From positions 41,975-105,974 of the IMG/VR virus record IMGVR_UViG_3300012956_000012: a stretch of DNA of 64,000 nucleotides; one strand, written 5' to 3'. The position numbers were made by a program, and so were the translations under genes. The first letter of the stretch is position 1. Each line of letters opens with the position of its first letter. Positions 1-64,000 of this stretch are shown here, one piece after another. A model generated the notes under the pieces. That model saw nothing but the letters and a program-made list of their open reading frames with translations, had not been told where the DNA came from and searched no databases. Source of the DNA: a virus. Lineage: Duplodnaviria > Caudoviricetes.

Positions 1-679
1 ATGCCTGGCTTGAGAAGAAACTTTCTGAAAATTCTCTGAAAGAAGATTCGTTTACTGCTTCGTCTAGCGTCATTCCTTTTGCTAAATTATCAAATAATTC
101 TTGATCAACTTCTTTTTCCGAAGCTTTAGTAAAGGAACCAAATATTGTCTTGTTCTCGCTATCCTTGTAGTAAACCTTTCCTGTCTCAGGCTCAACTGTG
201 ATATCCTCCTTTGTAAGGTGCGATTCTATCTTACTGATGATGTTTATTAAAGATTGTGGCTCCAATTCAAAAGCCTCCTCTTGCGAGTATAATCCAGACG
301 CCACAGCTCTAGGTACACTTATCTCAAAAAAGCCGTCTGGTTTGAATACAGCATTCATTACCCCACTTAGTTTTGATAATGTTTCAATACCATTTCGTTT
401 CATAAACTCTTTAACTTCGAAGGTCTCTCTTGTAGAAAGCCTTTCCATTACAGGTGTCGTATAAAACTTAAACACATCTGCCAAAGTAGCGTCTGACTGA
501 CTTTTTCCAGTTGCAGTTTCAAACTCTGGTAAGTAAGAAGAAGCCCATAAATTAAGGGCCTCTTCCTGACTTTGTGTATATCTTAGTGCGTCAGCATACA
601 ATTTGTTAACTGTTCCGTCTTCGTTTGTTACAATCTTATCTCCAGATGGAGTGATTGTTATTTTGCATTTTAATCCCAT
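1..679 (-). CDS. N-terminal part of a very large virion cargo/ejection protein (possibly in the virion RNA polymerase gene block); runs off the window
   Basis: ATG at 679 overlaps the upstream TGA (TGATG). The frame reads MGLKCKITITPSGDKIVTNEDGTVNKLYADALRY... It is absent from the ORF track, consistent with truncation by the window edge. Its position follows the other giant cargo genes. Confidence 0.7.
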   Translation of the reverse strand, partial: MGLKCKITITPSGDKIVTNEDGTVNKLYADALRYTQSQEEALNLWASSYLPEFETATGKSQSDATLADVFKFYTTPVMERLSTRETFEVKEFMKRNGIETLSKLSGVMNAVFKPDGFFEISVPRAVASGLYSQEEAFELEPQSLINIISKIESHLTKEDITVEPETGKVYYKDSENKTIFGSFTKASEKEVDQELFDNLAKGMTLDEAVNESSFREFSESFFSSQA

Positions 680-3600
680 CAACAGTTTTTGTTACGTTCT
701 TCTTCTGCTTTTAGTTCGGCATCTCTTGCCTCTTGGTACTTAGCCATCATCTCATCCATTTGAGGTTTTGTAAGTGGCTCTGATTTTGCACCAGATACTT
801 CTACCTCTAAGTCTTTCAAATTGAATTGAATCTTAGGTGAGTGGAATGGCCTGCTCAAATTGATATCTATTGTTGCCTGTTCTTTTAAGATATCTTTGAT
901 GTTTACTTTCCCATCTAACCAACTATCAAGGTTGTAAAAGTACGAAATAGAATTCAACTGTGCAAGTTTCTTATTGAAAAACTCAGTATTTAAGTTTGAT
1001 CCCCCGATGATTACAAAGGAATCTCCAGGTTTTTTAATGTCAATACCTTTGCTTGCCATATATCTGTTTAGCGCAATTACCTTGTCTGTTTCAGTAGCAT
1101 TTGACTTAAAAATATCTTTAAATTCTTGATGGTCTGTTTTTTCAGTTTCATTTACTTTTACTGGGTAAGCTACTCTTTTTTTACCTACTTGTATTACAAC
1201 AAATGCAACTCTCGATTTATCAGCTCTATCTATGTATTTCTGTAAGAATGTTGTGTCTAGCCCTTTTACTCCTGATCTAGTCTTATATCCTCCATTCTCA
1301 ACAAATCCAATATCCTTTACTTTTTTGACATCTTGATCTGTGAATGATCTACTTTCTATTGCTACGGAATTGTCTTCAGTTTTAACCATATTATAATTAG
1401 GGTGTCCTAAAAATATTTTAGTTACTGTTACCTCTAATCCAGTGTCAATTACCTTCCCAGACAACATGTCGTCAAGTGTACTTGGATCTCCAAAAACTTG
1501 ATCTCTTAGTGTAGTGAACTTCTCATCTTCTTTAGTTCGGCCACCTGCCTTTCTTTTTTGTTTCAAAACTCCACAGAAAGCTCCTTCTTTATTTCTTAAC
1601 CGGATTACTCCTTCTTTTTGAAGCCTTTCAATCACTAGGTCTTGTGGTGTTTCTGCTAAAATCCTTTTATTATAAGGATCGTTAGGGTCTACTTCTAAAG
1701 ACAGTTTCTCTTTTTCTTGAGTGTTGTATGCTGCATTAACATCCATGTGCTCAGCGAAATCTTGAGCAAAAGGACTTTTTAACGGTTCAGAAGTTGTCTC
1801 AGTATGTTTTTCTATGAAACTATAATTAGTCGTTAAATTTTTATTGGTAGGAAGTATTGATAAGTTAGTGGCATTATTAATTCTTGTTAGCAATGTAGGG
1901 TCTTCCTTATCATTAAGAAGTATATTGTTTGTTTCTTCTTGAACTTCAAAGGGGATATCCATACCTAACTCATCAATGAAATCTTCTGGTGAAATTCCTG
2001 AAATCTCGATAAGCCCCTTTTTATTCCTAGCAACAGTTACTGAATCATAAATCTGCGCTTTGTCATAATGTACTCTACCAACTTTATCTCCAAAATCAAC
2101 ACCCTCAATAATCTCTTGACTGGTTTGATTAGCTACAACTTGTACTTCTTCTACATCGATAGATTCTAGCATAGCTTTCTGTCTAAGCAAGTCACTTAGT
2201 CTTAATCCTTCTGCTACTGTCCCTGTTACAAAAAGCCATTGATCAATTTCATCCTCAAGAGTGTCTTTCTCTGCTTGTTCAGCTTCTGATAAACCTTCTT
2301 CCTCATCTTTGATCAATAGTTCGTTTAATCGAACATACTCTGGGGAATCTATAATTTTAAGGTTTTCAACTGCGGTAGTTAGTTCTTTTTCTAACTCTGC
2401 AATCCTATCGTCTATTTCTTGGCTTGACTGATCGCTATTGCTATCATCTGCTTTTTGCTGCGTGGTTTCCCGTTCGATCCCCTTTCCTTCCCCTTCTTCT
2501 TGTTGTCTTTCGACAATTCCCTGAGGTTGTACTGAATCGCCTGGTTCACGGCCTTCTTGCTCTTGTTTTTGCTTTTCTTCAATGGCATTTTTCTTCGCTT
2601 TGAGTTCTTTTATCTTTTCATTGATAGATGTCACTTTTCTTGAGGTAGCAACATCTCCTCTTAAATATTCTACTTGGTTTAATATCGATGCAATAGCCTT
2701 ATCAATAGCTTCAACATTATCTAAATCTTCTGCCTTTATATTTAAAGACTCTTTTAAACGAACAGTATCTCCTTCCAAAGGATCATTTGACTGTTCCACT
2801 TGAGAGTTAAGTTCGATTACTGTTTCAGTTGCTTCTTTTACTTCTTTGTTTAACTGCTCAACATTTAAAAGCATTCTCAACAAAGTGTCAATTTTATGCT
2901 TCTCCCTTTCAGAAAGTTGGTCAGAATTTTTTAATTTAGATTCAATCTCCAAATCAATAGCTTCTTGTCCTCGTATACCTGGAACTTTCAAGGCTATGTC
3001 CATAAACTTGTTGTTCTCCTTAATAGCTTTTCTAAGTTCAGATGTCATTTCATAAGGAGTCCCAATAATCATATTCAAGAGTCCCTTACCTTTTTTAGTT
3101 GAGAAGAAGTCTGTACTCGCTATGTCTCTTACTAGGTTAGAAGTTTCTCGGTGGAAGTCAGAATACTTTTTAAATCTTTCTACCATGTCCTCAATGGAGT
3201 CTGCATCAAAACTTCTTCCATTTCTTCTAAGTGCTGCTACGTAATCTTCTAACTTATCTATTTCAGAGATAGCTCCCATTACATCAGGAGTTGTTTGGAA
3301 GATACTTTCTGTTGGATTTACAGTGCTTGTTTTATAATCGGCTCCTAGTGTTTGTTCAATTTGTTCTTTCTCTTTTTCTAGTTGAGTAATTTGTTGTTGA
3401 ACCAATACTAGTTTCTCTGCTGTCATTTGCTGGCGGCGTCTTGCGGTCTCTGGTTTTAAGTTTCGCTTACCTTCTACCTGCACTTGAGATGCTTGCATAC
3501 CATAAGATACAGCTCGCTCTCTTAGATCGTTTAATCTTTTTTCCTTATTCTTTAAATCACTTAGTAATGTTTTTTGACTTGCTTTTAGAGAGTTGACAAA

Positions 3601-5670
3601 CTCCATGTGATCGAAAAGTCCTGTAGATCCTACCATGGTTTCAATCTCTGATGCCAATTTTCTAGCATTGCTTAAAGCACTTTGACCAGTGTGTAAACTC
3701 GTTATTAAAGCGTCTTCAACTTCAATAGTATTACCAATAGGCATTTTTAGATTTCTTCCTACATTTAAAGCCTCTACAGTTGCCTTAGCTTTTTGGTAGT
3801 TTTCTAAATTTCTAGAGAACTGTTCTTTTAGATTTGATTTATATGCGTTAACATTATCCCCTAATAAATCCAGAGCTGCAGCATCAAGCTGCATGTGATC
3901 TATAATAGCATTATAATCTTCCTTAATTTGTCCACTTGTTTTTAGATGAGATTGGCTTTTGATGAACTCGACATCCATCATCGAATCATTAATAGAAGTG
4001 TCAGATCCATTTTCAATACCTTGTTCTATCTGATTTCTAAACGCTCTGACAGAAGAGGCTCTATTCATGTTTCGAAGTGTATTAACTCCTCTGTTGACTT
4101 CCTCCACTTTAGATTGCAAAGAAGCTTGGGCTGCTTTTCTAGAGTTTTTACCAATAAACCCTAAACCTCTCTCCTGAACGGATCCAACTCCCCAACCAAT
4201 TAACATACCAATACCCATTTCCTTCCAGCCCTCTTTGGTTCCATATTGTTCGGACAACGCTTGAGTAAAGCTTGAAAAGAGTGATAGTGAGGAGTCATTG
4301 TTTGGATCGTATTTTGCATTAAGGTAATTCTGCATAGTCTTTCCTGCTACACCTTGCATACCTTCTTCATAGATACCCTCTACTGAAGCCTTGCCTAAAG
4401 TCTTGTAAATGTTTCCAGTAAATCTTTGAGCTCTTGATGCTTCTTTTACAGCCAATGTTCCTATCTCGTCTCCTGACTCTAATCCTAGCCCAATTACTTT
4501 ATTCAACCTGTTTGTGGTAGACTTTGTAATGTTTTGCATTGAACTTGCAAAAGGATTTTTAACATTAAAAGCCTTTCCAAACATAGCTGCATTGGATACA
4601 GAGAGGATTGCCATATTAGCAGCAAACACTCCATTTGCAGCTCCAGTAGCTTCTTGTAAGAACTTAGAGTATTCCTCATCAGTTGGCTGCCTACCATTCT
4701 TTTCCTCGAACGATTCTAAATATGTTGATACAGCGTCTTTAAAGTTATGCCTAGCTTCCATTCCAGCTTCAAATCCGGATGTTCTTGCTAAGAATAATCC
4801 GGTGTCAACAGCAGAGCCTGCAGTAGTTAAATAACGAGCTTTATTCAGTGATTTTATTAAATCAACACTTCCTTCGAATTTTTCTAAATCTTTTGCTTTG
4901 TCTAAAATTTTACCTGTACTTACAACTGTCTTAGGTGCTCCAAAGAAAGTTTTACCTTTTGACATGTAATTAGTAGGGTCAAGAATCTCCTCTGCTCCTT
5001 CTTTTGCAGCTGTTTTTAAAAAAGACTTGGCACCAGCTTTAAAGCTTAATTTAGCTGCTGATCCTGCAAATGTTGCTCCACCAGTTAAAAATCCTAAACC
5101 TATCTCTGGAAGTAATGCACCTCCAACGAAAGCTAGAGCTCCTGCAGCGTCATTGGCCCAAAAGTTAGCTGTACCTAAAGATGATAAAAACCCTTTAGAC
5201 TTCTGTTCATCTGAATAGTAGTTTGGAAGCTTGTAGTCTAATTGTTTATTCCAATCATCTAACTTATTTGAGAAGTCATTGTTCCAGTAACCCTCCCATG
5301 ATCCTTCTTTAATTGCATTGATTGCACCATATACAGTTCCTACTGTTGCATCAAGTACGTAGTTTCCAGTTTTTCTAGCGTTTTTTAACAGACCATTAGT
5401 CCACTGATCTAAAGCTGATTGTTGCTTAGCTAATCGATCTTCATTGCCTACAGCTCCTAAGTAGTTTTCGAATTTTGCAACATAAGTTCCATCAGATAGC
5501 CTATCGTATATAGCACTAGTTGGTACATCATACTCAACCGGTTTCAACTCATTTTTCGTAGTTGAAAACTTAATTGGGCCTTTAAAAGAATCTAAAGGAT
5601 TTGCGTTAGGGTTTTTCACTTCCTGTCCAGATACTCTGGCAAGAATTGAATCAAAACTTTCTAATGACAT
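679..5670 (-). CDS. Giant virion cargo/ejection protein (1663 aa)
   Basis: Has Gly/Ala-rich hydrophobic segments (e.g. AAGALAFVGGALLPEIGLGFLTGG), an EGIYEEGMQ motif and long coiled coils. It lies in the crAss-like giant-gene block. Confidence 0.7.
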   Translation of the reverse strand: MSLESFDSILARVSGQEVKNPNANPLDSFKGPIKFSTTKNELKPVEYDVPTSAIYDRLSDGTYVAKFENYLGAVGNEDRLAKQQSALDQWTNGLLKNARKTGNYVLDATVGTVYGAINAIKEGSWEGYWNNDFSNKLDDWNKQLDYKLPNYYSDEQKSKGFLSSLGTANFWANDAAGALAFVGGALLPEIGLGFLTGGATFAGSAAKLSFKAGAKSFLKTAAKEGAEEILDPTNYMSKGKTFFGAPKTVVSTGKILDKAKDLEKFEGSVDLIKSLNKARYLTTAGSAVDTGLFLARTSGFEAGMEARHNFKDAVSTYLESFEEKNGRQPTDEEYSKFLQEATGAANGVFAANMAILSVSNAAMFGKAFNVKNPFASSMQNITKSTTNRLNKVIGLGLESGDEIGTLAVKEASRAQRFTGNIYKTLGKASVEGIYEEGMQGVAGKTMQNYLNAKYDPNNDSSLSLFSSFTQALSEQYGTKEGWKEMGIGMLIGWGVGSVQERGLGFIGKNSRKAAQASLQSKVEEVNRGVNTLRNMNRASSVRAFRNQIEQGIENGSDTSINDSMMDVEFIKSQSHLKTSGQIKEDYNAIIDHMQLDAAALDLLGDNVNAYKSNLKEQFSRNLENYQKAKATVEALNVGRNLKMPIGNTIEVEDALITSLHTGQSALSNARKLASEIETMVGSTGLFDHMEFVNSLKASQKTLLSDLKNKEKRLNDLRERAVSYGMQASQVQVEGKRNLKPETARRRQQMTAEKLVLVQQQITQLEKEKEQIEQTLGADYKTSTVNPTESIFQTTPDVMGAISEIDKLEDYVAALRRNGRSFDADSIEDMVERFKKYSDFHRETSNLVRDIASTDFFSTKKGKGLLNMIIGTPYEMTSELRKAIKENNKFMDIALKVPGIRGQEAIDLEIESKLKNSDQLSEREKHKIDTLLRMLLNVEQLNKEVKEATETVIELNSQVEQSNDPLEGDTVRLKESLNIKAEDLDNVEAIDKAIASILNQVEYLRGDVATSRKVTSINEKIKELKAKKNAIEEKQKQEQEGREPGDSVQPQGIVERQQEEGEGKGIERETTQQKADDSNSDQSSQEIDDRIAELEKELTTAVENLKIIDSPEYVRLNELLIKDEEEGLSEAEQAEKDTLEDEIDQWLFVTGTVAEGLRLSDLLRQKAMLESIDVEEVQVVANQTSQEIIEGVDFGDKVGRVHYDKAQIYDSVTVARNKKGLIEISGISPEDFIDELGMDIPFEVQEETNNILLNDKEDPTLLTRINNATNLSILPTNKNLTTNYSFIEKHTETTSEPLKSPFAQDFAEHMDVNAAYNTQEKEKLSLEVDPNDPYNKRILAETPQDLVIERLQKEGVIRLRNKEGAFCGVLKQKRKAGGRTKEDEKFTTLRDQVFGDPSTLDDMLSGKVIDTGLEVTVTKIFLGHPNYNMVKTEDNSVAIESRSFTDQDVKKVKDIGFVENGGYKTRSGVKGLDTTFLQKYIDRADKSRVAFVVIQVGKKRVAYPVKVNETEKTDHQEFKDIFKSNATETDKVIALNRYMASKGIDIKKPGDSFVIIGGSNLNTEFFNKKLAQLNSISYFYNLDSWLDGKVNIKDILKEQATIDINLSRPFHSPKIQFNLKDLEVEVSGAKSEPLTKPQMDEMMAKYQEARDAELKAEEERNKNC

Positions 5671-8600
5671 TATTCGTATGTTTTTAATGATTGTGTGTTA
5701 ACAAACACTTCTATCTCTTCAGCTACAAATTCGGAGAATGTTCTCTGATTGTACAACTGTGAATTCATTTTCATTTCTTCAACCTCTTCATCAGACAGTT
5801 CTTGTGTGTTTAAAGGTGTGCTGAACACTCTGTTACCGTCCATAAATATCGAGTGGTTCCACTGTGTACCATCTGATTCTAATTTGAAAGTGTAAGCACC
5901 TTTCTCAGCTCCATTGTACAAAGAATCTACGGTTCTTGCTAAATCTGGGCTTATATTTGCTGCGTAGTTTATTACATCATTCTTAACCATGAAAGGTAAG
6001 TCTGTTCCGAATACGGTTTGAGACGTTTCTCTGAGTCTTCTAAACCTGCCAGCTCCGTTAGCAGCATCTGAGTCTCTAAGCGCCTTAACACTTGCATCTC
6101 CAAGGTCAACAGTTGGGGCATAGTCGCCGTAGATAGCATTGTAATCTGATCGTTTACCACTTCCCATATTGACTCCTGACTCTTTAAGTTGTTCCTCTGT
6201 TAGACTTCCTAACGGTTTCGAAACAAAGTATCCAGTCTTGCTGTCCTTCTTTTTATACGAAGCTAAATATGTACCTTTTGGAGCTCCGGTAGCTGGATCT
6301 AGTACTGGTATCAAATCTATAACTCCTATCTTATCATCAGATATTCCTAATTGTCTTTTTAGTGCACTCAGCATTTCTGGCGTTTTTTCCTCTGAAAATA
6401 CGTGAGTTACTTTAGATGGATTTAAGTTAAGAGCTTCATATTCCTTATCTATACTTAATTTTACTTTATCAATACTCGTACTGATGTCAGCTTGCAACCC
6501 TGTATTAAAGGTTTTATCCCAATTCATGGCACTGTCACTCCACTCTAAATCTGCTCTGTTGAAGTCTGATAAGTAATAATCTGAGGAAGCTATTGGATCT
6601 TCATACCCTGTGAAAGGTATTCGCTCTCTTTGTGTTCTTACACCAACTTTTCTATTGTAATTTTTTATAGCCCATTGTAGTTTCTTATCTGCCTCTTTAT
6701 TTCCAGACTTAGCTTCAGAAGCCAGAGACACTAAATCTCCCAAGCCATCTGGTAACTGGTCTGTTAAACCTCTCCCTTGTAAGTCTAGTCCTTTATTGAA
6801 TAAGAAACTTAAATTGTCGGGGGTCATTTGAGATACAGGTACTTGTGTAGTACCTGCTTCGCTGTCTTGTGCGGTGATCTTATATTCCTCATACCAATTA
6901 GAAGACATCATGTCTCTTCCAGAGGAAGTCTTCTGTCTAAAGTCTTTGTCAATTTTTGAGTAAATAAGTTGTCTGTCGGACTTACTAATCTCTGGATCTG
7001 CTAGAAGATGTCTGTGCGAATACCAATCTAAAGTAGCTTTTTCAGACTCAGTTAACTTCCTCTCTTTAGAAGCTCTCGTTAAGTTTGCATAGTAGTTTCC
7101 AGCGGCTTTATTTACTTTTTCTACTTTGAATCCTCCTTTTCCATCGACTACTAATTTTTCCTGATAGTTAGGAAGAGAGTTTGGGTCGATATCACCACCT
7201 TTAGATAAAACTGTACCTAGTTTGAATTGTGATTTCTGAACCAAATTATCTATGGTTTTATAATAGGCTTTCTTTGCGCCGCTATCTCTAAGTACATTTG
7301 TATTAAACTCATCAACAGCTTTTGAGACATACTTGTTTGTAAAGTCTAAAGTGACTTCACGTCCATTTGAAAGTTTAACTTTTACCTTATCTCTGCCAGC
7401 CGATCCTTTTTTAAGTTCAGCTACTAAGCCTGGATCAGAAAGATCGTTCTCTGTAATACCTTGTCCTGACAATACGTTTGCCATTCCTTTAATAGACTCT
7501 TCCTGTTTCCTAGCAATCATTGCCGAGGCACCTTCTACTGGTTTATCTCCATATACAGTAGCCTCAGTCTTCTTCCTATCTGGAGTTTCATCTGCCGGAA
7601 GAATTTCTCCGTTAGGCCCTAGTTTTGCACCTCTACTTTTAGCTTGAGCTTTTGCCAAGTCTAGCTCGTATTTTTTCTCGTTAAGTGCTAATTGCTTATC
7701 TGCTCTTGTGCTATTATGTACTGCAAGTTCATAGTTTCTTGTTGCAGTGTCCAAATCATTTACCTCACTTTTTACAAAACGTGATTCATAAGAGTATGCA
7801 TTTAAGTAATTTTCTTTGAATCTGTTGGTGTAAAGCGTCGTATAGGCTGCCTCTTTACCAATATTATCGTAAGAGCTTGATTTTAACATTCCCATTTCAG
7901 CCTCAAAACCTTTGATCAACTGATCATACTCAGCCTTTTTAGATGCATCTGTGGTAGCTGCACGAAGAGATTTGTATTTATTTACAGCTTCTTGTCTTTG
8001 AGACACTTTTTGATCAATAGTAGAGTTGTATGTTTCTCTTACCGCTTCATCTGGTGCTTGGCTGTACAATCCCCAAGCATTTATTTTAAGTTGCTCTCTA
8101 GCTTTCTGATCTAACATTCCTTCTAAGGCCGCTTCAACTTTCGCTCTTGGTATTGTCTCGTAGGTATCTTTTGTTCTGAATACTCCATTACCCTCACCAT
8201 CTACTTGATAAGTCCATTGCATTTTATCAGCAATTTGGGGTAATTTGTCAGATACAAGTTTTTCAACGTTGATGTACTCTTTGAACCCACCACCGCCTTT
8301 GTACCTAGCACCAACTTCTTGAGAATTTCTCCAACCTTCAGATGCCTGCATTGAGTACGCATGATTTATCTCAGAATATTTTTCTGGCTCTTTGGTTCTC
8401 TTTTCGTCCCACTCTTTTTGCTCAGTCCTAAATACTCTTGTAGACATAACAGCGTTCTTCACGTTGTCATCTACAATTTGGTTTAAGTTTCTTTGAACTA
8501 CATTTAAAAGGCCCGGATCAGACAGGTCTGCATTTGCATATTTATTGGTAACCTGTGTAATAAGATCAATTCTGTTTTCTAAGTAGTCTCTATCTACATC

Positions 8601-8765
8601 TTTGTAGACATCAAGCTCTTCAAAATTATCTATAACAGATTGGAGACGCTGCCTGTTTGTGTCTAGGTTTCCTTGCTTGTACTGTAATACATTGGATATT
8701 AGACTGAAGTCAGGAGTGTAAAGAGGTACCTGATTATAGTTATGTAGTATTCCGTATGAATTCAT
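5670..8765 (-). CDS. Large virion cargo protein (1031 aa)
   Basis: Long ORF with a helical N-terminus (YTPDFSLISNVLQYKQ). It is translationally coupled to the next giant gene. Confidence 0.6.
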   Translation of the reverse strand: MNSYGILHNYNQVPLYTPDFSLISNVLQYKQGNLDTNRQRLQSVIDNFEELDVYKDVDRDYLENRIDLITQVTNKYANADLSDPGLLNVVQRNLNQIVDDNVKNAVMSTRVFRTEQKEWDEKRTKEPEKYSEINHAYSMQASEGWRNSQEVGARYKGGGGFKEYINVEKLVSDKLPQIADKMQWTYQVDGEGNGVFRTKDTYETIPRAKVEAALEGMLDQKAREQLKINAWGLYSQAPDEAVRETYNSTIDQKVSQRQEAVNKYKSLRAATTDASKKAEYDQLIKGFEAEMGMLKSSSYDNIGKEAAYTTLYTNRFKENYLNAYSYESRFVKSEVNDLDTATRNYELAVHNSTRADKQLALNEKKYELDLAKAQAKSRGAKLGPNGEILPADETPDRKKTEATVYGDKPVEGASAMIARKQEESIKGMANVLSGQGITENDLSDPGLVAELKKGSAGRDKVKVKLSNGREVTLDFTNKYVSKAVDEFNTNVLRDSGAKKAYYKTIDNLVQKSQFKLGTVLSKGGDIDPNSLPNYQEKLVVDGKGGFKVEKVNKAAGNYYANLTRASKERKLTESEKATLDWYSHRHLLADPEISKSDRQLIYSKIDKDFRQKTSSGRDMMSSNWYEEYKITAQDSEAGTTQVPVSQMTPDNLSFLFNKGLDLQGRGLTDQLPDGLGDLVSLASEAKSGNKEADKKLQWAIKNYNRKVGVRTQRERIPFTGYEDPIASSDYYLSDFNRADLEWSDSAMNWDKTFNTGLQADISTSIDKVKLSIDKEYEALNLNPSKVTHVFSEEKTPEMLSALKRQLGISDDKIGVIDLIPVLDPATGAPKGTYLASYKKKDSKTGYFVSKPLGSLTEEQLKESGVNMGSGKRSDYNAIYGDYAPTVDLGDASVKALRDSDAANGAGRFRRLRETSQTVFGTDLPFMVKNDVINYAANISPDLARTVDSLYNGAEKGAYTFKLESDGTQWNHSIFMDGNRVFSTPLNTQELSDEEVEEMKMNSQLYNQRTFSEFVAEEIEVFVNTQSLKTYE

Positions 8766-8838
8766 ATTCTGATAATGAACTGTAAAATTAGTGAAAATAT
8801 TTTAATTGACCAAAATAAATTGCGTATAATATTAGAAA

Positions 8839-8859
8839 AGCTCCACTTAATGTGGAGCT
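8839..8859 (-). terminator. Intrinsic terminator
   Basis: AGCTCCAC-TTAAT-GTGGAGCT hairpin followed by a T-run on the minus strand, at the end of the 66-aa ORF. Confidence 0.65.
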
Positions 8860-9058
8860 AATTTACTTTTCGCCAATACTCTGGATAATTTTCGATGTCT
8901 TCTGGTTTCAACTTTTTGAAATCAGGGTCTTTAATGTTTTTCGCCATTATATACCCTATAGTTGTTCCACCTGTGGCTTTCAACTCTAAGGCTAGTGTGC
9001 CTAACTCTGGTGAACCTGGGTACTCTCTCATTAGTTTGTACTTTTTTAGTATTGTCAT
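8858..9058 (-). CDS. Small hypothetical protein (66 aa)
   Basis: ATGA overlap with the upstream gene; a terminator follows directly. Confidence 0.6.
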   Translation of the reverse strand: MTILKKYKLMREYPGSPELGTLALELKATGGTTIGYIMAKNIKDPDFKKLKPEDIENYPEYWRKVN

Positions 9059-11154
9059 GGTGTTGTGTTTAAAGCTCTCATTGCTGCTAAGTAGTCTACT
9101 CTATCCTCAGTCCCTCTTTGCGTATTCAATTGGTAGTTATAACTAGGGGTATAGTCTACACCGGTACCCATGAAATTGAGTTGATAGTCTGGAAACATTG
9201 AGTTGAGTAAATTTAACTGCTGTTGGTTTTTGAAGTTATTTAAAGCTACTGTTTGGTTTCTGTCAAACCAGTTGCGTAATTCTTCTTCTGCCAATGCTCT
9301 TCCTCTTAAAGCTCTTTGCTCATAGTTCAATGCATTCTGACCTGCAGCTATGTTTTCTCTATCTGCCTGACCAATATTAAATAGCTCAGCTTGAGATTGA
9401 TTTTGAGCATTTATTACATTGGTTTGAGTAGCTGCTTGATTTGTAGCTGTTTGTGATGTTGCCAATAATCCAGCTAATGCTGCGGCTCTTTGAGAATCCG
9501 GTAAGCCTTCTAGTTGACTCTGAACAAACTGCCTAGAATCTGCTATCTGCTGAATATTTTGATCAATACCTATTTTAATAGGGTCTATTCTTCCAAACCT
9601 ATTTTCAACCTTTAACTGAGCTTCTAGTGCTGATGGTGGTAAAGAGCTTTGGTCTGGCATGTAGAACATACGTGGACCTTTTGGACTAGCCTTATAGTCA
9701 GCAGCGTAATCAGTGAAATCTTGGTTTGGCTCTTCTACTGGAGGCGCTTTTTGAGGAGCTGGCTTTCCATTTAAGTTGTATGTATTTAAAGCATAATCTG
9801 AATCTTGCCCTTTAAATTTTCTAACATCTGCAATTCTCTCCTGAGTAGTTGGATCTAATGTAGCTAGTGTCTCGTCATCAATCTGATTTAAGGTGAAGAT
9901 ACCTTTTTTACCAAGCATGTCCATCTCTTCTGGAGTTACTACATCTAAGGCTGCAGCAAAACGTCCTGATGTAAAGTTACCCATCTTGGAGTCGTAAGCT
10001 CTTACCTTATCTTCCATTGAAGCACCTTTACCTAAATTGTCTCCAGAGAATGTTTCTTTCTTTTTGTAGTCATTAGCCCATTGGATAGCTTCCTCAGAGA
10101 ACTTACCTGGATTTTTAGTGATGTCGTCTGAGATTGATCTCATACGTTTGTCAGCTCTTTGTTGGAAGTTGTATACCTCTTTAATCTTTTCATTAAAAGG
10201 TAGTTTCTTTTTCCATTTTACTTCACCCTGTTTTAATGCCTCTACATCAACATAGGAACCAAATACTTGGTCGTCGGCAATAATGTCTGGGAAGTTCCTG
10301 TATAGGTTTAGAATAATTTCTTCGTTACTTTTTTCTACACCATAATTTTTTTCGTTAGCCCTTTGATGTTCTCTTTTGAATACCTCTTCATCAGAGAATA
10401 CATTTTCTCTTTTTGATAGATTGTATTTTGTCCCCCCATCTTGATACCTTGGCATTGATCCTGTATTTACAAGCGCCATTGCATCTTCTTCTGATAGTCC
10501 ATATTTCGCAGCAACTTTTTTAAACCCTTCCATAGACACCCCACCGTTTTTATAGTTAGGATTACTGTCGCCTTTAGGTTTGGCTGTTTCCTGCATGTCA
10601 AAAACTCGATCGAAAAACTCAGCTCTCATGGCCTCCTTCTCTTTCTTTTTCTGCTCTATGTCAAATATTTTCTTGGATAAATACTCTTTATTAACTCTTA
10701 GAGTTTCTTCTGGTATTTTCTTATCCAACATACTTTTCATTTTGTTGAATAAATCCTCTTGTTCCTCATTGAGCTTTTTAAGCCCAATCTTTGCAGAGTA
10801 TTTGTCAATAGCTTGCGCGTAAGATGTTTTAGTAGTTACGTCAATATCGAAAATCTTTTTAAGCCTTTTTGCTTGATCAGCTTTTAAAGTTAAGGTCTTC
10901 GAAATTATTTTGGTACCGTCAGGAATAGCCATATCAGCCCCGCCTTTCTCATGAGAGTTTCCAACTACTTTTTGAATATCTCCTTCTGGAAACTGTAAAT
11001 ACTCGTCACCTTCTAATTCAGCATTAGGTACAATTCCAGAATTCTCTTTTAGCCCTTGAATATATTCTCCAGTTAAAAGTTTTTCAATTGGCACTTCAGG
11101 ATTTTCTTTCTTCCTGTCTACCATTTTTATTTTATTGATATCAAACTCTTGCAT
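9055..11154 (-). CDS. crAss-like virion cargo protein (699 aa)
   Basis: Contains NAELEGDEY...GNSHEKGG, YKNGG and YQDGG motifs and a Q/A-rich C-terminus. Confidence 0.65.
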   Translation of the reverse strand: MQEFDINKIKMVDRKKENPEVPIEKLLTGEYIQGLKENSGIVPNAELEGDEYLQFPEGDIQKVVGNSHEKGGADMAIPDGTKIISKTLTLKADQAKRLKKIFDIDVTTKTSYAQAIDKYSAKIGLKKLNEEQEDLFNKMKSMLDKKIPEETLRVNKEYLSKKIFDIEQKKKEKEAMRAEFFDRVFDMQETAKPKGDSNPNYKNGGVSMEGFKKVAAKYGLSEEDAMALVNTGSMPRYQDGGTKYNLSKRENVFSDEEVFKREHQRANEKNYGVEKSNEEIILNLYRNFPDIIADDQVFGSYVDVEALKQGEVKWKKKLPFNEKIKEVYNFQQRADKRMRSISDDITKNPGKFSEEAIQWANDYKKKETFSGDNLGKGASMEDKVRAYDSKMGNFTSGRFAAALDVVTPEEMDMLGKKGIFTLNQIDDETLATLDPTTQERIADVRKFKGQDSDYALNTYNLNGKPAPQKAPPVEEPNQDFTDYAADYKASPKGPRMFYMPDQSSLPPSALEAQLKVENRFGRIDPIKIGIDQNIQQIADSRQFVQSQLEGLPDSQRAAALAGLLATSQTATNQAATQTNVINAQNQSQAELFNIGQADRENIAAGQNALNYEQRALRGRALAEEELRNWFDRNQTVALNNFKNQQQLNLLNSMFPDYQLNFMGTGVDYTPSYNYQLNTQRGTEDRVDYLAAMRALNTTP

Positions 11155-13262
11155 TAGATATAAAGTTTTCCGTTTTCAATTTTTCTTATAACTCCTTTGA
11201 CAATTTCTCCGTCGTATTCGAATTCAACCTCGTCTCCAATCTTCTTGCCGTTAAAAGTTCCACCATCTTGGAATTTCTTCTCATAAGCTCTTGTGCTGTA
11301 GATTGGAAAATATTCGTCAGCCCCTAATTTAGGATCAACATACATTTGGAAAAATTCTTTGTTGAACTTTTCATCAACAAATACAGGCTTACCATTAATT
11401 AGGTATGGTGTTGGTCCTTGGTACCCTTCTGGTGTCTCCATTACTGTGTATTGGTCTTTCCCATAAGTACCTACTCCAGGTATAGTGATACTCTCCCCAA
11501 CCATTCTTGGATACCCATGCCCTTTTATAGGTCGTAGTTTATCTAAGCTTAAAGGTTCTCCCTTTTTATCAGTCATTGGATTTTGGATCAACAGCTGTAA
11601 TGCTTGCTCGTTTATCTGTTCCTTTGTAAGAGGTTGTACTTGTTGAGTTCCACCATCTTGGAAGGATGCTGATACTCGTCCCCTTTGTTGTAACATCTTA
11701 TTTTTTAGAGCTACTTGGTCTAGGTATTGCATTAATTGTCTATCTTCTTGTCCCGGTGATCCATACTCTTCTATTGGTAATGGTCTACCAGTGTTGGCGT
11801 CTAAATACCTTCCAACTTTAGGTGTAGTTGGTTGTGGAGTTTGTGATTGACTAGTTGTTGCTGTCGGCTCATTGAATTCAAAGAAATACGCACTTGGTGA
11901 TACACTTGATTGATACACAGCTTTTGGTAATAACCCATTGGGATTTGGTCCATACAAGTCTGGGTTTGAATTTTTATCTACAAGTTGCCTAGTGTTGTAT
12001 GGAGAATTAAATCCTTTTAAATTTTCCTTGTAAGCTTTAAGTTGCTCTTCGTATTTTGCATTCGCAGTGCCACCATCTTGATAGGCTGGTGTTTCATCTA
12101 CATAAGATGCTCCTGGAAAAGTATAGTTCTGTCCCGGCTGCATCATAATTGGATCACCTACATTAGGTGTAGCCATTACAGGAAAGTCTACACCTTCCAT
12201 TGTAATGTTATTTGACGGTATCCTGTAGTCACCTTTCCCATCCCACATACCTCTAGAACTTATTACAGGCCCATCTTGACCTTGTTGGAATGTTCCTCCA
12301 TATTGATGTGTTGGAATTTCTCCTGAGGAGTTGTCATTGGATGTTTGAGATACCGGATTATACTGGCGTTTTCTTTGTTGTTTATTGTAGTAATCATTTA
12401 CATACTGATTTCTCTTTTGATACCCAATTCCTGCTGCTACATTTCTTGCGATATCAAATAGAGCTGCTCCTCCTGCTGCTACCATGGTTGCTCCTCTACC
12501 TCTTGTACCTGGTTGTGATCCTATAGCGTTTCCTAGCATATAAAGTTCAGAACTCAAGTCACTACCTGCAAAGTTTATTGGAGGAAGGTTTCCCCAAATA
12601 TTTCCTTGTTGGTTTTGTTGTCCACTTTGATCTAAAGTGTTACCGTCTTGTATGGAACCATCTTCTGTTCCGGCTGGTCCATTTGTTACTTGTAACTCTA
12701 GTTGGTTAGCTTGATCTCTAGAAATCTGTCCACTTTTGTACATAGCATCAATCTCTTCGTAGGAGTTAGGTAACCTTCCTAGAGATGATGTTACAGATAG
12801 CTCTTGCTGGTTTTGCTGCGTAGGCAATCCTTGAGTAAAATCTTGAGGCTGTTGTGTAGATGGTCCCATAGGAATTTCTTGATTTACAAGAAACTCGCTG
12901 TTTGGGTCAATACTAGGTTGTTGAAACTGTAGTTGAGGGTAGTTAGGTATGTAGTCCTGAAAATCTGGTTGTAATCCAGTAGGTTCCTTGAAAGCTAATG
13001 TTTGGCTTAATGGTTGTTGCTGACTATAAGTTGGTACTCTGCCTCTACCTGTTGCTGCTGGATTTTGAATGTTAGAATTTCTAGGCACTCCAAAACCTTG
13101 ATTTAGATACTCTCCCAAAGGTCGTAAAGCATCATTTACTCGTTTCTTCTCTTGGGATTCTTTATATACAGCTCTTTGTAAAACTTCTTTAGTACCTATT
13201 TGTCCAGTTACAGTATCTCTGTATAAAGTTCCCATTACTTGAACTATTCTAGGATCTGGCAT
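11154..13262 (-). CDS. Q/P-rich virion cargo protein with repeated (F/Y)QDGGT motifs (702 aa)
   Basis: Low-complexity Q/P-rich sequence with four xQ(D/Y)GGT copies and one hydrophobic Gly/Ala segment. Confidence 0.6.
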   Translation of the reverse strand: MPDPRIVQVMGTLYRDTVTGQIGTKEVLQRAVYKESQEKKRVNDALRPLGEYLNQGFGVPRNSNIQNPAATGRGRVPTYSQQQPLSQTLAFKEPTGLQPDFQDYIPNYPQLQFQQPSIDPNSEFLVNQEIPMGPSTQQPQDFTQGLPTQQNQQELSVTSSLGRLPNSYEEIDAMYKSGQISRDQANQLELQVTNGPAGTEDGSIQDGNTLDQSGQQNQQGNIWGNLPPINFAGSDLSSELYMLGNAIGSQPGTRGRGATMVAAGGAALFDIARNVAAGIGYQKRNQYVNDYYNKQQRKRQYNPVSQTSNDNSSGEIPTHQYGGTFQQGQDGPVISSRGMWDGKGDYRIPSNNITMEGVDFPVMATPNVGDPIMMQPGQNYTFPGASYVDETPAYQDGGTANAKYEEQLKAYKENLKGFNSPYNTRQLVDKNSNPDLYGPNPNGLLPKAVYQSSVSPSAYFFEFNEPTATTSQSQTPQPTTPKVGRYLDANTGRPLPIEEYGSPGQEDRQLMQYLDQVALKNKMLQQRGRVSASFQDGGTQQVQPLTKEQINEQALQLLIQNPMTDKKGEPLSLDKLRPIKGHGYPRMVGESITIPGVGTYGKDQYTVMETPEGYQGPTPYLINGKPVFVDEKFNKEFFQMYVDPKLGADEYFPIYSTRAYEKKFQDGGTFNGKKIGDEVEFEYDGEIVKGVIRKIENGKLYI

Positions 13263-13330
13263 ATCTTAAATTTTTGTAAAATTAGTGTTTTGTAATTTTT
13301 TGTAAAAATATCTACTACTACTGCTCAGAA

Positions 13331-14215
13331 TTATTGTTGACCAGTAGTGAAAAGACTATCAAGTTGTGGCAACTCATTTTGAACAGGTATCTCTGTCATG
13401 TATGAACTGTAAGCTTCTTCATCAGACATTGTTTGAACATCCTCTTGAGGTTTAGCTACAACAGGTGTTGACATAGCTAGTGCATACTGTTCCAAGTATT
13501 GTTGCTTAGCTGTTTTTACTTCCTCTATTTCAGACCTTGCTTGTGATGTTTCTCCTTTGCTTTCTTTGATAGCTTCTTTTTCTATATCGTATGTGAAGTT
13601 TGTGTATGTAGGGTTAAAATCTCCAGACTCTATCGAAAATTTTGCTATGAAATCTTCGTTGGGATTTTCTACATCCTCAACAGTATCTTGACTTGGAGTG
13701 TAGTTTGACGGCTTAGCTGAAAAACTAGACCCCATCATACTTAAAACAGAACCAATTTTTTTATCGTAGTCAGGAGCTGTTGCATAGCCTTGACCTCTCC
13801 CTTTTTCCGGATTATACTGCCAGATGCTGTACAATGCTTCTGATACATTACTTGCATTTTGGTATTTTGATCCCCATTTTTTAACTCTGTCTTGTAATGC
13901 TGTATCTAAGTTGTTGTAAGACTTGAACTTAGATTTTGTTGTGTAGTAAGAGTTGTTTGAAGCTTCCTTTGTAGTTGCTACATTACCAGCCTCATTTTTC
14001 CCAGCCTTTTGTCCAAAGTAGTTATAAGTTGCTGGCACATGTTTGAACCAGCCTGTTTCCAAGGCTGCTTGTGCTACGGTTAATTCTGGGAATTTATCTC
14101 CCGCTTTAGCTGCTGCTATATAGACAGATTTTGCAATGTTCCATTGAGTATCGGAAACCCCCTTCGGTTTAGAAAGGGGGATATCTGTTGTTGGTTGTAA
14201 ATCTTTAGCTCTCAT
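13331..14215 (-). CDS. Glucosaminidase/FlgJ-like (GH73) peptidoglycan hydrolase, probably virion-associated
   Basis: AQAALETGW, NYFGQKA and YATAPDY motifs typical of GH73, followed by an acidic disordered tail. Confidence 0.8.
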   Translation of the reverse strand: MRAKDLQPTTDIPLSKPKGVSDTQWNIAKSVYIAAAKAGDKFPELTVAQAALETGWFKHVPATYNYFGQKAGKNEAGNVATTKEASNNSYYTTKSKFKSYNNLDTALQDRVKKWGSKYQNASNVSEALYSIWQYNPEKGRGQGYATAPDYDKKIGSVLSMMGSSFSAKPSNYTPSQDTVEDVENPNEDFIAKFSIESGDFNPTYTNFTYDIEKEAIKESKGETSQARSEIEEVKTAKQQYLEQYALAMSTPVVAKPQEDVQTMSDEEAYSSYMTEIPVQNELPQLDSLFTTGQQ

Positions 14216-17200
14216 TATTGATAAAAGTCTCTTGTATCTATTCCTAATCTGAATGCCATTCTGTACCTACTTTCCTTGTCTTGTACAAATCTTGTAAGGA
14301 AGTAATCACCACGTAATCTATCCTTATAGTTGTTTCGGTAGTCTAGTAAGTCATTATCAAGTTCCTTTAACACTTGTGGACAGTCGTACTTCCATAAAGG
14401 TAGTCCAGATTTTTCTTTGCGAACAATGTTGTAGAAGTAGTTGAAAGCGTATTTTCCATTCACTTCTGATTGCAAAACTTCTACACTGTCTATATTGTGT
14501 TTTGGGTACTGCATCATCTGATATGCATTATTTTGTTCATGCGGTATCAAATCTATTCTTCCAGAGTTCTGATAATTGTTGTAAATATAAGCTTTATTAA
14601 ATCCAATTCCAACAATGTCTGCAAAATCATAACGATTATAGAACTTTTTAACTTCCATGAAGTATTCTATCGTATGTAATACAGAATCCGTTAAACTGCT
14701 TGGTTGAACAACTTCTAGAATCCATGGGTATCTTTTTCCGTAGAAAACTTGGTAAGAACTTATGAACGGGAAGTGGGACCAAAGTCCGAATTCTGTATCA
14801 TCTTCTGAATAGTTTACTCCTGTTTGAAAGTAATCCGGGTACGATAAATAGTAACTTGGTTTGAAAGAGTAGTAAGAAATCCAACCTTCTTCTTGAGGAT
14901 CGTACGCTACTGTGAAGGAACAGTCTGTAAAAAATTCAGCATCTGTTATTTCAACTTGATCTAAATCTATTCTTAACGTCTCATTTCCTTTTACAAACTG
15001 TAGCTTGCAATCTATTATTCCGGAGTAAGTATACCCATTTGATATGTACGCTGCTATCTGAGTTTCGTATCCAGTAGTTGAATAGAAGGCTCCGTTAGAA
15101 TAACACACGTTTCCATTTGGCTTATAATCCTTCTTAGTTAAGAACAATACTTTGTTTGTATTATCCCAGCCCATTGAGATACCGAACCATTTATACGGGT
15201 TGTCCACATTTATGTCAGGGAAGTATTTTAGTATTTTGAACGGTAAGTGCTCCTTAAACCACTTTTCGAGTCCTGGTGTAATGTCTTTTAAGCTTGCAGC
15301 ATTTGGTCCTAAATGAAAGATTTTACCTCTTTTAGCATCTGCCCAGAAGTGTCCAAATTCACAGCTGATTTTTGCAGTGTGTTGTGATCCTGCATACCCT
15401 AGCTCTGTCTTGTTGAAGTTTATGTTTCTTCCTGTAAAAATAGCTCCAGTACCTAGTGCACTTTGCTCTGGTGCTACTCTATCTTTTAGTTGATCAATAG
15501 CTCCAAATACAGTAAATCCGTTTTCAAAGATTCCTAGAACTTGCTCCGACTCAATGCTGTCTAACAATGTTAACTTACCATAGTCACTTGGAAAGTTATA
15601 AAAATCTAATGGTTTGTACACCAACCAAGGATCTGTTAGATTTGACTCGGAGTTATCTTGTCTTGAGTAAATTACAGCGTTTTCTAAGTTGTTAAGTCCT
15701 TCCCACAAAGTTGTATCAAAGCTGTTAGGGAGTGTTGCATACGGATATTTTGAATGCCCGAACGAGTACACAAAATTGTAGAAATAAGTGTTTGGTTGTT
15801 TTATACTTATATTGGATTCCTGTGTGAACTCTATGATGTCAGATATGTTTGGGTAGAAGTTTTCAAATGCTTCTCGCTTTGCATACCTAAAGTTTACATT
15901 TATAGGGCTTTCGACTAAGAAGTATGGAATACCATAAGAGTACACATAAAACTTAGCTGGAGGTTTTACATAAAACCCAGAATCTGATCCTAAGTAGTCT
16001 AGATTATACTTTGACTTATTGTCTGGGAAAACAAAAGATGAAACATTAAATTCATCGTCATTGATTTCATAATCTAAGTAATACCTAGAATCTGTATACT
16101 CAGGATTTATGTTGAAATAATCTGAGTGCTTGTACGGAGTTAAAGGTGCTAATCCAAAAGCAGGTGTTGTAAAGAATGGTAACTTTCTTTTTAGAGCAAA
16201 CCTTGAAATGAAAGTGTCCCCTCCAAAAATAGCGTTACATGTATTGTCTTCACTTAGCACTCCGCAGTAGTTTGTAAATACCCATTCAATAGAATTTATT
16301 GATCCGTATTGTTCTGGCAAATATTGTTTTAAAGCTACGTAAGGGGATGCGGCATGTCTTGTAAAAGCGGCACTTCTACCTACACCATCATAACGCATCC
16401 TGCTGGAATTTCCTCCTATATCGTAGTTGTAGTAAGACGCTGGATACTGTACGTTAAATCCTGTCCCACTTGTCAAGTACACTGAATCTTCTCTGTCAAT
16501 GTTGTTGATGTTATAAGAAGCTCCCAACACTTCATCCGATACAATCCAGTTACCAGCTTTTATATATTGTGATACTGTTAGTCCTCTGAGAGTGCTACCT
16601 GCTTCAGGGTTAGCTAAGAAGTTATTGTAGTGTCCTAAAGTTGCACTATAGTACGCAAAATTCTGTGGCTTACCAAGATCGCTGAATGTTTTTAACCATC
16701 TGTATCTATACTCTCCTACTTTAAACAATCCTTGTGCGGTAATGACAATACCTGCCACTACTGCTATGATTATAGACGCAGCGGCTCCATACACAGTTCC
16801 AGCTGCAGTAGCGTTGATAGTGTAATCAATTATCTGTAAGAATATTTCAAGACCTGCCTCTGTAGCTCCTAATGTGGTAGCTACATTGTATGCTTTCTTA
16901 CCAAGAAGTACATAGGTAGGGTAATCCCAAACTTCGTCAAATATCGTCTGCGATTTTCCAAACTGATATCCTTCAATAGACATCTCTTTAGGTAACGTAG
17001 GTTTGTAAAAATGAGTGTCAGGTGAGTGGAAAGTGAATCGATTGTTTGAAGTACTTCCATAAGGATGTCCAACAACGTTTAATTCGTCAAGTCCTAATGA
17101 GTTTAGTGGGTAGTTTGGATACTGTATTTGTTTCCCGTCTCCATCATCGTATTGATACATGTCAAACAAAAGCCCTTTTGCTAGTATAGACTTATCTACA

Positions 17201-20200
17201 CTTCGATCGCCTCTGAATATTTCGTACTTAGTAATTTTAAATCTCTCATCTACAGTTAACAGACCATTTGATACGGCAATGTCTAAGAATGCATTTATGA
17301 TATCATTACTTAGAAAGAATCCGATAGGGTAAATAGTACTAGCTTTAAAGTCGCCTGGGTTATTCATACTCTCAGACATAAAAGGGATCACCTTATTATC
17401 TGGGAACTTGTAGTGTCTAATTGGCCTATCTTTAAAGTCTGCCTCTGCTGTTAAAACATAGTTTCCATTAGCATCTAAAACAGGTGCTGCACTTCCGCCT
17501 TGCACGTAATAATCTTCAAACTCATCTCTAAATTCTACTGGTACACTGTCTGGAGTTATCTTCAACCAAGATGAGTCGTATAAATCACTGTTGCATGGGT
17601 ATTTCTGTAAAGATTCCCAATAACTAAATAGGCCATACTTATGAGGGACTGCAGAACAGTTTCCTAGATCAGGATAAGTGAATGTACATGTAGCGGTATA
17701 TGTCTGCTTCTTTCCAAATTTTAAATTTGTAAAATCAACCAGTGTGTTAAACAAACTTGGTTGGTAGTATAATGAAAAACACCCGCACGGTGGCTTCAAT
17801 GTATATGAAGTGTCTGTTGATGCTAAAACTCTTGAATAAATACCAGAATCTATTGCTATGTATGCAGTTCCAGATGGAAAGTCAGTAGCAAGCAGTTCTA
17901 CAAATTTTTGAGAATCATTTAGTGCAGCTACATTGGAAACTATCCGTCCATAAGCTGCGATATCAGAAGTAGCAGAACAGTCTGCAAAAGCAGATATTCT
18001 AACTGATGTTCCTGTGTTATCATCTGAGTTTACGCACAACACTGGGCTCATTTCCACTACAACTCTTTCATTACCATTGAAATCTACTTTATACCAAAGA
18101 GCGTTTGAATGCAACTTATTTGTATAATTAGCACCAGTCATTGCTACTGTCAAAGAGGTCTGTAGTGTTGTGAATCCTCCAATCTCTCCCTTGTTTTGTA
18201 AAAAGTTGAAATTATCTATTTGAGGATTTAGTATTAATTGAATGTCAGAAGCTACTGCACAACTTGTATTTGTTGGTACAACTGCACGTTCATAAACAAT
18301 ATCTCCAGGATTCATATAGTTGCTAACAAAAGTTGCATCTACAACTGGGTTAAAAGTTTCATCCAACCTGAATGTATTACAAGAACTAGGTGCTTTGATC
18401 CTTTCGTACTCACTAAATACATACCAATCTTTACTCTCTCCGATAGTTTCTGCCTCAATAGCAAACATTATCTCGGATGTTAACGCCGATGGCCCACAGT
18501 TGGTACCGAAAGTAGGTTCACAACTTTCTGTGTATTCTGATGGAACATCTATGACAGTCTGAATATCTACCCAAGCAGGATCCGTCGATGCTAGTATTTC
18601 AGCTTGATGTTCATTTACATACTGTATAAATCCAATACCATCTGGTACTGTTACACTTCCAGATGCAACAGTGTCTAAAACAGTAATCACTCCGTCATTA
18701 GCTACCACACAAGATGATTCTACTTCTCTTTCCTCAGTTATTACAGTTATACCTGAGCCAGCTGGTATTTCACAATCTCCTTGTACAGAAGCTGTGTTTT
18801 CAAACTGCCATCTAAGAGTTCTATCAGATGACCCACATGCCGGTGAATTTGCATTTATAGAATCAACATTTAGATTATCTACTACTTCAATTTCTGATGC
18901 AAGTGGTGGTCTTGGTATAAAAGGAAACAACGGTAGTTCATGCCCTCCTTGCATTTGAAACTTAATAGCCAGTGGTTCAACTTCATCTCGCATGTATGAA
19001 AGGAAGTTTGAGATATAAACTCCATTTTCATATAAGTTCTCTTTTGCTTGGTAGGTGCTCCACTTCACAGCCGATCCCATCAAGGAAACAACTGGTTGTA
19101 GGTTTATAGTCCTGACAGATTCTAATCCATATTGAAATAAATATCCATTGGCAGATGTTAACCCCTTTGCTTTTGTATAAAAAGGTTTTCTACTGATGAT
19201 AGACTGTACATCCGTCATCTGTTTGTCCACAAGGGAGTTTATAGTGATTGTTGTATTGTCGATAGGGTAGGTACCATATTTGTAATAGGTGACTGCAGAA
19301 TCTAACCCGTTTCTGTATATCACATATACTGTATAGTACTCGTAAGAATTATCCAATAGGGAGACTTCTACCTTAATAGCTTGATTTGTTTGGTAGTTTA
19401 AGTTAGTCTGATCAAGGATGTTATTATTCTTATCGTGTACAGGTATAGGATTTGTAAGCGAATAGCAGTTGGAAATATTATCCCCAGCTGCATTGGAAAG
19501 CGCTACTGTTACCTCATACATACCTGCTCTTAAATTACCTCCGTTTTGGATTATAGTTGGATTAAGACATGGAATGTTATGCAATGGGAAGATACGAAGT
19601 TTATCACACTGCAAGCAAGTACTTGTCACACGATCATCACACTCATCAATAGTTTCATTGTAAATGTTTAAATGATCCAGCTGAACGTATCTCTGTGGGT
19701 TATTCCAGTCAGTGAAGTACATTACTGCACCTGTTCTTTCTTTTTTTATCTGAACATTTTTTTCAAATATCGGATAGTCAATTGAGAAGTTAAGGCACCC
19801 TGTACATGTATCTGTAAGCTCACAATAATCTGTTAGTATTGTAAAATACTCACATATAGCCTCTTGAGGGAGATCCTCTAAAGGCGTCTCCAATATAACT
19901 GTTATGTTACAATTACAAGATTCTTCTACAGCTTGTAGATCAGTAATCCCGTTTAGGATGTTTATGTAACCAATCTCCGAACATCCTGTTGTAGGGTTAG
20001 TTAGGAAAAAATATGTTTTATAAGAATTTAGGTCAAATTTATGACCTACTACTTTAAAGCCTGGTTTAAATCCAGTACACTTGACATTTGATGTTTGGTT
20101 AACCTTTGGTCCATCTTCGTGAGAATCTCCTGATGCTGTATTTAAGGCGAATGTGTATTCGTCTTTGGTTAACTCAGATGCAGCCTTATCTCTCTGCATT

Positions 20201-20238
20201 CCTTTTCTTCCAGTAGATATGTCCTTTTTTAATGCCAC
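14215..20238 (-). CDS. Tail stabilisation/muzzle protein (2007 aa)
   Basis: N-terminal GMQRD...YTFALN, YFTDWNNPQRY, GGDTFISRF and WISYYSFKP motifs of the crAss-like muzzle protein. It lies after the ring genes. Confidence 0.8.
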   Translation of the reverse strand: MALKKDISTGRKGMQRDKAASELTKDEYTFALNTASGDSHEDGPKVNQTSNVKCTGFKPGFKVVGHKFDLNSYKTYFFLTNPTTGCSEIGYINILNGITDLQAVEESCNCNITVILETPLEDLPQEAICEYFTILTDYCELTDTCTGCLNFSIDYPIFEKNVQIKKERTGAVMYFTDWNNPQRYVQLDHLNIYNETIDECDDRVTSTCLQCDKLRIFPLHNIPCLNPTIIQNGGNLRAGMYEVTVALSNAAGDNISNCYSLTNPIPVHDKNNNILDQTNLNYQTNQAIKVEVSLLDNSYEYYTVYVIYRNGLDSAVTYYKYGTYPIDNTTITINSLVDKQMTDVQSIISRKPFYTKAKGLTSANGYLFQYGLESVRTINLQPVVSLMGSAVKWSTYQAKENLYENGVYISNFLSYMRDEVEPLAIKFQMQGGHELPLFPFIPRPPLASEIEVVDNLNVDSINANSPACGSSDRTLRWQFENTASVQGDCEIPAGSGITVITEEREVESSCVVANDGVITVLDTVASGSVTVPDGIGFIQYVNEHQAEILASTDPAWVDIQTVIDVPSEYTESCEPTFGTNCGPSALTSEIMFAIEAETIGESKDWYVFSEYERIKAPSSCNTFRLDETFNPVVDATFVSNYMNPGDIVYERAVVPTNTSCAVASDIQLILNPQIDNFNFLQNKGEIGGFTTLQTSLTVAMTGANYTNKLHSNALWYKVDFNGNERVVVEMSPVLCVNSDDNTGTSVRISAFADCSATSDIAAYGRIVSNVAALNDSQKFVELLATDFPSGTAYIAIDSGIYSRVLASTDTSYTLKPPCGCFSLYYQPSLFNTLVDFTNLKFGKKQTYTATCTFTYPDLGNCSAVPHKYGLFSYWESLQKYPCNSDLYDSSWLKITPDSVPVEFRDEFEDYYVQGGSAAPVLDANGNYVLTAEADFKDRPIRHYKFPDNKVIPFMSESMNNPGDFKASTIYPIGFFLSNDIINAFLDIAVSNGLLTVDERFKITKYEIFRGDRSVDKSILAKGLLFDMYQYDDGDGKQIQYPNYPLNSLGLDELNVVGHPYGSTSNNRFTFHSPDTHFYKPTLPKEMSIEGYQFGKSQTIFDEVWDYPTYVLLGKKAYNVATTLGATEAGLEIFLQIIDYTINATAAGTVYGAAASIIIAVVAGIVITAQGLFKVGEYRYRWLKTFSDLGKPQNFAYYSATLGHYNNFLANPEAGSTLRGLTVSQYIKAGNWIVSDEVLGASYNINNIDREDSVYLTSGTGFNVQYPASYYNYDIGGNSSRMRYDGVGRSAAFTRHAASPYVALKQYLPEQYGSINSIEWVFTNYCGVLSEDNTCNAIFGGDTFISRFALKRKLPFFTTPAFGLAPLTPYKHSDYFNINPEYTDSRYYLDYEINDDEFNVSSFVFPDNKSKYNLDYLGSDSGFYVKPPAKFYVYSYGIPYFLVESPINVNFRYAKREAFENFYPNISDIIEFTQESNISIKQPNTYFYNFVYSFGHSKYPYATLPNSFDTTLWEGLNNLENAVIYSRQDNSESNLTDPWLVYKPLDFYNFPSDYGKLTLLDSIESEQVLGIFENGFTVFGAIDQLKDRVAPEQSALGTGAIFTGRNINFNKTELGYAGSQHTAKISCEFGHFWADAKRGKIFHLGPNAASLKDITPGLEKWFKEHLPFKILKYFPDINVDNPYKWFGISMGWDNTNKVLFLTKKDYKPNGNVCYSNGAFYSTTGYETQIAAYISNGYTYSGIIDCKLQFVKGNETLRIDLDQVEITDAEFFTDCSFTVAYDPQEEGWISYYSFKPSYYLSYPDYFQTGVNYSEDDTEFGLWSHFPFISSYQVFYGKRYPWILEVVQPSSLTDSVLHTIEYFMEVKKFYNRYDFADIVGIGFNKAYIYNNYQNSGRIDLIPHEQNNAYQMMQYPKHNIDSVEVLQSEVNGKYAFNYFYNIVRKEKSGLPLWKYDCPQVLKELDNDLLDYRNNYKDRLRGDYFLTRFVQDKESRYRMAFRLGIDTRDFYQ

Positions 20239-21086
20239 GGTACGATTATTTGATATTGTAAGCTTTCTAATCTATTTAGAGCTTTTACTTTATAAATGGA
20301 GCTAGGTGATAACATCTTCAACTCATTTGAAGCATTGTCTCTAGCAGAAACCTCTTCTTGTTTGTAAACTGTGTATAAGGATGCTAATCCTGCCATAGCA
20401 TCACTATTTGCAAGTAAATCTTCTGCACACCTCCTTAATAGGTGGTACTCTAGATATGTTTCTAACTCTCCGTTGAATGTTTCTGGAATGTCTGGTTGAC
20501 CATCCTCATCTGTAGGTAAGCCATAGTATTGAAGATAAATGTGGCCACTATTGAAGTTGGCTTGAATTTTACTGCCTATTATTGATATCTCATTAGGATT
20601 ATCTTTTACGACTCTATTCCTACACCTTAGATGCATCTTAGATTTTTCAAAAGACCTCCCTAATTTAAGAAGTGTTGGGTTCTTGTATACGAATTGTGCT
20701 GACCCTCCATTAAAATACAGATTCTCTCTGATCACATTCTCTGTCTTACTTTGGCAGCAGGATTCACATTCATTCCAAGTTGAAGACTCTATGACTCTTT
20801 CTTTGTAAAAATAAGATGTTTGAAGTGCATCTATTTCCCCAGTATAGGTATAGGCATGTGGTTCACACAGTATAGCCATGTAGAGGCTAATAAAATTATC
20901 TGGTAGATATCCTATTCCGTCTACAATTTCTACGGTGCCTTCTGTCATCGTTCCAATAGAGTTGCCAAATCTTTTTAAGGCTTTTAAAGCATCTCTCCTC
21001 ATAGATATTTCATCTAGTAAACCTGCTTCATCATACTTTTTAAGTTTTGATTTTACCTCTAAAATCAACTCGTCTAATCTGCTCAT
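20229..21086 (-). CDS. Tail ring/tubular protein
   Basis: IQANFNSGHIYLQYYGLPTDEDGQPDIP motif; sits directly before the muzzle gene as in crAss-like phages. Confidence 0.7.
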   Translation of the reverse strand: MSRLDELILEVKSKLKKYDEAGLLDEISMRRDALKALKRFGNSIGTMTEGTVEIVDGIGYLPDNFISLYMAILCEPHAYTYTGEIDALQTSYFYKERVIESSTWNECESCCQSKTENVIRENLYFNGGSAQFVYKNPTLLKLGRSFEKSKMHLRCRNRVVKDNPNEISIIGSKIQANFNSGHIYLQYYGLPTDEDGQPDIPETFNGELETYLEYHLLRRCAEDLLANSDAMAGLASLYTVYKQEEVSARDNASNELKMLSPSSIYKVKALNRLESLQYQIIVPWH

Positions 21087-21544
21087 GATAAATATCTTTT
21101 GAAATCATAAAAGAATGTTTTATACTTCTTTCCTGATATTAATTTTTCAGATAAAGCCTTTTTCATAGGCTTTGTAAATTTCTTGTCCATTGTCCATAAG
21201 GATAACCAGGTATTTTTAACCGGCATGAAGATAGGTGTGTACATCTTATTTCCAGTGTGATGGTTGTACTTTTTAACAGAACCATTTTTTGATGGCATTG
21301 TGTTTACAAGTGGTCTTGGTATCATCCATATAAAAAAGTATCCTAGTTTCTTCATGAACACTCCTCCAGGTCGATCGACAACTAGCTCTGATATTGCTTC
21401 ACCTATTGCAGAAACTGCTTCACAATACCTATCTCTGTGTACAACTATATCTTTTCTCTCAACTTTTCTTTGACTGTAGTGTTCTCTATACTCTTTATAT
21501 CCTTCTCTGCCTCCAGCGTTAAATACATTGTCTGCTAACCTCAT
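21083..21544 (-). CDS. IHF/HU-like basic protein of the crAss-like tail block
   Basis: Basic 153-aa protein with VFMKKLGYFFI, located between two ring genes. Confidence 0.55.
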   Translation of the reverse strand: MRLADNVFNAGGREGYKEYREHYSQRKVERKDIVVHRDRYCEAVSAIGEAISELVVDRPGGVFMKKLGYFFIWMIPRPLVNTMPSKNGSVKKYNHHTGNKMYTPIFMPVKNTWLSLWTMDKKFTKPMKKALSEKLISGKKYKTFFYDFKRYLS

Positions 21545-22242
21545 TATTGAGTTGTTTGAGTTTTTTGATTTTCATCCATATTTGGATTCTCATCTGCTTG
21601 AGATGTTCTGTATATAGAAGCTACCTCTTGAATTGTATCTCTTATGACAGAATCTAGTAGACGATCTGAACAAACAAAATCAAGTTCTAGGTAGGATTTA
21701 CAATTGTTGGAACTATTGTCCTTACACCCACAAGCACTATCTACTTGCGACTTGTCTGTGGAAAACATTCTGATCTCTACTATCTCGTTCTTAGAATCTG
21801 GTAGATACAAGTATCCATCTTTTATATAGTAATACTTTATCTTTTTTGAGTAGTGCTTTCTTTTCTTATTTATGGAGAATGTTCTAGGACTTACGTAAGT
21901 GTAAGATATGGAGCCATCTATATTTGTAACACTTAGAATTCCGGATCCATTTTTTCCAAAAAGTCCTTCTGGAATTTTTTCACACGACTTCATTAAATTT
22001 TCACATAATCTGAATTCAAATATATCGCAAGATTTTACATCTACACTTTTCATTTTGAAGCATTCTATTGTAGATATTATACCTTCCTCTCTAAACAAAG
22101 TACCTTCATCTAATTTTTGAGTCATCAAATATTTAGCCTTTGTTTTAGCAATATTTAAAATGTATCGCTTACTAATATGTAAGTCTTTTGACGTTGCTTT
22201 AAGTCCATTCACTATTCTAGTGACTACATCTGAATTAGTCAT
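21544..22242 (-). CDS. Tail ring protein
   Basis: YYYIKDGYLYLP motif and synteny with the crAss-like ring-IHF-ring-muzzle block. Confidence 0.65.
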   Translation of the reverse strand: MTNSDVVTRIVNGLKATSKDLHISKRYILNIAKTKAKYLMTQKLDEGTLFREEGIISTIECFKMKSVDVKSCDIFEFRLCENLMKSCEKIPEGLFGKNGSGILSVTNIDGSISYTYVSPRTFSINKKRKHYSKKIKYYYIKDGYLYLPDSKNEIVEIRMFSTDKSQVDSACGCKDNSSNNCKSYLELDFVCSDRLLDSVIRDTIQEVASIYRTSQADENPNMDENQKTQTTQ

Positions 22243-22537
22243 TTAATATCATTTTTTGAATTTTTAATAGTTCGTGACAGGTTTCGTACTCCTCATACAC
22301 TTCCCCTCTGACTATTAGCCTCTTTACAACAGCTAGTACTTCCTCCTCGTTAACAATAAGTCGTTCAAATTTGTTTTTGTGCCGAACTTCTATTATATGA
22401 GGATTTATGGACAAATCAATTGCCACATATAGTCCTTGAGACTCCATGAATAATTTCTCTTGTTCTGTGATCTGATATATTTCAAAATCTAAACTCTCAC
22501 CTCTAATAGATGAACTGAGTGATACAGTTATTGCCAT
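22235..22537 (-). CDS. Hypothetical protein with a possible UVR-like C-terminus
   Basis: C-terminal EEYETCHELLK. The start is reassigned to ATG 22537 because the GTG call overlaps the promoter motif. Confidence 0.55.
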   Translation of the reverse strand: MAITVSLSSSIRGESLDFEIYQITEQEKLFMESQGLYVAIDLSINPHIIEVRHKNKFERLIVNEEEVLAVVKRLIVRGEVYEEYETCHELLKIQKMILND

Positions 22538-22542
22538 GCTCA

Positions 22543-22550
22543 CAAAGATA
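22543..22550 (-). promoter_or_regulatory. Bacteroidota-type -7 promoter element (TATCTTTG)
   Basis: Matches TAnnTTTG and lies 5 nt before the ATG. Confidence 0.65.
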
Positions 22551-22649
22551 AAGTGAAAGCTTGAAGTTTGAAAAAATATTATACATTATACAACAAAGGC
22601 TACCCGAAGATAGCCAATGTGAGTGAAGTAAAAACCAATAAATCCTCCA

Positions 22650-24206
22650 CTAATTAAAAGTTTTAGTGTTTCTCTTTATGTCTGTATCTACTATAACAGT
22701 TGATCCTGTAACTCCATTTGTTACATTAACATCTAACGCTTTATTGGTTGAAAGCATTGATTCTATAAAAATAGTTCTCGCAGATGGGCAGTATACAGAT
22801 GCTGCAGAAGCTCCTGTCACATCTGCCTTAACATTGTTTAGCCTTAATATTGAATTAGCATCTGCCAATTCTACTCCATGAGCACTATTTGATGAAGATA
22901 AGTTAGATATTGTTGAGTTGTTAATTGACATTTCAACTACTCCTGCTGTAGTGCCTACATAAACAGTTGAAACAGTATTATCACTTGTTTTACCTAAGTA
23001 AGTGTTGTCAATTTCTGCATATATATTTACAGTATTTGTTGGAACGGATATTGCTGAATTTCTGGATTTAACTTGGCAATTTACTAGTTGTAGTATTGTG
23101 TCTCCAGATACATTTCCTAAAATTACTCCAAAGTTGTTTGTGGATTTAATTGCTCCTGATATTTTTAATTTTCCAGATTGGTGCCAGATAGCTGCTGTTG
23201 TGAAAGAGTCTGAGGATGTAGTGTGTTCTATCGAATCTATATCTATAATAGTACTTAGTGTATTGCAGTTTTCTGTTGTTATGGCTCCTTGCAAAGCTTC
23301 ACAATTTGAAGTCAACTTCTTGCCTTTAACAACTAATGTTCTCTCTACTGCATCTAATGATGCATTTCTGATAAAGATTGTTTGCCCTTTGTTAGAAGAT
23401 ACAGATCCATCATAATAGTCAATATCTACGTAACCAGTGGCATTACCTCTTATTGATACAGTGTACTGAGTAGTTCCAACAACATGTTTACCCTTTATGT
23501 TTATGTTGTTCGCATTACCAATTAAAATACCATCAAATCCTTGGGCATAATTAAAGTTGAATATTACGTTTGTGTCAGGATCATTGGTAAATATAGCTCT
23601 ACCATATGCTGCAATAAAATCACCTTCTCCGTATACCATTATATTTTTTGGGAATCCAACTACATCAGATATACAAGTACCTGATGAGGATACAATAGCT
23701 CCTTTATAAAAATAGTAAGCTATATCTGACAATACCACATTACTCTCACTGTAAGTTCCTGGGTAAATAACTATCAGATCTCCTGGTTGAGCTGCTGTGT
23801 TTGCTCCGGTTATGGTTAAAAACGGTTTTGCCCAATCATTTCTAACGCCAGTAGAGTCATTACCGTTTTTTGAAACTATTAGTGTATTTTGTATTAGTAG
23901 CTGATTAGGTCCTGCTGGTCCTATAGGTCCCTGTGGGCCTCTTAAATCTCCTGTAGTATAAGATGTACCATTTGTAAAGTTTAAAGTTAACTCTCCTGTC
24001 AAAGGATTGTAACCTTCACTCTCAATACCAACACCGTCTGTAAATTCTACATCTGATGTGTAATTGGATAGAATTTCTAACACTTCATCATACGTCATTC
24101 CTGTCGTAATTCCTACTTGAAGGATATCAGGGCCTTGGTATCTGTTCTCACACTTACATGGGTTACATGGATTGCAATCGTTGCAATCATTACATTTATT
24201 GCACAT
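22650..24206 (-). CDS. Tail fibre/spike with Cys-rich N-terminus, short collagen segment and beta-helix-like domain
   Basis: MCNKCNDCNDCNPCNPCKC, GPQGPIGPAGP, and GNDSTG...KPFLTI...GDLIVIYPGTY (pectin-lyase-fold start). Confidence 0.7.
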   Translation of the reverse strand: MCNKCNDCNDCNPCNPCKCENRYQGPDILQVGITTGMTYDEVLEILSNYTSDVEFTDGVGIESEGYNPLTGELTLNFTNGTSYTTGDLRGPQGPIGPAGPNQLLIQNTLIVSKNGNDSTGVRNDWAKPFLTITGANTAAQPGDLIVIYPGTYSESNVVLSDIAYYFYKGAIVSSSGTCISDVVGFPKNIMVYGEGDFIAAYGRAIFTNDPDTNVIFNFNYAQGFDGILIGNANNINIKGKHVVGTTQYTVSIRGNATGYVDIDYYDGSVSSNKGQTIFIRNASLDAVERTLVVKGKKLTSNCEALQGAITTENCNTLSTIIDIDSIEHTTSSDSFTTAAIWHQSGKLKISGAIKSTNNFGVILGNVSGDTILQLVNCQVKSRNSAISVPTNTVNIYAEIDNTYLGKTSDNTVSTVYVGTTAGVVEMSINNSTISNLSSSNSAHGVELADANSILRLNNVKADVTGASAASVYCPSARTIFIESMLSTNKALDVNVTNGVTGSTVIVDTDIKRNTKTFN

Positions 24207-24207
24207 A

Positions 24208-25170
24208 TTATCTTTCTTCTACAATTATTTGAGCCTTTCTTACCCAAGCTGGTGATAAGGCATCTTTTGTTCTAAATTTTAAGCTAACCTTCTCTCCTGG
24301 CTGTAATGTAACCGGTTTGAAGAAAGACGCGTTTGCATTGTATACAGCATTAGAAAATCTAAACTCAACCGGAATTGCATTCTCAGTTAATAGTACGTCT
24401 GGTGGTGTTGATATTCTTACTACAATATCCCCAGAATTTGGTCCGTCAAAAATGTAACCACTTAAATCAATATCTGATTTATGCCAATACTCTACTGTAT
24501 CTGTTCCAGACACTGTTTTTATAATAGCTCCGTCTACTACATTTTCAATGCTAACTCTGTTGTTTTGATCTACTGTAAATGTGTCAAAAGATACTCTTAC
24601 AATGTAATTTTTTGCAGTAGATGTTGTATTAGTATACTCTAGGTTTTCGTATACAGTAGCTGGACCAAAATCCCATGTGGCTGGTACAGGGTTTGTAGCT
24701 ATGTTCACAACTTCTACAGCTTCTTGGTAAAAAAACTCTTTTGGTCTCGATACAGTGAATGTAGGTACTCCAGATACTACAGTTGGTGTGACTATAATAT
24801 CATCCTCTCCTAATACATTAACAGTAGTTCCTGCAGGTCCCTGTGGGCCTGTTTCGCCTATTGGCCCTTCAGGCCCAGTTAAACCTTGTGGCCCAGTTAA
24901 ACCTTGTGGCCCTCTGCAGCCTCTATCCCCCTTATCACCTTTTTCTCCTTGTTCTCCTTGAGGGCCTTGGGCCATATTAGCTAAATCGCATATAGATTTA
25001 TTTACAGCCTTAGCAAATTGTTCTAACGTTTGTCCTTTTTTAAAATCTATGCAGCTTAAGTCTTCCCCATCGTGCCTTACACATTGGAATGAATCTAATT
25101 TTATTGGGCATCCGCAAGGTTGAGCTTCTCCGCATTTTTTATTGCAATTGTTACAATTTCCTCCGCACAT
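24208..25170 (-). CDS. Collagen-repeat tail fibre protein
   Basis: About 16 G-X-Y triplets. The start is reassigned to ATG 25170 (TAATG coupling, MCGGNCNNC...). Confidence 0.7.
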
Positions 25171-25685
25171 TATATTCTGATCATTAAGGGTGAATTTAGT
25201 AATAAGTTGTCTGATAATCCGGAATATCCTAAGCAAGTTATTTCTATCTGTGTTGTAGATATTACTTTACATGATGTTAAGTAAGCTTCAACATCGTTAG
25301 TTACTAATGTTGCATAAGTTGTTGTTGGATTTAAAATACCTTGATTGAAGGTCATAAGATATTTACCAGTTGCTGTGTATGAAAAGGTGTATGTTACGTT
25401 ACTTAGTAATGTAGATTCTACACCAGATATAGTTGGTGCATCTCCACTTACTTGTGTAATCAATCCAGTCATAAAACGCCTCTTACTCACATACAGTAAA
25501 TCCTGACGAATAGCTTTTATAGCGTCGGAGATTATCTTCAATATTTTTGTAAGAGTTTCTCCTTTTCCATATTTTAGATAAGTGTCTGCCTCAGATGCTA
25601 CAACACAATTTGATCTGTATATGTTACAGCATTCGATTTGAGTTTCGTCTACTGTTGGTTTATTTGTTTCTTTACATTTTCCCAT
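25170..25685 (-). CDS. Putative tail structural protein
   Basis: Cys-containing N-terminus and a beta-rich C-terminus (TGKYLMTF); lies in the tail cluster. Confidence 0.5.
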
Positions 25686-25686
25686 C

Positions 25687-26676
25687 TTAGCAAGTTGGTT
25701 TGTTACAGTTTGGCAAGCAACTTTTGCAACTTACAAAACTATCTGTTAATACTACTTCAATAACTGGATCACAAAATGCTACTGTCCAACATCCGTCATA
25801 TCCACTTAATATGACCACATTACCTACTTCTTCTGTTAGGTCTGTTTTTACAGTTAGCAAATCTCCTGTTTCACAGTTTGTTAGTGTAAAACAATTGTCA
25901 CATAATTCACAAGCACATTCTTCTAATACTTCTATATGTGTGATATCTTTACCTAAAGGGTATAAGAATATAGCTTTTTCTGCAGTAACGTAATCGTTAA
26001 CTACTGTTCCTGAATCAGGAACCATTGTTACTCCGTCGATAGTATATGTTGCTACTGTATCGCTGAATGTTATGATGTGCTCTTTAGTTACTACTGGACC
26101 TGTTATAGGTGTTTCAATGACAGAGAATTCCATGTGAAATGTGCTTTCCTCTTCTTTCTGTACAATAAAATTGAAAAAGGCCCTGTCTGTATCGTCTATG
26201 TCAGCTAATGTCCTATGACCAGAATACACAAATAAGTTTAGAATTCCAGATGCATTTATTGCGTTCTGTACGTGTTGTGAAAACGCTATAGGATTATTTG
26301 TTCCTGATAAATACACTGTAGCTTCATTTTGTCCTGAGCTATAATCAGTTGGATATACAGTTGGAAACGATACAGTACCTAAAATATTTGACTTTAGATA
26401 TGCTGCAGATGTGTACGAATACGCTAAAGGGGTTGATAATATTTCTACTCCGTTAAGCAGTATAGTACTTACAGTTACACTAACATCTGTTAGATTTCCT
26501 AGATTATATGGGTACGGGAATATACATTGGTTATTCCTAGTCACTAAATACTGTCCATCAAAATCTTCTGATCCGATTATTTGACCTAAATATGTACTTA
26601 GGGCTGGCTCATACCTGTGGTATATTGACGGATATAATACATCGTCACAACTTATGAGGTTATATGAAACTGCCAT
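25687..26676 (-). CDS. Putative tail structural protein with Cys-rich C-terminus
   Basis: ECACELCDNC and SCKSCLPNCNKPTC; lies in the tail cluster. Confidence 0.5.
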   Translation of the reverse strand: MAVSYNLISCDDVLYPSIYHRYEPALSTYLGQIIGSEDFDGQYLVTRNNQCIFPYPYNLGNLTDVSVTVSTILLNGVEILSTPLAYSYTSAAYLKSNILGTVSFPTVYPTDYSSGQNEATVYLSGTNNPIAFSQHVQNAINASGILNLFVYSGHRTLADIDDTDRAFFNFIVQKEEESTFHMEFSVIETPITGPVVTKEHIITFSDTVATYTIDGVTMVPDSGTVVNDYVTAEKAIFLYPLGKDITHIEVLEECACELCDNCFTLTNCETGDLLTVKTDLTEEVGNVVILSGYDGCWTVAFCDPVIEVVLTDSFVSCKSCLPNCNKPTC

Positions 26677-27416
26677 TATGATTTTTCAATTATCATTTTT
26701 ACTCCATCTACTGAAATAGATGCTGCTGTTGCCTTGAATTTCAACTTCAAGACATCATTTTTCTTAATGTTTCTTAAGAAAAAGTGGACTGTTTTTGAAT
26801 TGAAATCTGGAATTAACTGATACTCTGAAAAAGGATTTCCAGCTTCGGGTGATACTGTATTTACTCCAATACCAATCCAAGCTCTTCCATTTGGGTCTTC
26901 AACTGCACATCCTACATCTAAAGTCACTTTATAGTTCCCATCTTTTGTAGCTGTGTATTCAAGATTGTACCCAGAAGTTGTAATAGCAGTCCAGTTAGTT
27001 GCATTAGATGTGTTTATGAAAATTTCTCCTGAGGTGTATCCAGCGTAAACAACACCACCTTCACAACAGTTTGATGAGGTAGCGTCACATGGATCAACAC
27101 ACTCTGGGCAATTTTCTGCAGCATCTAAACCTGTGTGATCAATCAGTTCACAAATCTTGTTTACTATTGTTTGAACAGCTACAGAATTTAATACTTTCCC
27201 TTCTTTGTCTTTTTCAAATTCCAAACACCCTGTTAAGGTAAGATGTGTTTGTTCATAAGCTGTATCTGCCATATTTACAAGATCGTCTAAGACATCTTGT
27301 ACTGAGTGACAATCACATGAAGTTAGATTTCCATGTTCCGCTATATTTCCTTCATGGGTTACACAATTGGCAAAAATTTTTTTACCACATGTTTCTAGTT
27401 TGTTTCCACAACTCAT
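26676..27416 (-). CDS. Cys-rich putative tail protein with a C-terminal beta-sandwich
   Basis: Many Cys in the N-terminal half; the C-terminal ~120 aa resemble C1q/BclA-like fibre tips. Confidence 0.5.
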   Translation of the reverse strand: MSCGNKLETCGKKIFANCVTHEGNIAEHGNLTSCDCHSVQDVLDDLVNMADTAYEQTHLTLTGCLEFEKDKEGKVLNSVAVQTIVNKICELIDHTGLDAAENCPECVDPCDATSSNCCEGGVVYAGYTSGEIFINTSNATNWTAITTSGYNLEYTATKDGNYKVTLDVGCAVEDPNGRAWIGIGVNTVSPEAGNPFSEYQLIPDFNSKTVHFFLRNIKKNDVLKLKFKATAASISVDGVKMIIEKS

Positions 27417-27661
27417 TTTAATTCTCCTATTGATTCCACCGCACTGGTGATTAAATGTTCTCTTAGATTTTGATCCTCTTTACAAGTGTACCTTTTAGCT
27501 ACTCTATCTAGAATCATCATATCTTGTATTTCTGATCTGTTTACACATCCAAAATCAAACCTTATTTTTTTAAGTAGTGATAGTGATGCATCCATAAAAT
27601 ATTTGTCAAGTAAATCCTCTTTAACTATCTTATGGTTGCTGACCATACTTTGTGTACTCAT
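27413..27661 (-). CDS. Hypothetical protein
   Basis: Overlapping, coupled ORF in the structural operon. Confidence 0.5.
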   Translation of the reverse strand: MSTQSMVSNHKIVKEDLLDKYFMDASLSLLKKIRFDFGCVNRSEIQDMMILDRVAKRYTCKEDQNLREHLITSAVESIGELK

Positions 27662-27902
27662 TCTGTATGTATATTTTTAGAGCTTCTACGTCTGCTGTTT
27701 TAGGGCATTCTGTAGCCGATCTGTTGATACTGTCTTCGATTCCTCTTTTTACTAGTAAGTATTCTTCCTTTTTTACTGGGTCTTGTTCTAGAGTATAAAG
27801 AGTTTGAATTCTATTTTTTGACGAACGAAGAATTTTTAACGATCCTCCGCATGATCCTCCTGATCTCATAGAGGAACCATTGTTACTATTACATCCGCAC
27901 AC
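27630..27902 (-). CDS. Hypothetical protein (MCGC N-terminus)
   Basis: Overlapping, coupled ORF in the structural operon. Confidence 0.5.
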   Translation of the reverse strand: MCGCNSNNGSSMRSGGSCGGSLKILRSSKNRIQTLYTLEQDPVKKEEYLLVKRGIEDSINRSATECPKTADVEALKIYIQNEYTKYGQQP

Positions 27903-28419
27903 AGTCTGGGCAGTTTAAAAGTTTATCCACTATTTCAGCTGCTTTAGAGAACATTTCATTAGCAATATTTATATTCTCATACTTAATATTTGCTGAGGCT
28001 CCTCTTACTAGGAGTTCAATATCTGCTATCTGATCCATAACAGCTTTCCTGTCTCTACGGTTTACATACTTGATGTACAGTTTGTCTAACTCCATATCGA
28101 ACATGTCTGTTTTCAAGTAGTAGTACTGTTTGCAGAAGTTCGAAGGAGACCCTATAAGTTTGACTTTGTAAATGCCGTCAGGAAGAGTGACTCTCTCTTG
28201 ATCACACTCTGTCGGACAGGTAATGTTTAAGTCGTTGCTGTTAAAATTGTTGACAGCATACTGGTCAAAATACCTAGTTTCAGGAGTTGCTGAGCCAGGT
28301 AAAGTTATTTCAATAATAGATGGTTTATTTTCAATCAAAGCCCAATTAGAAGTATCCGTCACGGTCAAATAGTACGGGTTGGACGTTATTATGAAATCTA
28401 TGTGAATGCTTTGTTCCAT
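27889..28419 (-). CDS. Putative tail hub/structural protein
   Basis: LPDGIYKVK motif and C-terminal NCPDC; first gene after a promoter motif. Confidence 0.5.
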   Translation of the reverse strand: MEQSIHIDFIITSNPYYLTVTDTSNWALIENKPSIIEITLPGSATPETRYFDQYAVNNFNSNDLNITCPTECDQERVTLPDGIYKVKLIGSPSNFCKQYYYLKTDMFDMELDKLYIKYVNRRDRKAVMDQIADIELLVRGASANIKYENINIANEMFSKAAEIVDKLLNCPDCVRM

Positions 28420-28423
28420 TTTA

Positions 28424-28431
28424 CAAATTTA
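28424..28431 (-). promoter_or_regulatory. Bacteroidota-type -7 element (TAAATTTG)
   Basis: Matches TAnnTTTG and lies 4 nt before ATG 28419. Confidence 0.6.
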
Positions 28432-28468
28432 AGTAAGAAGTTTTATTTGTGAAAAAATATGAACACCA

Positions 28469-28537
28469 TCACCATTTTTCCTTTTTGGCCCACCAACTTG
28501 CTGACATCTTAGATTTTACTCTATCGGGTATAGCCAT
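28469..28537 (-). pseudogene. 22-aa mini-ORF MAIPDRVKSKMSASWWAKKEKW, possibly an internally deleted small phage gene
   Basis: TAATG coupling to the upstream stop codon; too short for the ORF track. Confidence 0.45.
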
Positions 28538-29157
28538 TACTTTATGTTTAGGATTTCAGCAAGAGTCGTTGCATCAGTGATATAATACCCCATGTTTTTA
28601 AAGTATGATCTTATCAAACTTAAATAAGTGTTTTTCTGCCTTGCTCCAGTTGAGTAAATCTTAATGAATTGGTCTAATCGGCCGGTGTATATAAATTCAT
28701 AGCCTGGGCAATAAGGCTCTAGCTGATATGTTTTTTGATTATCTGCAATTTCTTGGGAATAATACGAAGCTTTTTTCCAAACCTTTCCTAGTGGGTAGGC
28801 TTTGTTCTTTCCATTCGCAATATCCGTTAAAAAAGAAATCTGTTTTTCGATACCAGCTTTTAAAGTATTAAACCCTTTGTTTGCTCCAGAATCTGTATTT
28901 CCAATGTTTCCAGGGTTATTAAACTTGTACGATCGTGAATCGTTTTTAGTTCCTGGTAAATCAATAAAACCTTCTTTTTGAGCCATTATTAGGGCAAGCA
29001 TTTTAATACCTTTTGGGGCTTCAATTGTGTTCCAAACAGGGATGTATTGTTCAATGATAGCTTCTGAGAATGTTACTTTAATATTATCTCTTGAGTCTGG
29101 AGCATCTGGTGCTTTTGAGCCTTTTACTATAAGGCCGTCGTATGGATGTTTTGGCAT
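28537..29157 (-). CDS. Putative endolysin (lysozyme-like fold)
   Basis: AQKEGF...SRSYKFNNPGNIG motif; lies near spanin-like and holin-like genes. Confidence 0.55.
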   Translation of the reverse strand: MPKHPYDGLIVKGSKAPDAPDSRDNIKVTFSEAIIEQYIPVWNTIEAPKGIKMLALIMAQKEGFIDLPGTKNDSRSYKFNNPGNIGNTDSGANKGFNTLKAGIEKQISFLTDIANGKNKAYPLGKVWKKASYYSQEIADNQKTYQLEPYCPGYEFIYTGRLDQFIKIYSTGARQKNTYLSLIRSYFKNMGYYITDATTLAEILNIK

Positions 29158-29168
29158 TTTATATAATT

Positions 29169-29471
29169 TTATCCTCTGGCTTTTCTGTCACCTTTGGTTG
29201 ATTTTTTGCTTTTTGAATTTCTTCCTCTGTTTGTTTTAGCTTTTTCCATTTTACCGGTAGCATGATCAAAATCCTTTCCATCGTGGTTTCCATGTGTACC
29301 ACGCTTTCTGTTTTCAGCTATAAGCTCTGATCGGTATTTCCTTCTTTCGGGTGTAGAGTGATACTTAGTATCATACTCTTTTTTCTTTTTCCTAGCTTCT
29401 GGATTGTCTTGATAGTACTTAGCTGACTTAGATTTTCCAGTTTTGGTACCTGCTAATTTATTTCTAGCCAT
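29169..29471 (-). CDS. Small very basic protein with a minimal HNH-like motif
   Basis: DGKDFDH...NRGRN in a K/R-rich sequence. Confidence 0.5.
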   Translation of the reverse strand: MARNKLAGTKTGKSKSAKYYQDNPEARKKKKEYDTKYHSTPERRKYRSELIAENRKRGTHGNHDGKDFDHATGKMEKAKTNRGRNSKSKKSTKGDRKARG

Positions 29472-29872
29472 TACTTTAATATTGCTATAGTGCCTAATAT
29501 TCCTGATACACCTATTAAGATATTCCTCTGTCTTTTTAACCTTTTATTGTCAAACTTAAGAAGGTCTATAAGTGTATCTTGTTTTTCAACTATTTGGTTT
29601 AAGTAGACTATTTGAGTATCCTGATAAGTGATCACAGAGTCTTGATATCTTACTATGTTTACAGTGTCAAAAACACTTTTATAATAAGTTACCTCGTTCT
29701 TTAAATAGGTTGTCTTCACTCTAGCTGAGTCAACTTTTTCTTTTGTTCTTTCAATAACCTTTGTGAGGTTTTTGGTAGAGTAGTTGTACACTTGTTTTGG
29801 TTTTCTAAACGCTATAAGAAGCAGTACTACTATAGTTACTACTAGTAGTAATGGTGTTATGTAATTTTTCAT
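29471..29872 (-). CDS. Membrane-anchored coiled-coil protein, spanin-like
   Basis: N-terminal transmembrane helix, a coiled coil and a hydrophobic C-terminus. Confidence 0.5.
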   Translation of the reverse strand: MKNYITPLLLVVTIVVLLLIAFRKPKQVYNYSTKNLTKVIERTKEKVDSARVKTTYLKNEVTYYKSVFDTVNIVRYQDSVITYQDTQIVYLNQIVEKQDTLIDLLKFDNKRLKRQRNILIGVSGILGTIAILK

Positions 29873-31347
29873 TATTCATGATATAAATTAGGTGATATTA
29901 CAAATTGCCATACTTGAGATGCTGTTGCTGCTCCTGAAAGTATTTTAGCCATTATTCCTACGAACTCACCTGGATTGACAATAATAGGCGCTTCAAAATC
30001 AAATTGCAAGGACGTTCCTTGTTGTCCTACAACAGCAGATATTGGTAATCCTACAACTCCAATAGGCTGTGGTCTTCTAATTTTAGTTGTGTTATTTCCA
30101 AAAGATGCAGACTCTGTGGTGGCAAGAGATGCTGCAGTAGACCCCCAAGCTAAGGCTAAAGCTAGTGTTGTTGGCACAGTTGCTGAGTTCGCAACACCTG
30201 CGTTTACAATATCCACTTTTATTCCTCTAATATGCATTACTCTTGGTGTTTGATTCACACTTCCTAAAGGATTTTGATAACTTGATATTACAACGTCAGT
30301 TGTTGAGGTTGCTGCAGCATTCATTTGAAAAATACCTCCTAAAAAAGCTCCTAAAGCTGCGGTGGTGTTTGTTGCAGCAGCAGCTGTTGGTAATGTTGTA
30401 TTAGCCCATTGAATTTGTTGTGCTCCATTTGTAAATGTACCTCCATCAAGAGTTTGCAATCCTAATCCTGATCTAGCTAATTGTCCTGCCCAAGATTTAT
30501 TAGTAGCAATATCCATCAGTGTAATAGTTACATCGGATATTTTAACTCTCATATTTGGTGAAGAACCTATTGTCCCACTATTGTATTTTTGAATAAACAG
30601 TGGTAGTGCTGTAGTTAAGAAGGCTTGTCCTTGTGCCGCTGGTATCATTTGTTCTCCTACCAATTCATCATCTACCCAGTACTCAATTTCTCTCTCACCT
30701 ACTACCATTGCATACTTAGACGTTGAATTTAAAATTATGTCAGAAGCATTTGCAATAAGATCAATTTTATCTGTAACTCCACTATTGTACCTGATACACC
30801 CTTTTAATCCAGCAGAAGTTAACTCAAACCATACTCCATCGACGGGTTCTACTGCTCCTGTTGCTACTCCTAGTCCACATTGAAATACTTCATTAACAGT
30901 TGGGGTCATGTTTATGCTTCCTGTAAATTCGACGCATATAGGGGCTGTACCTATCAAAGGGTAGTAACTCCATGTTTGTAGATACGCGTAGTTATTAGCT
31001 ACTGTAGATGTACCTGCCGCATTTACATTCAAAAACCCAGCTGATTGGGTCATAGTCATAGTACCAAAAGAATGTTTCCATACCCCTGTGTTTTGAGTTG
31101 TAGCACTAAAAGTATGAGAAAACATAACAGTATCTATACCCACACGAGTCCTAAAGTCTTGAGAAACTTCTGGAGATTTTAAATAAGGTTCTCCTGTTAT
31201 TCGTCCTGGATCGTTCTCACTGAAAATTTTTACAGATCCTACTCTGGATGGGTTTGTTGCAGCATCTGTTTCAGTTCTTACATGTAATTGTTTATCTGTT
31301 ACTGATGCTTCATCAATATTCAAACCATGTTTTGTTGGAAATCCCAT
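29872..31347 (-). CDS. Virion fibre/structural protein (beta-rich)
   Basis: T/A/G-rich, with a possible ConA-like central domain. Confidence 0.5.
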   Translation of the reverse strand: MGFPTKHGLNIDEASVTDKQLHVRTETDAATNPSRVGSVKIFSENDPGRITGEPYLKSPEVSQDFRTRVGIDTVMFSHTFSATTQNTGVWKHSFGTMTMTQSAGFLNVNAAGTSTVANNYAYLQTWSYYPLIGTAPICVEFTGSINMTPTVNEVFQCGLGVATGAVEPVDGVWFELTSAGLKGCIRYNSGVTDKIDLIANASDIILNSTSKYAMVVGEREIEYWVDDELVGEQMIPAAQGQAFLTTALPLFIQKYNSGTIGSSPNMRVKISDVTITLMDIATNKSWAGQLARSGLGLQTLDGGTFTNGAQQIQWANTTLPTAAAATNTTAALGAFLGGIFQMNAAATSTTDVVISSYQNPLGSVNQTPRVMHIRGIKVDIVNAGVANSATVPTTLALALAWGSTAASLATTESASFGNNTTKIRRPQPIGVVGLPISAVVGQQGTSLQFDFEAPIIVNPGEFVGIMAKILSGAATASQVWQFVISPNLYHE

Positions 31348-31349
31348 AA

Positions 31350-32405
31350 TTATATTATTTCATTATATTTAAGTTTGTATGTCCCCCAAGTATCATGTTG
31401 AGATGTTATTATTACATCAAAACTTATTCCTGAGTTTACTGAGACTACGGATGCTGATAATCCACCTAAGAGGGCTTCTCCAGGTAAGTGGTCACTTCCA
31501 TCATCTGTAACTTCGCATTTAATTTTATTGATGTGTGCAGGTGTTACCCATACAGCAGGTATCGTTACCTGCAAAAAATCACCGCTTACTCCAAAATTTA
31601 TATCTACTGTTCCAGAATGTAAGTCTAGCTTTGAAATTATAGTAGATTGTGTTTCATCTCCTGTGTTAGTATTCGATGTGTTTGATAGTACCACTAGGTC
31701 TGCATCTGTAACATACCTTTTATCTAATGAATCATTTATGTCTGCAGTTGTAGCATCTCCTCCAGCTGTAACTAGACCATTAGAATCGTATGTTATTTTT
31801 GTTTTTGTACTGGCAGTTATAGGAGAATTTGGACTTAGTTTAGAGTTCCAAGTTGATTTCTCTATGTCTGTAACAAAACGGTGTGTAGCATTCTCAGTGA
31901 CTTTATTAGCGTCTACATCAACTATCTTAACATCATCAATTGTATTGTCATCAATTTCTATTATAGTTCCTCCCCCAGATACAGTTACATCTCCATAATC
32001 TCCATCTGAAATAGTTGTTGATGGAAATGGTTGGGGATTACCCTCGCCATCTAGGTATTCAGTTGGTAATCCCGATGGAACATCAAACTTTGTATTCCAT
32101 TTAGATGCATCTGTAAATGTCTTTGGAGTTACAAAATTACTGTTGTTCATTCCTGAATCAACTTCTGATTGTGTAGCTTGGTATGGAAACTCTCCTACAT
32201 AGTCCCATGAAGATCCATCAGAGTAGTAGATACCTTCTGGGTAATACGTACCTCCTAACCAAGTAGGTCTCCAAGATGCATTCTCACCTTGAAGTGTTCT
32301 ATAGTATTGTCCTGGAACTAAGGTAGCAGAAGGCAAGTCACTGTATTTTGTGACTATTGAAATTATCATACCATTCTTTAAGTCTACTTGAGTTCCAAAA
32401 TTCAT
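31350..32405 (-). CDS. Fibre-like structural protein
   Basis: ATQSEVDSG, DGDYGDVTVSGGG, HRFVTDIEKSTWNSK and KITYDSNGLVTAG fibre motifs. Confidence 0.6.
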   Translation of the reverse strand: MNFGTQVDLKNGMIISIVTKYSDLPSATLVPGQYYRTLQGENASWRPTWLGGTYYPEGIYYSDGSSWDYVGEFPYQATQSEVDSGMNNSNFVTPKTFTDASKWNTKFDVPSGLPTEYLDGEGNPQPFPSTTISDGDYGDVTVSGGGTIIEIDDNTIDDVKIVDVDANKVTENATHRFVTDIEKSTWNSKLSPNSPITASTKTKITYDSNGLVTAGGDATTADINDSLDKRYVTDADLVVLSNTSNTNTGDETQSTIISKLDLHSGTVDINFGVSGDFLQVTIPAVWVTPAHINKIKCEVTDDGSDHLPGEALLGGLSASVVSVNSGISFDVIITSQHDTWGTYKLKYNEII

Positions 32406-32407
32406 AG

Positions 32408-32899
32408 TTACTTATTTTTATCTATTAATTTTTTTAATCCAAACCTAGTCTTAAGAAGAACCACTATTGGGCGGGGTAGTAATCCTATTTCTCCTAGATT
32501 TTCTAACATGGATACAAAATATACTGAGTAGAATCCACACATTGCAATAGCCGGTAGCGGGTAAAATACTGCGTATTTTTTAGACATCCACCATGATAAT
32601 CCGAGTACAAGTGATGTAGCTATGTAATATAATGGCATTCTCCACAATTTATAGCTTACAAATCTTTTATTTACCGCTGACTTAACAATACCTGATGCCC
32701 AATCAGCGGCCATTAGTGTCCAAAGAAGGTACACTGCTTGTGGATCATCCCACACATAATTGCTTACAAAAGAAGCTATTGTTCCTACAATTGCTAATGC
32801 TGTGTTAACTATCCAAGCTTTTACACCAAATAGAGAACTGAAAAAATCATTTACATTCTCAAATCCAAGAAACCCTGTTGTTGCATCCCCTAACTTCAT
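32408..32899 (-). CDS. Holin (phage holin family 4-like)
   Basis: Multiple transmembrane segments with ADWASGIVKS and SMLENLGEIG motifs. Confidence 0.7.
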   Translation of the reverse strand: MKLGDATTGFLGFENVNDFFSSLFGVKAWIVNTALAIVGTIASFVSNYVWDDPQAVYLLWTLMAADWASGIVKSAVNKRFVSYKLWRMPLYYIATSLVLGLSWWMSKKYAVFYPLPAIAMCGFYSVYFVSMLENLGEIGLLPRPIVVLLKTRFGLKKLIDKNK

Positions 32900-33123
32900 T
32901 CTTGAATATTTACGTTTTGCTTCTTTTTGTCGTATACCGTCATTCCAGCTAAAGTGGCAGCAAAGCCTAAAAGTCCTATAAATACGTACTCTTTTGTTAC
33001 CACTCCGAAGAAAGGTAGTGAAAATTCATATAGTATTGCAGTTAGAAAAGACGCAAATAATAGTACGGATTTTCTACTCCATTTTCCTCTAGGTGTTTTT
33101 AGAAGGTCGTTTACAATTGACAT
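32896..33123 (-). CDS. Small two-TM membrane protein (lysis-associated?)
   Basis: GKWSRK followed by two hydrophobic helices; coupled to the holin gene. Confidence 0.55.
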   Translation of the reverse strand: MSIVNDLLKTPRGKWSRKSVLLFASFLTAILYEFSLPFFGVVTKEYVFIGLLGFAATLAGMTVYDKKKQNVNIQE

Positions 33124-33140
33124 ATTCTGTTTTTTACAGA

Positions 33141-33169
33141 TAAGCCCCTCACATTAAGTAGGGGGCTTA
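33141..33169. terminator. Hairpin/terminator
   Basis: TAAGCCCCT...GGGGGCTTA inverted repeat in an intergenic gap. Confidence 0.55.
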
Positions 33170-33243
33170 ATTTATTAAATACAAATTTATTCTATTATCT
33201 TCTAATATCAAAAAATGTGCTTTTGAATAATAGATGCTTATCT

Positions 33244-33567
33244 TTACAACTTTTTCTGTGTTGTGATCACTACTGTTCCAGACGAAGAAGTTGTTATTGC
33301 AAAACCTGTAAGTAAATCTCCAGTATTTGCTCCGTAGCTATAAGAACCTTCTGGCACTAATACTCCATCTAATTCCACAGCCCCAGTTGTTATAATTGTA
33401 AATGAATGGTATACATTGTCTGGAATAGTGTAAGGAAGTGCCGGAGCTAATACACCGGTCTCAATTACACTATTTGTGGTTAAGATGGTGTTTAACTTAT
33501 TTACTGCACAACTTACTGATCTAAGTAGGTTTTGATCGTTTGGTGATAATTTTACGTATGATGACAT
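33244..33567 (-). CDS. Small structural (head fibre/decoration-like) protein
   Basis: Beta-rich 107-aa protein downstream of the capsid block. Confidence 0.45.
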   Translation of the reverse strand: MSSYVKLSPNDQNLLRSVSCAVNKLNTILTTNSVIETGVLAPALPYTIPDNVYHSFTIITTGAVELDGVLVPEGSYSYGANTGDLLTGFAITTSSSGTVVITTQKKL

Positions 33568-33581
33568 AATATTGTTGTATG

Positions 33582-33608
33582 AAAAAGGGGAGGTGGTTAG
33601 CCTCCCCT
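33582..33608 (-). terminator. Intrinsic terminator
   Basis: AGGGGAGG-7nt-CCTCCCCT hairpin with a T-run on the minus strand. Confidence 0.7.
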
Positions 33609-33623
33609 ATTGAGTTTATTTTA

Positions 33624-35900
33624 TTAAGCTCCGAAAGCTTTAACTGGATCTACTCCTGCTACTCCTGCTAAGTTGTTTAACAACGTTTCAAGAGCGTAGT
33701 GTTGTCCTACTGGTGCGAAGAACTGGTAGTTTATGTCTTCAGTTGAAATTCCAGCAAATGATTGTGAATGACCAGTGCTGCTAATTTTCAATGTGTACTG
33801 TACATACTGAACCAATTGGTCTTCGATATTTGAAGTCTCACCACGAAGTACTCTTCCAAGGTAATCTTTGTTAGATGTTCCTTTGAAGTACAAGTCTCCT
33901 TCTCTTTCCAAATCTAGCATGTTACCACCTAAGTGTGTTCTAGGAATGAAACGGGAGAAGTATCTTCCAACATCAGCTCCTTTTGGTAATCGGCCGATAC
34001 CTTCACGAATCTCTTCTGGGTATTCTGCAGATGCACGAATCAAAGTAGAAGTTTCTGTAAATCCAACTAGATCACGTAAAGCCTCTTCTCCAACTAAGTG
34101 GAATGTTTTAGCTTTGATACGGATACCGCACTCACAGTTACCGTTGGGTTGAGTTGTATTGTCTACTACTTTAACCCAAGCTTGAATATCAAAATCTCCA
34201 GGAGCTTGTGATACGAAGTAGTCGTTGAAAATTGGGTCACACTCTTCACATACCAAGTTAGTTGTAACTGTAGTGGTATATTTAGTTTGACAAGCTTGAC
34301 GGAAAGGAATCACTGATGATGCACTTACTGTTCCAGCTAAGTTAGTTGTTGCGTTAGTAATAGTTACTGTACCACCTACAACTGCTGTTGGTCCAACTAA
34401 TGTGATTACTGCGCCACTTGATGTTACTGTTACACCTTCGTCAGCTAAGATTGTTGCTGCATGTGACGTTACGAAAGCTGCTGCTGTTACAGTTAAGCTA
34501 GTAGCATATGTAGCTAAGTAATCTGTACCTCCAATGTTAATGTTCGCTGTACCTGAACTACCTGTTAAAGTTACTGTTCTTGTTGAGTTAGCTGATCCTG
34601 CTACTGCGATAGTCAAATTAGGGTAAGCACCTTGCAATTCAGCTAAGCGTGTTTCTCCACAAATTGTGTCGTTTAAGATGATCTCGTAAGTTTCACTAGT
34701 AGCGTTACAAGTCTCACCTGCTGTCCATGCTACTCCAGCTGGTTGTGAATCTGGTTCGCATAATGAAGATACTGTTCCTGCGTAAGCAACTGTAGCTGTA
34801 CCAGAGATAGCATTTGTTGCCATCCAAGTTGTGATCTCAGCATCTGTTAATTTGTTGTCCAATACTAACGTGTAGTATCCAACTCCGTAGTCATTACCAC
34901 TTTTTTCAATTGTAGTAGCTACATATCCAGGTAAGTTATCAACTAGTGCTGATTGATCTGTACCATCGTCTTCCAATGTAACTACGTACAATACTCCAGA
35001 TGGTGAAGCTGTATATCCTGCTGGACATGCTGCACAATCTTTAATGAATGATCCGATAGTTTGTACATGTGAACTTGGTGCACCTACTGTATCTGGTGTC
35101 ATCACTGTGTAAGTAGATGTTGATCCAGAGCGTCCTGTACGTACAACTTTGTAGTCGTAGTTTGCTTGTACTGCTGCTAATGCTGCATCTGTTCCTGTAT
35201 CACACAAACTTAATGTGTAGAATGTATAAGGAATCAATGTAGATGTAACGTCATTGTCACAAGAGAATACTGGTGTGATGTCTACTACTTCGTCTAAACG
35301 TGTACCACCTGTTAATTGTTTTCTACGTAAGCGTTCGATAGCTTCCATAGTGATTGATTTACAATCTACATTTGAACAGTTGTCACAATCTACACAAGTG
35401 TTGAAAGGATCACAGTCTGGAACTTCAACACGAACCACTACGATTTCTGATTCTGTACCTCCACCTAAGTAAGAGATAGGGTCTCCAGAAACTTCAACCG
35501 CGATTTGGAAGTAAGGATCTCCTGTTTTGAATGAGAATCCTGATCCAGGTGTGATTCCATCATAACCAATTACCAACTCATCAACAGATTGTTTTGTATT
35601 TTTTGGTGCGCTAACTTCTAAACCTACTACTTCATTTAATGAAAATGCTTTTGTAGATTTAGGGTGATTTGCATAAGAACGGTTAGCTTGACGTTCTGAA
35701 ACTCCTAAGCGGATTGCAAAATCTTTTTCTTTTTTTGGTTTACCTGCAAAACTAGATACGACCTTAGCTCCTGCTGGAGATGTTTTAGAAAGGTCAACTG
35801 CTGCCAACTGTCCTTTTGCTAACGATAAAGATCCTCCTGATGTCTTAACAGCTCCATTTACAAGATAGAAATATCTATCGAAAGGTTTGTTTAGTCCCAT
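33624..35900 (-). CDS. Major/auxiliary virion structural protein (758 aa)
   Basis: Lies after the MCP and ring genes, has a codon style like the MCP, is Cys-rich with a T/A-rich inserted domain, and is followed by a strong terminator. Confidence 0.6.
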   Translation of the reverse strand: MGLNKPFDRYFYLVNGAVKTSGGSLSLAKGQLAAVDLSKTSPAGAKVVSSFAGKPKKEKDFAIRLGVSERQANRSYANHPKSTKAFSLNEVVGLEVSAPKNTKQSVDELVIGYDGITPGSGFSFKTGDPYFQIAVEVSGDPISYLGGGTESEIVVVRVEVPDCDPFNTCVDCDNCSNVDCKSITMEAIERLRRKQLTGGTRLDEVVDITPVFSCDNDVTSTLIPYTFYTLSLCDTGTDAALAAVQANYDYKVVRTGRSGSTSTYTVMTPDTVGAPSSHVQTIGSFIKDCAACPAGYTASPSGVLYVVTLEDDGTDQSALVDNLPGYVATTIEKSGNDYGVGYYTLVLDNKLTDAEITTWMATNAISGTATVAYAGTVSSLCEPDSQPAGVAWTAGETCNATSETYEIILNDTICGETRLAELQGAYPNLTIAVAGSANSTRTVTLTGSSGTANINIGGTDYLATYATSLTVTAAAFVTSHAATILADEGVTVTSSGAVITLVGPTAVVGGTVTITNATTNLAGTVSASSVIPFRQACQTKYTTTVTTNLVCEECDPIFNDYFVSQAPGDFDIQAWVKVVDNTTQPNGNCECGIRIKAKTFHLVGEEALRDLVGFTETSTLIRASAEYPEEIREGIGRLPKGADVGRYFSRFIPRTHLGGNMLDLEREGDLYFKGTSNKDYLGRVLRGETSNIEDQLVQYVQYTLKISSTGHSQSFAGISTEDINYQFFAPVGQHYALETLLNNLAGVAGVDPVKAFGA

Positions 35901-35925
35901 TTGTTTTTATTGTATATTTATTTGA

Positions 35926-36594
35926 TTATATGTTTGAGAACAATCTGTCGCTATTTAATTGATAGCTTGCTGTGTCTCCTTTGTTTGCTGAGAATTCTTT
36001 TGCCATTGCCTGTAGTATTTTATTAACTACTTTGTCGTCAAAATCAGGATCGATATTTGAAGATGGTTGGTTATTTAGGTTGATATAACCTGCAATGTCT
36101 ACTTTTTTTGGATATTTATAGTAGCTTAAGAATGCCTTGTCAATACTGAAATCTGTCTTGTAGGCTGCTACTTTGTTTTCTGATAGCAGGTAGAAAGTTT
36201 CCCTCCATTCGAAGGAGGGCTTATTACTTTCATCTGCTAATAGTTCTTCTACATCTTCACTTTTAATTTCAAATGTAGAGATTTTTTTGCCGGTGCAATT
36301 CCCTTTTGAAGCTACTAAACTTAAGTTTGCAAACTCAAAGTAGTCTTTAGGAAGAACAAATGTGCTTATTGTGTCTGTCAAAACATCCGGCTGAAGTTGC
36401 TTGTCTAAAATTAATAAGTTAGATATGTTTCTTATCGAATCGTCATTTCTTTTTTCTAACATCCACTGTACGTAGCGAATAGCTGTTGAGTTGAATAAGG
36501 TTACAAATCTAAATTTGTCTACACTTAAATTGTTGTTGGTAGCATTACTGTTTACCATATTAACAAAACTTATGTAGACCTCATTAATTTGCAT
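35926..36594 (-). CDS. Ring/head-tail connector protein
   Basis: LPKDYF and SYYKYPKKV motifs; position matches crAss-like ring genes after the MCP. Confidence 0.6.
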   Translation of the reverse strand: MQINEVYISFVNMVNSNATNNNLSVDKFRFVTLFNSTAIRYVQWMLEKRNDDSIRNISNLLILDKQLQPDVLTDTISTFVLPKDYFEFANLSLVASKGNCTGKKISTFEIKSEDVEELLADESNKPSFEWRETFYLLSENKVAAYKTDFSIDKAFLSYYKYPKKVDIAGYINLNNQPSSNIDPDFDDKVVNKILQAMAKEFSANKGDTASYQLNSDRLFSNI

Positions 36595-37534
36595 CCTCTC
36601 TTAGTATTATTTGATTCTTTATATCTTCTAGTTTTGGATTTTTAGCAATAAAGTCCGCTGCTGATTTCAAATCCTGTCCGATCTCTACTCCATCGTAGGC
36701 GAAAGTTCCGTTTGTCTTTCTAGTTACCGTACTTCCATAAAGTCCGTTTAGCTTTCTGTAGATGATGTATTTCTCTACGTTATCATTACTGATGTCTGAA
36801 ATAGCTTCTACGAACATTCGTAACTTATCTTCTTTAGGTAGGATGTGCTCATCGAATAGTGTCATCAATGCTTCGGAGGAAGACTTATTATCTACTTTAA
36901 TATCTAAGTAGAATAGGATGTCTATAAGTGCACTCTTATTTGCGTCTAAAACTGTTGAGAATTTAGAAATGGCACTGAATTTTGTTTCAGTCCTCTCTTC
37001 TTTCAGTTTTTTAGCTTTTGTTGTGTCTACGATTACGTAGGATGACCCACTAAATTTAGGATCTTTTTCAAATTCTTTTGGTGTAAGTTGGTATGCGTTA
37101 ATAGCCATATACAACTCAAAAGTATCTACTGGATTGTCGGTATTATAAATACGTCCATGCCAGATTTTAAAGTCTTGTAATTTCCACCATGCATCGTTAT
37201 TTGGATCTAAAGTATCATTATCTTTAATACCTTTAACTCGCATGAATGGTTTGGCAACATTTTCAAAGTTAGCTTTTGCTTTCACTTTTGCTTCTGCTGG
37301 GTCTAATGTTGAAAAGCAAGGCGACCAGTCAAAAAATCCTGAATCCCATAAACCCTCTGGAGAACATCTACATTGGAAAGATTCGTCAACACCATCAGGT
37401 AATTTTGTACTACCTTCATTTACAAACCCGGAAGGTGCATTTAAGTCTAGCTTATTTTTAATTGCGTAGGTGTATCCTTTTTTTACTTCAAACCTGTTCA
37501 CATTGAACAGAACATTGTCTTTTTCTTTTGCCAT
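36584..37534 (-). CDS. Conserved capsid-block protein (crAss gene 75-like position)
   Basis: Lies directly after the MCP. The start is reassigned to ATG 37534 because the TTG call is part of a TAATTTTG promoter. Confidence 0.55.
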   Translation of the reverse strand: MAKEKDNVLFNVNRFEVKKGYTYAIKNKLDLNAPSGFVNEGSTKLPDGVDESFQCRCSPEGLWDSGFFDWSPCFSTLDPAEAKVKAKANFENVAKPFMRVKGIKDNDTLDPNNDAWWKLQDFKIWHGRIYNTDNPVDTFELYMAINAYQLTPKEFEKDPKFSGSSYVIVDTTKAKKLKEERTETKFSAISKFSTVLDANKSALIDILFYLDIKVDNKSSSEALMTLFDEHILPKEDKLRMFVEAISDISNDNVEKYIIYRKLNGLYGSTVTRKTNGTFAYDGVEIGQDLKSAADFIAKNPKLEDIKNQIILREDAN

Positions 37535-37555
37535 TACTTCTTTTGGTTTAGTAGA

Positions 37556-37563
37556 CAAAATTA
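37556..37563 (-). promoter_or_regulatory. Bacteroidota-type -7 element (TAATTTTG)
   Basis: Matches TAnnTTTG with an upstream TTTG, just after the MCP terminator. Confidence 0.65.
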
Positions 37564-37606
37564 CTTAAGTTGTCTACATTTCCCAAAAAAGTAGTTTTTT
37601 TAAGTA

Positions 37607-37631
37607 TGGTAGGAGTACTTGACTCCTACCA
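37607..37631 (-). terminator. Terminator after the major capsid gene
   Basis: Perfect 10-bp hairpin TGGTAGGAGT-ACTTG-ACTCCTACCA. Confidence 0.65.
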
Positions 37632-37642
37632 ACTTTTTGGTG

Positions 37643-39346
37643 TTATTTAAGGTCCTGTAATTCGATCATTACAGTAGCTGTTGTATCTAATACTAGTGCT
37701 CCTGATTCATTCAATGCCCAGAATGTTCTACCCATGTATTTCAAAGAAGATTGAATATTCTCATAAGAACCTTCGTTTGCCATACGTCCTTGCTCATAAC
37801 CGTAAGTTACAGCTGGCTCACCTGTGCGTTTAACGTAGTAGATGTTAGCTCTGTTGTTACCTCCATCAACTACTGATGCGTTACGAACTTTGCTTGTTAC
37901 ATTACTATACTCAGATGATCCTGCATTCCAAATTACTAATGAGTAAGATGTGTGAGCTGCCATTTGGTGACCGTATGCTCCTTGGCTGAATCTATCTGCT
38001 AATGGTTGGTAATCTAAAGAAGGGTCGTGCTCAACAATAACTTTACCTACTCCAGGAATGAATACAGATTTGATACGTACTTCTTGCATTTCCAATTCAT
38101 TCAAATTACCTTTGAATACTGGTTGTGGCAATTGAGAATCATTTCCTACCATTCCTACTGGTAAACCGTTCAATTGTTGGATAGCTTCTTCTCTAAAGAT
38201 TTGCATTACATTCATCCAAGCAAAATATCCAGCTTTGAATTTCAAGAATCGTTCTGAAATCGGAACAGTTGAATTTTTATAGATGTACGAAGCAGCTTCG
38301 TGGATATGGTTAATTGTCAAAGATCCTGGTTTAGAATACTTGATAATTTTACCACGTCTCAATTGGTGCCATACACCTTCATTTACACGAAGAACTCCAT
38401 TTGCTGTTGGAACAACTGCAGCTTTAGCAAACAATAAAGAGTGACACTCCATCATTGCTAATTCCATTAATGCTAAGTATTCTAATGTAGTTCCAATTTT
38501 TGCAGTACTTGCATCAAACTGACCATTTCTTAGGCGGCCCATGTAGAACATGTTGTTGTCACCACCCATCGCTTCTAGCTGTGCATTAACATTCTCCATC
38601 ATTGCATCTGTAAATGCATTGAATCCTGGAGCTTTCATTCCTGCAGCTTCACGAGTCATGAATGTTTCAACACCTCGTGGAGATCCTAAGATAAACTCAT
38701 TAGTGATTGATCCAGAAGGATTTTTAGTCATGTTGATTCCGGAGAAGTTTTGTCCAAACTCTGGAATAGCATTTCCAATTTTCATGTACTTAATACCAGC
38801 TTTCAATTTGTCAGCAGGGTAGTAAGCCGTTTTGTCTGTAGTCATCAAGATTACCCAGTGAAGGTAATTTTCTCCTACCATTTGTACGTCGTGGTCAGCC
38901 GATACCATAACTTGCTCGCCATGAGTTGGGTTGTAAGTTAAGATATCTCCTTTTGTAAACTGCTCATTCAAAATCAATTTGAAAACAGTTCCGTCGATAC
39001 CTGGAGCATCTCTTTCTGTTGAAGTGTCCTCAGCAGTCATACAAACATCTTTCATACGTTTAACTGGTAAGTCGTAAGTGATTGTCTGTCCGCGATCTAC
39101 TTCCAATACAGCTGAACCTACAAAAAGGTTCTTCATGAATGGTAAAGATACGTTGTGAGTTGTTTCAAACAATTGGATTAATCCTAAATGCTTTCTATGT
39201 GAAGCTGGACCTTCGTCGCCCATAAGGTAAGTCGCAACTTTTGAAGAGTCCAAAAACCCTTGATTCTTCATTGTTTTAGCAGATGTAAAACCAATGATAG
39301 AATCTCCGTTAATTGAATCTTTAATGTTAAAGATATTTTGTGACAT
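37643..39346 (-). CDS. Major capsid protein
   Basis: Gene order TerL-portal-scaffold-MCP, highly expressed codon style, crAss-like NEGVWHQLRRG and VEHDPSLD segments, and a terminator downstream. Confidence 0.75.
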   Translation of the reverse strand: MSQNIFNIKDSINGDSIIGFTSAKTMKNQGFLDSSKVATYLMGDEGPASHRKHLGLIQLFETTHNVSLPFMKNLFVGSAVLEVDRGQTITYDLPVKRMKDVCMTAEDTSTERDAPGIDGTVFKLILNEQFTKGDILTYNPTHGEQVMVSADHDVQMVGENYLHWVILMTTDKTAYYPADKLKAGIKYMKIGNAIPEFGQNFSGINMTKNPSGSITNEFILGSPRGVETFMTREAAGMKAPGFNAFTDAMMENVNAQLEAMGGDNNMFYMGRLRNGQFDASTAKIGTTLEYLALMELAMMECHSLLFAKAAVVPTANGVLRVNEGVWHQLRRGKIIKYSKPGSLTINHIHEAASYIYKNSTVPISERFLKFKAGYFAWMNVMQIFREEAIQQLNGLPVGMVGNDSQLPQPVFKGNLNELEMQEVRIKSVFIPGVGKVIVEHDPSLDYQPLADRFSQGAYGHQMAAHTSYSLVIWNAGSSEYSNVTSKVRNASVVDGGNNRANIYYVKRTGEPAVTYGYEQGRMANEGSYENIQSSLKYMGRTFWALNESGALVLDTTATVMIELQDLK

Positions 39347-39365
39347 TATATGTGTTTATTGATTA

Positions 39366-40517
39366 CTATAAATTTTCCAAAGGAATTAAGCCTTTCTCTG
39401 GTGGTGTTCTTTTGTTTTCTACAACTTGTGATCCTTTTTTAGCAAGTAGTTTCAATCTTCCAAGTTGGTTGATTTTTTCAGCTGTAATTTTTTTATCTGT
39501 TATTTGAGCCTCATACTCTTTCTCATCTAATAAGAATAGTGTAAGTTTAGCTGCTTTATCCGGGTCTTTCATTGCTTCGCCGTACAGCTTGTCAATTTCA
39601 TACATTCCCTTCTCGTCAATCTTAGTAGCCATTTCAACTACTTTGTTTTTAACAGTGTCTTTCAATTGGAAATTAGATAAGCTCTGTTTTAAACTTGACT
39701 TGTATTTTTTTCGTTCTTCTTGTAAAGCAAGTGCTTTGGCTTGTGCCTTTTGTTTTTCGTTTTCAATAGCTTGGTTCATTAGAGCCTTTAACTCTGTCTC
39801 CGCCTTCTCAGCTACTTCGTCCAGAATACCTTTTGCCTTAACGCCACTCAATTGAATTTCAACTTGATCTGGTGATAATCCTTGAGCAGACAACCTTAAA
39901 GCTACAACTTCCATTTTCCCTTGATCCGTTGTTGTATCAATTTGTGATAGTGGATCGTAGTAAGATTGTTTGACGTTTAATAGTTGACCTAAGTCTCCAC
40001 CATTTTTGTCAACCTCAATCATAGCTTTTGTAATATCAGAGATACCTTCAACTGAAATTTTTCCAGATTGTGCAGCTTCTCTCTCTTGCTCTATTTTTTG
40101 AGCGACTAAAGATTCAAACGTTTCTGAATCCATTTCGATGTCGTCAATTGAAAACTCGACAACCTCTCCTTCAATTTCTTGTTCGATTACTCCTAAGTCT
40201 CCAAAAGTGTTTTTCAAAATAGCTTTGAATCTTTTTGACTCTTCTGACTCTACAGCTGGTTCATCATTGTCATTGCTGTTGTTGTCTGGTGTAATAACTG
40301 GAGGTGTAATCCCTAAATCATCTTTAGGTTGATTGTCTTCCTCGATCTCTTCTTCCTCTTTGGAATTGAATCCTAAATTGTCTTCAACTTTTCCTAAAGG
40401 GATTTGAGCTTTTTTAATTTGCTCGTCAATAGTTTCAATCTTCTCTTCTGTTAAAGGTGCATTTCCTGCTAAAGCTTCTAAAGATATTAGACGAACTTCT
40501 GTTTCTGGTTTACTCAT
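39366..40517 (-). CDS. Scaffold-like acidic protein
   Basis: Acidic disordered N-terminus and coiled-coil C-terminus; lies between portal and MCP. Confidence 0.6.
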   Translation of the reverse strand: MSKPETEVRLISLEALAGNAPLTEEKIETIDEQIKKAQIPLGKVEDNLGFNSKEEEEIEEDNQPKDDLGITPPVITPDNNSNDNDEPAVESEESKRFKAILKNTFGDLGVIEQEIEGEVVEFSIDDIEMDSETFESLVAQKIEQEREAAQSGKISVEGISDITKAMIEVDKNGGDLGQLLNVKQSYYDPLSQIDTTTDQGKMEVVALRLSAQGLSPDQVEIQLSGVKAKGILDEVAEKAETELKALMNQAIENEKQKAQAKALALQEERKKYKSSLKQSLSNFQLKDTVKNKVVEMATKIDEKGMYEIDKLYGEAMKDPDKAAKLTLFLLDEKEYEAQITDKKITAEKINQLGRLKLLAKKGSQVVENKRTPPEKGLIPLENL

Positions 40518-40518
40518 G

Positions 40519-40526
40519 CAAAATTA
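40519..40526 (-). promoter_or_regulatory. Bacteroidota-type -7 element (TAATTTTG)
   Basis: Matches TAnnTTTG with an upstream TTTG, but lies only 1 nt before the ATG. Confidence 0.5.
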
Positions 40527-40605
40527 TATTTGGTTTTTGTATTTGGCAAATAGATTGTAAAACCTACCTACGTTTTCGTTAAAAAGTTGTAAAATATTAT
40601 ATTTT

Positions 40606-43356
40606 CTAATTTTTATTCATAGCTGCTACTCTTTCTGCGGACTTTCTCTTTTCGATACTCTCATTTAGAGCTTTAGCTTTTAAATTCAAGTCTTGAAATT
40701 TGATATTGACATTATCTTCATGCATTTTTTCTTTAAGCTTGAAGTTGTTTGCATCTGCTTCAATCTTACCTTCAATCCTAGCATCATCTTGAGCTTGCTT
40801 AGCTGCTTGTTCAATAGCTTGGAAGCCTTGTGGATCAGATTGCTTATCTGAAGCCCTTCCTAATGCTCCTAATCTAGCTGATTGTATTTTAGCCTCGTTA
40901 TTCATTTGAGCTAAAGTAAACTCGCGTTGATCTTTTCTATCTTCAACCATTTGGATATTCTGAGCTCTCTTATCTTCAAGCTCAAGATTTCTTTGGTGTG
41001 TTAACTGATCTTGCTGCTCTCTAGATTTTCTTTCAAGGTTTGCAATTTCAAGTGCCTCTCTCATTGTATCAGAAGAAAGTAGTTTTGCAAATTCAATAGT
41101 ATCTGATGCCATTGTATTGTTCGACATCATATATTGTTTGAATTGTTCCAGCTCTTTTCTTTTTCTTGAGTCCTCAGACGGTATAACTCCTATTCTTCTT
41201 AAAGGAAGTTTCTCATCAACGTGACTGAGATATGCGATACTTGCATCACTTTTAGTGTAGAATAAAGAAATATCTTTGTTGTTACTTTGCGCATGTTGTG
41301 CTACTGCTAAATGTAAATTCCATGCTCCTTTTTTGTAGAAGGAGAATTCTTCGTATAATTCTGATACTTGAGCGAAGGAAACATCTTGACTTGTTCTGAC
41401 TCCTTCTGCTGTTTCATATTTAGTAGGTTGTCCTACCATTCCTTGGTTAATTCCAATTACTTCCCAAGCCTTTCTCTGATATACATCAGCTAATTGAATC
41501 CTGTTTGCAATTTGGTTTGTATAACTAATATCATACGTACTGAATTGGTTAAACGTGGATGCTGTCTTCTGACCATCTTGTGTGGTAGCTACCGGCATGA
41601 TACCAGTTTCTTTGGCTATGTTTCTAAGATGTATAAATGCTTCTTCTGCGTCACCATATCCTGCATACTCTGCTGGGATCATTTGTACGTCCATTAAGAA
41701 GAACAGACCAATCTCTTTCTCAAGTAAAGAGAATATTTGGTTTAGGCATAAGTTGTACTGAGCTTGATAAGGTGCTATTTTAGCTGCCGGCGATGGTCCA
41801 ATTATTCCTGCGACAGGTAATTGTCTTTGGAAAGGTGTGTCTCCAGGTATCTGGTTTTCCATCTTTCTGCAGTATACATATAAAGGCTCGTTTAAATTAG
41901 GGCTCTGTACTTTTACGCCTTCGTAGGTGTTTTCAGTTAGTACCCACTGTAAGGTGTTCGCTTCAAACTTCTCAACAACATCTACTAATGACTCTTTGAA
42001 GGTCTGCTTGATCTCATTCTCTTTTAAGAAATCTTCTAAAATGTCTTCAGTTACTTCTACTGTCTCTAAACGTCCATACTCATTTTCATAAGTTAGATAT
42101 CCATAATAGTCGTATGCGATGAAGTAAACTTCTGTTACTTGGCAAAGCTCAGTAGAATGCTCATAGTCATTTCTTAGAACTCGTGCAAAGTAGTTATATC
42201 TTCCAACACCATCTCCGTACATTCTAGGTAAGAACCTGTCAGATTTAGAATGTGTCCCGTCCCCGTTTACACCGGTATATTCTCCCATTGGAATCCCAAG
42301 CTCATCTTGTATTCCTAATGCAAAGTTGTAATCAAAGTACCCATCAAAAGGTACTTGAACTGGTTTGTTAAAGTTATTATTTATGGCTGTGTTAATAGAT
42401 CCTTCCATTACTCCACCGCCCATATAAGAGTCCCAACTATTTGATCCTCCTAAAAGTTTTTTCTGCTTGTCAGTCGGAATATGATGTCCATATTCTCTGA
42501 TTACTTCAGATGGTAAGTAAAAATGCAATCTACCTACGTATGATCTGTATTGAACTCTTGGTTCATCAATTTCTTTTGAGAAGAAAGTGTTCTTAGGACT
42601 CCACGTTTTTGGATAATACCTGTCGTATCCTAATTTATATTCTCTGAAACACCTACCAGTTAGTAAATAATCTTTGAATTCCTCCTTCTCCATTCGGCCC
42701 AAGACAAATTGCTCTCTGTCTCGTTCCATGGTTGCTTCACCCCACTGTACACCTAAAGTTTTAAATGATTTTTTGGAATCATTCTCAGTTGACTTTGGTG
42801 TATACTCAGCTTTGAATTGTTCAAGTTGCTGCATGTAGGCTTGCTGCTCTTCTGGTGATTCGAATTGTTTACCTTCTGGGGTAAAGCCATTCTTAACCAT
42901 ATGCATATCAACCTCATTCTTGATTACGTTTTTCAAATAAGTCTGGATTTCCTCATTCTTGTAACGTAGGTATTCACTTTCTGCAACTTCCCCTGTATCT
43001 ACTACGTGGAATTTATCTTGTAGGTCGATGTACTTACCTATTAAGGCATTCATAATTACACCAAGTATATCGTAGTGTTTTAAGAATGTAGGTACTCCGA
43101 CTCCATCCAGTAAGTCTTGAATACCTCTTAGGTGCGGGATCACTTCTGAAAGTTCTTGGAAAGCAATCTGACCATCTACCATACGGTAATAGTCCCAAAA
43201 GGCCATATTCTCTCTGAATTGCTCAAAAGCAATATACTCAAAAGAGTCTAAAACGGCCTTTTTCCATTTATCTTTTTCCTTAACTTTTTTTCTTTCGTGT
43301 AGTGATGGTAAAATACCACTCCTGTGTACGTTATTAAACCAATCAGTTTGATACAT
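40606..43356 (-). CDS. Portal protein
   Basis: KHYDILGVIMNALIG, FKDYLLTG, FNQFSTYD and ETAEGV motifs of crAss-like portals; follows TerL. The start is reassigned to ATG 43356. Confidence 0.85.
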   Translation of the reverse strand: MYQTDWFNNVHRSGILPSLHERKKVKEKDKWKKAVLDSFEYIAFEQFRENMAFWDYYRMVDGQIAFQELSEVIPHLRGIQDLLDGVGVPTFLKHYDILGVIMNALIGKYIDLQDKFHVVDTGEVAESEYLRYKNEEIQTYLKNVIKNEVDMHMVKNGFTPEGKQFESPEEQQAYMQQLEQFKAEYTPKSTENDSKKSFKTLGVQWGEATMERDREQFVLGRMEKEEFKDYLLTGRCFREYKLGYDRYYPKTWSPKNTFFSKEIDEPRVQYRSYVGRLHFYLPSEVIREYGHHIPTDKQKKLLGGSNSWDSYMGGGVMEGSINTAINNNFNKPVQVPFDGYFDYNFALGIQDELGIPMGEYTGVNGDGTHSKSDRFLPRMYGDGVGRYNYFARVLRNDYEHSTELCQVTEVYFIAYDYYGYLTYENEYGRLETVEVTEDILEDFLKENEIKQTFKESLVDVVEKFEANTLQWVLTENTYEGVKVQSPNLNEPLYVYCRKMENQIPGDTPFQRQLPVAGIIGPSPAAKIAPYQAQYNLCLNQIFSLLEKEIGLFFLMDVQMIPAEYAGYGDAEEAFIHLRNIAKETGIMPVATTQDGQKTASTFNQFSTYDISYTNQIANRIQLADVYQRKAWEVIGINQGMVGQPTKYETAEGVRTSQDVSFAQVSELYEEFSFYKKGAWNLHLAVAQHAQSNNKDISLFYTKSDASIAYLSHVDEKLPLRRIGVIPSEDSRKRKELEQFKQYMMSNNTMASDTIEFAKLLSSDTMREALEIANLERKSREQQDQLTHQRNLELEDKRAQNIQMVEDRKDQREFTLAQMNNEAKIQSARLGALGRASDKQSDPQGFQAIEQAAKQAQDDARIEGKIEADANNFKLKEKMHEDNVNIKFQDLNLKAKALNESIEKRKSAERVAAMNKN

Positions 43357-43362
43357 TGTAGA

Positions 43363-43370
43363 CAAAATTA
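43363..43370 (-). promoter_or_regulatory. Bacteroidota-type -7 element (TAATTTTG)
   Basis: Matches TAnnTTTG with an upstream TTTG and lies 6 nt before the ATG. Confidence 0.65.
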
Positions 43371-43420
43371 GCTCTTACGCAGAAATTCTCAAAAAATGTT
43401 GCCTATTTTAGTAGGATGTG

Positions 43421-45493
43421 TTAAAATGGATTGTGTCTTCTTCTTCCGTAAGGATTCCTAATTTGGTTAACTTTTTTCTTGGGGGCTTCTTGTTGGTTAC
43501 GCATTGTCTCTTTCTTAGGTACTACTCCTTTTTCATCAAGCCTTTGTGCATAAACAAGTGCGTGAGAAAATGCTGCAATACGGTCATAATTGCCTCCTTT
43601 TCTGTAGGATGCCATTTCTTGAAGAAGTTCAATGTCATCTACAAAATCAACTCCGTATTTTATTATTTGATGTCCCTCTTCATCCTGTCCAACCACATGT
43701 TCCTCCTTAGTCCACTCAACAGTTGATTTAATTCTAAAACTATTGTTTTGTGTTGTTGGGTAAAGTCCGTATCTTGAATTTAACGATGGCTCCTTACCAT
43801 CTTTTGTTTTTGTAAAAGTAAAGGCTTTACATAAATATTTATCAGCTTCTTTTCTTAAATCTAAGTATTTCTGAAATCCTAAATCGGCTGCCTCAAGATT
43901 ACACTCTGCATTGTAAGCTTTTATTACATCTCTGGCAGTTACGTCAAATTCACTCTGCCTGTAAGGTCTTGCTACATAGGATGCTGCAATTCTTTCACAT
44001 GGGGAGTTGGGGGCTAGGTTTCGTCTTAATATAACATACAAGGCCCCTAGTGATCCGTCATCAGCTTGCTCTAATTTATAGTAGTCCATTCCAGACACAA
44101 ACATATCTTCCACCGGTGGTGTCTGCGGAACATCGATGTACATCTTGATTGGAGCATCTACTTCTGAGCCTTTGTATTCTAAATCAGCTAATTTTTTATT
44201 TGAGAATTTATAGACTGTTTTCGAACCTTCTTTTTCAAACTCAACTGCTTTGAATTGCTGATCATCTTGTAATTCTTTAATCCTTCTGTTAATCAGAGAA
44301 ACTGGGAAAGGGTTGGCGCCGGACGTCAGCCAGATGTCGTCAATATTTAAAGGGAAGTACATTCTTACCTTATCCTTTCCATCTTCCTCTTTCTGTTCTG
44401 CGATCATTTCTAGGATACGCTTTGTAGCCTTTTCCCAATCAGTTACATTTACAACAATCTTTTTTAATTCTGGGGAATTTATTCCTACAAGATTTGCCAG
44501 ATTAGTTTCGATTTTAGGTACATCCAAACGTGTTGACATTTGACCAGGTACAAAGATTGAGAACTTGTCTTTCTTACTTTCATTCCATGTTATAGCTTCC
44601 TCTGGAATATTTCTTTCCAATCTATTCCAGTCCATAGGTTTTAATCTGTAGGCTTCTGGATTACTGAGCATTTCTTTAGATGCTTTTGATAAAGTATCGT
44701 TACCACTTGTTCCGGCTAATATATGAACCAACTTTGCCCCATCTGGTGTTATAAAGGAAGGTAGTGCTGATCTTAACAACTCTCTTGGGTCCCATTTACC
44801 TCCCTCATCTAGGATGTACCCAACTGGGTTACCTCCGGCACCTTTCTCAGATTTCTTATCTTTACCTGCATCAGCATTTGTAATCTGTAAGTATGAGTGT
44901 GTAAAGCGAGTGTTTCCATCTTTTAATTTCAAACCTAATTCTACTTGCTTGTCCCAGTCATTTACTAATGTTGGTATATAGATAGCTGGGTGTAAATTTG
45001 TTAGGGCAACTTTGATTGTTTTCGATATCTGCTTTAAATCGGGATCTGATCCTCCAGTAATAGTTGTAGTTCCATTTGGTTTTGTAACGTTTAACCAGGT
45101 AGTTACACATGAGATGTTAGTTGTTTTGTGCACACCACGGGCTCCAAACATATACATACCCATATCAGTTTTTTCACAGTCGTGATAGGAATCAACAAAA
45201 TACAAGAAATTGTCTGTCAATGGTGGTACCCTAATAATCTCCTCCATCCTTCCGTAATTATTCTTTGTAGGGATAGGTGTGTGGAAGAAATTCAAGTTAT
45301 AATACAGTAGCGGGTGAATATAGTATCCACCAATCATAACTCCCTCTGTTATTTTTCGAATCTCTTCTTCATAAAATTGTATTACATCAGTTGTTTGTTC
45401 CCAGTAAGATTTTTTATGATTGTATACCGGTGGATTTTTCATGTTAATGAAAAGCTCCTTTGATGTAAGATATTCTGGTTTAGTCTCTTTCAT
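43421..45493 (-). CDS. terL: Terminase large subunit
   Basis: Walker A-like GARGVHKTT, Walker B ILDEGG, motif III AGTSG, and nuclease VSGMDYY...SLGA...GNYDRI. Confidence 0.85.
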   Translation of the reverse strand: MKETKPEYLTSKELFINMKNPPVYNHKKSYWEQTTDVIQFYEEEIRKITEGVMIGGYYIHPLLYYNLNFFHTPIPTKNNYGRMEEIIRVPPLTDNFLYFVDSYHDCEKTDMGMYMFGARGVHKTTNISCVTTWLNVTKPNGTTTITGGSDPDLKQISKTIKVALTNLHPAIYIPTLVNDWDKQVELGLKLKDGNTRFTHSYLQITNADAGKDKKSEKGAGGNPVGYILDEGGKWDPRELLRSALPSFITPDGAKLVHILAGTSGNDTLSKASKEMLSNPEAYRLKPMDWNRLERNIPEEAITWNESKKDKFSIFVPGQMSTRLDVPKIETNLANLVGINSPELKKIVVNVTDWEKATKRILEMIAEQKEEDGKDKVRMYFPLNIDDIWLTSGANPFPVSLINRRIKELQDDQQFKAVEFEKEGSKTVYKFSNKKLADLEYKGSEVDAPIKMYIDVPQTPPVEDMFVSGMDYYKLEQADDGSLGALYVILRRNLAPNSPCERIAASYVARPYRQSEFDVTARDVIKAYNAECNLEAADLGFQKYLDLRKEADKYLCKAFTFTKTKDGKEPSLNSRYGLYPTTQNNSFRIKSTVEWTKEEHVVGQDEEGHQIIKYGVDFVDDIELLQEMASYRKGGNYDRIAAFSHALVYAQRLDEKGVVPKKETMRNQQEAPKKKVNQIRNPYGRRRHNPF

Positions 45494-45504
45494 ATTAAAA
45501 ACAG

Positions 45505-45533
45505 AAAGAGCCCTCTTTAATTGGAGGGCTTTT
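45505..45533 (-). terminator. Hairpin just upstream of terL (terminator/attenuator)
   Basis: AGCCCTCT-TTAATT-GGAGGGCT, overlapping the preceding stop codon. Confidence 0.5.
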
Positions 45534-45996
45534 CAAATCTTGGTGAATTGTAAAATTTTTCGTAGTCTAGAGTTCGAAGTTTCTCTGCCATTCCTTGGCT
45601 GTGAAGATCGTATTGTTCTTTATCAGCTACGATTATTGATCCAGCTTGTACAGCGAACATTCTATCTTTTTTAGTGATTTCCTTGAATGCTGCATCTTGC
45701 TCTTCTGTTAGCTCCAAATCTACATCCATGAGTGTTGCTAAAATCTTGTGCTCACCTAAGATGTCTATTTTGGCGACATAATCTTGATAGAGTGGAGCTA
45801 CTTTAAAACTGTCTTGAATGATATTATCAATACATTGTTTTACTGAAGCATCGTCGTGAGTTATGTTTTTTGATTTTAACTCTGTCAGAATTTTTGAATT
45901 TGTTTCAATATTCTGCTGCAGACGTTTCAATTCAAAATCAAAAACTCCTAACGCCTCAAGCTCACTTCTTACTCTTCCCTGTAGTATTTCTTTCAT
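45517..45996 (-). CDS. Hypothetical protein
   Basis: Coupled ORF upstream of terL. Confidence 0.6.
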   Translation of the reverse strand: MKEILQGRVRSELEALGVFDFELKRLQQNIETNSKILTELKSKNITHDDASVKQCIDNIIQDSFKVAPLYQDYVAKIDILGEHKILATLMDVDLELTEEQDAAFKEITKKDRMFAVQAGSIIVADKEQYDLHSQGMAEKLRTLDYEKFYNSPRFEKPSN

Positions 45997-46333
45997 TTAT
46001 TTCTGCTTTTGCGTCTAATTTATCCAATTCTTCGTAAGAGATTGTCTGACCAGATTCGATGTGCTTAATATGTTCTCGCATCATCTGAACAGCTACTTTG
46101 TCAGCATCTTCTGTTAAACGATCTACAAATTTATTAACTGACTCTCTGAATGACTCTAAGGTTACTCGTACATTTGCATTGTGTTGAACAATTTGTGAAA
46201 ATGTTGTTCCAGAAATTGTAACATCTACTCCGTTTTCGTAGCCTTGATTTTTATACTTGTCCTCTCCTATCTTTGCAAGCATTTCATCCAACTCTTGTTG
46301 GACCTTGTTGATTTGTTCTTGTTGTTCTTCCAT
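45962..46333 (-). CDS. Hypothetical protein
   Basis: Coupled ORF. Confidence 0.6.
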   Translation of the reverse strand: MEEQQEQINKVQQELDEMLAKIGEDKYKNQGYENGVDVTISGTTFSQIVQHNANVRVTLESFRESVNKFVDRLTEDADKVAVQMMREHIKHIESGQTISYEELDKLDAKAEINERNTTGKSKK

Positions 46334-46339
46334 CTGTTA

Positions 46340-46555
46340 TTAAAAATTATCGTTTGCTGGTGCTTTTTCTCTAATCATTGCTGTTATACAAACTCTGTAT
46401 AAATCTTGATCAGATACAGTTAATAAATCTTCTTTGGTCCAGTTACCTTCACTTAGTATAGTCATCATTGAAAAAAGTGTCTGTCCTAATGTGTAATCTG
46501 GTAATTCTTCTCTAAATTTCGCCAGATCCTTATCTAGCAGCGCTCTCTTATTCAT
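46340..46555 (-). CDS. Hypothetical protein
   Basis: ATGA coupling to the upstream gene. Confidence 0.55.
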   Translation of the reverse strand: MNKRALLDKDLAKFREELPDYTLGQTLFSMMTILSEGNWTKEDLLTVSDQDLYRVCITAMIREKAPANDNF

Positions 46556-47199
46556 CCTATTGTTGTGTGTAAGTCTATTGTGAATGTATTTATTTTTGTT
46601 GGTGCCTTATAATAATGTATCATAAGTTTTCGATCGTTTCTACCTTTTTTAAATCCAGTTGTAGACATTACAAAAGTTATCACAGCTGTTCTGTCATTTT
46701 CCATCTCTAGCGTGGGAGTCAAACAACCACAACTTGGTTCTAGATTTTTAATCTCTAGTTTGTGACTACACTTCATTTTGATCTTAAACATTACAACCGG
46801 TCTTACTTCGTCAACAGATACTACAAATGTGCTGTCAGGGGTTGGTTGAAAAGTTACCACCTCTGGGTTCAAATTTTCCACTGAAATGGCTGAATCGTTC
46901 GGAGTTAATGTTTCAAGTGAATTCCATTTTGGAGGTTTGTTCTCATATTCCAAAAGTGCACATACACTTGATTTTACAGCAGCTTTACGATCGACAGGAC
47001 ATCCGCAAAGTTTACATGATCCTTTTGGTCCAATTGTTTTTGATTTTAAGTAGTCAAAAACACCTCCGTTTCCAGTTACTGCAGTATTGTGTTCACATGA
47101 CAAACAAGACTTCATCCTCTCTTGGTACCAAGCCTCATTCTCTGGAATTTCGTTTATATAAGCTGAAAGTATCTGTTTTCCCTTATCTATCTTTTTCAT
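46552..47199 (-). CDS. Zn-finger protein fused to a DUF1573-like Ig domain
   Basis: RMKSCLSC...CKLCGC...C in the N-terminal part; IKNLEPSCGCLTP in the C-terminal part. Confidence 0.6.
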   Translation of the reverse strand: MKKIDKGKQILSAYINEIPENEAWYQERMKSCLSCEHNTAVTGNGGVFDYLKSKTIGPKGSCKLCGCPVDRKAAVKSSVCALLEYENKPPKWNSLETLTPNDSAISVENLNPEVVTFQPTPDSTFVVSVDEVRPVVMFKIKMKCSHKLEIKNLEPSCGCLTPTLEMENDRTAVITFVMSTTGFKKGRNDRKLMIHYYKAPTKINTFTIDLHTTIG

Positions 47200-47596
47200 A
47201 ATGTTCGTTTTGTTTTTCCTGCATTTGTTCTCTTGTCAATCCAGTTGTAAGGTATAAGTTTGAGATTCTTTTGCTTTGCCTGTAAAGCCAGTTGTCTTGC
47301 ATTGATCTCATATCCTCTTCCTTATTCCTCAGTTTTTCTACCATTGCTGATCGATACTCAGTGTTGTAGAACTTATGGGCCTGTTTAAGTTTTCTTATTA
47401 ATGCTTTGTATCTGATGTAGAAAGTTCCTAAACCTCCCCAGTATATTGCATGAATACCTGGTTCTGTAGATTTGTTTTTTAACTGTTGAACTAAGAAGTT
47501 GTATACACTTAGTATTTGAGCTTCTGTCATTCCAGATTTTTCAACAGCTAATTTGATCACATCATTAGTCGTTGCTATCTCTTTTTTTGGTCCCAC
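47183..47596 (-). CDS. HU/IHF-like protein
   Basis: Helix-helix N-terminus followed by WGGLGTFYIR, the HU/IHF beta motif. Confidence 0.55.
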   Translation of the reverse strand: MGPKKEIATTNDVIKLAVEKSGMTEAQILSVYNFLVQQLKNKSTEPGIHAIYWGGLGTFYIRYKALIRKLKQAHKFYNTEYRSAMVEKLRNKEEDMRSMQDNWLYRQSKRISNLYLTTGLTREQMQEKQNEHYEKDR

Positions 47597-48062
47597 TTCT
47601 ACTTACTAATTTTACTGTAAACATTGGCTCATCTTTGTGAACCAAATAGTAGTTTCTTAATTCCAACAACCCGCTGTTTAATGTATCCATTCCGGTTCTC
47701 ATCGGATTCTTAATTGTGAATCCTAAATTTCTAAGATCAGCGTTCAATGAGTTTAAAGACGTTTTTTCAATGTTCAAAACATCTAGAGCCAATTTTCTAG
47801 ATTCCTTATCATTGATACCTTGCAGGAAATATATCGACAACAAGTGGAGCAATTGTGGTCTAAGTAGTTTAGTAGATGTTCCATCCAAAACTCTAGCTAC
47901 ACAATACATTGTGATCAATCCATATACCAATTCAAATTCATCTTCTGAGTAAATAGTTACTCCATATTTTGGGTTAAATACATCTTTAATATTTTGTGGA
48001 CATTCGTCTGTTTTTGTAAAAGCCACTAAGGTCTTTATGGCTGATGAAACTTCTTCCTGCAT
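47565..48062 (-). CDS. Hypothetical protein, possible winged HTH
   Basis: LNIEKTSLNSLNADLRNLGF. The start is reassigned to ATG 48062. Confidence 0.45.
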   Translation of the reverse strand: MQEEVSSAIKTLVAFTKTDECPQNIKDVFNPKYGVTIYSEDEFELVYGLITMYCVARVLDGTSTKLLRPQLLHLLSIYFLQGINDKESRKLALDVLNIEKTSLNSLNADLRNLGFTIKNPMRTGMDTLNSGLLELRNYYLVHKDEPMFTVKLVSRSGTKKRDSND

Positions 48063-48137
48063 TCGATATAATTTCTGCAAAGAAAATAATAAAATTCCAT
48101 ATTTCCAAACTTTTTAGGTTTATTTAACTAAATATGG

Positions 48138-48145
48138 TAATTTTG
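48138..48145 (+). promoter_or_regulatory. Bacteroidota-type -7 element (TAATTTTG) at the divergent junction
   Basis: Matches TAnnTTTG upstream of 48163, back-to-back with a minus-strand TTTCTTTG at 48078-48085. Confidence 0.6.
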
Positions 48146-48162
48146 ACAACAAAACCAAAGTC

Positions 48163-48375
48163 ATGGATTACGAAACTTATTTTCACGAATGTTGGGATCA
48201 GATTAGTACTGATACCGTTTCACCAGAGAAGTATCAATCAAACTTGAAACTGATTCAAGAGATTACTTATGAACTATATAGGACTAATGAGGCATACGGA
48301 AACATGCCAATTTCTTTAGCTGGAAGAGTTCTATCAACTTTTTTTGAGGGCCTCCGTGTGAATGGTCTTCGTTAA
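48163..48375 (+). CDS. Hypothetical protein
   Basis: First ORF of the plus-strand block, downstream of a promoter motif. Confidence 0.55.
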   Translation: MDYETYFHECWDQISTDTVSPEKYQSNLKLIQEITYELYRTNEAYGNMPISLAGRVLSTFFEGLRVNGLR

Positions 48376-48423
48376 AAAATACTAAATTTTACTATACTAT
48401 TTGGATTTCTTAGGAAGTGTTAT

Positions 48424-48571
48424 TATTTTTGTTGCTTATACTGTGAAAAATCTATAGCAAAAAACAATAAAAGGACATTTTTAAAATCCTCCTCGTAAGC
48501 TTTAACCTATTGTTTTTTTTGTATTTCACAGTACTAACACAAAAGGCTTACTTGGGGGATTTTTTATTTGT
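48424..48571 (+). promoter_or_regulatory. Promoter (TATTTTTG) followed by a structured 5' leader with alternative pairings
   Basis: Long stem 48483-48503/48542-48563. Its loop carries perfect complements of 48439-48448 and 48459-48469. Confidence 0.6.
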
Positions 48572-49405
48572 ATGGAATCAAAGATAGTTAGAATCCCTTC
48601 TCGGCTTTATAGCGATATCTACCAGGTTGGTGGGGATAAACTTCTTGCTGTATTCTGTACTTTAAAAGCTTATCGAGGAAAATCAGATAAGTATTATGCG
48701 TTCAAATCTAGGAACCATAAATCTATTGGGGGTTATTCTCTCCTAAGATCAAAAACAAATTTATCATTAAGCGTTATTCAAAAGTACGTGCCTATGTTAA
48801 TCAACATGGGCCTTTGTAGTATCGACTCATCTGGTAATGTTTCTATCGCTGGAAATGATAAATTGAAATCTAAATTTAACAACAAACTTGTGCCAATTAG
48901 AATTGGAAAGAATTTTATTGACACATCTTACAATACTATATCTGTTCGCCTTTCTTCTGAAGAGAGACAACAGCGTAGACAAATCGGTATAAAAACACAT
49001 CGAAGAGACTTATTATTGCAATTGAACGATCCTAAGACTGCAACTGCTTACAAAGAAGCTAAGCGTGTTGTAGACAAATATGGTTCAAGTATTTCCGTAA
49101 CAGAGTGTGTAGTTATGTCAAACGCAGGATTTGCCGCCCTTAAAGATGGCACACAAAACAATAAGCACAAAGGAGCCTACTGGAAGAAGAAACTCAAACA
49201 AAAAGGGTTGATCTCTACCAAGAGACGTTTTAAGCGTGTAATGAAGGCTTCCTTTGAAGAATACAAGCAGTATAGAGTTTTTTCTAACTGTCCACAGAAT
49301 ACCAAATACTCATACGGTTATATAGTAGAAGAATTAGTATCTAACTATAGTAGTATAGATTTAGTATCCGGGGAAATGATTAGTGAGCTTGCAATAGTTG
49401 GTTAA
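48572..49405 (+). CDS. Basic DNA-binding protein (HTH; replication or regulatory?)
   Basis: LRSKTNLSLSVIQKYVPMLINMGL is HTH-like; the protein is K/R-rich. Confidence 0.45.
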   Translation: MESKIVRIPSRLYSDIYQVGGDKLLAVFCTLKAYRGKSDKYYAFKSRNHKSIGGYSLLRSKTNLSLSVIQKYVPMLINMGLCSIDSSGNVSIAGNDKLKSKFNNKLVPIRIGKNFIDTSYNTISVRLSSEERQQRRQIGIKTHRRDLLLQLNDPKTATAYKEAKRVVDKYGSSISVTECVVMSNAGFAALKDGTQNNKHKGAYWKKKLKQKGLISTKRRFKRVMKASFEEYKQYRVFSNCPQNTKYSYGYIVEELVSNYSSIDLVSGEMISELAIVG

Positions 49406-49507
49406 GAAAAAATACACGGACTATATTTTTGTATTTAATTAGATTATTTTAACAGAATTAACTTTGTTATTACATTTTTTGTAATTAATTTTACTGAAAA
49501 TTATAGA

Positions 49508-50497
49508 ATGGCAAAAGAAAAAGAATCACTCGATGCTGTCTTAGCACGAATCAACAAGAGTGTTGGGGACGGATCAGTTTACAAATACTCTGACTACACA
49601 GGAATTCCAACAGAAAGGCTCCGTTCTGGATCCATTGGAATTGACATCCTCACCGGAGGTGGTTGGGTTATTGGACAAATGAATTACTTATCAGGATGGG
49701 AATCTTCTGGTAAAAGTACATTATGTCTATACGCAATTGCAGAGACTCAAAAACTTGGTGGAGTGGCAGCTTATATCGATCATGAGTACTCTTTCGATAA
49801 GACTTATGCCACATCTTTAGGAGTTGATGTAGATTCAATGATCCTAGCGCAACCAGATTGCATCGAAGATGGGTACCAAATTGCATTGGACCTTATTGAA
49901 TCAGGGCAAATCAATACGCTTATTTTTGATAGTATCGCTGCAGCTATTCCAAAGAAGGAACTTGAAGGTGATGTAGGAGATAAAACCATGGCTGAAAAAG
50001 CTAGATTAAACTCAATCAACTTTCCAAAGTTTTGTTTTCATGCAAAAAAGAACAACGTTACATTAATCTTCGTAAACCAACTTAGAGAAAAAATTGGAGT
50101 AATGTTTGGAAGTCCAGTAACTGAGCCAGGAGGAAATTCTATAAAATTCTTTCCGTCAATTAAAGTTGAAGTGCAGCAGTCCACAAAACTCAAAGATGGT
50201 GAAGATATTGCAGGTAATTTAGTAAAAGCTAACTGCAAGAAAAATAAAACAGCGAGGCCATTTAAAACTTGTGAGTACAATATTGTTTACGGGTTAGGTA
50301 TCGATCGTAATGCTGAGGTATTGCATTATGCAGAACAGTTAGGGATTATTGTCAAAGCTGGATCTTGGTATAGTTTAGCTGATGGTGGGACCAAAATAGG
50401 TCAGGGCGGAAATAAAGCTTTGGAGTTTTTAAGTGAAAATCCAGACTTAGTTGAACTTATTGAAGAGAGGATTTATGAAAACATTCTAAAATTATGA
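49508..50497 (+). CDS. recA: RecA recombinase
   Basis: GWESSGKST, YIDHE, IFDSIAA, FVNQLREKIGVMFGSP and KAGSWYS motifs. Confidence 0.97.
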   Translation: MAKEKESLDAVLARINKSVGDGSVYKYSDYTGIPTERLRSGSIGIDILTGGGWVIGQMNYLSGWESSGKSTLCLYAIAETQKLGGVAAYIDHEYSFDKTYATSLGVDVDSMILAQPDCIEDGYQIALDLIESGQINTLIFDSIAAAIPKKELEGDVGDKTMAEKARLNSINFPKFCFHAKKNNVTLIFVNQLREKIGVMFGSPVTEPGGNSIKFFPSIKVEVQQSTKLKDGEDIAGNLVKANCKKNKTARPFKTCEYNIVYGLGIDRNAEVLHYAEQLGIIVKAGSWYSLADGGTKIGQGGNKALEFLSENPDLVELIEERIYENILKL

Positions 50498-50940
50498 GTT
50501 GGAAAGTAAAGAGCTCTAAGTTTCCGAAAATAAAGGAGTGTAAATCGATCGAAGATTTCCCAGAAGGATGTATTGGATTTATCTATATGATCATGGACGC
50601 AAATGGGAAAATGTACATCGGCCAGAAATCTTTATATTCGATGCGTAAGAAAAATTTCGGTAAAAGGAAAATAGCTGAAATTACTGACAAAAGGAAAAAG
50701 ACTTACGAAATAGTCAAGAGTGAGTCTAATTGGTTGACCTATACTGGTTCAAACAAAAACTTAAATGAAAATATTAAAAACGGCCTTGGAATACAAAAAC
50801 TAATCTTACATTTCTGCTTTACCAAAAAGCAACTCTCATACTACGAGGTAAAAGAAATGATGATTCATGGAGTTTTGGAAGACCCAGTTAATTACTACAA
50901 CGATAACATCTTAGGAAAATTTTACAGTAAAGACGTATGA
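50494..50940 (+). CDS. GIY-YIG endonuclease (T4 endonuclease II-like)
   Basis: GFIYMI...KMYIGQK...ESNWLTYTGS...SYYE...YYNDNILGKF. Confidence 0.75.
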   Translation: MSWKVKSSKFPKIKECKSIEDFPEGCIGFIYMIMDANGKMYIGQKSLYSMRKKNFGKRKIAEITDKRKKTYEIVKSESNWLTYTGSNKNLNENIKNGLGIQKLILHFCFTKKQLSYYEVKEMMIHGVLEDPVNYYNDNILGKFYSKDV

Positions 50941-51266
50941 TTAAAGTAACAAGAATAATTAAAGAGTTCACTCCGGAGTTCATGGAACGTCTAGAGAAGA
51001 AAAAAGCTGACTATGAAGCAGCTATTGCAGACTTTCCAGATGATGAGTTAATACCTCCAACTGTAAAGGTCAAAGAAGGTGACATGATTGAAATGAAAGC
51101 CCCTTTCTATATTCACCCAACTAATATTAGAGTTATCTCAACAGATTTTGATGGCCACTTCTTACAAACTATCTGGGATGAGGATATTGATATCACAGAT
51201 ACACCAGCTAGAGTTTACAAAAAAATCGAGGAGTTTTGGAAGAAAGAACGAACGAGCTTGGCGTAA
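50937..51266 (+). CDS. Hypothetical protein
   Basis: ATGA-coupled ORF. Confidence 0.6.
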   Translation: MIKVTRIIKEFTPEFMERLEKKKADYEAAIADFPDDELIPPTVKVKEGDMIEMKAPFYIHPTNIRVISTDFDGHFLQTIWDEDIDITDTPARVYKKIEEFWKKERTSLA

Positions 51267-51355
51267 AAAACGACAGTGGAAAACTTCCAGTGGGAATTGT
51301 CATTCAAAGACAGTTCCCTAAAGCTTTAAAACGTATTTCAGAAGCATCTGAATGA
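51236..51355 (+). pseudogene. 5' remnant of a DUF5664-family gene
   Basis: The frame reads (TTG)EERTNELGVKNDSGKLPVGIVIQRQFPKALKRISEASE*, which matches the G.K.D.GK...FP.AL..I N-terminus of DUF5664. Confidence 0.6.
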
Positions 51356-51690
51356 GTAGATTTGAAAAGGTGGTAAAACTAAAAAATAATTTAATGGAAA
51401 ATATAGGTAAGAAAGAATCAGATGGTAAATTATATTATGAAATATCTTGGGAATTTTTAGAAGAGATAGCTAAGAGGATGGCTAACAATAAGAAAGAGAA
51501 GTATGATATATATAATTGGAAAAAACCGATGACACCAAATGGCGTAGAAGGTTTAAAACAAGCTATAACAAGACATCACATAGAAGTGATGAAAGGTAAT
51601 TATAAAGATGGTAATGAAAAACTAGGACACATTGTAGCTTATGCATGTAATGCTATGATGCTTTGGGAACAATTGAAAGACAATGGGTAG
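51352..51690 (+). CDS. DUF5664-family dATP/dGTP diphosphohydrolase-like protein
   Basis: GKKESDGK...KYDIYNWKK...AITRH...HIVAYACNAMML. Confidence 0.75.
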   Translation: MSRFEKVVKLKNNLMENIGKKESDGKLYYEISWEFLEEIAKRMANNKKEKYDIYNWKKPMTPNGVEGLKQAITRHHIEVMKGNYKDGNEKLGHIVAYACNAMMLWEQLKDNG

Positions 51691-52930
51691 TGATAAATTA
51701 ACATACGATCAAGTTATTTCTAGGCTTCTAGAAGACAATATCTATTATAAAAATAAAGAATTTACAATAATATCTAAATTTAAGGGTGGACGTTACCCAC
51801 TTATAGTGAAGGATAAGTATGGGTATCATAGAATGAGTGTCTACTCTCTACTTAAGGGTTCAAAACCATCCTCTAGATCAAGCTTATTCCCTTTAAATTA
51901 TTTATCTAATAGATTGTGCGAACTGTACACACACTTTTATAAGAGAGAGGTAGTGTTGATAGGTCCTTATAAAAAGGGCATAGACTCTATCCTAGTAAAA
52001 GATTCGTTTGGCATGTGTAATTGCACTGTATCAAATCTTTTGAAAGGTAGAAAACCCACAATATTATCAGCAGTAGATAAGACTGAATATTTTATAAATA
52101 AGTCTAAAAAATTATACGGAGATAGATTTACATACGAAAAAACACAGTATAAGGACAACGGTGATGGTGAGGTAATTATAACTTGCAAAAAACATGGAGA
52201 CTTTAAAACAACTCCAAATATACACATGCAGAGTCCTAAATGTAGTAAATGTCACATGAAAAATTTATCTGAGGAAGAAAGATTACGATTGTTCAAGACT
52301 AGTAGGTTATCAACTGGTGATTTCATAAATAGAGCAGTAAAAGTACACGGAGATAAATATGATTACAGCTTAGTTAAATACACTATTTCTCACAATAATG
52401 TAGATATTTTATGTCACGAGCATGGGGTGTTTAAACAAAAAGCAAACAATCATTTAAATGGATCTGGTTGCCCAGCGTGCAGCAACCAATACACTGTAGG
52501 AAGCTTAAAATGGTGGTGCCACTTATGTAATGGCAAGCAGGGTATCTTATACATACTAAAATGTTATAATAATGATGAGGTATTTATTAAAATAGGTATA
52601 ACATGTAATAGTATAAAATATAGATATAGGAAGAAAACGCAAATGCCTTATAATTATGAGGTAGTTAGTACTATATCAAGTAATAATTTAAAACTGTTGT
52701 ATCTTACAGAAGCGGCCTGCAAGAAAAAACTAAAACCTTATAGATACGCACCTAAAAATAGTTTTGGAGGTAGCCAAACAGAGGCTTTTATTTTAAATAA
52801 TGAAGGATACCACACAAAAGAAAATGAAAATGAAAATAAATTCAAAGACATTGAGCATTTGGTCCACGCCGTATGGAATGGGCTTCAACTTTTAGAAGCA
52901 ATTGAGAATGAGAGAAAAGAGATTGGATAA
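51683..52930 (+). CDS. Putative homing endonuclease (DUF723-like Zn repeats plus a GIY-YIG-like domain) with a fused DUF5664-like C-terminal tail
   Basis: CKKHGDF...CSKC, HGDKYDYS...CHEHGVF...GCPAC, and GILYILKC...IKIGIT...FGGSQTEAF, followed by EHLVHAVWNGLQLLE. Confidence 0.7.
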   Translation: MGSDKLTYDQVISRLLEDNIYYKNKEFTIISKFKGGRYPLIVKDKYGYHRMSVYSLLKGSKPSSRSSLFPLNYLSNRLCELYTHFYKREVVLIGPYKKGIDSILVKDSFGMCNCTVSNLLKGRKPTILSAVDKTEYFINKSKKLYGDRFTYEKTQYKDNGDGEVIITCKKHGDFKTTPNIHMQSPKCSKCHMKNLSEEERLRLFKTSRLSTGDFINRAVKVHGDKYDYSLVKYTISHNNVDILCHEHGVFKQKANNHLNGSGCPACSNQYTVGSLKWWCHLCNGKQGILYILKCYNNDEVFIKIGITCNSIKYRYRKKTQMPYNYEVVSTISSNNLKLLYLTEAACKKKLKPYRYAPKNSFGGSQTEAFILNNEGYHTKENENENKFKDIEHLVHAVWNGLQLLEAIENERKEIG

Positions 52931-54860
52931 ATCAGCAGGAGGTACAAGTAAAATTATAACTCCATTGGCACCACATCAAAAAGTAGTATCAAACTTTTTA
53001 AGATCAAATGATATATCAATTCTAATTGGGCAAGCTGGTACCGGTAAGGATTTTGTACAACTTCACCGGGCAGTGGACGGACTTTTAAAGAAAGAGTTCG
53101 AAAAGATTGTCATTACAAAACCTGCGGTAGAAGTAGGAAAATCAATCGGTTTCCTTCCTGGACCTCAACCTTTAGACAGTAAGGTACTGACGCCAAATGG
53201 TTGGGCGACTATAGAAAATATAGAAGTTGAAGATAGTGTTATAGGTAAGGATGGTAAAGCATATAAAGTTACTAACAAAAGCTCTGTAAACAAAGAGCCA
53301 GTCTACCTAGTAAAAACAACAGATGGTAGGGAAATGGAGTGTTCCACATTACACTTGATGCATACACTAGATGCTAATGATAAAAAACATAGGCTAGATA
53401 AAAAGAAATATAAAAAAGATTATAGTGGTAGTGTTAAGACATTAAAAGAAATTATTAGCACATTATATACAAAAAATGGTAGACCCAACCATTACATAAA
53501 TTACTGTAGTCCTATCGAATTTGAAAGCGTAGAAAAATTTATACACCCATATTTACTAGGGGCAATACTGGGAGATGGGTTTATATCAGATAGTGTAGGT
53601 GTTTCCAATACTGATGAAGAACTTATAACTAAGTGTAAAAATATTTGTAAGGATATGGGTCTTATTATGAACGGAGGTGCTAATGATTCTATAACTTACT
53701 ACATTTCTAGTAGTAAGGAGAACAATAAGCCTGCAAAAGAAGTTATTATTACGAATATTTCTACTAAAGATGAAAGGAGATACAAGACTATCGGTGAGGC
53801 TTTAAAATATGAAGAGATAAAAAGAGGTACACTAAATAGTAGGTGTAAATCTGAATCCATAGTTGGTGAGCTACAGTACTCCTTTGGTGAAAAAGAGGGT
53901 GTATATACGAACCCAATAAAAGAGGAACTTAGAAAATTAGGGTTAGATGGTAAAGGCGCAAAAGAGAAGTTTATACCTGATAAATATATATATTGCTCCA
54001 GTATAGAAGAGAGGGTAGAACTCCTAAGAGGATTGATGGATACGGATGGTACATGTGATAAACGTGCTGCAGCATATACCACTATATCAAAACAACTTGC
54101 AGAAGGAGTTGTTGAGTTAATTAGGTCACTTGGAGGCAGAGCAACCATTTATAAGAGAAACCGTGTGGGAAGAAGATCGCACGTAACTAAAACTGGTCAC
54201 GAGGTTATTTCACGTCACCCAAGTTATGAAGTTGTTGTAAATTTAGATTTCAACCCATTTTATATCAGTAGAAAAGCTAAAAATTACAACCCTGCGTACA
54301 GACATCTTATAGGAATAAAGTCTGTAGAAATTGTAAGAGAGGATTATGTTCAGTGTATAAAAACATCTGCACCAGATGGGCTGTACATAACGAATAACTA
54401 CATTGTGACACATAATAGTACAGATGAAAAACTATTTCCATACGAAAGGTCATTTTTTGAAAATCTAGAGAAACTTGTAGGTAAACAAACTGCTACTAGT
54501 ATAAAATCTAAGATTAGTTTCGAGCATGTAGGATTTATACGTGGGAATACATTCCCAGAACACAGCGCTGTCATAATCAGCGAGCTGCAAAATTTTACGT
54601 TGCACGAATTAATCACCTATGTCACTCGTCTACCAGAGTCTTCCAAACTATTTATGAACGGGGATCCGGACCAAATTGATATTAAAGGCTCAGGTATTTT
54701 TGATTTTCTAAAAATTATGGAAGGGCTGGAAGGCGTTGGAGTTATGGAACTTGATCCGGAAGTACACCAAATGAGACGAAAATTGATAGTGGATATTATG
54801 AGACGCTATAAAAATTTTAAGGATGACAAAACAAAGGTACGATCAAATAAGGAACACTAA
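52902..54860 (+). CDS. phoH: PhoH-family ATPase containing an intein
   Basis: GQAGTGKD, ITKPAVE, GFLPG, FIRGNTF, SELQN and NGDPDQID motifs. Confidence 0.93.
   Translation: MRMREKRLDKSAGGTSKIITPLAPHQKVVSNFLRSNDISILIGQAGTGKDFVQLHRAVDGLLKKEFEKIVITKPAVEVGKSIGFLPGPQPLDSKVLTPNGWATIENIEVEDSVIGKDGKAYKVTNKSSVNKEPVYLVKTTDGREMECSTLHLMHTLDANDKKHRLDKKKYKKDYSGSVKTLKEIISTLYTKNGRPNHYINYCSPIEFESVEKFIHPYLLGAILGDGFISDSVGVSNTDEELITKCKNICKDMGLIMNGGANDSITYYISSSKENNKPAKEVIITNISTKDERRYKTIGEALKYEEIKRGTLNSRCKSESIVGELQYSFGEKEGVYTNPIKEELRKLGLDGKGAKEKFIPDKYIYCSSIEERVELLRGLMDTDGTCDKRAAAYTTISKQLAEGVVELIRSLGGRATIYKRNRVGRRSHVTKTGHEVISRHPSYEVVVNLDFNPFYISRKAKNYNPAYRHLIGIKSVEIVREDYVQCIKTSAPDGLYITNNYIVTHNSTDEKLFPYERSFFENLEKLVGKQTATSIKSKISFEHVGFIRGNTFPEHSAVIISELQNFTLHELITYVTRLPESSKLFMNGDPDQIDIKGSGIFDFLKIMEGLEGVGVMELDPEVHQMRRKLIVDIMRRYKNFKDDKTKVRSNKEH
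53163..54416 (+). mobile_element. 418-aa intein with LAGLIDADG endonuclease, class 3-like (Pro1)
   Basis: Boundaries GFLPG|PQPLDSKVLTPNGW...VQCIKT...YIVTHN|S. LAGLIDADG motifs YLLGAILGDG and LLRGLMDTDG. Confidence 0.9.
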
Positions 54861-55023
54861 AGAATTTCTATACACTTATTTTGTAGAAGAAAGTAAGTCT
54901 AAGGTTTCGCCACAGGAGTTCAATAACAGCCTCCAGATGTGGTTCCTTATGATGGGTCAGGTAGATTTATCAAATGCTGTGGCGACTATTGTAAGATATC
55001 TAGACAACATTAACAGATCTTAA
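54823..55023 (+). CDS. Hypothetical protein
   Basis: Small ORF overlapping the phoH end. Confidence 0.5.
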   Translation: MTKQRYDQIRNTKEFLYTYFVEESKSKVSPQEFNNSLQMWFLMMGQVDLSNAVATIVRYLDNINRS

Positions 55024-55033
55024 CAAAAAATAC

Positions 55034-55064
55034 TTGCACAGATAAATAAAGCACTTTATCTTTG
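55034..55064 (+). promoter_or_regulatory. Bacteroidota sigma-A-type promoter (TTG...TATCTTTG)
   Basis: TTG at 55034 and TAnnTTTG at 55057-55064, upstream of ssb and the RNA cluster. Confidence 0.75.
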
Positions 55065-55084
55065 CATCATAAACGAAGGACAAG

Positions 55085-55825
55085 ATGAATTATTTTAATT
55101 TTAAGATCTCCTCAAAGCAAGGAGAATTTTACCAAAGCAGCAGCACACCTCAAGAAGGTTATCAAGCTGTAGAGTATGGAACGCCAGTAAAGACTACGTA
55201 CCATAAATACTATAAAAGTTTAGCAGGTACTGTTAATTCTTTTGGTGTTAAAGAAGTACAATACGAAGGAAAGACTTTGAAGTTTTTACAGTTATCATTG
55301 AAAGATGGTGAGAATTTGTATCAGATTTCAGTTACCTTAAACAACCAAAAAGGTACTAACTATTCTGATGAAGCAAAAGCCTTGATTGGAGCTATGCGTG
55401 GATACAAAGCTGGAGAGCCGGTAAGAGCGTCAGTAAGTTATAAAACTACTACGTCGGCTAATGGTAAAGAGTACAAAAACTGTAATTTCTATTTGAATTA
55501 CGAAAACATTAAAAACGATGCTGGCAAAAATGCTTCGACCGGTTATATTCCTTTCGATGAAATTCCACGAGCTGAGGTTGAGGAAGTGGCAGGAGAAAAA
55601 TCTTACACATTCAAAGCACAGAAAAATTTCTACTACGGAATTTTAATGGAGTTATCTGAGAAGTTTAAGTTCGAATCTGCTCCAGCTATGAGTCCTGCTC
55701 CAAGCTCAACAGCTGAACCTTCTCCAACAGGTAATGCTCAACAGCCAGTAGTAGCTTACCAACAGGAGGCACCTCCAGCAGCGGCGGCAATACCTACTGG
55801 CCAAAAAGATGACTTACCATTTTAA
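55085..55825 (+). CDS. ssb: Single-stranded DNA-binding protein
   Basis: P/A/Q-rich linker and acidic C-terminal DDLPF tip; highly expressed codon style. Confidence 0.75.
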   Translation: MNYFNFKISSKQGEFYQSSSTPQEGYQAVEYGTPVKTTYHKYYKSLAGTVNSFGVKEVQYEGKTLKFLQLSLKDGENLYQISVTLNNQKGTNYSDEAKALIGAMRGYKAGEPVRASVSYKTTTSANGKEYKNCNFYLNYENIKNDAGKNASTGYIPFDEIPRAEVEEVAGEKSYTFKAQKNFYYGILMELSEKFKFESAPAMSPAPSSTAEPSPTGNAQQPVVAYQQEAPPAAAAIPTGQKDDLPF

Positions 55826-55834
55826 ATAATGGTA

Positions 55835-55927
55835 GTGGATGTATCTCAGTCCGGTAGAGTACTGCTCCCTATTATGTAGGGGATAAATAATGGCAGGAGG
55901 TCATTGGTTCGAATCCAATCATCCACA
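55835..55927 (+). ncRNA. tRNA-like RNA with a 25-nt expanded anticodon loop
   Basis: Acceptor GTGGATG/CATCCAC, D arm with GG, anticodon stem CTGCT/GGCAG, and T arm ATTGG-TTCGAAT-CCAAT. Confidence 0.8.
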
Positions 55928-55929
55928 CT

Positions 55930-56172
55930 ATGGAAAATCAATTAGAAAGAGAGATCTCTTATGGAGAGAAAGCAGTGGGGATTACATTTAATCCAGGTAA
56001 CAGTGATGAGGTATACAAGGTAAAAGCTTTGTGTGCCGAATTAATTAACCAAATGAATGACTTGCGTTTAGCAACCCGTAATTCTGAGCAAACACGCTTA
56101 GGATCTATCGCAATTACAGAATTGCAAACAGCTCAAATGTGGTGTGTAAAAGCCATTACTTGGCAAGATTAA
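55930..56172 (+). CDS. Acb2/Tad1-like helical-hairpin protein (candidate nucleotide-signal sponge)
   Basis: GEKAVGITFNP...VKALCAELI...RLGSIAITELQTAQMWCVKAIT pattern. Confidence 0.6.
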   Translation: MENQLEREISYGEKAVGITFNPGNSDEVYKVKALCAELINQMNDLRLATRNSEQTRLGSIAITELQTAQMWCVKAITWQD

Positions 56173-56176
56173 AATT

Positions 56177-56353
56177 TTGATCGTGGCGGAATTAGACGCT
56201 ATTACATATTAGATAAGACACACCGAAACAAGGCGGACGGCGACACCTGGTGAGTTAACACCTACCAGTCTTTTTGGACTGCAAATCCAAAAAACTCTAA
56301 TATGTAACTTGGAGAGCTCAGGCTTACTACAGGTTCAAGTCCTGTCGATCAAA
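56177..56353 (+). ncRNA. tRNA-scaffold RNA with a large insert in place of the anticodon arm, containing an internal Cys(GCA) anticodon hairpin
   Basis: Acceptor TTGATCG/CGATCAA, D arm GCG-GAATTAGA-CGC, 12-bp helix 56202-56213/56296-56307, and T arm ACAGG-TTCAAGT-CCTGT. Confidence 0.75.
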
Positions 56354-56360
56354 ATTAAAA

Positions 56361-56529
56361 AGATACGTGGCCGAATTTAAGGCATGTTAGTTACACTATT
56401 GATGATCTGCATTTATGCAAACCTTCAACGAGGTCGGGAGGATCACTTTCTCAGGTCAGAAGATCCGTAACCTTGGGAACCCGTAATAGTAGTTTCTAGA
56501 GCTTGCAGGTGAAAGTCCTGTCGTATTTT
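56361..56529 (+). ncRNA. tRNA-scaffold RNA with a large structured insert
   Basis: Acceptor AGATACG/CGTATTT, D arm GCC-GAATTTAA-GGC, helix ACTATTG/TAATAGT, and T arm GCAGG-TGAAAGT-CCTGT. Confidence 0.7.
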
Positions 56530-56539
56530 TAACTAAAAT

Positions 56540-56613
56540 GCCCCCGTAGTTCAGCTGTATAGAACAACATTTTTCTAAAGTGAAGGTCCCAGGTTAGAGT
56601 CCTGGCGGGGGTA
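56540..56613 (+). tRNA. tRNA-Arg (UCU)
   Basis: Cloverleaf with acceptor GCCCCCG/CGGGGGT and anticodon loop TT-TCT-AA. Confidence 0.85.
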
Positions 56614-56630
56614 CTACCATACATAAAGTA

Positions 56631-56727
56631 AAGGCTTTACATGGAGTAGGTAACGTGTAAAGATCAGTGGAGGAATAACTCTGAAATCCAAAGGCTGCTG
56701 ACCGACCTGTATAGGAAATAGCCTTGG
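56631..56727 (+). ncRNA. Candidate ~95-nt structured RNA between two tRNAs
   Basis: Helices CTTTACATG/CGTGTAAAG, TCAGT/GCTGA, TGGA/TCCA, CCT/AGG and AAGGCT/AGCCTT. Confidence 0.45.
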
Positions 56728-56732
56728 TAAAC

Positions 56733-56814
56733 GCTCGGATGGTGGAATTGGTAGACACACTGGATTTAGGATCCAGCGCTAAAAAGCATGAGAGTTCGAG
56801 TCTCTCTTCGAGCA
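56733..56814 (+). tRNA. tRNA-Leu (UAG)
   Basis: Type II cloverleaf with CTGGA-TTTAGGA-TCCAG anticodon arm and GAGAG-TTCGAGT-CTCTC T arm. Confidence 0.93.
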
Positions 56815-56872
56815 CTAACATAAAATATGCGCAATATCATAGTTAAAGATATTATGCAAAATATATGATAAT

Positions 56873-57097
56873 ATGAAAAATTACGTAGTTGGAATACTTT
56901 CAATGTTTGAAAATAACTTAAAGCTGTTTAAAGTCTCAGCTGATAATGAGTATGAGGCTGTCAAAAAAGGAATGCTCATATTTAGCAATAACGATAGTAA
57001 TGAATTAGAATGGCAGAATTCAGACGACTATCCAAAAGACATGGAAGGATTAATTACAGCGTATGAAGAACTTCCGTTCGATGTTATGGAAATTTAA
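56873..57097 (+). CDS. Hypothetical acidic protein inside the RNA cluster
   Basis: 74-aa ORF with an AT-rich upstream region. Confidence 0.6.
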   Translation: MKNYVVGILSMFENNLKLFKVSADNEYEAVKKGMLIFSNNDSNELEWQNSDDYPKDMEGLITAYEELPFDVMEI

Positions 57098-57102
57098 AAC
57101 AC

Positions 57103-57477
57103 TAGCATGAGGTAGCCGACCCTCACACATTTTAAACAAAAAAGGATTCACAGTTGGAGAACTGTGCGGACGGGCTAAACATTTATCCCTTGTACTCATC
57201 ACTGACATTAGTGTCATAAGTGTTACATAAAGATATCAGACGTAATTCTGAACACACCGGTACCTTGAGAAAGTACCACTGAACAAAGGCCAAGAATGAA
57301 ACCAAGCCCGAAAGGGACGGAATACACAGTACGGACGGTGTGAATGAGATCTCAGCAAGTGAATAGGGACCAGATACGCAACTGGCACGGGATTTCTCTC
57401 AGGTAGAGATATTCACATGACCCTACTCTAAGAGGCCTACACTTTTAATGTAGAGAGCCTGTAGAAAGAGGGTGCTA
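57103..57477 (+). ncRNA. Candidate large (~375 nt) structured non-coding RNA
   Basis: No ORF in the track. Closing helices TAGCA/TGCTA and CCCTC/GAGGG, with about ten internal helices. Confidence 0.65.
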
Positions 57478-57523
57478 ACATGTTGATTTAGGTAAGCCTT
57501 GGCAGTGGGTGTAACTGTCAATT

Positions 57524-57597
57524 GGTCTCATAGCTCAGTTGGTCAGAGCGTCAGACTCATAATCTGAGGGTCGCAGGTTCAAGTCCTGCTGGGATCA
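57524..57597 (+). tRNA. tRNA with CAT anticodon (Ile2-like; elongator Met not excluded)
   Basis: TCAGA-CTCATAA-TCTGA anticodon arm with canonical D and T arms. Confidence 0.9.
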
Positions 57598-57603
57598 CTA
57601 AAT

Positions 57604-57751
57604 AGCTGTGTAGCAGTTGAGGTCGCGCCAAAAACTGTGAGTGGGATAGTAGGAAGCTTAAATGCACCATGCTGATGTTATGACGTCTTTATTCGGTGAT
57701 GGCATTGCAAGATAGACTGCTACGTCGTATGTTCGATTCATACCACAGCCA
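57604..57751 (+). ncRNA. tRNA-like RNA (acceptor stem plus T arm) with a ~110-nt insert
   Basis: GCTGTG/CACAGC acceptor, GTATG-TTCGATT-CATAC T arm, TAGCAGT/ACTGCTA helix and an internal hairpin at 57661-57706. Confidence 0.7.
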
Positions 57752-57767
57752 CTTGCTAAAAAATGTT

Positions 57768-57798
57768 AAAGTGCGGCGAAAGTTGCACTTTTTCTTTT
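57768..57798 (+). terminator. Intrinsic terminator closing the ssb-RNA operon
   Basis: AAAGTGCGGC-GAAA-GTTGCACTTT followed by TTCTTTT. Confidence 0.75.
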
Positions 57799-57805
57799 AT
57801 ATTTG
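57798..57805 (+). promoter_or_regulatory. Bacteroidota-type -7 element (TATATTTG)
   Basis: Matches TAnnTTTG just after the terminator and upstream of ATG 57823. Confidence 0.55.
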
Positions 57806-57822
57806 TAGAAATATTTAAAATA

Positions 57823-58065
57823 ATGGATGTAAACATTGCAATATTAAAAAATCAGCTGAAGGTGATTAAATCTACCTTACCTAGTAAGTGTACGTATTTA
57901 GATTTAGAAAAGGGACCAAAGTCTATGGGCGGAGAGTTTTTTATCAGAGCTTGCTTTAAAGGTGGAAAACAAAAATCTTACAATTTACCTCAAGACTTGT
58001 CCCGAATGAGTGCAGCTTACTACGATCGAATTTGGCAACTTGTAAAAGACGAATGTGATGCCTAA
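57823..58065 (+). CDS. Hypothetical protein
   Basis: The start is reassigned to ATG 57823 because the longer call spans the terminator and promoter. Confidence 0.55.
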   Translation: MDVNIAILKNQLKVIKSTLPSKCTYLDLEKGPKSMGGEFFIRACFKGGKQKSYNLPQDLSRMSAAYYDRIWQLVKDECDA

Positions 58066-58240
58066 GTACAAAGAGATTTACGACGAATTAAAAAAATCAG
58101 GGGACCTATCAGAGATGTTTCCTTTTTTAACAGGTAGCTGGTCAAAAGACAAAGCTCAATTTATTAGGATCCAAGAGAATCCAACTTTATTTCAGGATGA
58201 CTTTCCTGATTTTGAATCTGACTTAGAAGATTATGAGTAA
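58058..58240 (+). CDS. Hypothetical protein
   Basis: Coupled small ORF with an acidic tail. Confidence 0.55.
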   Translation: MPKYKEIYDELKKSGDLSEMFPFLTGSWSKDKAQFIRIQENPTLFQDDFPDFESDLEDYE

Positions 58241-59444
58241 AGAAAAAAAGTACGATGAGGGGCTGATACGCTCTTTAGGTAAAGAGATCAGTGGAAGTAC
58301 AGAAGTTGCCAAAGCTTATGCAAAAGCAAAAAATGTCGAGTACACAGAGACAATTCGAAAGAACGTTTCTAGAATACTTTGTTCTGACAAAGACACTGAT
58401 ACAAATCAGTACACTACAAAAGGTGTTAGTAGATTATCTGCGTTAAAAGAGGATGGAACCATTATGGACATCCGGGAGTACTGCGACACTTACAAACTTC
58501 CTTTTGATCAGGTTAAGTCTTACAAATTGGTAACTCACTCTGGTAACGGGGCCTACTACAACATTGCAAGCACCTATGTATCTATTGAAAGTGAATCTGA
58601 TTTTCATAAAGATATTTTGGATAGTATTTCTAGAATGTCAAATAGGCCAAAGACAATCAAACGCAAAGAGAAGTCTGCAGAGAGTTATCTTTTAGTTGTT
58701 GATCCAGCAGATGTGCACATTGGAAAATTAGCTGACAGTTTTGAAGTTGGAGAAGACTACAATAGCCAAATTGCTGTTAAACGTGTACGTGAGGGTGTTG
58801 AAGGTATCTTGCAAAAAGCTTCCGGATTTAAAATTGATCAAATCCTTTTTATTGGTGGAAACGATATTCTACATGTAGATACCCCAAAGAACACAACTAC
58901 AGCCGGAACATTTCAAAATACAGATGGTATGTGGTACCGAAATTTCCTCATGGCCAAGAGTATTTACATTGACGTATTAGATCGATTGTTAGAAGTAGCT
59001 GATGTACACTTTGTGTTTAATCCATCAAACCACGATTATATGACTGGTTTTTTCTTAGCAGACATCATCCAAACTTACTACAAAAACTGTAAGAACATTA
59101 CGTTTGACTGCAGTATCGCTCACAGAAAGTATTACACTTATCATAAAAATCTGATTGGTACTTCTCACGGAGATGGCGGAAAAGCCGCCAACTTGCCACT
59201 TACAATGGCTCATGAAGCAAAAGAAGATTGGGCCAAAACTGATCACAAATACTTTTACATTCACCACATTCACCATAAGACAAGTAAAGATTATATGGGC
59301 GTTTGTGTCGAAACTTTAAGAAGTCCATCTGGATCAGACTCTTGGCATTCAAAAGAGCAGCACCATTACGCTCCAAAGGCAATTGAAGGATTTATCCACT
59401 CAAAAAACTTTGGTCAGGTCAGTAGAATAACACACATATTTTAG
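58233..59444 (+). CDS. Calcineurin-like metallophosphoesterase
   Basis: DVHIGK, GGNDILH, SNHD, SHGD and HHIHH motifs. Confidence 0.8.
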   Translation: MSKEKKYDEGLIRSLGKEISGSTEVAKAYAKAKNVEYTETIRKNVSRILCSDKDTDTNQYTTKGVSRLSALKEDGTIMDIREYCDTYKLPFDQVKSYKLVTHSGNGAYYNIASTYVSIESESDFHKDILDSISRMSNRPKTIKRKEKSAESYLLVVDPADVHIGKLADSFEVGEDYNSQIAVKRVREGVEGILQKASGFKIDQILFIGGNDILHVDTPKNTTTAGTFQNTDGMWYRNFLMAKSIYIDVLDRLLEVADVHFVFNPSNHDYMTGFFLADIIQTYYKNCKNITFDCSIAHRKYYTYHKNLIGTSHGDGGKAANLPLTMAHEAKEDWAKTDHKYFYIHHIHHKTSKDYMGVCVETLRSPSGSDSWHSKEQHHYAPKAIEGFIHSKNFGQVSRITHIF

Positions 59445-59445
59445 A

Positions 59446-59646
59446 ATGATAGCGGGAATTATTGCATTCACAGCTTTCTGTACTCTCCTGGGGATTTACT
59501 TTCGTAGGAGATGCAGACACAGCTGGACAGAGATTGGAAAAAGAGAGATTGGAGATATTTGGGATCCACATCATTATGAAATTGTAACAAAATTTGAATG
59601 CCGAGTATGTGGCAAACATAAATACGAAAGAGAATGGAGAAAATAA
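59446..59646 (+). CDS. Small membrane-anchored Zn-ribbon protein
   Basis: N-terminal TM helix followed by CRHSW...CRVCGK. Confidence 0.55.
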   Translation: MIAGIIAFTAFCTLLGIYFRRRCRHSWTEIGKREIGDIWDPHHYEIVTKFECRVCGKHKYEREWRK

Positions 59647-59918
59647 CTGCAGTAAAAAACGATGTAATTGTCGTTGAATACAAGATGGAAGAAAAGACTA
59701 AGACTGGTATTGTATTGATAGAGTCTGAGTTTAGTGAATCACCAACGCTAAGAAAATGTAAAGTAGTCGCGGCAGGTGATACTTGTGACTACGTAAAAGA
59801 AGGCAATATAGTAGTGGTCAATCCAATGTTCGCCAGAAAATTTTCTTACATGGGAGAGGATTACTATAAGATTAAAGAATCAGAAATTGAAGGGATTTTG
59901 TATGTCGAGGATAATTAA
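59634..59918 (+). CDS. groES: GroES/Cpn10-like co-chaperonin
   Basis: EKTKTGIVL mobile loop, KVVAAG, VKEGNIVV and IKESEIEGI. Confidence 0.8.
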   Translation: MEKITAVKNDVIVVEYKMEEKTKTGIVLIESEFSESPTLRKCKVVAAGDTCDYVKEGNIVVVNPMFARKFSYMGEDYYKIKESEIEGILYVEDN

Positions 59919-60084
59919 AGAACTTCAGTATACTGATTCACCAATAGATGATATCAAGGAAGTAATGGAAGAATGTAACATCAAATTAAAATCCATTATT
60001 AACATTGAAACGTTACCAGTAATGTCTCCGGACTACAAGGTGATAGTGAGAATATGGCACAAACAAACTTTTATTGAATACTAA
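59902..60084 (+). CDS. Hypothetical protein
   Basis: Coupled small ORF; start taken at ATG 59902. Confidence 0.45.
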   Translation: MSRIIKELQYTDSPIDDIKEVMEECNIKLKSIINIETLPVMSPDYKVIVRIWHKQTFIEY

Positions 60085-60362
60085 TGAAACTACTTTGTAT
60101 AGACGATAGCAAAGGTAAAGGCTCCGAATACTTTGATCAGTGGGTTGAAGTTGGAGAGACTTATACCTTACGACGAGCAGAAGGATCCTTTTCAGCTGGA
60201 ACCCAAAGATACCTTTTAAAAGAGATTAAGAATCCACCGATTTATATGACTGAATTAGGTATGAAAATTGAACCCGGATTTATTGCTACTCGCTTCGTGA
60301 TTGTTGAAGACGATAAAGAAATGGCTGTAGCTGAGAGTGACAAACAAGAAGCAGGTGTATGA
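60084..60362 (+). CDS. Hypothetical protein
   Basis: TAATG coupling; LLCIDD...GETYT...RF pattern. Confidence 0.6.
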   Translation: MKLLCIDDSKGKGSEYFDQWVEVGETYTLRRAEGSFSAGTQRYLLKEIKNPPIYMTELGMKIEPGFIATRFVIVEDDKEMAVAESDKQEAGV

Positions 60363-60592
60363 GTTGGAATTACAGAGTACTAGCGTTTAAGGATCCAATG
60401 CACGAAGTTGTATTTCAAATACATGAAGTGTATTACAAAGAAGATGGGTCTTTAAGAGCCTATGGAACCGATCCCGCAATAATGTTGTCAGAAGATTTAA
60501 AAGGTCTTCGTTGGGCAGCTAATCAAGTAAAAAAGGCATTATCAAAGCCTGTAATTTGGGGAGGTGAGAGATTCCCAGAAACTTATGAATAA
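60359..60592 (+). CDS. Conserved small phage protein
   Basis: WNYRV...IHEVYY pattern. Confidence 0.6.
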   Translation: MSWNYRVLAFKDPMHEVVFQIHEVYYKEDGSLRAYGTDPAIMLSEDLKGLRWAANQVKKALSKPVIWGGERFPETYE

Positions 60593-61059
60593 TGGGTACA
60601 AATTATTACGCTGTTAAAAAATCATCCGATCGTAAAAAAGATTTGGAAGATATGATAAGCAAGCTTCAAGAGTTAGATGTAAGCCCTCAATTAGATAGGG
60701 ACGTGGAAGACATAATGAATGAGTTCAATGAAAGTAGTCAACAGGTTCATTTAGGGAAAAGTTCTTATGGTTGGAAGTTCTGTTGGAATTTTAATGACAA
60801 CAAGTGGTATTCTTCTAAGAAAGAACTTATTGATTTTGTAATGTCAGCTGGAGCAATCGTAGATGAATATGGTGCAGAGCATAACGCAAAAGAGTTTTTA
60901 GACTGGGCACTAATTAAAGAAGGTTGGTCTTATAATGAAGAATATGTCAAGCATCATTACGATGATAAAAGTAAACCTAGACCTTTTACAGCTCATACAG
61001 ACTATTATGATTTAGAAATAGATGGTCTAAGAGTATCAACTTCTACAAATTTCAGCTAA
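60592..61059 (+). CDS. Conserved phage protein
   Basis: MGTNYY...HLGKSSYGWKF...IVDEYG pattern. Confidence 0.6.
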   Translation: MGTNYYAVKKSSDRKKDLEDMISKLQELDVSPQLDRDVEDIMNEFNESSQQVHLGKSSYGWKFCWNFNDNKWYSSKKELIDFVMSAGAIVDEYGAEHNAKEFLDWALIKEGWSYNEEYVKHHYDDKSKPRPFTAHTDYYDLEIDGLRVSTSTNFS

Positions 61060-61061
61060 AC

Positions 61062-61092
61062 AAAAAAGCCTCTCATAACGGGAGGCTTTCTC
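61062..61092. terminator. Bidirectional terminator between convergent gene blocks
   Basis: AAAGCCTCTC-ATAAC-GGGAGGCTTT flanked by A- and T-runs. Confidence 0.75.
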
Positions 61093-61093
61093 T

Positions 61094-61957
61094 TTAATAA
61101 TTAAAATACATTTCTATGAAATTGTATAGGTCTTTATTCCACCTGGCATCGTCTAAAGCATTGTGCTCGTTTTTCTGCTTAGGATATTCCGGATGATCTT
61201 TTACATCTTTCAACCAGCTTTCAAATTTAGCTCGGTGATTACTAAACTTACTATCCAGAATCTGTTTTAAATCCTTTGTGTACATTGGAATTGGTTCTGG
61301 TAAGTCAATCATCTTTCCGTATAACCATGATAAGCCTATATGATTATAAGCACTATAGTAACCATATAAATCCACGGAAATGTTTTCATCCGGTTTACAA
61401 ATGATTCTGTAATACTCATCTAAATCACCAAGCCAAGAGTGATAAAAAGCTCCGTTTGGATCTAATAAAAATGCCGTCAATGAGGATCTAATTTCAACTC
61501 TAGACTTGCCAAATAGTTTTAGTAATTTCTTAAAATTTCGATATGTGAAGTCAAGTTCTTCAGCTCGCTCTATGAAATCATCAAAGATAGGTTTCAACAC
61601 GTTGTCACGAATCCAGTAGTCTTTATACTCATCCCCAATATTGTATTCTTTGTGAAATCCGACCCCATACCTTTTTTTCAAAAAATTAAGCTCTTCTTTA
61701 ACTTCACCAGTAAATTGAACGCAATTCACTGTGTAGCTAAGTCCATTATCATCAGAAGCAAAGGAAGTATATTTTCTTGTTTTCACATCAAATCTATTCC
61801 AAGCCTCTTTTAAGTTAAACTCTTTCGAGACTTCGTAAAATTCTCGGCCATCTTCTGCCACAACTCCAATAGAAATTAAATCGATTGTTGGTGGTGTAAA
61901 GCCCCTAAACTTTTTCTGAACTCCCTCAAGGAATTCTAAATCGTAAAAATAATTCAT
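61094..61957 (-). CDS. 3'-5' exonuclease (DEDDh, Rv2179c/DUF5051-like)
   Basis: YFYDLEF, LISIGVVAEDGREFY and HNALDDARW motifs. Confidence 0.8.
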   Translation of the reverse strand: MNYFYDLEFLEGVQKKFRGFTPPTIDLISIGVVAEDGREFYEVSKEFNLKEAWNRFDVKTRKYTSFASDDNGLSYTVNCVQFTGEVKEELNFLKKRYGVGFHKEYNIGDEYKDYWIRDNVLKPIFDDFIERAEELDFTYRNFKKLLKLFGKSRVEIRSSLTAFLLDPNGAFYHSWLGDLDEYYRIICKPDENISVDLYGYYSAYNHIGLSWLYGKMIDLPEPIPMYTKDLKQILDSKFSNHRAKFESWLKDVKDHPEYPKQKNEHNALDDARWNKDLYNFIEMYFNY

Positions 61958-62205
61958 TCTTCTGTTCCTCCATTAAATTTTAAATCTTCTTCAAGTCCCC
62001 AAGGAGATACTGTAAATTCCAAGTTATTAATTACGTAGACCTTTTCCAAATTCTTTGCATCTACTCTTACGTTACATAAAATTTCTAGGACATTCAAAGT
62101 TTCCTTAGTAATTTCGATCCGATAATCATAACCATAACTCGTCCCGCCAGCACTAGATAAGTCGATAATTTCCCGCTTACCAAAGTTGAGTGTAAATTTT
62201 TCCAT
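61954..62205 (-). CDS. Hypothetical protein
   Basis: Start taken at ATG 62205, downstream of TATTTTTG (62209-62216). Confidence 0.5.
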   Translation of the reverse strand: MEKFTLNFGKREIIDLSSAGGTSYGYDYRIEITKETLNVLEILCNVRVDAKNLEKVYVINNLEFTVSPWGLEEDLKFNGGTEE

Positions 62206-62258
62206 ATACAAAAATAGGGAGAATAAAAATACCCTCCCTATTATTTAAAGTTTTTTAA

Positions 62259-62492
62259 CTATTTGAACCCAAGTTTTTCAAAAATAACCTCTGTTTCAAT
62301 TGCACTATTAAAGTGAGCTTGCAAATCCTTCTCTGCTGCAATTAGCATAGACTCTAATTTAAAAACTGGGCCACTGTAGCTTTTATCATAGTTAGGACCC
62401 CAAACGTCAACCCTAAAGAATCCCGAAGAGCCGTTTGAACACACAATATTGTATTCATTACTACCTATAGTAACTACTTTCCTTTTCTCCAT
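62259..62492 (-). CDS. Hypothetical protein
   Basis: Coupled ORF followed by a hairpin at about 62213-62242. Confidence 0.55.
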   Translation of the reverse strand: MEKRKVVTIGSNEYNIVCSNGSSGFFRVDVWGPNYDKSYSGPVFKLESMLIAAEKDLQAHFNSAIETEVIFEKLGFK

Positions 62493-62835
62493 TCTATCTC
62501 TTTCTTAATTAATTCCAAGTGCCAAGGCGAACCACCATATTCTAAAACTGCTTCTAGATGATCATCAGTCATATCACATATTGGAATATAAACTAACGGC
62601 TGATCACCATTCGGACCACGGCTTCCCCGGACAGCATGTTTACGAACAATCTCAAAATCATCGTCCGTATATATTGGTTCTATAACAGTATCCCCTAACC
62701 ATCTGATGTACTCAGTACCTCCATCAAGCGAAGAGGAGCCACAAGAACACGTTACGAAGTCATGTCTATGGTAAGATACCAATTGTTCCTTACAACGTCC
62801 GCAGAAGCCTTTATTTAAAGCTATTTGTTTTTCAT
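62474..62835 (-). CDS. Zn-binding small protein with an out-of-frame start (possible frameshift)
   Basis: FCGRC...SYHRHDFVTCSCG...DGG. The first CxxC lies upstream of the called TTG, and ATG 62835 is one base out of frame. Confidence 0.55.
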
Positions 62836-62838
62836 ATA

Positions 62839-63390
62839 CTATTTATTATGTCTGCAAATATATTCTACTTGAATACTACTAAGATTAAACCATTCTCCTC
62901 TAACTCGGAAAGAACTGTATTGATTATGTAAATCTTTTTCCGTAATTTCTTCAAAAACCTTCACCATTTTTATAGAAGGCTTTTCACTCTGCAGTGTCTT
63001 TTCTCTACGTAGTGGATTAGATGACTTACCTATTTTATACAAACCTGTATTACTGTCTTTAATCAAGTACACCACTTGAGTGGCCTTTGTCTCAACTTTC
63101 TTAGGAATTTTTATTTTCTTAATTCGGGGCTTACATTTTAAAAGCGAAACAATTTTGGGAATATCTTGAGAGTCCATAATCCATATATTCTCTCGTATAA
63201 GATCCACACACTTTGCATATTCCGCCTTAAAAACATCTTCACCCTTATTCAATGTTATGGAAACATTTAACACCACCTCCCCATAGCTAAAGAATCTCCC
63301 TCTAGCAACTCTCTTACCTATGAAGCATTCAACATTTGTAATAAAACGCTCCCCGCCCTTACAAATATCCTTAACTGTTTGATAGTCCAT
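62839..63390 (-). CDS. T5orf172/MUG113-like GIY-YIG domain protein
   Basis: VYLIKD...YKIGKS.NP..R...LQ...EKDLH...RVRGEWF. Confidence 0.8.
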   Translation of the reverse strand: MDYQTVKDICKGGERFITNVECFIGKRVARGRFFSYGEVVLNVSITLNKGEDVFKAEYAKCVDLIRENIWIMDSQDIPKIVSLLKCKPRIKKIKIPKKVETKATQVVYLIKDSNTGLYKIGKSSNPLRREKTLQSEKPSIKMVKVFEEITEKDLHNQYSSFRVRGEWFNLSSIQVEYICRHNK

Positions 63391-63411
63391 GTTATTTGTT
63401 TTTCTCTCATT

Positions 63412-63837
63412 TTATAATGTCATTAATTCAATTATCATTTCCTTCCTGTACTCTTTAATGTCACGTTGTAATCCAAGATAAGAAGATGGATTATCACCAA
63501 CAGGTTTAGTCTTGTAATTATTAGTTACCTCAATATTATCTACAGAAATAATTTTTCTAGGGTCTATAACATGAGCAAATTGCTTGTCCTTCATATTAAG
63601 GAACGCCTTTGCATACAATCTTAGGAAACCCTCTGAAAGTTTTCCTAAATCACTTCTACTTTGATGCACAGTAAGTTTCATTGTTTTTGGGACTAGATTG
63701 TTGAAGTACTTTGGCATTACAAGCTCCAAACCATCTCCTAATTCCTCACCTTTAATCACCAAAAATTTAGATCGAACTCTGCCTAAATTAGAGGCTTCCA
63801 CTGTATCACTTAAATCTTTCCAATATTCTTCCATCAT
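63412..63837 (-). CDS. NUMOD4-motif protein (degenerate HNH-type endonuclease?)
   Basis: EYWKDL...EASNLGRVRS; no intact HNH motif is visible. Confidence 0.6.
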   Translation of the reverse strand: MMEEYWKDLSDTVEASNLGRVRSKFLVIKGEELGDGLELVMPKYFNNLVPKTMKLTVHQSRSDLGKLSEGFLRLYAKAFLNMKDKQFAHVIDPRKIISVDNIEVTNNYKTKPVGDNPSSYLGLQRDIKEYRKEMIIELMTL

Positions 63838-64000
63838 TTACTGTATTTATCGTATTCTTCTTTTGACCATACATCCCATTCTGCAGAACACATGTCATAT
63901 TCTGGATTAGCTTTACAATAATCACAACTTTGATCATGAACATAATCCCAAGCAAGGCCTTCTGTTGGGAACCATTTTTCATGATCCCCAGACAAAAGTA
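63834..64000 (-). CDS. C-terminal part of a hypothetical protein
   Basis: Open frame ...HEKWFPTEGLAWDYVHDQSCDYCKANPEYDMCSAEW...SK*, ATGA-coupled to the next gene. Confidence 0.5.
   Translation of the reverse strand, partial: LLSGDHEKWFPTEGLAWDYVHDQSCDYCKANPEYDMCSAEWDVWSKEEYDKYSK

Follow-up and report, generated by a model that had tools for sequence, protein, structure and literature searches.

The closest known parallels to the RNAs that we describe below are, by analogy, the stable RNAs rnaC and rnaD of phage T4 and the phage RNAs ROOL and GOLLD. T4 rnaC (species 1) and rnaD (species 2), two small stable RNAs (119-139 nt), have genes placed head-to-tail with those of tRNAs and on their strand, as have the operon RNAs studied here, and rnaC has a canonical T arm and an acceptor-like end at its 3′ side, as in our tRNA-like RNAs; to our knowledge the function of both is still unknown after decades. 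The genes of ROOL and GOLLD lie in phages and prophages, in many cases close to tRNA islands; the RNAs assemble into homo-oligomers through kissing loops and are likewise of unknown function (PMC12286853). The Y RNAs (YrlA), also present in phages, are non-decoding and combine a tRNA-like domain (T arm, D arm and acceptor-like stem) with a conserved helix; YrlA genes adjoin the Ro60/TROVE gene, and the 5′ and 3′ ends of the RNA form a Ro-binding stem (PMC4201824).

We analysed a locus of an uncultured phage of ~106 kb, found in sludge and bioreactor samples, whose host is probably a Bacteroidota bacterium. The window is the whole 64,000-nt stretch of its DNA that we examined, and all features below lie on its plus strand. 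We think it probable that the locus is a transcribed accessory operon, in which one promoter serves an ssb-like gene, a gene with an Acb2/Tad1 hairpin domain, three decoding tRNAs and at least five non-decoding structured RNAs, and this judgement takes in the build and mode of action that we propose for it. The inventory of a first-pass annotation was mostly confirmed, coordinates included.

Borders, transcription and protein genes

The promoter (55034-55064) was read from the sequence as a Bacteroidota-type -33/-7 pair, with TTG at 55034-55036 and TATCTTTG at 55057-55064; the latter conforms to TAnnTTTG, which we take to be the Bacteroidota -7 motif. A scan for the sigma-70 consensus did not list it. 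Besides the fit of the -7 element, the proposed promoter is supported by an RNA-library contig from a close relative that begins at 55067, ~3 nt past it. At the far border, a terminator scan recovered the terminator that had been placed at 57768 (scan coordinates 57768-57791), an intrinsic terminator with a 10-bp stem and T tract that occupies 57768-57801. The next promoter-like sequence, TATATTTG, lies at 57798-57805, and another RNA contig begins at 57794.

Two RNA samples, both from one study, cover the operon. Their evidence consists of assembled contigs, not reads, and a contig that extends over several genes is no proof of one continuous transcript. The contig of the close relative (55067-56478) spans ssb, the first tRNA-like RNA (tl1), the Acb2-like gene and tl2, and ends inside tl3, at a depth of 172, where the DNA library made from that sample gives 4.2. 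The deepest RNA contig, at 563, is that of a large RNA of ~321 nt (57117-57437) inside the ORF-free interval 57098-57523; a second contig covers 57116-57434 at a depth of 67. An Illumina adapter adjoins 57117, which is the only discrete RNA end visible in the contigs. By the contigs, an RNA described earlier as ~375 nt long is better delimited at ~321 nt; its fold energy was not better than that of shuffled sequences (z-score not significant). It had no Rfam match, and no homologue beyond L086, a locus from a relative 96-98% identical.

The first gene (55085-55825) encodes an SSB-like protein of 246 aa with a Pro/Ala/Gln-rich disordered tail and the tip DDLPF. It has no match in Pfam or PHROG, to an SSB family or otherwise, and no sequence match in the PDB, and among its 30 homologues the L, P and F of the tip are invariant. 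The AF2 model (pLDDT 80 overall) has a beta-rich core at ~93 and disordered residues 200-246, and its best Foldseek matches are SSB/OB proteins, at weak E values of 1e-3 to 5e-2. Of the marks of a bacterial-type SSB, the disordered linker and the OB fold are predicted, the latter from weak matches, and the acidic D-D-[LI]-P-F tip is present; the earlier ssb call is upheld as SSB-like.

The Acb2-like gene (55930-56172) encodes 80 aa, and residues 21-77 match Pfam PF24729 (Acb2_Tad1_hairpin) at E 4.8e-11 and 43.1 bits, above the curated cut-off of 27, as the call of an Acb2/Tad1-like ORF had implied. The family is conserved at 23 loci, and the AF2 model is a helical hairpin (pLDDT 93). Likeness to the Acb2 (T4 Vs.4) and Tad1 sponges consists of the family match and this predicted hairpin; in contrast, the solved proteins are matched weakly by sequence (profile against the PDB: Vs.4, 7uq2, at E 0.11) and by fold (Foldseek: CbTad1 and Vs.4 at E ~4-5 only), and ligand binding is putative. 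The Acb2-like gene was originally one of two small ORFs; the other (56873-57097, 74 aa) is a variable accessory cassette, not conserved even in the close relative L086, where two unrelated ORFs replace it, and it has no family match in Pfam or PHROG.

tRNAs and tRNA-like RNAs

Three normal tRNAs had been annotated, and each was called by both ARAGORN and Rfam: tRNA-Arg (TCT; 56540-56614; Rfam 57 bits), tRNA-Leu (TAG; 56733-56815; 56 bits) and a tRNA with a CAT anticodon, Met or Ile2 (57524-57598; 72.5 bits). They serve the codons AGA, CUA and AUG/AUA. Between the first two lies a conserved spacer element (56615-56732), first taken for a 95-nt structured RNA; sequence blocks common to the relatives L088 and L091 and one covarying 3′ hairpin bear this out in part, but the overall consensus structure is weak (7 pairs; fold z = -1.85), and no further member was found in IMG/VR. 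Searches for tmRNA (ARAGORN, Rfam RF00023) gave none at default settings and calls at the level of artefacts only at the 80% threshold.

Four other RNAs, tl1-tl4, are built on tRNA bodies: acceptor stem and T arm are present, mostly with a D arm, and exchangeable modules replace the anticodon arm. A 5-bp anticodon stem and 7-nt loop with a free anticodon is found in none of the four, and in tl2-tl4 the position of the anticodon arm holds 59-91 nt of other structure. ARAGORN in intron mode reports tl1 and tl2 (56176-56354) at its default threshold, and tl3 (56360-56530) and tl4 (57634-57750) at relaxed thresholds. Against the Rfam tRNA model (RF00005; gathering threshold 29 bits) tl1 scores 45 bits, and a search at E≤10 still gave no match for tl2, tl3 or tl4; tl1 is the only one of the unusual elements to match a described Rfam family, and that family is tRNA itself.

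In tl1 (55835-55927), a class I tRNA body has 25 nt in its anticodon loop, with 27 nt where the Rfam model expects 9. An 18-nt insert (55872-55889) pairs with the CUA anticodon, and a compensatory change keeps this helix; ARAGORN in intron mode reports (cta)i(37,18) in the window, L086, L091 and L092. Minus the 18 nt, tl1 of the window and of L091 would have a 7-nt CUA loop, which in L091 is the canonical CU-CUA-AA, but the window copy would carry C33. RNA contigs retain the insert and contain no spliced joint across it. The module is found on two different tRNA bodies, and in L088 a normal tRNA-Phe stands on the same body at the same position.

The second RNA, tl2 (56175-56354), has a tRNA-Leu-like body with a 9-bp acceptor stem, D arm, variable arm and canonical T arm (fold z = -4.2), from which an 11-bp stalk (56202-56212/56297-56307) bears a cassette of ~82 nt. 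The cassette includes a look-alike of the tRNA-Cys anticodon hairpin (56271-56293), whose loop, CUGCAAA, is the anticodon loop of a genuine phage tRNA-Cys in L061. L093 keeps the frame (acceptor, stalk and T stem) by compensatory changes around a different insert, and the RNA contig of the close relative has 109 other letters in place of 56201-56329. In tl4 (57604-57752), the acceptor stem (57605-57610/57744-57749) and a canonical T arm (57727-57743) accompany a D-like hairpin of increased size and, in the middle, a long region that is a lineage-specific module. Homologues of tl4 in L088/L089 and L091/L092 show 7 pairs changed on both sides; no other member was found in IMG/VR, and its fold energy was not better than shuffles.

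All four RNAs have homologues with compensatory stem changes, only two or three of them independent for each of tl1, tl4 and the spacer element. Because these changes keep the stems in relatives whose SSBs are 54-60% identical, tl1-tl4 are real RNAs and not decaying pseudogenes; covariation and RNA-library cover together exclude decay, in agreement with the first-pass annotation, which had described four tRNA-like RNAs with the anticodon arm replaced and had argued against decay. The covariation comparison in homologues that it called for gave support for tl2, tl3 and tl4. The evidence also supports the idea that tRNA bodies serve as scaffolds on which other domains are mounted: covariation maintains the acceptor, D and T stems, relatives exchange the middle modules, and the core of tl3 occurs on several frames.

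The tl3 core and its family

The third RNA, tl3 (56359-56530), combines a tRNA-like frame with an invariant core of ~30 nt, CGAGGUCGGGAG ... CGUAACCUUGGNAACCCG (56429-56440 and 56466-56483), that flanks a variable hairpin, P5. The core folds as a three-way junction with an internal loop; a CGGG:CCCG pseudoknot is possible, and both of its strands are invariant. In a search of 294 kb, a covariance model (R1) gave its one match in the window at 56387-56486, with a score of 37.7 bits (E 1.4e-4). The core was found at ~44 phage or prophage loci; neither Rfam 15 nor the phages in GenBank have the family. The tl3 module is thus one of a group of phage RNAs that is widespread and uncatalogued, and it shares with the other members the invariant core, the covarying closing stem, P2 and P5, and a palindromic 3′ loop.

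In an alignment of 16 sequences, 94.3% of cells were paired, against 77.8% when shuffled and ~40% when slid; 21 pairs were changed on both sides, and the covariation score of 0.506, against 0.178, was reached by none of 500 shuffles. The fold energy of tl3 itself was not better than shuffles. Its frame helices covary in the 8 class-a members (eight lineages), the frame of the window having been compared with L086, L093 and L088. Some members carry the core on a tRNA-like frame and others on a plain stem, and it often fills a "tRNA slot" in phage tRNA arrays: 23 of the 44 members stand in same-strand arrays, compared with none of 17 chance pattern matches. It is invariant among phages of hosts from several phyla, at 30-65% G+C, and no protein family co-occurs with it across lineages.

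The loop of the variable-arm hairpin is a 6-nt palindrome in every one of the 16 aligned members, with six different palindromes in the same columns and nine across the whole family; the window has UCUAGA (56495-56500) and L093 has UUUAAA. Because this loop is always a 6-nt palindrome, the sequences suggest that tl3-type RNAs dimerise by kissing loops.

Proposed function and relation to known systems

We propose that host tRNA-processing enzymes (RNase P, RNase Z or 3′ exonucleases) would excise the RNAs from a polycistronic transcript, like the neighbouring tRNAs, and that a closed acceptor-like stem would shield their ends. A tl3-type RNA would pair with a second copy via its palindromic loop. 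Once freed, the RNAs may act in trans on a highly conserved host component, the likeliest targets being the tRNA and translation machinery or enzymes acting on tRNAs, and the outcome would be either counter-defence or translational take-over.

Anti-defence by RNA, the reading of the first-pass annotation, is a rather unlikely alternative. On this view the modules on tRNA frames would act as decoys or sponges beside the Acb2-like sponge protein, with the Cys hairpin of tl2 absorbing an anticodon nuclease and the tl3 core binding a conserved immune protein or signal. The pointers to it are circumstantial: the Acb2-like gene is wedged between tl1 and tl2, the tl2 loop is identical to that of the L061 tRNA-Cys, and there are established cases of phage tRNAs that work against defences that cleave tRNAs (PARIS/T5, PrrC/T4). 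Between relatives that are 96-98% identical, the cassette of tl2 and the small ORFs are replaced and Acb2 is only 84% identical, a pattern that one would expect of an arms-race locus. However, the invariance of the tl3 core is more in keeping with a housekeeping target found universally than with a defence system of patchy distribution; the neighbourhoods of the core sampled outside this phage group are those of replication, nin and packaging, with no recognisable anti-defence gene; and of 23 Acb2-like loci from other phages, only two have tRNAs nearby and none has tRNA-like RNAs.

For the operon as a whole we would venture, speculatively, a toolkit for RNA-based counter-defence or take-over, in which phages would generally use tRNA bodies as a platform that displays and processes modules that can be swapped. 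The tl2 cassette would be a decoy anticodon hairpin for a tRNA-Cys-directed nuclease, and the dimerising tl3 core a high-affinity inhibitor or sponge of a bacterial factor or signal that is conserved universally; the phage would deploy these RNAs and the Acb2-like sponge together early in infection.

It is doubtful that the RNAs form self-assembling RNA-only particles, a small-scale counterpart of ROOL and GOLLD with an architectural or sequestering role, in which the tl3 family, and possibly tl2 (GUUAAC, GAGCUC) and tl4 (AAGCUU), would build homo- or hetero-oligomers. Loop palindromy is conserved as a property and not as a sequence, and ROOL and GOLLD themselves oligomerise by kissing loops; but a single self-complementary loop yields a dimer and not a cage, and the RNAs (125-180 nt, against 500-800 nt) have no Rfam similarity to ROOL or GOLLD. 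That the tRNA-like elements serve as punctuation in cis, as RNase P/Z cut sites and stabilising ends whose excised RNAs are by-products, we regard as improbable. Every element does lie on the strand and in the operon of the tRNAs, and tl1 fills the ssb-acb2 gap with its 3′ end 2 nt from the ATG, so that it could part the two messages and leave acb2 nearly leaderless; yet the tl1 homologue of L091 is followed by RNA and not by an ORF, every second member of the tl3 family has no tRNA beside it, and a cut site needs no 30-nt invariant core, palindromic loops or anticodon-hairpin mimic. Interrupted or decaying decoding tRNAs, with tl1 a CUA amber suppressor bearing a removable short intron and tl2-tl4 insertion-damaged tRNA genes, are very improbable despite the CUA loop of tl1 and the tRNA-Phe of L088, since the insert is retained in the RNA contigs, bacterial tRNA introns are group I introns of at least ~200 nt and the operon has no match to RF00028 (Intron_gpI), we know of no bacterial mechanism that splices an 18-nt tRNA intron, under code 11 the phage genome is 92% coding and shows no hint of TAG recoding, and the tl2-tl4 frames covary around, in tl3, an invariant core.

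Our preferred reading, of tRNA bodies that carry other domains, sets the operon beside the systems with which we began. The RNAs do not have the defining features of YrlA: the ends of the RNAs here close an acceptor stem and not a Ro-binding stem, Rfam Y RNA models matched neither the operon nor five family loci, and TROVE (PF05731) had no match in five carrier phage records (G000 and four others, two of them at least 96% complete). ROOL and GOLLD are RNAs of 500-800 nt or more that form cages of 8-14 chains, whereas the operon RNAs have 93-321 nt and tl3 has one self-complementary loop; searches with their Rfam models matched nothing in the operon (E≤10) or in five family loci (E≤1). The T4 tRNA cluster shows no homology (model R1 at most 8 bits) and is without a tl3-type invariant core, and no palindromic-loop or module-swapping pattern is described for rnaC and rnaD. 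Relative to intron-bearing tRNAs, the inserts (18-91 nt) are too short for group I introns. With the canonical tRNA (RF00005), the RNAs share the acceptor, D and T stems, a T stem that abuts the acceptor, and a two-base acceptor-D linker that is U8-like in the lineage of the window.

Borders, proteins and expression of the operon

The operon (55034-57801, plus strand) begins a plus-strand block of replication-type genes, with an intein-bearing PhoH upstream and a repair exonuclease downstream, in an IMG/VR virus record of 105,974 bp and 36% G+C whose 3' 64 kb make up the window. The intein that splits the PhoH-like ATPase (52902-54860) carries LAGLIDADG and Hint domains (Pfam). Across the whole genome the coding share is 92% under the standard bacterial code, and this coding analysis gave no sign of stop-codon recoding in the phage.

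The promoter placed at the head of the operon by the first-pass annotation is not sigma-70-like; its -7 element (55057-64, plus strand) reads TATCTTTG, matching the Bacteroidota -7 motif TAnnTTTG, and an RNA contig starts at 55067. At the other end, the terminator claimed there was the top match of a terminator scan (57768-57791). A second TAnnTTTG motif (57798-57805) lies immediately 3' of the terminator; a new RNA contig starts beside it, at 57794, and the motif is probably the promoter of the following operon.

Two proteins had been named from sequence alone. The 246-aa ORF had no family match in Pfam and PHROG scans; we accept it as an SSB-like protein because its 30 homologues share an invariant LPF tip, its structural model has a beta-rich core and a disordered 47-residue tail, and its leading Foldseek matches, though weak, are almost all SSBs. 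The 80-aa ORF, named as Acb2/Tad1-like, exceeds the curated cut-off of Pfam Acb2_Tad1_hairpin and is a member of a well-conserved family. It is a helical hairpin in a confident structure prediction, and it matches the solved Vs.4 and Tad1 structures only weakly. The Acb2-like gene of another phage (L061:3950-4219), with a tRNA-Cys directly 5' of it, contains one in-frame stop, and 1.2 kb upstream lies a tRNA with anticodon TCA, which reads UGA (L061:2719-2793); stop and tRNA may reflect TGA recoding in that phage.

An activated-sludge run contains the entire stretch and is probably its source; runs with small word shares played no part in assigning a habitat. We compared the region with four libraries, three of RNA and one of DNA, all of them as contigs, so depth and ends need care; both informative RNA samples come from one study. 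In a bioreactor sample for which RNA and DNA were both sequenced, the RNA contig starting at 55067 (1,392 nt, from a ~96% identical relative) spans ssb, the tRNA-like RNA tl1 and the Acb2-like gene into a second such RNA, tl2, has 109 other letters instead of 56201-56329, and then continues to 56478, within the third, tl3. This contig has a depth of 172, whereas the DNA-library contig from that sample has 4.2. Another RNA contig (57117-57437) reaches a depth of 563, and 67 in the sister sample; an Illumina adapter directly adjoins 57117, indicating a discrete RNA end. These contigs fit one transcription unit plus an abundant ~321-nt RNA, although at contig level they prove neither a single transcript nor mature ends. 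Two stretches, 56555-57022 and 57608-57724, are without RNA-contig cover, and as contigs and filters leave holes these gaps are uninterpretable. Support for the large RNA (57117-57437) comes from the RNA contigs only; its fold energy is not significant, and we found no homologues beyond the related contig L086, which differs chiefly in the first ~140 nt, marking the 5' part as the variable one. The library variant has an 11-nt insertion after window position 57206.

tRNA frames and their modules

ARAGORN and Rfam agree on the three normal tRNAs that had been claimed (Arg-TCT, Leu-TAG and one with anticodon CAT). Among the tRNA-like RNAs, tl1 (55835-55927) scores 45 bits against the Rfam tRNA model and has 27 nt in a place for which that model provides 9. 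With introns allowed and the default threshold, ARAGORN called two of them: tl1, as a CUA tRNA whose insert measures 18 nt, and tl2 (56175-56354), whose insert measures 85 nt; tl3 (56359-56530) and tl4 (57604-57752) were called only once thresholds were relaxed. No Rfam family other than tRNA matched anywhere in the operon at E<=10, tRNA was the sole match when the operon and five tl3-family loci were searched with Rfam 15 at gathering and E-value thresholds, and tmRNA, group I intron, YrlA, ROOL/GOLLD and Drum-type motifs gave no match.

Homologues of the SSB led to contigs of the same layout. All the RNAs are present in L086 (SSB 97%), which has an additional ORF 3' of tl3, two unrelated ORFs that replace ORF 56873-57097, and an Acb2 only 84% identical against 96-100% in the flanks. 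Contigs L088/L089, L091/L092 and L093 (SSB 54-60%) retain tl1, tl2, tl3, tl4 and a 95-nt element in part; about 80 more distant loci, reached via SSB, exonuclease and Acb2-like protein, are without these RNAs.

In tl1 the module is conserved, not the body: acceptor and T stems are entirely different between the window and L091, whereas 15 of the 18 insert positions are identical and the anticodon stem CUGCU/GGCAG is common to both, and in the same place in L088 the L091 tl1 body is that of a normal tRNA-Phe. Insert and anticodon side of the loop form a helix (CCCU:AGGG in the window, CUCUG:CAGAG in L091), which the compensatory change C33:G to U33:A maintains. Without the insert, both RNAs would present a CUA loop. 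Stop-codon recoding as the reason for a CUA tRNA found no support, since the genome gives no sign of it and needs no suppressor tRNA; the RNA contigs contain no joint across the insert. Pattern scans found no wider family of the module, and eight matches elsewhere were rejected as the ribosome-binding site and ATG of ordinary genes. In the window, the insert and 3' half of tl1 (55890-55991) likewise resemble a ribosome-binding site and ATG, opening a 33-codon frame; L091 has AAG in place of this ATG, so the frame is not conserved.

tl2 folds far better than shuffled sequences (z = -4.2), into a 9-bp acceptor, a tRNA-Leu-like D arm, an 11-bp stalk, a variable arm and a canonical T arm. L093 retains all these frame parts around an unrelated insert, and its acceptor, stalk and T stem show compensatory changes; in the close relative's RNA contig, the exchanged segment is exactly the one between D arm and T arm. 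The window cassette has an 8-bp hairpin with the loop CUGCAAA (56271-93), a loop also found in a real phage tRNA-Cys (L061). A tl2-like RNA in L088 (2296-2428) carries an additional ~20-nt hairpin within its D loop, which suggests the D loop as a second insertion site of the frame. Palindromes of 6 nt, which may be fortuitous, occur in or near predicted loops of tl2 (GUUAAC, 56254-56259; GAGCUC, 56314-56319) and tl4 (AAGCUU, 57654-57659); the L093 tl2 insert contains GGGCCC.

In L088 and L091, tl4 retains its acceptor, its enlarged D-like hairpin and a T loop of invariant sequence UUCGAUU, while seven pairs have changed in both partners; a pattern scan found no further members. The 95-nt element (56615-56732) has shared sequence blocks, one covarying hairpin and little consensus structure, and no wider family by pattern scan. 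Together these comparisons support the scaffold reading of the first-pass annotation, in which tRNA bodies frame non-decoding modules that can be exchanged, and which are transcribed alongside real tRNAs.

The tl3 core family

The middle of tl3 consists of CGAGGUCGGGAG, a variable hairpin, and CGUAACCUUGGNAACCCG. Pattern scans located this core in ~44 loci (35 distinct), comprising IMG/VR contigs of 30-65% G+C, one Rhizobium prophage where it adjoins terminase, and one Planctomycetota MAG. Seventeen further matches, in coding DNA and without the downstream AACCC, were discarded as chance. A closing stem of 7-14 bp and unrelated sequence surrounds nearly every true member, and 23 of the 44 are embedded in tRNA arrays of the same strand, as a rule only a few bases away from the tRNAs on either side, against none of the 17 chance matches.

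In a 16-sequence alignment with a structure drawn by hand, 94.3% of cells pair, versus 77.8% when shuffled and ~40% when slid; 21 pairs had both-sided changes, and the covariation score (0.506 versus 0.178) was reached by none of 500 shuffles. The covariance model built from this alignment, R1, identifies a single copy in the window (56387-56486) and one per carrier locus. The core sits in either of two frames, one short and one cloverleaf-like; the latter (7-8-bp acceptor, two-base linker, D arm, and 5-bp T stem abutting the acceptor) occurs in the window, L086, L093, L088, L095, L107, L110 and L138, and every stem covaries.

The hairpin 3' of the core has a 6-nt palindrome in its loop. All 16 aligned members show one in the same columns, and 30 of 34 members do so overall; the palindromes are of nine kinds (UCUAGA in the window, UUUAAA in L093), and the stem covaries. 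Palindromy conserved without sequence suggests pairing of loops between two copies, and points to a tl3-type RNA that would dimerize by loop-loop pairing. Within the core, which has a CGGGA/GUA internal loop that might be read as a K-turn or as a loop E, a CGGG:CCCG pseudoknot is possible; both strands are invariant, and the 34 loci hold no diverged copies that bear on it.

BLAST of a member against 50,697 GenBank phage records returned nothing related, even at E<=10, and searches of a paper library by sequence strings and keywords found no description of this RNA. In a tRNA-rich phage array (L094:100-900), further ORF-free, tRNA-flanked blocks (e.g. ~305-430 and 513-715) are neither tRNA nor tl3 core and may be more uncatalogued RNAs.

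Possible roles and known counterparts

Judging from the tRNA-like features and array positions, tRNA-processing enzymes would release the tRNA-framed RNAs, and the closing stem would protect their ends. Since the tl3 core stays invariant in phages whose hosts are distant from each other, its partner would probably be a universally conserved one. The first-pass annotation proposed an RNA-based anti-defence role, which is possible: the Acb2-like neighbor gene, the anticodon-hairpin mimic in tl2 and the turnover of cassettes are circumstantial pointers to it, but the wider tl3-core family has no link to recognizable anti-defence genes. Clustering of neighbors at the 44 loci gave no protein family common across lineages, Pfam on 20 neighbors returned mixed replication, nin and packaging genes, and a Ro60/TROVE gene is absent from five carrier records. 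Mimicry of rRNA by the core (L1 stalk, 16S h45 or sarcin-ricin loop) was dropped, as one Rhizobium 23S motif look-up yielded no counterpart. An HDV-like double pseudoknot fits in strand order but lacks the conserved P1.1 loop and an Rfam match, and was rejected by reasoning.

Ever since T4, stable non-tRNA RNAs of unexplained function have been recognized among the tRNA genes of phages. The locus makes this old question experimentally concrete: it adds a tested architecture of exchangeable modules on a tRNA frame, a widespread core of ~30 invariant nucleotides in phages of very different hosts, a predicted dimer through a self-complementary loop, and, in the RNA-library contigs, evidence that the RNAs are expressed in nature. 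Should the partner prove to be a factor of defence or translation, these RNAs would represent a new class of RNA effectors in phages, and ready-made natural scaffolds for RNA engineering.

The tRNA cluster of T4 likewise encodes stable RNAs, rnaC and rnaD, the former with a T arm at its end; as R1 found no copy in the T4 tRNA cluster, we rejected them as homologues. The phage RNAs ROOL and GOLLD lie near tRNA islands and oligomerize by kissing loops (PMC12286853). YrlA RNAs mimic tRNA and need a Ro60 neighbor (PMC4201824), and their topology is opposite to that of the tRNA-like RNAs of the operon. The operon RNAs have no homology to any of these. Stable RNAs in phage tRNA clusters are an old kind; the main new result of this analysis is the tl3-core family.

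Follow-up and report, generated by a model that had tools for sequence, protein, structure and literature searches.

The DNA analysed here (hereafter the window) covers 64 kb at the right-hand end of a 105,974-bp IMG/VR virus record that is ~70% complete. Genes of the window include those for a large terminase, for virion proteins, for a PhoH-like protein and for a repair exonuclease of the T5 type. The region of interest sits in a + strand operon together with an SSB-like gene (55085-55825), three canonical tRNAs called by ARAGORN (Arg-UCU, Leu-UAG and a CAU tRNA) and a strong terminator at 57768-57798. Between tRNA-Leu and tRNA(CAU), the RNA that we describe occupies the gap from a 74-aa ORF (56873-57097) to the tRNA(CAU), a tRNA-Met, at 57524-57598 (+ strand; found by both ARAGORN and Rfam). 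An earlier interpretation made from the letters alone (the sequence-only reading) had placed a multi-domain structured RNA at 57103-57477, in an ORF-free stretch of the tRNA cluster, and both the location and the lack of coding potential hold up: no + strand ORF of at least 25 aa is present in 57098-57523, and gene callers place no ORF at this site in any relative. A 15-codon ORF at 57296-57343 (ATG...TGA, with AAGG six bases upstream), which falls wholly within the conserved segment termed core B below, is probably not a peptide gene; nucleotide identity there is complete, silent sites included, as fits constraint on the RNA better than selection for a peptide. No promoter specific to the RNA is evident.

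Several further tRNA-related elements share the island (related contigs and loci are given below by L numbers). Four tRNA-like RNAs that ARAGORN does not call (56173-56356, 56357-56540, 57604-57751 and 55835-55927) have extended acceptor stems and normal T arms, with large inserts or an expanded loop in the position of the anticodon arm, and one of them carries a perfect tRNA-Cys-type anticodon hairpin borne on a stalk; for the second to fourth, homologs can be recognised in L084, L086 and L089, which are more distant phages. An 80-aa ORF (55930-56172), whose start codon comes straight after a tRNA with an expanded anticodon loop, matches the Acb2/Tad1 hairpin domain (PF24729, Pfam E 4.8e-11) and is kept in the close relatives L083, L091, L092 and L098. 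The ORF-free spacer between tRNA-Arg and tRNA-Leu (56615-56732, ~118 nt) contains blocks conserved at 73-83% identity at the equivalent site in L086 and L089, and is probably another small structured RNA. Finally, the heptamer CGGACGG occurs only three times in the 64-kb window (56234, 57167 and 57332), always on the + strand and always in the tRNA island, where chance would give 0.44 copies and 1 of 100 shuffles reaches three; two of these copies lie inside the RNA, the second of them reading UGGACGG in L100.

Taken by itself, the RNA region has a GC content of 45-47% vs ~35% around it and an excess of A on the + strand. The sequence-only reading had named a folding energy no better than that of shuffled sequence as grounds for giving the RNA up, and on the + strand of 57103-57477 this is what we obtained (z = -0.90, with 20 of 100 shuffles equally good), so that by the reading's own standard this check failed the RNA. 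The reverse strand of the same interval folds with a better score (z = -2.21), and two terminator-like hairpins lie at the left end on the minus strand. Because the folding energy is no better than shuffled, the case for the RNA rests on comparison between related phages. Searches against known families agreed with the inspection by eye, in that no match to tmRNA, RNase P RNA or a group I intron, nor to any other non-tRNA family in Rfam, appeared even at E<=10: covariance models returned only tRNAs from the window, at the gathering threshold and at E<=10, and only tRNAs from 4-6 related loci at E<=1. Membership in the GOLLD or ROOL families was rejected on the same cmscan results (window at E<=10, relatives at E<=1).

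Relatives were reached by searching with the SSB-like and exonuclease protein sequences and then inspecting the contigs that encode the closest matches; for these proteins the matches cluster at 91-97% identity, and the next ones are at 68% or lower. Besides the window, eight related metagenomic contigs carry the RNA element, and those named as carriers are L083, L096 (identical to L097), L100, L113 (identical to L114) and L112, the last covering only the 3' tail. Including the window there are five distinct versions of 425, 502, 525, 571 and 584 nt (alignment A3). Two further close relatives, L091 and L092, are 94.5% identical to the window on both flanks and are without window positions 56867-57571, hence without any of the conserved cores. 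At this place (L091:3051-3691) they have a 61-aa ORF, a 111-aa HNH/NUMOD4 endonuclease and a tRNA-like element with the acceptor UCUCCGU/ACGGAGA and a normal T arm, instead of the 74-aa ORF, the entire RNA and the greater part of the CAU tRNA. The insert has the look of a homing-endonuclease cassette of the free-standing type within the tRNA island. Since two such close relatives do without it, the RNA is dispensable.

Beyond this group we found no copy. Among GenBank phages, blastn with the window and L113 versions gave only tRNAs and chance-level pieces, including a 66-nt, 79% match in the coding A1 gene of DT57C and DT571/2 that we treated as chance. The 81 IMG/VR loci reached through the exonuclease, the 74-aa ORF, the downstream ORF or the SSB-like gene contain no copy of the RNA, exact and degenerate pattern scans found none in IMG/VR or in GTDB genomes, and the 11 matches of the pattern scan in JGI metagenomes were all chance occurrences in GC-rich contigs. 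A five-sequence nhmmer profile run against 114 loci detected, beyond the lineage, only the 3' hairpin, weakly, in L086 and L089. These two distant loci and L094 have comparable RNA-rich tRNA islands and no recognisable homolog of cores A and B, and the short words that they have in common with the RNA fall in different local folds. Among the databases searched, the RNA as recognised by its sequence thus appears confined to one narrow lineage of near-identical uncultured phages. Calling it a new large non-coding RNA class, as had been suggested, agrees with the lack of an Rfam match but is generous for an element with five versions in one narrow lineage and two relatives that do without it.

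Comparison of the versions also set the boundaries. Similarity begins exactly after the stop codon of the upstream ORF, whichever ORF is there (the 74-aa ORF in the window and L113, an unrelated 67-aa ORF in L083), and extends to 57520, with 3 nt then remaining to the tRNA; the conserved unit is therefore longer than the interval 57103-57477 first proposed, which leaves out 57490-57520 and with it an invariant hairpin at 57500-57520. A tRNA or tRNA-like element follows the RNA in every version, and the cores are all present, in one order, in each contig that covers the site except L091 and L092, where all are absent. Where the exonuclease gene next to the RNA diverges by 9-15% between versions at third codon positions, we counted differences at 0-3 of 110 sites in core B, 3-7 of 93 in core A and 0-2 of 34 in the 3' tail, so that conservation of the cores is 5-10 times that of synonymous sites.

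Alongside this conservation the predicted pairs covary. The RNAalifold consensus of the five versions has 100 pairs, with 96% of cells paired, and 14 pairs have changed on both sides, compared with 0-2 in slid controls (partner shifted by 1-3 columns) and with none of 500 shuffles reaching the count; this is a sample of only five versions from a single narrow lineage, and some of the 14 changes stem from arms that have been swapped, where aligned columns do not reflect true homology. Clean compensatory changes are found at U57154-A57161 (to C-G), A57420-U57473 (to G-C), C57423-G57470 (to A-U), A57430-U57462 (to U-A) and G57434-C57459 (to A-U), and the V2 arm of relatives also has a C-G to A-U change, in its first hairpin (L113). 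One-sided changes at 57150/57165, 57261/57275 and 57502/57518 yield G.U, where the minus strand would have A.C, so the RNA strand is the +, and a minus-strand RNA was rejected because G.U results on the + strand only. All helices that show covariation are local.

The fold can be followed from 5' to 3', and every helix listed in the sequence-only reading is at least present in the sequence. The outermost helix, P1, pairs CUAGC at 57102-57106 (+ strand) with GCUAA at 57474-57478 in the RNAalifold consensus; four of its pairs are invariant and the fifth is C-G in L100, L096 and L113 and C.A in the window and L083. The TAGCA/TGCTA closing helix drawn previously survives in four of its five pairs, which are invariant and consistent with it, but is better drawn as CUAGC 57102-57106 with GCUA(A/G) 57474-57478; P1 is consistent with the data and unproven. 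In contrast, the second proposed closing helix, CCCTC/GAGGG, does not stand. GAGGG (57468-57472) belongs to the helix ACCCU 57420-57424/AGGGU 57469-57473, in which G57470 changed to U in L096 and L113 is compensated at 57423 and U57473 changed to C in L100 is compensated at 57420, and CCCTC (57121-57125) actually closes a local hairpin at 57108-57125 (UGAGG/CCUCA with an 8-nt loop), whose stem is invariant in all five versions and whose loop has one C to U change in L113. Core A, the 5' domain (57096-57194), further contains an A-rich single-stranded run, the heptamer at 57167-57173 and the hairpin CACAGUU-GGAG-AACUGUG (57149-57166), a helix on which the earlier reading was well founded: U57154-A57161 is C-G in L083, and four of the five versions have G.U in place of A57150-U57165. 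Of the other pairings it had proposed, GGAT/ATCC is broken in L083 and falls in a loop in L096 and L113, and CTCAT/ATGAG has no 5' partner in L096 and L113, and neither can be kept.

The middle of the RNA alternates between variable and fixed parts. Arms V1 and V2, delimited by comparing versions, make up 57195-57252. V1 (57195-57235; hairpin 57203-57216) has its TGACA/TGTCA stem lengthened by an 11-nt insertion in L083 and L100 and is replaced in L096 and L113, and V2 is a 16-nt hairpin in the window (57236-57251) and an 85-95-nt two-hairpin arm in all other versions. Core B follows (57253-57360), with a GAGA-capped hairpin at 57259-57277, the hairpin CCC-GAAA-GGG at 57307-57316 and the heptamer at 57332-57338. 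Its sole stem change is A57275 to G in L100, turning a U-A pair of the GGTAC/GTACC helix into U.G, and L096 and L113 have a single-base deletion at a predicted bulge; the same deletion abolishes a perfect 10-nt palindrome, UGAGAUCUCA (57343-57352), that is present in core B of the three other versions. The helices CACACCG/CGGTGTG and CCC-GAAA-GGG and the possible long-range pairing CGGGCT/AGCCCG, all from the sequence-only reading, are invariant, and the last two are mutually exclusive. Neither P1 nor CGGGCU/AGCCCG ever varies across the versions, and a single closed fold thus lacks covariation.

Variable arm V3 (57359-57416) is closed in the window by the 7-bp helix GUGAAUA/UAUUCAC and contains the hairpins CCAG/CUGG and UCUC/GAGA; other versions have a different closing helix at the same site, which upholds this proposed stem. 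In L096, L100 and L113 the position is taken by an 80-nt tRNA-shaped module, whose 9-bp closing helix includes two G.U pairs. The module also has a D-like arm, a 6-bp arm ending in a loop of 5 nt, and a T arm (GCAG-UUCGAAU-CUGC) with the canonical T loop UUCGAAU. Neither ARAGORN nor the Rfam tRNA model at E<=1 calls this module as a tRNA; compared with one, its would-be anticodon loop is 5 nt instead of 7, its closing helix is 9 bp and it has a 3-nt linker. The 3' domain (57420-57473) nests ACCCU/AGGGU, UCUA/UAGA, AGGC/GCCU and CUACA/UGUAG with four compensatory changes (A-U to G-C and G-C to A-U in L100; C-G to A-U and A-U to U-A in L096 and L113). Comparison therefore bears out both AGGC/GCCT, through its G-C to A-U change, and CTACA/TGTAG; in L096 and L113 the inner hairpin gives way to a two-hairpin junction and the outer helices are retained. 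The P1 3' strand adjoins this domain with zero intervening bases. The nearly invariant 3' tail (57490-57520) consists of the hairpin AGG-UAAG-CCU and of UGGCAGU/ACUGUCA with the loop GGGUGUA, in which a G.U is G-C in L113; the distant phages L086 and L089 have other stem letters in this last hairpin (57500-57506 with 57514-57520). Overall four arms vary between versions and the cores are fixed, and each swap retains a closing helix at the same site.

Taken together, the covariation and the purifying selection establish, at the level of sequence comparison, that 57098-57523 encodes a structured, functional non-coding RNA on the + strand, as the sequence-only reading had held. For what kind of RNA it is, our main reading, which we hold at about even confidence as a whole, is a single + strand unit that is transcribed with the operon, matured by RNase P and acts in trans. 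One ~377-nt unit would be closed by P1 and followed by the conserved 3' hairpin, the whole would be transcribed within the SSB/tRNA operon, and a cut by RNase P at the 5' end of the downstream tRNA (57523|57524) would free its 3' end. This route of 3' maturation is suggested because the RNA nearly abuts the tRNA (a tRNA-like RNA in L100 and L112).

The alternative that survives best supposes small RNA modules in a row, namely hairpins, a 54-nt 3' domain and a tRNA-shaped module, each folding by itself, separated by cleavage of the transcript and swapped like cassettes; we hold it at about half the confidence of the main reading. It is in keeping with the local nature of every helix supported by covariation, with the independent exchange of four arms among near-identical phages and with the several separate tRNA-like RNAs of the same island. 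However, a phage has either all of the conserved cores, in one order, or none of them, the swaps are insertions at helix tips that keep their closing stems between invariant flanks, as expected of arms on one scaffold, and no gap separates the 3' domain helix from the 3' strand of P1. For these three reasons a single unit appears most likely.

Rather improbable, in our estimate, is a cis-acting element without a function of its own, that is, a leader of the tRNA or a 3' UTR of the upstream ORF that sets processing, stability or the timing of release. The RNA does lie almost against the tRNA, a tRNA or tRNA-like element comes next in every version, and its own promoter is not evident. Yet the RNA is unchanged behind two unrelated upstream ORFs and in front of three different downstream elements (two tRNA(CAU) alleles ~80% alike and one tRNA-like RNA), L091 and L092 keep a downstream tRNA-like element without the RNA, and a leader of 380-580 nt with elaborate arms would be a large one.

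Two further explanations we regard as very unlikely. The region could be a spacer without function, built from decayed tRNA genes and the scars of recombination in a hypervariable island, a view with which its dispensability in L091 and L092, its mosaic make-up, the non-significant MFE z-score and the narrow distribution all agree; it is strongly disfavoured because the cores are conserved, at 5-10 times the level of synonymous sites, and because the pairs covary, with compensatory changes accompanied by strand-specific G.U changes. Just as unlikely is a signal at the level of DNA or single-stranded DNA, for example a site of replication or priming or a hotspot for recombination, recognised through hairpins in the single strand. 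Genes for SSB, RecA and exonuclease are nearby and G.T is also tolerated in DNA hairpins, but the element lies within a tRNA operon on the transcribed strand and ends at the 5' end of a tRNA, and it has GNRA-type loops and, in some versions, an arm with a canonical T loop. Least credible of all is a strongly diverged known catalytic RNA (RNase P RNA, a group I intron or tmRNA) missed by the covariance models: although a size of ~375 nt with ends that close, variable peripheral arms and GNRA loops is reminiscent of RNase P RNA and group I introns, cmscan at E<=10 was empty for such families and for introns over the region, neither ARAGORN nor Rfam found a tmRNA in the window, no P4 motif of the type GGAAAGUCC is present in the sequence, and no gene is interrupted, the upstream ORF ending in its own stop and the downstream tRNA being intact.

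Returning to the single trans-acting unit, what it does can only be sketched. We speculate that the RNA accumulates as a stable species of the same kind as GOLLD, ROOL and T5 RNAX, that its conserved core might bind a host or phage factor, and that the interchangeable arms, among them a tRNA mimic in some versions, could tune or bait that interaction. An accessory role in interaction with the host fits because the RNA is dispensable, because it lies in a hypervariable island beside an Acb2/Tad1-like gene, and because its arms are exchanged, among phages only 4-6% apart. As a conjecture, it is possibly a decoy or scaffold for tRNA-recognising factors. Searches for other partners or activities gave no complementarity >13 nt to antisense targets in the phage record, no Ro60 or RtcB gene in the record, which is ~70% complete, and no known ribozyme signature in the RNA. 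More ambitious, and in our view unlikely, is the idea of a new modular family of phage RNAs in which a ~250-nt conserved core carries swappable arms, a tRNA mimic among them, that trap or mislead host factors acting on tRNAs, or in which the RNA self-assembles in the manner of GOLLD and ROOL. If this were true, the trapped factors could be, for example, anticodon nucleases of defence systems, and the rapid swapping of arms among 94-96% identical phages would bear witness to an arms race at the level of RNA. Large structured RNAs beside phage tRNA genes are abundant, elaborate and still unexplained, and the present one is small enough for easy probing, modelling and imaging. It also comes with a natural experiment, in that near-identical phages have five arm combinations or none, which separates the core from its exchangeable parts, and, given a host, matched phages with and without the RNA would offer a handle on what such RNAs do.

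Stable RNAs other than tRNAs have precedents in phage tRNA clusters. The tRNA cluster of phage T4 produces RnaC and RnaD (species 1 and 2), stable non-tRNAs that are co-transcribed and co-processed with the tRNAs, and which at ~120-140 nt are far smaller than the RNA described here. YrlA-type bacterial Y RNAs, some of which are phage-encoded, have an embedded tRNA-like module without a working anticodon arm (PMC4201824); the present RNA differs in being much larger and in having its tRNA-like arm as an optional part outside the core. Identity as a Y RNA was rejected, as the 106-kb record (~70% complete) lacks a Ro60/TROVE gene (PF05731) and no Rfam match was found. GOLLD and ROOL are large, ornate phage and prophage RNAs that form nanocages as seen by cryo-EM (bioRxiv 10.1101/2024.12.08.627333). 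Similar to the RNA described here, which also adjoins tRNA genes, they are phage-encoded and often lie near tRNA islands. GOLLD moreover combines a conserved with a variable part and sometimes has tRNAs in its variable linker, much as fixed cores are here combined with varying arms, one of them tRNA-shaped. In contrast to GOLLD and ROOL, however, our RNA is smaller and gives no covariance-model match at E<=10.

The rnaX of phage T5, a misc_RNA annotated as a 'stable RNA with unknown functions' (GenBank AY543070, 40848-41566), offers several further parallels. Both RNAs are phage-encoded, ORF-free, structured and located in a tRNA island, and the 3' end of each abuts or nearly abuts a tRNA (a tRNA-Arg in T5, 40848 vs 40847; here 57520 vs 57524), so that the T5 annotation would imply the same release of the 3' end by RNase P that we propose. 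T5 RNAX also contains a T-arm-like element, GUAGGUUCGAAUCCUAC, which here has a counterpart only in the V3 arm of L096, L100 and L113. The two differ in that RNAX is 719 nt with its own annotated promoter, whereas the RNA here is 425-584 nt and its promoter is not evident. No similarity to T5 rnaX was detected by nhmmer with the A3 profile, and the best blastn piece is 16 nt (E 0.18). As a separate observation, T5 rnaX (L115, ~1116-1136, - strand) has an identical 21-nt word, AAAAGGTAGGGAGTCATGACC, in common with L094 (5338-5358) and also with L095; in L094, whose exonuclease is 68% identical, it lies in the insert of a tRNA-like gene, and it is absent from the window. This word may represent a module common to T5 RNAX and the RNAs of these tRNA islands. 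Judging from these sequence features, and without detected homology, the RNA of the window resembles GOLLD, ROOL and T5 RNAX in kind.
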